A stretch of 17,270 nucleotides of DNA, counting the filler, from an uncultured virus (IMG/VR IMGVR_UViG_2061766007_002390) (lineage: Duplodnaviria > Heunggongvirae > Uroviricota > Caudoviricetes). It is 3 parts of one record of this genome, joined end to end, with 100 filler letters (N's around TTAATTAATTAA, not from the genome) between each part and the next. Parts side by side here need not be neighbours in the genome. Positions count along the whole stretch, not along the records: positions 421 to 16,350 come from IMGVR_UViG_2061766007_002390; 2 more parts are not named here. The stretch is one strand, 5' to 3'. Position 1 is the first letter of the stretch; each line of letters starts with the position of its first letter. Under the pieces are notes generated by a model. The model was given only the letters and a program-made list of their open reading frames with translations. It searched no databases and was not told the DNA's origin. A program made the translations under genes and the position numbers. Shown in pieces: positions 1 to 17,270 of the stretch.

Positions 1-320
1 GAAAAGTGGGAGAAAGAAGTCAAGAAGTGGGAAAAAGATGGTAAGGAAGGAAAGAAGCCTACCAAGCCTACATTCATCAAGGGTGATGACAAGGAATATT
101 ACAAGAGGGCATCCAAGAAATTCATGAGTGATCCCGCAAACAAGAGGAAGAGAACTTATGACTTTGTTGACATCAGAATCATTCCTCTCCTCAAGAAAGG
201 TGAACTCTACAAAAAAATTGTTGATAACGAGAAATTCAAAAATATGTTATATAAGGAAGATGAGGAAAACAATGTAAAACTCAACAAGGAAGTTGTTAAA
301 GTTCTCAAACCATTCCTCTT
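1..320 (+). CDS. Partial Lys/Glu-rich hypothetical protein (open at both ends; separate contig)
   Basis: Frame +1 is open from base 1 (EKWEKEVKKWEKDGKEGKKPTKPTFIKG...) through the track ORF at 124 to the N linker. No recognisable motif. Confidence 0.6.
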
Positions 321-420
321 NNNNNNNNNNNNNNNNNNNNNNNNNNNNNNNNNNNNNNNNNNNNTTAATTAATTAANNNNNNNNNNNNNNNNNNNNNNNN
401 NNNNNNNNNNNNNNNNNNNN
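321..420. other. Artificial contig-joining linker (44 N + TTAATTAATTAA + 44 N)
   Basis: The palindromic six-frame-stop 12-mer at 365-376 is centred in an exactly 100-bp spacer; an identical structure is at 16351-16450. Confidence 0.95.
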
Positions 421-522
421 AAAAAGCCTTCTCAACATATATGAATACTTTCTCTTGTCTTCCTTTGATACTGCACCTGAATTTCTATTACAGTAACAAT
501 TCAATACCTCAAACAGTTCCAT
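421..522 (-). CDS. N-terminal fragment of a gene downstream of the exonuclease (weakly like T4 gp62 clamp-loader small subunit)
   Basis: ATG at 522 lies 2 nt after the exonuclease stop (TAAATATG). It reads MELFEVLNCYCNRNSGAVSKEDKRKYSYMLRRLF to the scaffold end and is not in the ORF track. The gp62 resemblance (F..LN....K.Y..YM..R) is weak. Confidence 0.5.
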
Positions 523-524
523 AT

Positions 525-1277
525 TTATCCCTTAATAAAACTCATATCACCATCATCCTTGATTCCCTTCATCACATTACTCCTCATCTGAATACTGGTC
601 TTATAGTCCTTGAACCTTGACTTGGAGAAGATTACTTCCTTTGTAATCTTTGAAAGGATTGCCGGATTCTTTGCATTTTCAATCTCAATATCAGTTCCCA
701 TATTGGTGATGACATCCTCAGGAATACTCTCATCTGTCAATGATACAAGAGAGGTATTGGTCTTTATGTTCTCAAACAACATCCTCCTGGTGAACTCCTC
801 ATCATTTATCTTGGCAACATCATAAATGACATTACACAGAAGTTTGATGGTATCTTCTTGTCCATAGATGTGATAATCAAACTCACAACCTAATTTATCC
901 TTGAACTGATCATATATCTTTTCAACAGTCTTGGGTCCAAGACCCTTTGCCCTGGTTTCCTCTGTTGCTGCCTTGTAATAGACAGGGAATATGTTGTCTG
1001 ATGTATCACCACCGACAATTTTCATAAATCTCACCTTCTCAGGATCAACCACTTCAACATTCACTCCCTCAACAAATCTTTCAAATGGGTCATTCTCAAT
1101 TGAGATTGTAAAGAACTCATTGAAGAGATTCTCCTGGGTAATCTGTCTGTTACTCAACTTCTTTATCTCCTTGTCTGATGTTTCAGATACCCACAATTTG
1201 TTGTTTACAGGACCATACTGAATGATATGTACACCACCCACACACTTCACCAACTGGTTAAGGTCCCTGTCAGTGGA
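525..1277 (-). CDS. 5'-3' exonuclease/flap endonuclease (T4 RNase H/Pol I N-terminal family), C-terminal part, allele A
   Basis: Contains STDRDLNQL, GDTSDNIFPV and the H3TH-like KGLGPKT motif, and has the true C-terminus and TAA stop. Positions 688-1277 are a near-identical inverted copy of 1864-2440. Confidence 0.85.
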   Translation of the reverse strand, partial: STDRDLNQLVKCVGGVHIIQYGPVNNKLWVSETSDKEIKKLSNRQITQENLFNEFFTISIENDPFERFVEGVNVEVVDPEKVRFMKIVGGDTSDNIFPVYYKAATEETRAKGLGPKTVEKIYDQFKDKLGCEFDYHIYGQEDTIKLLCNVIYDVAKINDEEFTRRMLFENIKTNTSLVSLTDESIPEDVITNMGTDIEIENAKNPAILSKITKEVIFSKSRFKDYKTSIQMRSNVMKGIKDDGDMSFIKG

Positions 1278-1288
1278 NNNNNNNNNNC

Positions 1289-1411
1289 AATAACAACAAG
1301 GAGGAACTTAACCAGTTGGATAAGAACATATATGATTATTTTGCTTTGTTTCCTCAACTGATACGGGAACAAAAACCAAATATCAGAGTTTTAACCAATT
1401 ATGTTGACTAA
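1289..1411 (+). CDS. 3' end of a gene upstream of the exonuclease (probably the missing C-terminus of the 3253-start gene)
   Basis: Open frame from the gap: NNNKEELNQLDKNIYDYFALFPQLIREQKPNIRVLTNYVD*. The link to the 3253 gene is inferred by flipping the 1288-2440 block. Confidence 0.5.
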   Translation, partial: NNNKEELNQLDKNIYDYFALFPQLIREQKPNIRVLTNYVD

Positions 1412-1425
1412 TTTTGTTATATTTA
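1412..1425 (+). promoter_or_regulatory. Candidate promoter motif TTTTGTTATATTTA, copy 1
   Basis: An exact copy is at 6724-6737 and a 13/14 copy on the minus strand at 3277-3290; each is intergenic and upstream of a start codon on the same strand. Confidence 0.5.
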
Positions 1426-1431
1426 TATTGT

Positions 1432-2440
1432 ATGAAAAGATTTACATTAATTATAGACGGACATAACTTCTTCTTCAGGAGTCTTTGGTCTACTTTCCGA
1501 CAGGGAGGTAAATCAAAGGTTCTCACTTCACAGAAGGATATGGATACCTTTGAAAAGAAGTTGATGGTTGATTTCTGTTCTGTTATCAAACAGGTGAATC
1601 CAATCATCAATGATGTTGTGTTTATTATGGACAGTCATTCCTGGAGAAAGGATCTTCTTCTTCAGCAGGAGTATAAAGGAAACAGGAAGAAAGTCCAGGA
1701 AGACATAGACAAGAATAATTTCAATAAAGTCATATCCAATTTTGCTGACACATTGAGATCTGTCGGTGTGAAGGTGAGTCAGGTTGAAAGAAGCGAGGGT
1801 GATGATTTGATTTATGCATGGAGTGAATATCTTTTCAATGAAGGTAAGTCAAGTCTTATACTTTCCACTGACAGGGACCTTAACCAGTTGGTGAAGTGTG
1901 TGGGTGGTGTACACATCATCCAGTATGGTCCTGTGAATAACAAGCTTTGGGTATCTGAAACATCAGACAAGGAGATAAAGAAGTTGAGTAACAGACANNN
2001 NNNNNNNNNNNNNNNNNNNNNNNNNNNNNNNNNNNNNNNNNNNNNNNNNNNNNNNNCGAGGGAGTGAATGTTGAAGTGGTTGATCCGGAGAAGGTGAGAT
2101 TTATGAAGATTGTCGGTGGTGATACATCAGACAACATATTCCCTGTCTATTACAAGGCAGCCACAGATGAGACAAGAGCGAAAGGCCTGGGACCCAAGAC
2201 TGTTGAAAAGATATATGACCAGTTCAAGGATAAATTAGGTTGTGAGTTTGACTATCACATCTATGGACAGGAAGACACCATCAAACTCCTGTGTAATGTC
2301 ATTTATGATGTTGCCAAGATAAATGATGAGGAGTTTACCAGGAGAATGTTGTTTGAGAACATAAAGACCAATACATCTCTTGTATCATTAACAGATGAGA
2401 GTATTCCTGAGGATGTCATCACCAATATGGGAACTGATAT
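1432..2440 (+). CDS. 5'-3' exonuclease/flap endonuclease (T4 RNase H-like), N-terminal and middle part, allele B; ~394 aa when merged with allele A
   Basis: ATG at 1432. Motifs IIDGHNFFFR, YKGNR, EGDDLI, STDRDLNQL, GDTSDNI and KGLGPKT form the acidic active site and H3TH set of the FEN/PIN 5'-nuclease family. The frame change across N1998-2056 comes from a mis-sized gap, which allele A fills in frame. Confidence 0.9.
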
Positions 2441-2450
2441 NNNNNNNNNN

Positions 2451-3253
2451 AAACTTTCTGTCAAGATATGAGTTGGGAATCTGACCATTACATATGAATA
2501 TCTTGTTGAGCATATCTATTATTCTCTGTGAAAACATATCAGCAAGATTGAACTCCATCTTATCAACATTATAGATATATCTCTTAATTAACTTCTTCTT
2601 GTCTTTCAACAGGAGAAGTTTATATGTTTTATCTATATCTTCATCATAAGTGAACTTGAAAGTGATGTATTTGAGTTTCTTGAACATCCTCAATGAACTG
2701 ATCATTATATTCATAATATCCTTATTCACATCCAGTTTCAATGAATCCTGATATGCCTGACAACAGATAAAGACATTCAGAGCATCAATTGTCGGAACAT
2801 CCTTCCATACATCATCTTCAGTCTTATACTGGGGAAGCATCAGTTCAAAAGTATTTTCAAGACCAAGAACACAAAAGTCATTCAAAGGACAGAACAGGGT
2901 AATGGTATGTACCTGATTTATCCTTGATAATACATCNNNNNNNNNNTCTTGGTAGTTCTGTATTGTTACTGATGGGAGCATCCCTTGGTATATTTGCATT
3001 GTCTCTTTTAGCATGGAGTAAGGTTGATGCAAAACCGGCAATGAATAATATCAAGATAGCNNNNNNNNNNTGGAACATCCTTCCACACATCATCTCCAGT
3101 CTTATACTGGGGGAGCATCAGTTCAAAAGTATTTTCAAGACCAAGAACACAAAAGTCATTCAAGGGACAGAACAGGGTAATGGTATGTACCTGATTTATC
3201 CTTGATAATACATCATCTCTATCTCCTTTTGTGTAATATTCGTTTTTATCCAT
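2451..3253 (-). CDS. Hypothetical phage protein, split into two overlapping allele fragments (3071-3253 and 2451-2936)
   Basis: MDKNEYYTKGDRDDVLSRINQVHTITLFCP...KT(G/E)DDVWKDVP is present in both pieces; the 2936 piece continues to ...PNSYLDRKF at the gap. Confidence 0.7.
2947..3060 (+). repeat. Misplaced 114-bp allele of the tape-measure gene segment 4951-5064
   Basis: Near-identical to 4951-5064 (LGSSVLLLMGASLGIFALSLLAWSKVDAKPAMNNIKI), with synonymous differences TCT/TCA and TTA/TTG, and flanked by 10-N gaps. Confidence 0.9.
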
Positions 3254-3260
3254 AAATATT
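3251..3260 (+). promoter_or_regulatory. Candidate late-promoter-like CATAAATATT upstream of the gp4-like gene
   Basis: An identical 10-mer is at 3819-3828 upstream of the tape-measure gene. It is one mismatch from the T4 late promoter TATAAATA. Confidence 0.35.
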
Positions 3261-3276
3261 TAATAATTATCTTTTG

Positions 3277-3290
3277 TAAAAATAACAAAA
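3277..3290 (-). promoter_or_regulatory. Candidate promoter motif TTTTGTTATTTTTA, copy 2 (13/14)
   Basis: Ends 23 nt upstream of the minus-strand ATG at 3253, a spacing similar to the 6724-6737 copy (22 nt). Confidence 0.45.
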
Positions 3291-3291
3291 T

Positions 3292-3783
3292 ATGACAGGA
3301 ATCAAAGACCTGAAACCCAGAAGAGGCGGACAATTCAAACAAGGTTATTATGAACCAGTCTATCCTCAAAAGTACAAGACCAATACAAAGCAGATTATTT
3401 ATAGGTCTTCATGGGAGTTTAAACTATGTAAATGGTTTGATCTCACACCAGAAGTATTGGAATGGGCATCAGAACCTGTATCAATAAAGTACTTCTTTAC
3501 CCTGGACAATAAAATGCACACTTATTATCCGGATTTCTATTTTGCCTTTCAGAAACCTGATGGTAAAATAGTGAAGTATATAGTTGAGGTAAAACCAACA
3601 GCACAACTTCAGAAACCTGAAGAACCTAAAAGAAAAACAGTCAATGCTGTAAAGAATTACAATTACTTGATGGAAGCATACATCAAGAATACTTGTAAGA
3701 GGCAATATGCAAAGAAATGGTGTTCTGAAAATGGTTATGTCTTTGTTTATGTCACAGAGAAGTCCAACTTGAATTTTTTATAA
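3292..3783 (+). CDS. T4 gp4-like head completion nuclease (TnsA-N-like PD-(D/E)XK fold)
   Basis: Has the characteristic gp4 pattern KQGYY.P..PQKY...IIYRSSWE...W.SE...Y...HTYYPDF...IVEVKP..Q..P and a C-terminal AKKWC..NG..F..VTE. Confidence 0.9.
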   Translation: MTGIKDLKPRRGGQFKQGYYEPVYPQKYKTNTKQIIYRSSWEFKLCKWFDLTPEVLEWASEPVSIKYFFTLDNKMHTYYPDFYFAFQKPDGKIVKYIVEVKPTAQLQKPEEPKRKTVNAVKNYNYLMEAYIKNTCKRQYAKKWCSENGYVFVYVTEKSNLNFL

Positions 3784-3818
3784 CTATTATTCTTATAATA
3801 TACAAACGGGCCATTTCT

Positions 3819-3828
3819 CATAAATATT
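3819..3828 (+). promoter_or_regulatory. Candidate late-promoter-like CATAAATATT upstream of the tape-measure-like gene
   Basis: Identical to 3251-3260 and located in the short intergenic gap before the ORF. Confidence 0.35.
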
Positions 3829-3850
3829 ATACATAAGATAATTGTCTTTA

Positions 3851-6721
3851 ATGCCAGCAGATAAGAGTTTAAAGGATCTGTCTAATGCAGTCTATAGGAT
3901 TGCAGAGAATTCACCAAAGATTCAGAAGGATGTCAAGGATATCAGGGATGCTGTATGTGGTACAGAAGGTATCCTTGAGTCTTTACATACCATTGGTGAA
4001 AAGATTGATGGATCCCAGAAAAAAGATGTTCTGTCAAGGACATCAGGTAGGAGGACAGATCCTGGCCTGAACACAAAGAAAATCCTCAGAAGTACAAATT
4101 CAATTACCACCCTCCTTAAGAAAATACTTGGTAGTGTTGATTCCATTTCATCAAAAGGTGGAAGAAACAGGAGATTACATGCAGAGAATTTCAGAAGGGA
4201 TGATGATAGAAGAATCAGGAATGTAAAAAGTCTTGAATCATTGTCAAAGTCTGTAGAAATTATAGAAAGACTCAAGAATATCAAACTCAAGGATTTCATC
4301 TTTGCAAAGAAAAAGATGAAAAATTTAGGTAAGATAATGGGAAGAGCCTTGTCTATATTCAGGAACTTCAAAAATCAAAAGGAGGTTGATGGTACAGTTG
4401 GGTTGGTTAACTCATCAATAGAGATAATGAATAAACTCAAAAAGGTATGGTTGATATCCAAACCAGCGCAGTGGGGTGAAAAGGCAATTGAAAAGGTATT
4501 ACTTGGAGGTAAAAAGAATCCAAATGGAGGTCTTCTTGGAATATTCAGGAAACTCAGTAAAAATGAAAGACACATAAAGAAAGGTAAGAAATCAATTAAT
4601 GATATTCTCAAATCATGTGGATCATTCCTGTTGACATCTATGATTCTTGTTGGTATTGCCGCTGTTTCAGTACCTGCTATGTTGGGAGCTCTTCTTATGA
4701 AGGGTGTTGTATGGTTACTTGTAGGAACATATAAATTCCTCAGTAAGTCTGCCAAATCTGTAACAAAGGGTTCTATTGTATTGCTGTTGATGAGTTCAAG
4801 TGTAATCACATTTGCTCTTGGACTTGGAGTTATGGCAATAGCAACAAAACATATGAGTTGGAAACAATTTGGAATGATGATGGCAAGTATTGGTGCCCTT
4901 GGTGCAACAATGGCAGTACTTGGTATTCCTGTTGTTGCTGCCCTTGCTGCCCTTGGTAGTTCAGTATTGTTACTGATGGGAGCATCCCTTGGTATATTTG
5001 CATTGTCTCTTTTGGCATGGAGTAAGGTTGATGCAAAACCGGCAATGAATAATATCAAGATAGCAGTCAATGGATTGAAGGAAGTATTTGGTCTTGATTC
5101 AAATAAAAATGAAGGTGAAAAGAAACCATTTCTCAAAAAACTTGCCGGAGGAGTTATGGATATTGCTATGGCAGTTCTTAACTTTGGTAAGATGTTCTTT
5201 ACAATGGGAACATTACTTCTTACTGGTGCTGCATTAGGATTGTTGTATAAAGGTATAAAACCTTGGTCAAATTTTGATGGAAGAAAGGCTGCTGGAAATA
5301 TCAGAACTGCCATCAATGCTTTGAAAGATGTATTTGGTCTTAATGAAGTAAAGGGAGATAATTCTGGTAAATTAAAAGGACTGGGTGGAGGTCTTCTTGA
5401 TCTGGGTATTTCAATATTACAGGGTGGAAAAGCATTTGTACAACTGGGTACAATTGTTATTGCAACAGCAATGATGGATATTGTAAGACTCACTATGATT
5501 CCCTGGATAAAAGATTTTGATTCCAAGAAAGCTGCAACAAATATGAAGACTGCCATTGATGCATTGAAAGATACCTTTGGTCTTAATGACAGGAATGGTC
5601 AGAGTATTGAAGCAAAAGCAAAGGGTGGATTGAGTGATTTGATAGGTCTTGCATCTTCAATATTCCAGATGGGTTCAACATTTGCCAGGATGGGTACTCT
5701 TGTGTTTGCAACAGCAATGATGGATGTTATAAGACTCACATTGATTCCTTGGAATAATTATGATCCAACACCCGCCATTGGTAATATGGAAATTGCTGTA
5801 AAGGGATTGTCTGAATGTTTTGGATTGAGAGAAAACAACCAGAGTGTAAAGGATAGTATTCTTGGTTCTATTTCAGATTTGTTTTCACTTGGTTCAGGTC
5901 TTCTTAAGATGGGTGACACATTTGTCAGGATGGGTACACTCCTTATTGCTACTGGAGCAATGAATAAGATTAAGGACAATCTTATGGTTTGGGAAAGTTA
6001 TAAACCTACCAATGCTATAACAAATATCAGAACCACTGTTGACAGTCTTCTTGATGTATTTGGTCTTACAGGAATTCAAAGAATGGAAGATGAGATTGAT
6101 AATGATACTTCCGGTAGATTTGGAAAGGTACTTGGAAAGATTGGTAATGCCCTTGCTAAACCATTTGAATTAGCAACCTCTTTAGCTGATACGGCTGTAG
6201 CTGCTGCTGAAGGAGGAAAGTCAATGTTGAAGATGTCAAGTATCCTTAATGTTACATCCACAATGGCAACCATAAAGGGTACACTTGAATCATGGGAAAC
6301 ATTTAATCCATCAAAGTCATTGGAACCTTTTAACAAGAGTATCCGTAGTGTTAATACATTGGATATTGAAAAGGCATCAATAATGATTGACCTCTTCAAG
6401 TCATTCACCAATATTAAGCAGAAACCATTTGACAAGTTTACAATGTCTGTAAATAAGTTCTCAGAATCTTGTGCTGAACTCATTGAAGCTCTTAACAACT
6501 TCAATGGTAGTAATATCAATAGTGTAGAAATCACAGATAAAAATAATGATACTGTTATTACAAGAACTGAAAATGTCAATATCAATAATCCAGAATCTTT
6601 GGCCCAGGCAATCGCAAAAGCAATCAAATCACTGCCTGTCAATGTTGAGACTAATATGTCTGATATCAGGTTGGTTGTTGATGGTGTATCAGGTAAAAAG
6701 GTTGTACTTTCATTAGAATAA
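3851..6721 (+). CDS. Tape-measure-like tail protein (~956 aa)
   Basis: Long Ala/Gly/Leu-rich helical protein with a basic N-terminal third, a hydrophobic stretch (about aa 260-395), then five ~81-aa repeats. It is adjacent to tail-chaperone-like genes. ATG at 3851 is preferred over TTG at 3842. Confidence 0.7.
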   Translation: MPADKSLKDLSNAVYRIAENSPKIQKDVKDIRDAVCGTEGILESLHTIGEKIDGSQKKDVLSRTSGRRTDPGLNTKKILRSTNSITTLLKKILGSVDSISSKGGRNRRLHAENFRRDDDRRIRNVKSLESLSKSVEIIERLKNIKLKDFIFAKKKMKNLGKIMGRALSIFRNFKNQKEVDGTVGLVNSSIEIMNKLKKVWLISKPAQWGEKAIEKVLLGGKKNPNGGLLGIFRKLSKNERHIKKGKKSINDILKSCGSFLLTSMILVGIAAVSVPAMLGALLMKGVVWLLVGTYKFLSKSAKSVTKGSIVLLLMSSSVITFALGLGVMAIATKHMSWKQFGMMMASIGALGATMAVLGIPVVAALAALGSSVLLLMGASLGIFALSLLAWSKVDAKPAMNNIKIAVNGLKEVFGLDSNKNEGEKKPFLKKLAGGVMDIAMAVLNFGKMFFTMGTLLLTGAALGLLYKGIKPWSNFDGRKAAGNIRTAINALKDVFGLNEVKGDNSGKLKGLGGGLLDLGISILQGGKAFVQLGTIVIATAMMDIVRLTMIPWIKDFDSKKAATNMKTAIDALKDTFGLNDRNGQSIEAKAKGGLSDLIGLASSIFQMGSTFARMGTLVFATAMMDVIRLTLIPWNNYDPTPAIGNMEIAVKGLSECFGLRENNQSVKDSILGSISDLFSLGSGLLKMGDTFVRMGTLLIATGAMNKIKDNLMVWESYKPTNAITNIRTTVDSLLDVFGLTGIQRMEDEIDNDTSGRFGKVLGKIGNALAKPFELATSLADTAVAAAEGGKSMLKMSSILNVTSTMATIKGTLESWETFNPSKSLEPFNKSIRSVNTLDIEKASIMIDLFKSFTNIKQKPFDKFTMSVNKFSESCAELIEALNNFNGSNINSVEITDKNNDTVITRTENVNINNPESLAQAIAKAIKSLPVNVETNMSDIRLVVDGVSGKKVVLSLE
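5030..6310 (+). repeat. Five degenerate ~80-82-aa tandem protein repeats in the tape-measure-like gene
   Basis: The F of the FGL motif starts at 5087, 5333, 5576, 5819 and 6059 (spacings 246, 243, 243, 240 nt). Consensus is A..N...A...L...FGL...G..F..MGTL..AT..M..I...L.PW..(F/Y)D. Confidence 0.85.
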
Positions 6722-6723
6722 TT

Positions 6724-6737
6724 TTTTGTTATATTTA
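6724..6737 (+). promoter_or_regulatory. Candidate promoter motif TTTTGTTATATTTA, copy 3
   Basis: Exact match to 1412-1425, ending 22 nt before the ATG at 6760. Confidence 0.5.
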
Positions 6738-6759
6738 GTTTATACTATATTTTATAATT

Positions 6760-7743
6760 ATGGGTAAAGAAAAAGACAATTATGAAGAGCAGGTCCGCAA
6801 AGAATTTGAAACTACTCAGGGACAATCAGAAGAAACCAATGTAGTAAAGGATCTTGGTAGGGTTCAACTCAATAAGGATATAGATGATTCAGACCTTGAT
6901 AGAATCAAGAGTTCTATGGATTATGTAAATATTCCTCTTGATACTCTTCCAAGTGGTGGTAGATTCTATCCGGAAGGAACACGAATTCTCATTCGTGCTG
7001 CAAGAGTTGGTGAAATCAGAGAGTTCTCAATAATCAATGAGGAAGATCCAAAGGACATCAGGGATAAGATGACCTACATTGTTTCACAGTGTACAAAGGT
7101 TTATTATGGAAATACCCCTGGTCATTACAAGGATATTCTTGAAGATGACAGGATTGTTCTTGTATTCAAGATAAGGGAACTTACCTTTACAGATGCAAGA
7201 CAGAGTATAAAGATTCCAGTACCTGAAGGTTCATGCCAGACTCCAGGATGTCATCCACAGGAGACTGTTGACTTTGATTCAAGTAAACTTGAGTTCCTAC
7301 AACCAAGTGAGAAACTTGAAAAGTACTATGACCCGGTTGAAAGATGTTACAACATTCAGACTAAGAGTTTTGGTACAATCAAATTATATCCTCCTACAAT
7401 TGGTGTGACATCAGTTATTGCTGACTGGATAAGGGAACAACAGAGAGAAGATAAAAAAATTGATGCAGCCCTTGCAGATATTCTCCCTTATATTATTAAG
7501 GATTGGAGGACATTCTCATCAAAGCAGGTATTCTCAAAGATTACTGAGATGGCAGGATGGCCAACAGAGAAGTTTGCATTGGTTCTCAGACTCAAGGATG
7601 AAATCACTGTTGGAATTGAGTTTGAAATAAAAGAAAGATGTGCTCAGTGCGGAGGTGAGTTGACTATTCCAGTTTCCTTTCCCGAAGGATTCAGATCCTT
7701 ATTTGTTCCGACAATTTCTGATCTCGGAGACGAACTTCTATGA
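6760..7743 (+). CDS. T4 gp26-like baseplate hub/tail assembly chaperone with Cys pairs
   Basis: LPSGGRFY...I.IR....E and DI...DR..L...IR..T motifs, Cys pairs CQTPGC and CAQC, and a C-terminal F.EGFRSLF; follows the tape-measure gene. Confidence 0.7.
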   Translation: MGKEKDNYEEQVRKEFETTQGQSEETNVVKDLGRVQLNKDIDDSDLDRIKSSMDYVNIPLDTLPSGGRFYPEGTRILIRAARVGEIREFSIINEEDPKDIRDKMTYIVSQCTKVYYGNTPGHYKDILEDDRIVLVFKIRELTFTDARQSIKIPVPEGSCQTPGCHPQETVDFDSSKLEFLQPSEKLEKYYDPVERCYNIQTKSFGTIKLYPPTIGVTSVIADWIREQQREDKKIDAALADILPYIIKDWRTFSSKQVFSKITEMAGWPTEKFALVLRLKDEITVGIEFEIKERCAQCGGELTIPVSFPEGFRSLFVPTISDLGDELL

Positions 7744-7990
7744 TAACATTGTCATCGCTATGGAAAAACTCCATATGCAGTGGGATGTTATAATGAGTTT
7801 GAATTTCTATGATTTCCAGAATATCCTTGACAGTTATACAAGGATACTTGAACAGAGAAAGGAAGAAGAGGAAGCAGAGATGAAGAAACAGGGTTATGAT
7901 GAAAAGAATATGAACCCTCAAAATATAATGAGTCAGGCAAAAAAGAATATGCCAAAACCTCCGGTCATCCAAACTCCTAAATTTAAATAA
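7703..7990 (+). CDS. Small gp51-like baseplate assembly ORF, possibly translated as a +1 frameshift extension of the upstream gene
   Basis: ISETNFYDNIVIAMEKLHMQWDVIMSLNFYDFQNILDSY...EEEE follows the pattern of the small ORF found after gp26 in T4-like phages (S.ENYY..NF.LM......EI..M..WE). The frame is open from 7664; the first ATG is at 7760. Confidence 0.6.
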   Translation: MFRQFLISETNFYDNIVIAMEKLHMQWDVIMSLNFYDFQNILDSYTRILEQRKEEEEAEMKKQGYDEKNMNPQNIMSQAKKNMPKPPVIQTPKFK

Positions 7991-8005
7991 CTGATCTGAT
8001 GGTAG

Positions 8006-8057
8006 AAACAATTTCGGGGTCCGCAAGACATAAGATTCTTTGGGGACCCCGTTGTTT
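8006..8057. terminator. GC-rich stem-loop between convergent operons (probable bidirectional terminator)
   Basis: AAACAA(8006-8011)/TTGTTT(8052-8057), CGGGGTCC(8015-8022)/GGACCCCG(8044-8051) and AAGA(8025-8028)/TCTT(8037-8040) pair up, between the stops at 7990 (+) and 8077 (-). Confidence 0.7.
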
Positions 8058-8076
8058 TATATGGTAAGTTCAGATG

Positions 8077-11000
8077 TTAATTATTATGTACATTACCAAG
8101 GTCTTTGGTGGTTTTTCTTTCTTTTTCTTCCTCACCTTCAACCTTACCTATATATTCCATAGTGTCAATATCAACAACCTTACTGTTCATAGCATTACCA
8201 AGATTCTTTGTAACAACTGTTGCCTTTTCCTTATCATTAAGGTATCCATATATATTACCTATATTCAAAGCATCTGCTGCTTTCTTTGGAGGAATACCTG
8301 TTGATGCAGATATACCTGTTACAATTTTTCTCAATGCATCATCCATTGCTGTCAGTTCCTGATTCTTTTGGGAAACAGAACCTAATGCAAAGTTATTGAC
8401 AACTGTTGTCTTATAGTGGTCATCAACAGCAACAGAAGTATCGTGTCTGATATAATCCCTGTAATCATTGTTATTTACATTACCCAGGACACTCTTATCA
8501 AACCACCTTCTGAAGTTTCCATCAATACCAACAGTATTTTTTCTGTCAGCCCAACTGCTATTACTCAAAGAATCTTTCAGACTCTGGTAGTTACTTATTT
8601 CACCAGGTTTGATTTCATTGAAATTCTTATTAAGTACATACTTCCTCAAGTCTTCAAATGGCAGGAAGTTGATTACACAGTTACCATAAGTAAATGTAAA
8701 TTTTGTTTTTCTTGCCTCATTATTTGGTAAATTTGAAACACTGTCAAACAATCCACCGGTTTCATTAGGAACAATCTCACAATCAAAGAACTTGAACTCA
8801 ATTGCTGATACATAGTTAAGGGCAAACTCTGCAATAGGAAACAAATCACCACTGTTCTCAACATTCGGGTTATTGATAGAGTTCTTGAAGTTCCTGATGT
8901 CATGTACAAAGATGGAACAATTGAATCTTCTCAAATTGATTGGAACCCTTTCTCTTCTGTATTGTCTGTCATATGCAGCATTGAAATACTTGTTAAACAT
9001 TGATGTGACCCTCAAATCAAGAAACTCCATACATTCAATTGAAATCTTGTCATCTCCGGAACCCATATAAGGATCCTTCACTTCAAAGTATTTGTTGTAT
9101 GCTTCTTCAAGACCGGTTATTGACTGGAACACATAAGGGGTTTCATTTATGAGTTTTTTCATATCCCTGGTGAATCCCAGCATATCATACACAGTCTGGG
9201 GAATTTCAAACAGTTCCCTGGTATTTCTTGTTTTGGGATCTACATAATCTGAAGAAGGAAGACTACTGTTTCTTATTACATTATTTACATCCCTGTTCTG
9301 ATAATCCTCAATTGTTGAAATATTATCTTTTGTGTTCTGTAAATCATTTATTCTATACTCTTTCTTTACATAATCATCATTTTTAAGATCTTCCTTTGCC
9401 TGAAGATAATTATAACATAAACTATTTGGTGCAGGATTGTTTTCAGAACCTATAGTACCATCATCATGTACACCAANNNNNNNNNNTTTCCTTTGCCTGG
9501 AGGTACTTATAACACAAACCATCATTATCTCCTGTACCTGGTGCAGGATTGTTTTCAGAACCTATAGTACCATCATCATGTACACCAAATATCCTCTTTT
9601 CCTCTTCTATCAATTGCTCTTTCTTTTTATTGATAGTATCATTTGCACTATTGGCAGATTTGATATTTTCTATATTTGCCTTTGTTACAAATGCAATCTT
9701 TTTGATATATGAATCCAGGTCATCCTTGTCTATCTCCTTTTTCAAACTCTTTTCTTCATTTTCTAAATCTTTCAATGAAGGGAGTTTAAATGTGATAGTG
9801 GTGGATTTTTTATTCACTGGCTTCTTTTCACCCGAAGGACTGTTGTACATAGAGTCTGTACCTTCCACCAAAGAAACAAATTCNNNNNNNNNNTCCCTTT
9901 TCTTTTTCTACTAATTGTTCATTCTTTTTATTGATAATATCATTTGCACTATTGGCAGATTTGATATTTTCTATATTTGCCTTTGTTACAAATGCAATCT
10001 TTTTGATATATGAATCCAGGTCATCTTTGTCTATCTCCTTTTTCAAACTCTTTTCTTCATTTTCTAAATCCTTCAATGAAGGGAGTTTAAATGTGATAGT
10101 GGTGGATTTTTTATTTACTGGTTTCTTTTCACCTGAAGGACTGTTGTACATAGAGTCTGTACCTTCCACCAAAGAAACAAATTCTGCCCAGACATTGTTT
10201 ATTGAATTCTTGACATCATTCAATACACTGTCATCAACTGTTGTTTTAAGTTTATCTGCATTACTTGAAAGTGTTGATTTGTAATCATTCAATGACTGTT
10301 TGATTTCTATTTTTTCAGATTCTATGTTGTTTTTCTCATTTTCAATCTCTTCTTTTAGTTTTTTATAATCTGAATAGGCAGTCATATAATCATTATATGT
10401 ATTGTTAAGTTGCTCTTGTTTTGCATCATGACCCGCTTTCAGTCCATTGAGTTCTTCCTTTTCCTTTTTAATCTGCATATCTATTGCAACCTCTTCAGAA
10501 CCAATCTTACATTTTACAACACGGTTTAGTTCTGGTTGTGGTGAGAATTGAGAGGTTTCACCTTTATAATCAGTAACAATCCTGGATGATTCAATACCAT
10601 TACTGATGAGAGTATCCCTTACCGTCTCAACTCTTCTTTTTGACAAGTCTATATTATGTTGACTGGTACCAACCTCACTTGCATAACCAGTGAGTTGTAT
10701 AGCACTGTCAGGTTGACTCTTCATTGATTCAACAAGTTCATTTATCTTTGTGTTCTCACTTGGTCTGATAAAATCCTCATCATTACCAAATAAAATATCC
10801 TGTTCATTTTTGAAAGAGTTCAGAATATCACTGTAATTATCAAGAATACTTCTGTCAGGAGTACCATTACCCAAATCTGTAACACCAAAATCATCTGTAT
10901 ATGTACCTATTGAAACCTTATCAACCATATAAATATAATCAGCAGCACCATAAAGAACATTGTCTATATAGTGTTTATCCCACAAACCATAACCAGGTCT

Positions 11001-11315
11001 CCTCCTGTTGTCAGTACCAAATGGATTCTTTGTATCTATTGTCAATATTTCATATGTACTTGGGTTGCCCAAAATATCAATGGCATTGACCTGATTAAGT
11101 TTATTCTCTATACTTTTTGCAATTTCTGTATTTGTTCCATCTGGTGATCTCAAACTGTCTGTAAATTCCTGTTCACAAAGAGAATAGAACAATGGAGAAT
11201 GAAGTTTATCAATATCAAAGGTAAATCCGGTAAATATCGGATCCTCAATACTGTTCCTTGAATTTTGACAATACTTGGTCAAAAGATTATGTGTATTCAA
11301 AAATTTTATATCCAT
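8077..11315 (-). CDS. Large virion protein (~940 aa reconstructed): N-terminal domain, OmpA_C-like domain, coiled coil, tail-tube-like (gp19/gp48/gp54-type) domain
   Basis: Three track ORFs overlap through duplicated segments at 10-N gaps (EFVSLVEG...; GVHDDGTIGSENNPAP) and so form one gene. The OmpA_C motif is at 10503-10805. The tube-like pattern is PYVFQSITGL...ISIECMEFLDLRV...FNCSIFV...FKFFDCEI...FTFTY; this call is an inference from the pattern. Confidence 0.65.
10503..10805 (-). other. OmpA C-terminal-like (peptidoglycan-binding fold) domain within the large virion protein
   Basis: ILFGNDEDFIRP...IQLTGYASEVGTSQHNIDLSKRRVETVRDTLISNGIESSRI...KGETSQF...NRVV matches the OmpA/MotB C-terminal signature (F..D; I.G.A...G...N..LS..R...V...L...GI...RI; NR.V). 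Confidence 0.85.
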
Positions 11316-11320
11316 AGTCT

Positions 11321-13424
11321 TTACTCTGTTACTATTATATTTTCTATGATGTTTTCTTCTTTATATTTATCTATNNNNNNNNNNGGCAAAGAATGATAAC
11401 ATAATTCAGTTTGAAGATGAAGGTATCATTGAGGCAGTGAATCCAAGACAGTGGAAAACCAAATGGCCTGAAGTTATTTACAACAGGGCATTGTCAGGAT
11501 GGTATGTAGTAACAGAGATTGAAATTGATTATGATTCCAATGACAATAATCTTAAGATGAATTTACTTCTTAACAGGATTGAGTACAAACCTTGTTTCAA
11601 GGATGAATATGTACTTGCAAAAAAGGCGATAGATAAATATAAAGAAGAAAACATCATAGAAAATATAATAGTAACAGANNNNNNNNNNTGCCTTTTTTGC
11701 AAGTACATATTCATCCTTGAAACAAGGTTTGTACTCGATCCTGTTAAGAAGTAAGTTCATCTTAAGATTATTGTCATTGGCATCATAATCAATTTCAATC
11801 TCTGTTACTACATACCATCCTGACAATGCCCTGTTGTAAATGACTTCAGGCCATTTGGTTTTCCACTGTCTTGGATTCACTGCCTCAATAATACCTTCAT
11901 CTTCAAACTGAATTATGTTGTCATTCTTTGCTTGTTTATATTTAACTGCATCCCCAGTGTCATAATCTTTAATATCTTCTTTTGATATTTCCTTCTGGGA
12001 ATACATATTCTTGTCAAATATATCAACCCATACCCTACTGAACTTTGTGACAGAAGGATTGTAGTTTTGAAGTTTTACCTTCAATCCACACATCTTCATA
12101 CACTTCATCTGGTATCTGTTATTCACCTCTGCAAAGTAATACTGCTTGAAAGTGTTGGATGTGTCAATATTTCCGAAGTTGTTGAATGACTCTACATTGG
12201 TCATATTGTCAACACTTGCCATATTACCATTAATATAGTTCTCATTTGTCATCTGCATCAGGTTGAGAGGTATATATGATTCCTGTGTAGGTTCATCAGG
12301 GATGGACAATATCTTCTGTGATATAACATCTCTCTTTAGATTATCAATAGGTCTTATGACAAAATCACAAGAACTGAACCCCCAGTTACCAACATTGGAA
12401 TCACAATATCTTGCATGTGTCTTGTATCCATCAGATAATGATGAACTGGTGTTTGTTATCTCCTCATATGATTCTATATAATTTGACCATCCATCAAACA
12501 GTTCATCATTTGTCAGGAAGTAATAACTCAACTTCTGATATTGATTGTTCAAAGGATCATCACCATCCTTGAGAGGTATCTGATTCTCTGTTGTTTTCTC
12601 ATCCTTGGTGGGATCAAATTCCGGAATATTATGAGGAGGATAACATTTGTATATCATAGCTGGAGTGTCTGTCTTACTTCCACCATGTGAAAGAAGTGAA
12701 TGACATTCCACAAAATTCAATACATTGTACTGGTCAATGAATGATGTGAAGAATGTGTTTGGTGAGTAACAGGCATGTGCTGTGATATCTTCCATAAAAT
12801 CAAAGTAAGTACCTGTCTCATTATTTCTCCAAGTCATATTATCCAGGGTGTTACTCTTTGTAAAGTTGGTGGCAAATCCAAGACCTGTCCATACTGCAAG
12901 ATTGAACAATGACTGTATTGCTGTACATTTACCTCCACACCATGCTTCCTTCCTGTATCCATAAGGTATGTTCAATTTACCATTCACCCTATATCTGAAT
13001 CCACTGTTTCCTACCTTTCTTATGTTTGTAAGTATGAAATCCTGACGGATTGGTTTATAATAGAGTTCATCACCCTGACCACCTATATGAACCTTGATGA
13101 TTGCACCAGGTTTAGGTACATTGGTTGACAACATTGAATTGGAACTGTCCATAAAATCAAATGACAAAACAGGAAGAAATCCTGTGTAGTCCAACTTGAA
13201 TGCACATATATCAACCTGNNNNNNNNNNNNNNNNNNNNNNNNNNNNNNNNNNNNNNNNNNNNNNNNNNNNNNNNNNNCTCATTAATTATGAACTCACTTA
13301 CACTTATGGCAGGTTCAACCAACTGGACTGAATTAATTTTGTCCCCAGTCAGTTCAACATACTTATTGTTATCATCTATTCCACCTATGGGAAATATTTT
13401 ATTATAAAGTGTATTTAAATCCAT
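11321..13424 (-). CDS. Baseplate hub-like protein (gp27-like), ~595 aa, interrupted by gaps and an inverted allele
   Basis: Starts at 13424 (MDLNTLYN) and continues after N13219-13277 (QVDICAFKLDYTGFLPVLSFDFMD...). The true end IDKYKEENIIENIIVTE* is at 11321-11374, 5 nt before the next ATG. The C-terminal LKVKL..NP.V....V.VDI and LSGWYVVTEIEIDY...M.LLL.R match the hub/late-control-D pattern. Confidence 0.55.
11385..11678 (+). repeat. Inverted allele of the 3' end of the hub-like gene, placed between two 10-N gaps
   Basis: Reverse complement of about 11689-11931 plus 11324-11374. The protein is the same except DYDSND versus DYDAND; the other differences seen are synonymous. Confidence 0.9.
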
Positions 13425-13428
13425 ATTC

Positions 13429-16066
13429 TTACTTTACTCTATATCTTTGACCATTGACAGTTACATAATCACCACTTCTGACATTTGTATTGGCAACAAA
13501 TACTTTCAGTGTTTGTCCATTTATATCTGTTACCTGAACAATAGAACCATTCTCTGTCCTCATAACATTATCAACAAAACTTGAATTGTCAGCAGCCTGA
13601 CCTTCAAAGCAGTCTTTCTCCAGGTCTTCGGTGTAATATGTGTACCAATAGAAAGCAGCATATGCACTGTCTATTTTTGTTAATATTGTTCCGACACGTT
13701 TCTGGTTCAACATATAGACACCACCTTTCTTCTTGTGACTCTTCTTTGATGCTTTCTTGATAATCTTACTCTTTATCCTTTTCAGAATATCACCAATAGG
13801 AAACAGAAATGGAGACAACATTGATGATGAATAATAAGTGTTTCCGGTATGATCCAGATTAGGATGGAAGAAATGCCAACCTATAAACTTGAGATCATTA
13901 TCCATTGGTTTTCCATCAACTAAATCAGATACTGTTGTTGTCTTTCCAATTTCTTTTATTATAGGAGATTTATAAGCCACAATAACATCTCCCCTTTCAT
14001 CAAGTTCATCAATCACTGCTTCAATTTTATCCCTGTCAAAATCACCGGATGCATCAGAAAGTTGTGAGATAAGATTTCTTGCACCCTTATCTGTTGAACT
14101 CACACCCTTCAACAAACCTATGGAATCTTTTATATATCCATCTTGTTCTTTTGTAATTGACTCATTTTCAAGATATTCTTCAAGTGCTTCCAAAGTATGT
14201 TCATATTCCTCAGTATCACTGAAATAAACAGGTGATAACATATTTGTAAGTTTTGCACTTGCCTTTTGGACATTGTCTCCAAATGCATCAATAATCTCCT
14301 GTATCAAATCCATCAACCATTTGAGACCAACTATATCCATAAGTTGTTTAATTATTTCCTTCAGGTTGTTTAAACCATTTATCATCAATCTTGCAATCTT
14401 ATTGATGTTGTTCATAATATCAATCACAAGGGTTATAATATCCTTGATGAATTTAAATATAGTCTTGATATCCATCCAGAAATCAGAAATCTTATATGCA
14501 GGATTTGGAACAACAGTACCAATATCCGCCGGCATAACCATCTTGAGTGATGAACATATCAATTGAGATCCCAAATTTTTACACAATTCCTTGATGTCAT
14601 TGAAGTCCTTATTGATTGCATTACAACAATCATCAATGAACATATCACAAGAACCACCATTCTGGAAAAATCCTTTTATCTCAGCAATACAGTCTTGATA
14701 TTGTTTCATCATTGACTGCCAGTCTGATTTAAGTGTGTTACTTCTGTAACCTGCCTCTTCCCAGAACCTATCCAGTTCTTCACCAATAATATCCTTGAGT
14801 TTTGATGTCTGCTTTGCTTTCTTGACCTTATTCCTATATTTCTTCACTTCCTTTATAGCAGATCTCATCTCCCTCTTTGACAATGTACCCTGGGCAGCCT
14901 TATTGTCAATGTCAGTCCTCTTCATATAGAGTCTGATATCCTCTCTCTGTTTTTTTATCTCCTCATCAAATTCCTTCAGGAATTCTTCATAATTTTCCGC
15001 ACTATAGTTCCTTTCATCTTCAGAAATTTCATCCAATTCTTCAAGTTCCCTATATGCTTCATTGGTCAAAGCATTGTATTGTTTGTACATATCTTCAGGA
15101 GTCATTTCAATATCACTCCTTATCTTATACAACATTGATTCAAAATCAATAGGAGGAAGTTTGTCCAGTCCAGTCCTTACAATAATAGACTGGGTAAGAA
15201 CACCTGTAAATGCAGCAACAACTTTACCAATACTGAAATTCTTTATTACAGTATCAAGAGACTCTGCAACAGCAGTTGTAATTTCTACAGTCTTTTTGTT
15301 CTCATCCTGATATGTGACTTCCTGAGATATTTTCTGGGCACCGGTTGAAACAGAACTCAAACCAGTAACATTCTTAAAACCACTGTCAACAATGTTGTTC
15401 AATTTTGCCATCTTTTCACGGAGTTCCTTAATGAGTGTCTCAACCCATTTGTTTGCATCCGAAAGACCACCATTGATAGTATCTGCAACACCCTGGACAG
15501 TACCCATTGCNNNNNNNNNNAGTCTCAACCCATTTGTTTGCATCTGAAAGACCACCATTGATAGTATCTGCAACACCCTGGACAGTACCCATTACTTGGT
15601 TCTTTTTATCTGTCACTTTCTGTTTTGCCCTGTCTGCTGAATTCAGTTGTTTGAATCCATCACCTGTCCATTCAAGTTCATCTTCACTTTCTTTTCTAAG
15701 AATAAGAGACACAGTGTCAGACAGTTCTGAAACCATATCAAGTGTGTTTTCTCCAAGACCCATTGCTTCATTGATAGTATCCTGGGAAACAGTATTTAAT
15801 CTATTGGTAATATTTGAAAGAGAACCAGTGATACTGTTCATCTGTGTCATAAGGTAGTTGGCAGGTATGTCTGCATAACTGTCCAAAAGTTTATCCATAT
15901 CATCAGACAGTTTCTGAACCAATGTTGACAGATAAACCACATCACCCACAACCCTTGTTACAAAATCTTTAGGTTTAGGCATAAGAGATATGAACTGCAT
16001 TGTCTGTGCAGTAACACACATTATCTTTATACTCTTTCTCATTCCAGAGTTAATAACATCTGCCAT
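13429..16066 (-). CDS. Large helical hypothetical protein (~850 aa reconstructed), probably structural
   Basis: Track ORFs 15440-16066 and 13429-15576 join through a 72-bp direct duplication (15437-15508 and 15522-15593) across a 10-N gap. It lies 2 nt after the upstream stop and 4 nt before the downstream start. Confidence 0.75.
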
Positions 16067-16068
16067 AT

Positions 16069-16350
16069 TTAACTACCCCATTTATAATTTACAAGCAACT
16101 CATTCTGTGCATTATCTACAACCAGTGTGTTGTGAGTGTCATCAACAACATACTGACTCAATATGAGTTTGTGGAGATCCTCCTCACAGAGTTTATTCCA
16201 TATTCTGAAATTGGTGAGATGAAGATTACCACCCTTGAGACCACAGTATCCATCAACACTGAATGTACCAAGTTCATTAGGTGTACATCCTATCTTAATA
16301 ATTTCACTGTGTGAATTGTTGATGGTATCACTACCCTTCACTTCATATAA
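16069..16350 (-). CDS. C-terminal fragment of a protein, possibly ending in a LamG/concanavalin-like domain
   Basis: The frame is open to the linker (LYEVKGSD...). G.L.LTNFRIWNK resembles the last strand of LamG-like domains; TAA at 16069. Confidence 0.55.
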   Translation of the reverse strand, partial: LYEVKGSDTINNSHSEIIKIGCTPNELGTFSVDGYCGLKGGNLHLTNFRIWNKLCEEDLHKLILSQYVVDDTHNTLVVDNAQNELLVNYKWGS

Positions 16351-16450
16351 NNNNNNNNNNNNNNNNNNNNNNNNNNNNNNNNNNNNNNNNNNNNTTAATT
16401 AATTAANNNNNNNNNNNNNNNNNNNNNNNNNNNNNNNNNNNNNNNNNNNN
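16351..16450. other. Artificial contig-joining linker (44 N + TTAATTAATTAA + 44 N)
   Basis: The 12-mer is at 16395-16406; same structure as 321-420. Confidence 0.95.
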
Positions 16451-16588
16451 GATTCTTCCTTCATATGTCCTGGAATTATCCTCAACCTTCTTATGTCTGA
16501 AAATATTAAACCACNNNNNNNNNNAATCCTCCCCTCAAATGTCCTGGAATTATCCTCAACCTTCTTATGTCTGAAAATATTAAACCAC
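16451..16588 (-). repeat. Two 64-bp alleles (16451-16514, 16525-16588) of a short coding fragment
   Basis: The minus strand reads WFNIFRHKKVEDNSRTYEGRI versus WFNIFRHKKVEDNSRTFEGRI; the EGRI codons differ synonymously (GAA GGA AGA ATC versus GAG GGG AGG ATT). Confidence 0.7.
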
Positions 16589-16598
16589 NNNNNNNNNN

Positions 16599-17231
16599 AT
16601 ACTGTTCATAAGGTTCTATGACACCTTTTCTCATCAAATCCTCATATTGTTCATCAGTCCACATCTTGAGGTTTTCAGGCCATTCCTCATCAAGTATCTG
16701 TTTGAAGAGGGGAATGTATTTGAGTTTGGCACCATCCACAAATCTTTCATCACCAATTGCAACAGTCTTTGCAATTTCAGGAAAAGACCTGTAGAAGTTC
16801 ATCCATTCCCTGTCTGAACGCTTGAGTGAAGGGACTCTCACCTTCTGGTGACCTCTTCCTTTTGCCTGCCAGGTATTCCTGTATTTACTGTCATCAACAG
16901 ATAATTTCTGTCTTATGGTATCACAGTCTTCCGGTGCCCAGTGTTGTTTCTTATATTTCTTCTGGTCATTAGGAACACTGTAAGGATACTCTTCTGCCTC
17001 AACAATCCAATAAGGAGTCCTCCAATAATCCCTCTCCTTTCTGATTGCTTTGCGGATAGTCTCTTCAAGAGGTGTGGAGTTATAATCATACCATCTTGCA
17101 TATTTTTCAGTATCTGTATACTTCCTTACAGGATTGTCTCTATAACCTTGAGGTGTTACCACTGAATGAAATCTCATCCATCTACCTAAAGACCTGTGAT
17201 TAGGATCATGATGTGGATTTGGTTTTTTCAT
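16599..17231 (-). CDS. Hypothetical basic, Trp/Tyr-rich protein; 3' end lost in a gap (separate contig)
   Basis: ATG at 17231 with an open frame of about 211 codons to N16589-16598; includes KVRVPSLKRSDREWMNFYRSFP. No function recognised. Confidence 0.7.
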
Positions 17232-17270
17232 AATGATGTTTTGTTTTATTCAGCACAAGCTGCTCTGCAA

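Follow-up and report, generated by a model that had tools for sequence, protein, structure and literature searches.

In phage lambda, the short tail assembly chaperone gpG and its low-level frameshift extension gpGT are encoded beside tail tube or tape measure genes, and G-T frameshifting of this type was described by Atkins et al. (2016) as widespread 'except T4' (PMC5009743). In T4, the hub assembly chaperones gp26 and gp51 (Leiman 2010) come from two genes (PMC3004832). Forward shifts that join chaperone ORFs are known in other gene families, both in the halovirus HSTV-2, which very likely shifts +1 (PMC5009743), and in the forward-annotated SEA-PHAGES cases (PMC5009743, PMC8211752, PMC10274946). 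The PRFect training set includes 350 cases with a forward motif, and no general +1 motif has been established (PMC10274946). In bacteria UUU_Ynn is prone to +1 shifting, with a predicted slip of P-site tRNA-Phe and no adjacent stop codon, in argI, Yersinia yopN-tyeA and ICEMlSym (the ICE with Trp-Gly codons), and influenza A PA-X (UCC_UUU_CGU) and related RNA-virus sites share the UUU_C core (PMC5009743). The literature already covers G/GT shifts, T4-like chaperone genes and the slippage of bacterial ribosomes at UUU_Y. Vladimirov, Gautam and Davidson (2022) reportedly found frameshifting in several T4-like groups. PRFect cites that study for T4-like chaperone genes (PMC10274946), and its text and supplements may bear on the novelty of the shift described below.

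The locus analysed here, from an uncultured giant phage of the gut, lies in a window of 17,270 nucleotides (the whole stretch of DNA that was analysed) and comprises a gp26-like ORF, G, and an overlapping +1-frame ORF, T, which appears to be gp51-C-like at the level of its family. A first-pass annotation had proposed that a PA-X-like +1 shift joins the two. As in lambda, a short chaperone would receive its extension by frameshifting, but at UUU_Y by +1 instead of -1 on a heptamer; in addition, G has extra Cys-rich parts, about 20 codons are dual-coding, and the putative tape measure gene of this window lies upstream of G. The modelled G N-domain resembles the HK97 chaperone in fold, and G resembles, and T at family level appears to resemble, its counterpart in T4, which differs in having two genes. 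The tetranucleotide is that of the bacterial UUU_Ynn sites, but here it is found in a phage morphogenesis chaperone and with a conserved 5' GGAGG/hairpin. Compared with PA-X, UCC is unconserved, CGU is rare and the ribosome is bacterial, and the likeness is convergent, not homologous.

Materials and methods

Loci were drawn from 388 sources (the window and 387 loci), of which 376 were usable; seven with <250 nt downstream and five that were open-ended were excluded. They collapsed to 197 loci at 90% identity (including Lak, PAU, pT24, PTm1, MA9V-1 and MaF61), 89 at 70% and 30 at 50%. Kinship was handled by these identity clusters and not by a tree, no order of events is claimed, and locus counts overstate independence because the loci are related. 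The A3 subclade contributed no DNA loci, and its alignment was too divergent for the search patterns.

The window is a gapped scaffold with 17 runs of N and with duplicated or inverted segments (Table 1). The scaffold mixes strain variants, and several ORFs outside positions 3071-9476 are therefore artefactually split or repeated. The locus (6760-7990) lies inside that gap-free stretch, clear of the duplicated segments.

Results

Locus, composition and neighbouring genes

The sequence features on which the first-pass annotation was built were all correct, namely the ORF at 6760-7743, the +1 frame open from 7664, the 80-nt overlap, TCC TTT CCC GAA at 7675-7686, TTG at 7703 and the first ATG at 7760. 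Its CpG counts were reproduced (4 in 7683-7732 and 9 in 3842-6721), with 6 in 6760-7674; 50-nt intervals with 4 CpG numbered 3 of 16,057 gap-free ones, and all 3 began within 7683-7709, in this overlap only. CpG was strongly depleted across the window (73 CpG per 16,866 called bases; G+C 36%), and the codons TCG and CGG were absent from those of its long ORFs that were counted. The best public-run matches were bovine gut metagenomes, and close relatives sat on contigs of up to 412 kb.

The ORF that the first-pass annotation called a tape measure gene lies directly upstream of G. It had no significant Pfam or PHROG match, and the putative label is a weak Atlas lead (Table 1). The tail/baseplate region also contains, on the minus strand (9828-11315), a 495-aa ORF in which residues 176-260 match an OmpA-family peptidoglycan-binding domain (E 3e-13). 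The promoter and terminator scan returned output at chance level only.

Table 1. Positions of genes and signals in the window.
Feature	Position	Strand	Basis
T4 gp4-like head closure protein	3292..3783	+	phrog_218, E 1.9e-40; module context
Putative tape measure protein, 959 aa	3842..6721	+	Atlas lead T4_Tape_measure 0.90, 113 features
G (TAC-N), gp26-like tail assembly chaperone, 327 aa, 37.5 kDa (predicted)	6760..7743	+	Profiles, fold
GGAGGTGA, Shine-Dalgarno-like element, candidate regulator	7651..7658	+	22 nt 5' of site
TGA in +1 frame, 5' bound of the interval for the shift	7661..7663	+	+1 frame open 7664-7990
UUU_C, predicted +1 slip site, Phe307	7678..7681	+	TTT in 155/155 Phe codons, C next in 154/155
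Dual-coding overlap	7678..7743	+	G ends in the 0 frame and T begins, with its conserved F-S-L-F-Q-type motif, in the +1 frame
CCC_G, possible second site for the slip (same product); CCC is a rare Pro codon in the A site	7681..7684	+	Clade conservation
T (TAC-C extension), gp51-C-like, 102 aa	7682..7990	+	Homologue profiles; helical model, pLDDT 83
Duplicated/inverted segments	525-1277, 2794-3214, 9592-10184, 11386-11931, 15437-15593, 16452-16588		94-99% identity

The upstream ORF

The 0 frame of G terminates at TGA 7741. G matched phrog_36717 (1e-30) and, weakly, the baseplate hub profile phrog_150 (0.003), and it reached PF12322 T4_baseplate with E=0.0025 and 18 bits, under the 24.5 cut-off; PF12322 is precomputed on many close homologues of G. 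The AlphaFold model (pLDDT 77) matched T4-like baseplate hub subunits in BFVD (from E 4.6e-10). Homologue profiles and BFVD structure matches together place G in the gp26 family (PF12322/phrog_150), which bears out the earlier gp26-like call. Matches were found in 31 phage records, all at <60% identity (Lak 15, uncultured megaphages 6, Tenacibaculum pT24/PTm1/PTm5 5, PAU 2, MA9V 2 and MaF61 1).

G had no match in the PDB, either with Foldseek or when the PDB sequences were searched by profile. Against 48,161 solved chains, the N-domain of the model (residues 43-155) ranked 2OB9, the HK97 TAC, first (Z 5.8, rmsd 4.6, 86 aligned), 3FGX second (Z 5.6) and 3KLU fifth (Z 4.5), the latter two of which we take to be TAC-fold proteins. 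The Z-scores are middling, and the modelled domain appears to fold most like tail assembly chaperones.

Phase of the downstream frame

The +1 frame ran on without a stop for 40 codons or more beyond the end of G in 196/197 loci, compared with 2/197 for frame 0 and 7/197 for the +2 frame, and the +1 phase noted in the first-pass annotation is thus conserved. The lone exception was Lak-B1, in which TAG codes for Gln (this raises ORF coverage from 0.52 to 0.90). In two further loci, L189 and L195, the +1 frame meets a TAG 3' of the site, and reading on requires TAG=Gln, which their flanks support. A -1 heptamer shift of the kind in T4-like gp26/gp51 (T_TTT_TTC) was rejected, the +2 (= -1) frame being open in so few loci.

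Recoding of TAG to Gln was also apparent more widely: the Lak or Lak-like loci L013, L151, L167, L168, L189, L195 and L010 look recoded (ORF coverage up by 0.14-0.42), and TAG is used inside the +1 extension by some Lak or Lak-like loci.

The slip site

At the Phe307 column TTC did not occur at all (TTT 155, TTC 0), compared with 66% use of TTT in the same genes, and the next base was C in 154/155 against an 11% background. Arg after the site was CGN in 19/19, against 73% AGR elsewhere. PAU has UUU_CCC at the site and MaF61 has UUU_CGA. Seven other conserved Phe columns had TTT at frequencies from 28/194 to 97/135, without such a bias. With UUU_U included, an in-frame UUU_Y was conserved at the homologous place, inside the open overlap, in 192/197 loci (154 UUU_C, 38 UUU_U; 1.2% per-codon background), 37 of the 38 UUU_U loci being admitted by a one-codon-offset rule that was set after those loci had been seen; in most loci beyond the 155 the sequence was ATT TTT TTG, displaced by one codon from the aligned column. 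The in-frame TTT_C of the first-pass annotation therefore recurs across the family as TTT_C or TTT_T, and with coarser clustering UUU_Y was kept in 84/89 (70%) and 26/30 (50% identity). Replacement of C by U in the 38 loci would still permit re-pairing of tRNA-Phe. A +1 stop stood two codons 5' of the site in 58/192 loci, and the interval in which a shift could occur is narrow.

A protein-only check (142 sequences, 50%-cluster library) found the conserved Phe in 131/142, followed by P, R, Q, H or L in 127/131, against 20% after other Phe. The codons of these five residues share only a first-position C, so the check agrees with UUU_C.

Five loci were without the site. In three of them (MA9V-1, PTm1 and L168) TTT_C is found at another place within the open overlap, and in L168 it lies 3 codons after a new +1 stop, which excludes the usual position. 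The open overlaps of L007 and L019 had no UUU_Y and held only CUU_U (prfB-like) or CCC_A; these two loci may slip +1 on some other codon. UUU_C was apparently relocated within the overlap in L168 (+8 codons), L015 (+8) and L018 (-6).

The PA-X-like cassette UCC_UUU_CGU did not survive comparison, the family motif being UUU_Y: UCC preceded UUU in a minority of the window clade (5/22), CGT followed it in 4/154 loci of the family, and the base before UUU was C in 47/84 loci. For the window, a second candidate site that lies seven codons further 3', (C/A)TT_TTC, was rejected; the window reads TTA TTT GTT there, and F-S in the +1 frame explains the pattern. A GGA-to-GGA hop like that of T4 gene 60 was also rejected, the +1 frame of 7664-7743 having no GGA.

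An identical product would result if the slip came one codon later, with peptidyl-tRNA-Pro passing from CCC to CCG. CCC was present in 22/22 clade loci and in 69/76 Pro codons at the column (4.5% elsewhere; 7/127 Pro codons in the long ORFs of the window that were counted), and Listeria phages shift +1 on CCC (PMC5009743). However, UUU was invariant with or without CCC, 85/154 UUU_C loci had CAA, CGN, CTN, CAG or others in its place, and CCC can alternatively be read as a slow A-site codon or as Pro wanted in both frames. Slippage of tRNA-Pro is accordingly improbable, and tRNA-Phe is probably the tRNA that slips in this phage.

The +1-frame ORF and the dual-coding overlap

The predicted fusion, GT, is 409 aa long (47.6 kDa). 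Among the 67 T relatives aligned (of 70 candidates, three Lak-like ones being omitted), 17 matched phrog_634 'baseplate hub assembly catalyst' at E<=0.05, the best with 1.2e-6. The T of the window itself had no match to the phrog_634/gp51 profile, and the profile matches behind a gp51-like call come from relatives. The nearest Atlas clusters with a family were Gp51_C (0.91), only 30% of the members of which carry Gp51_C, and P2 GpE (0.88). T had no Pfam match and chance matches only with blastn, its model gave nothing significant with Foldseek against BFVD (no match at E<=0.001), and the T and G profiles had no relation to each other. Residues F10, S11 and F13 of the T alignment were each at least 90% conserved, and the conserved part of T started about 7 codons 3' of the slip site. 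In L010, L013 and L014 (Lak and a 735-kb phage), the T part beyond the G stop had insertions about 15-25 residues long.

Synonymous variation, which would be reduced under the dual coding suspected in the first-pass annotation, did decrease: in the window clade (22 loci), the same-codon fraction rose from 0.54 in the body of the gene to 1.0 at the site and stood at 0.84 beyond it, and four other clades repeated the pattern.

T could instead be a separate gene, translated without fusion from a start of its own (TTG 7703, ATG 7760 or a non-canonical one) coupled to the G stop. T4 itself has two genes (PMC3004832, PMC10274946), T is annotated as a separate small hypothetical gene, with varying starts, in PAU, MA9V-1, pT24, MaF61 and PTm1, and TTG (Leu) recurs at +14 codons in 84/192 loci. 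Against this, the conserved independent start that the first-pass annotation had named as contrary evidence was not found, TTG occurring at the 7703 position in 21/192 loci and ATG at the 7760 position in 27/192. In 86/192 loci ATG, GTG and TTG were all missing as far as 8 codons after the site, by which point the conserved motif is under way, and the first ATGs were spread over 44 positions and absent in 10 loci. The invariant UUU_Y would also be left unexplained. As in G/GT pairs, the second ORF keeps to one other frame where it overlaps the end of the first and has no conserved start, and two separate genes are very unlikely.

The +1 frame could also be entered by a -2 ribosomal slip, as in the -2 chaperone frameshift of Mu, or by transcriptional slippage, and both would be possible in the 35/192 loci with a run of 7 T at the site. 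The run is 3 T in the window and in 146/192 loci, tRNA-Phe could re-pair after a -2 slip in just 3/154 UUU_C loci, and contigs from two RNA libraries (7036-7997 and 7314-7746), which hide rare variants and indels and show neither expression level nor proof of transcription, span the site ungapped. Both routes are very unlikely. An assembly error or a decaying fused gene, to which the gapped scaffold with its duplicated segments might point, can be taken as already refuted by conservation, the phase being the same in 196/197 loci including cultured phages, the contigs of independent runs having no indel at the site, and the region being gap-free.

Flanking signals

GGAGG was present in 22/22 window-clade loci and in 49/84 family loci (16.5 expected from synonymous shuffling), mostly 17, 22 or 25 nt 5' of UUU. 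Anti-SD pairing over codons -11 to -4 averaged -9.4, compared with -7.2 when shuffled (sd 0.17; 84 loci), and six control windows had no comparable excess. No Shine-Dalgarno (SD) sequence was found at the G-gene starts in 83 examined, as expected in Bacteroidia (PMC10798248). Folding of the GGAGG stretch was -7.9 compared with -5.1 in synonymous shuffles (sd 0.15), and one of three control windows had a smaller excess. In several clades the GGAGG region falls in the loop of a hairpin; in one of them, with 35 loci, cells with two-sided changes were 16 vs 5.5 shuffled but such pairs only 3 vs 2.4, the structure having been derived from the same sequences used to score it. The hairpin was weak in the clade of the window, and the UUU_U clades were mostly without GGAGG.

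The upstream constraint is real, and the GGAGG/hairpin is a candidate regulator of the +1 shift. The SD spacings on record are 3 nt in +1 and 9-14 nt in -1 shifting (PMC5009743), and a 5' hairpin is able to stimulate +1 shifting on 70S ribosomes (PMC6321510). SD-stimulated +1 shifting of the prfB type was rejected, GGAGG being 17-25 nt away and the A-site codon a sense codon and not a stop. On the 3' side, no conserved structure was found over 84 loci (mean z 0.25 and -0.23). A window hairpin at 7685-7700 was rejected as a stimulator: it was not family-wide, and the clade consensus was weak with no compensatory change.

The wider gp26-like family

Among seven distant gp26-like loci, none annotated as joined, a +1 overlap with in-frame TTT_C near the 3' end was found in 5/7 (BRock, LuckySocke and GiJojo, three close Streptomyces relatives, GXN1 and LR756508.1) and a -1 overlap in 2/7 (T TTT TTC in Pseudomonas phage Paride and G GGG GAG in Bacillus phage BCD7). 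The unannotated +1 UUU_C overlaps are at L389:2735, L390:1679, L391:1664, L394:1938 and in L393 (the Streptomyces phages, Streptococcus GXN1 and an uncultured 484-kb phage), and the unannotated -1 extensions after the gp26-like gene are at L388:3849 and L392:1523 (Paride and BCD7). The gene order differed with the genome: the putative tape measure gene, a weak label, is directly 5' of G in the window, BCD7 has tube, G and tape measure, and PAU, MA9V-1, pT24 and PTm1 have a sheath gene a few genes 5' of G.

Discussion

The conserved phase and site, the 5' bound, the missing conserved start and the chaperone-like fold argue that a +1 shift within UUU_CCC_G makes the G-T fusion, with a probability of roughly 0.88 on this comparative evidence. 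Most ribosomes would stay in the 0 frame as far as TGA 7741 and release G, 327 aa. A minority would pause with peptidyl-tRNA-Phe on UUU and the rare, C-starting CCC in the A site; tRNA-Phe would then re-pair from UUU to UUC, and reading would go on in the +1 frame to 7990, giving GT at a low rate. By analogy with lambda gpG/gpGT and T4 gp26/gp51, G would coat the tape measure protein, and the T part would link that protein to the tail tube or to hub assembly.

The first-pass annotation, whose short and long chaperones made by a +1 shift at UUU_C are supported here by the phase (196/197), UUU_Y (192/197) and the unconserved starts, had called this an unusual mechanism for a tail module. A +1 UUU_C shift does appear to operate in a tail module, but it is less unusual than stated because bacterial UUU_Y slippage is already known and other +1 chaperone shifts of tailed viruses have been reported or annotated. 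In the literature covered, which took in few subscription journals, no +1 UUU_Y shift was found in gp26-like genes or in Lak, PAU, pT24 or MA9V phages, and the available parts of PMC8211752 and PMC12484599 had nothing on this gp26-like jumbo-phage family.

Specialists would probably be surprised most by the upstream GGAGG/hairpin. That it acts as a +1 regulator of an undescribed kind, and that the superfamily has in addition switched its mode of shifting, is put forward together as a tentative and rather doubtful proposal. If true, the regulator would have a spacing that fits neither the 3-nt (+1) nor the 9-14-nt (-1) rule and would work in phages of Bacteroidota, hosts that as a rule make no use of Shine-Dalgarno sequences, and the gp26/gp51 superfamily would have switched among two genes, -1 and +1, with the slip site moved. 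The element raises the question of anti-SD use during elongation in Bacteroidia (PMC10798248).

The locus would represent a forward-slipping version of the well-known phage chaperone frameshift, kept across a large family of giant phages. Nearly 200 naturally varying versions of a +1 site at a sense codon, read by bacterial ribosomes and found in cultured phages too, would become available for comparison; such sites have no established general motif (PMC10274946). In records of the family the pair is now either unannotated or entered as two hypothetical genes whose starts are arbitrary, and the reading proposed here would name the missing tail chaperone pair of jumbo phages and megaphages, among them Lak, PAU, pT24, PTm1, MA9V, MaF61 and many uncultured ones.
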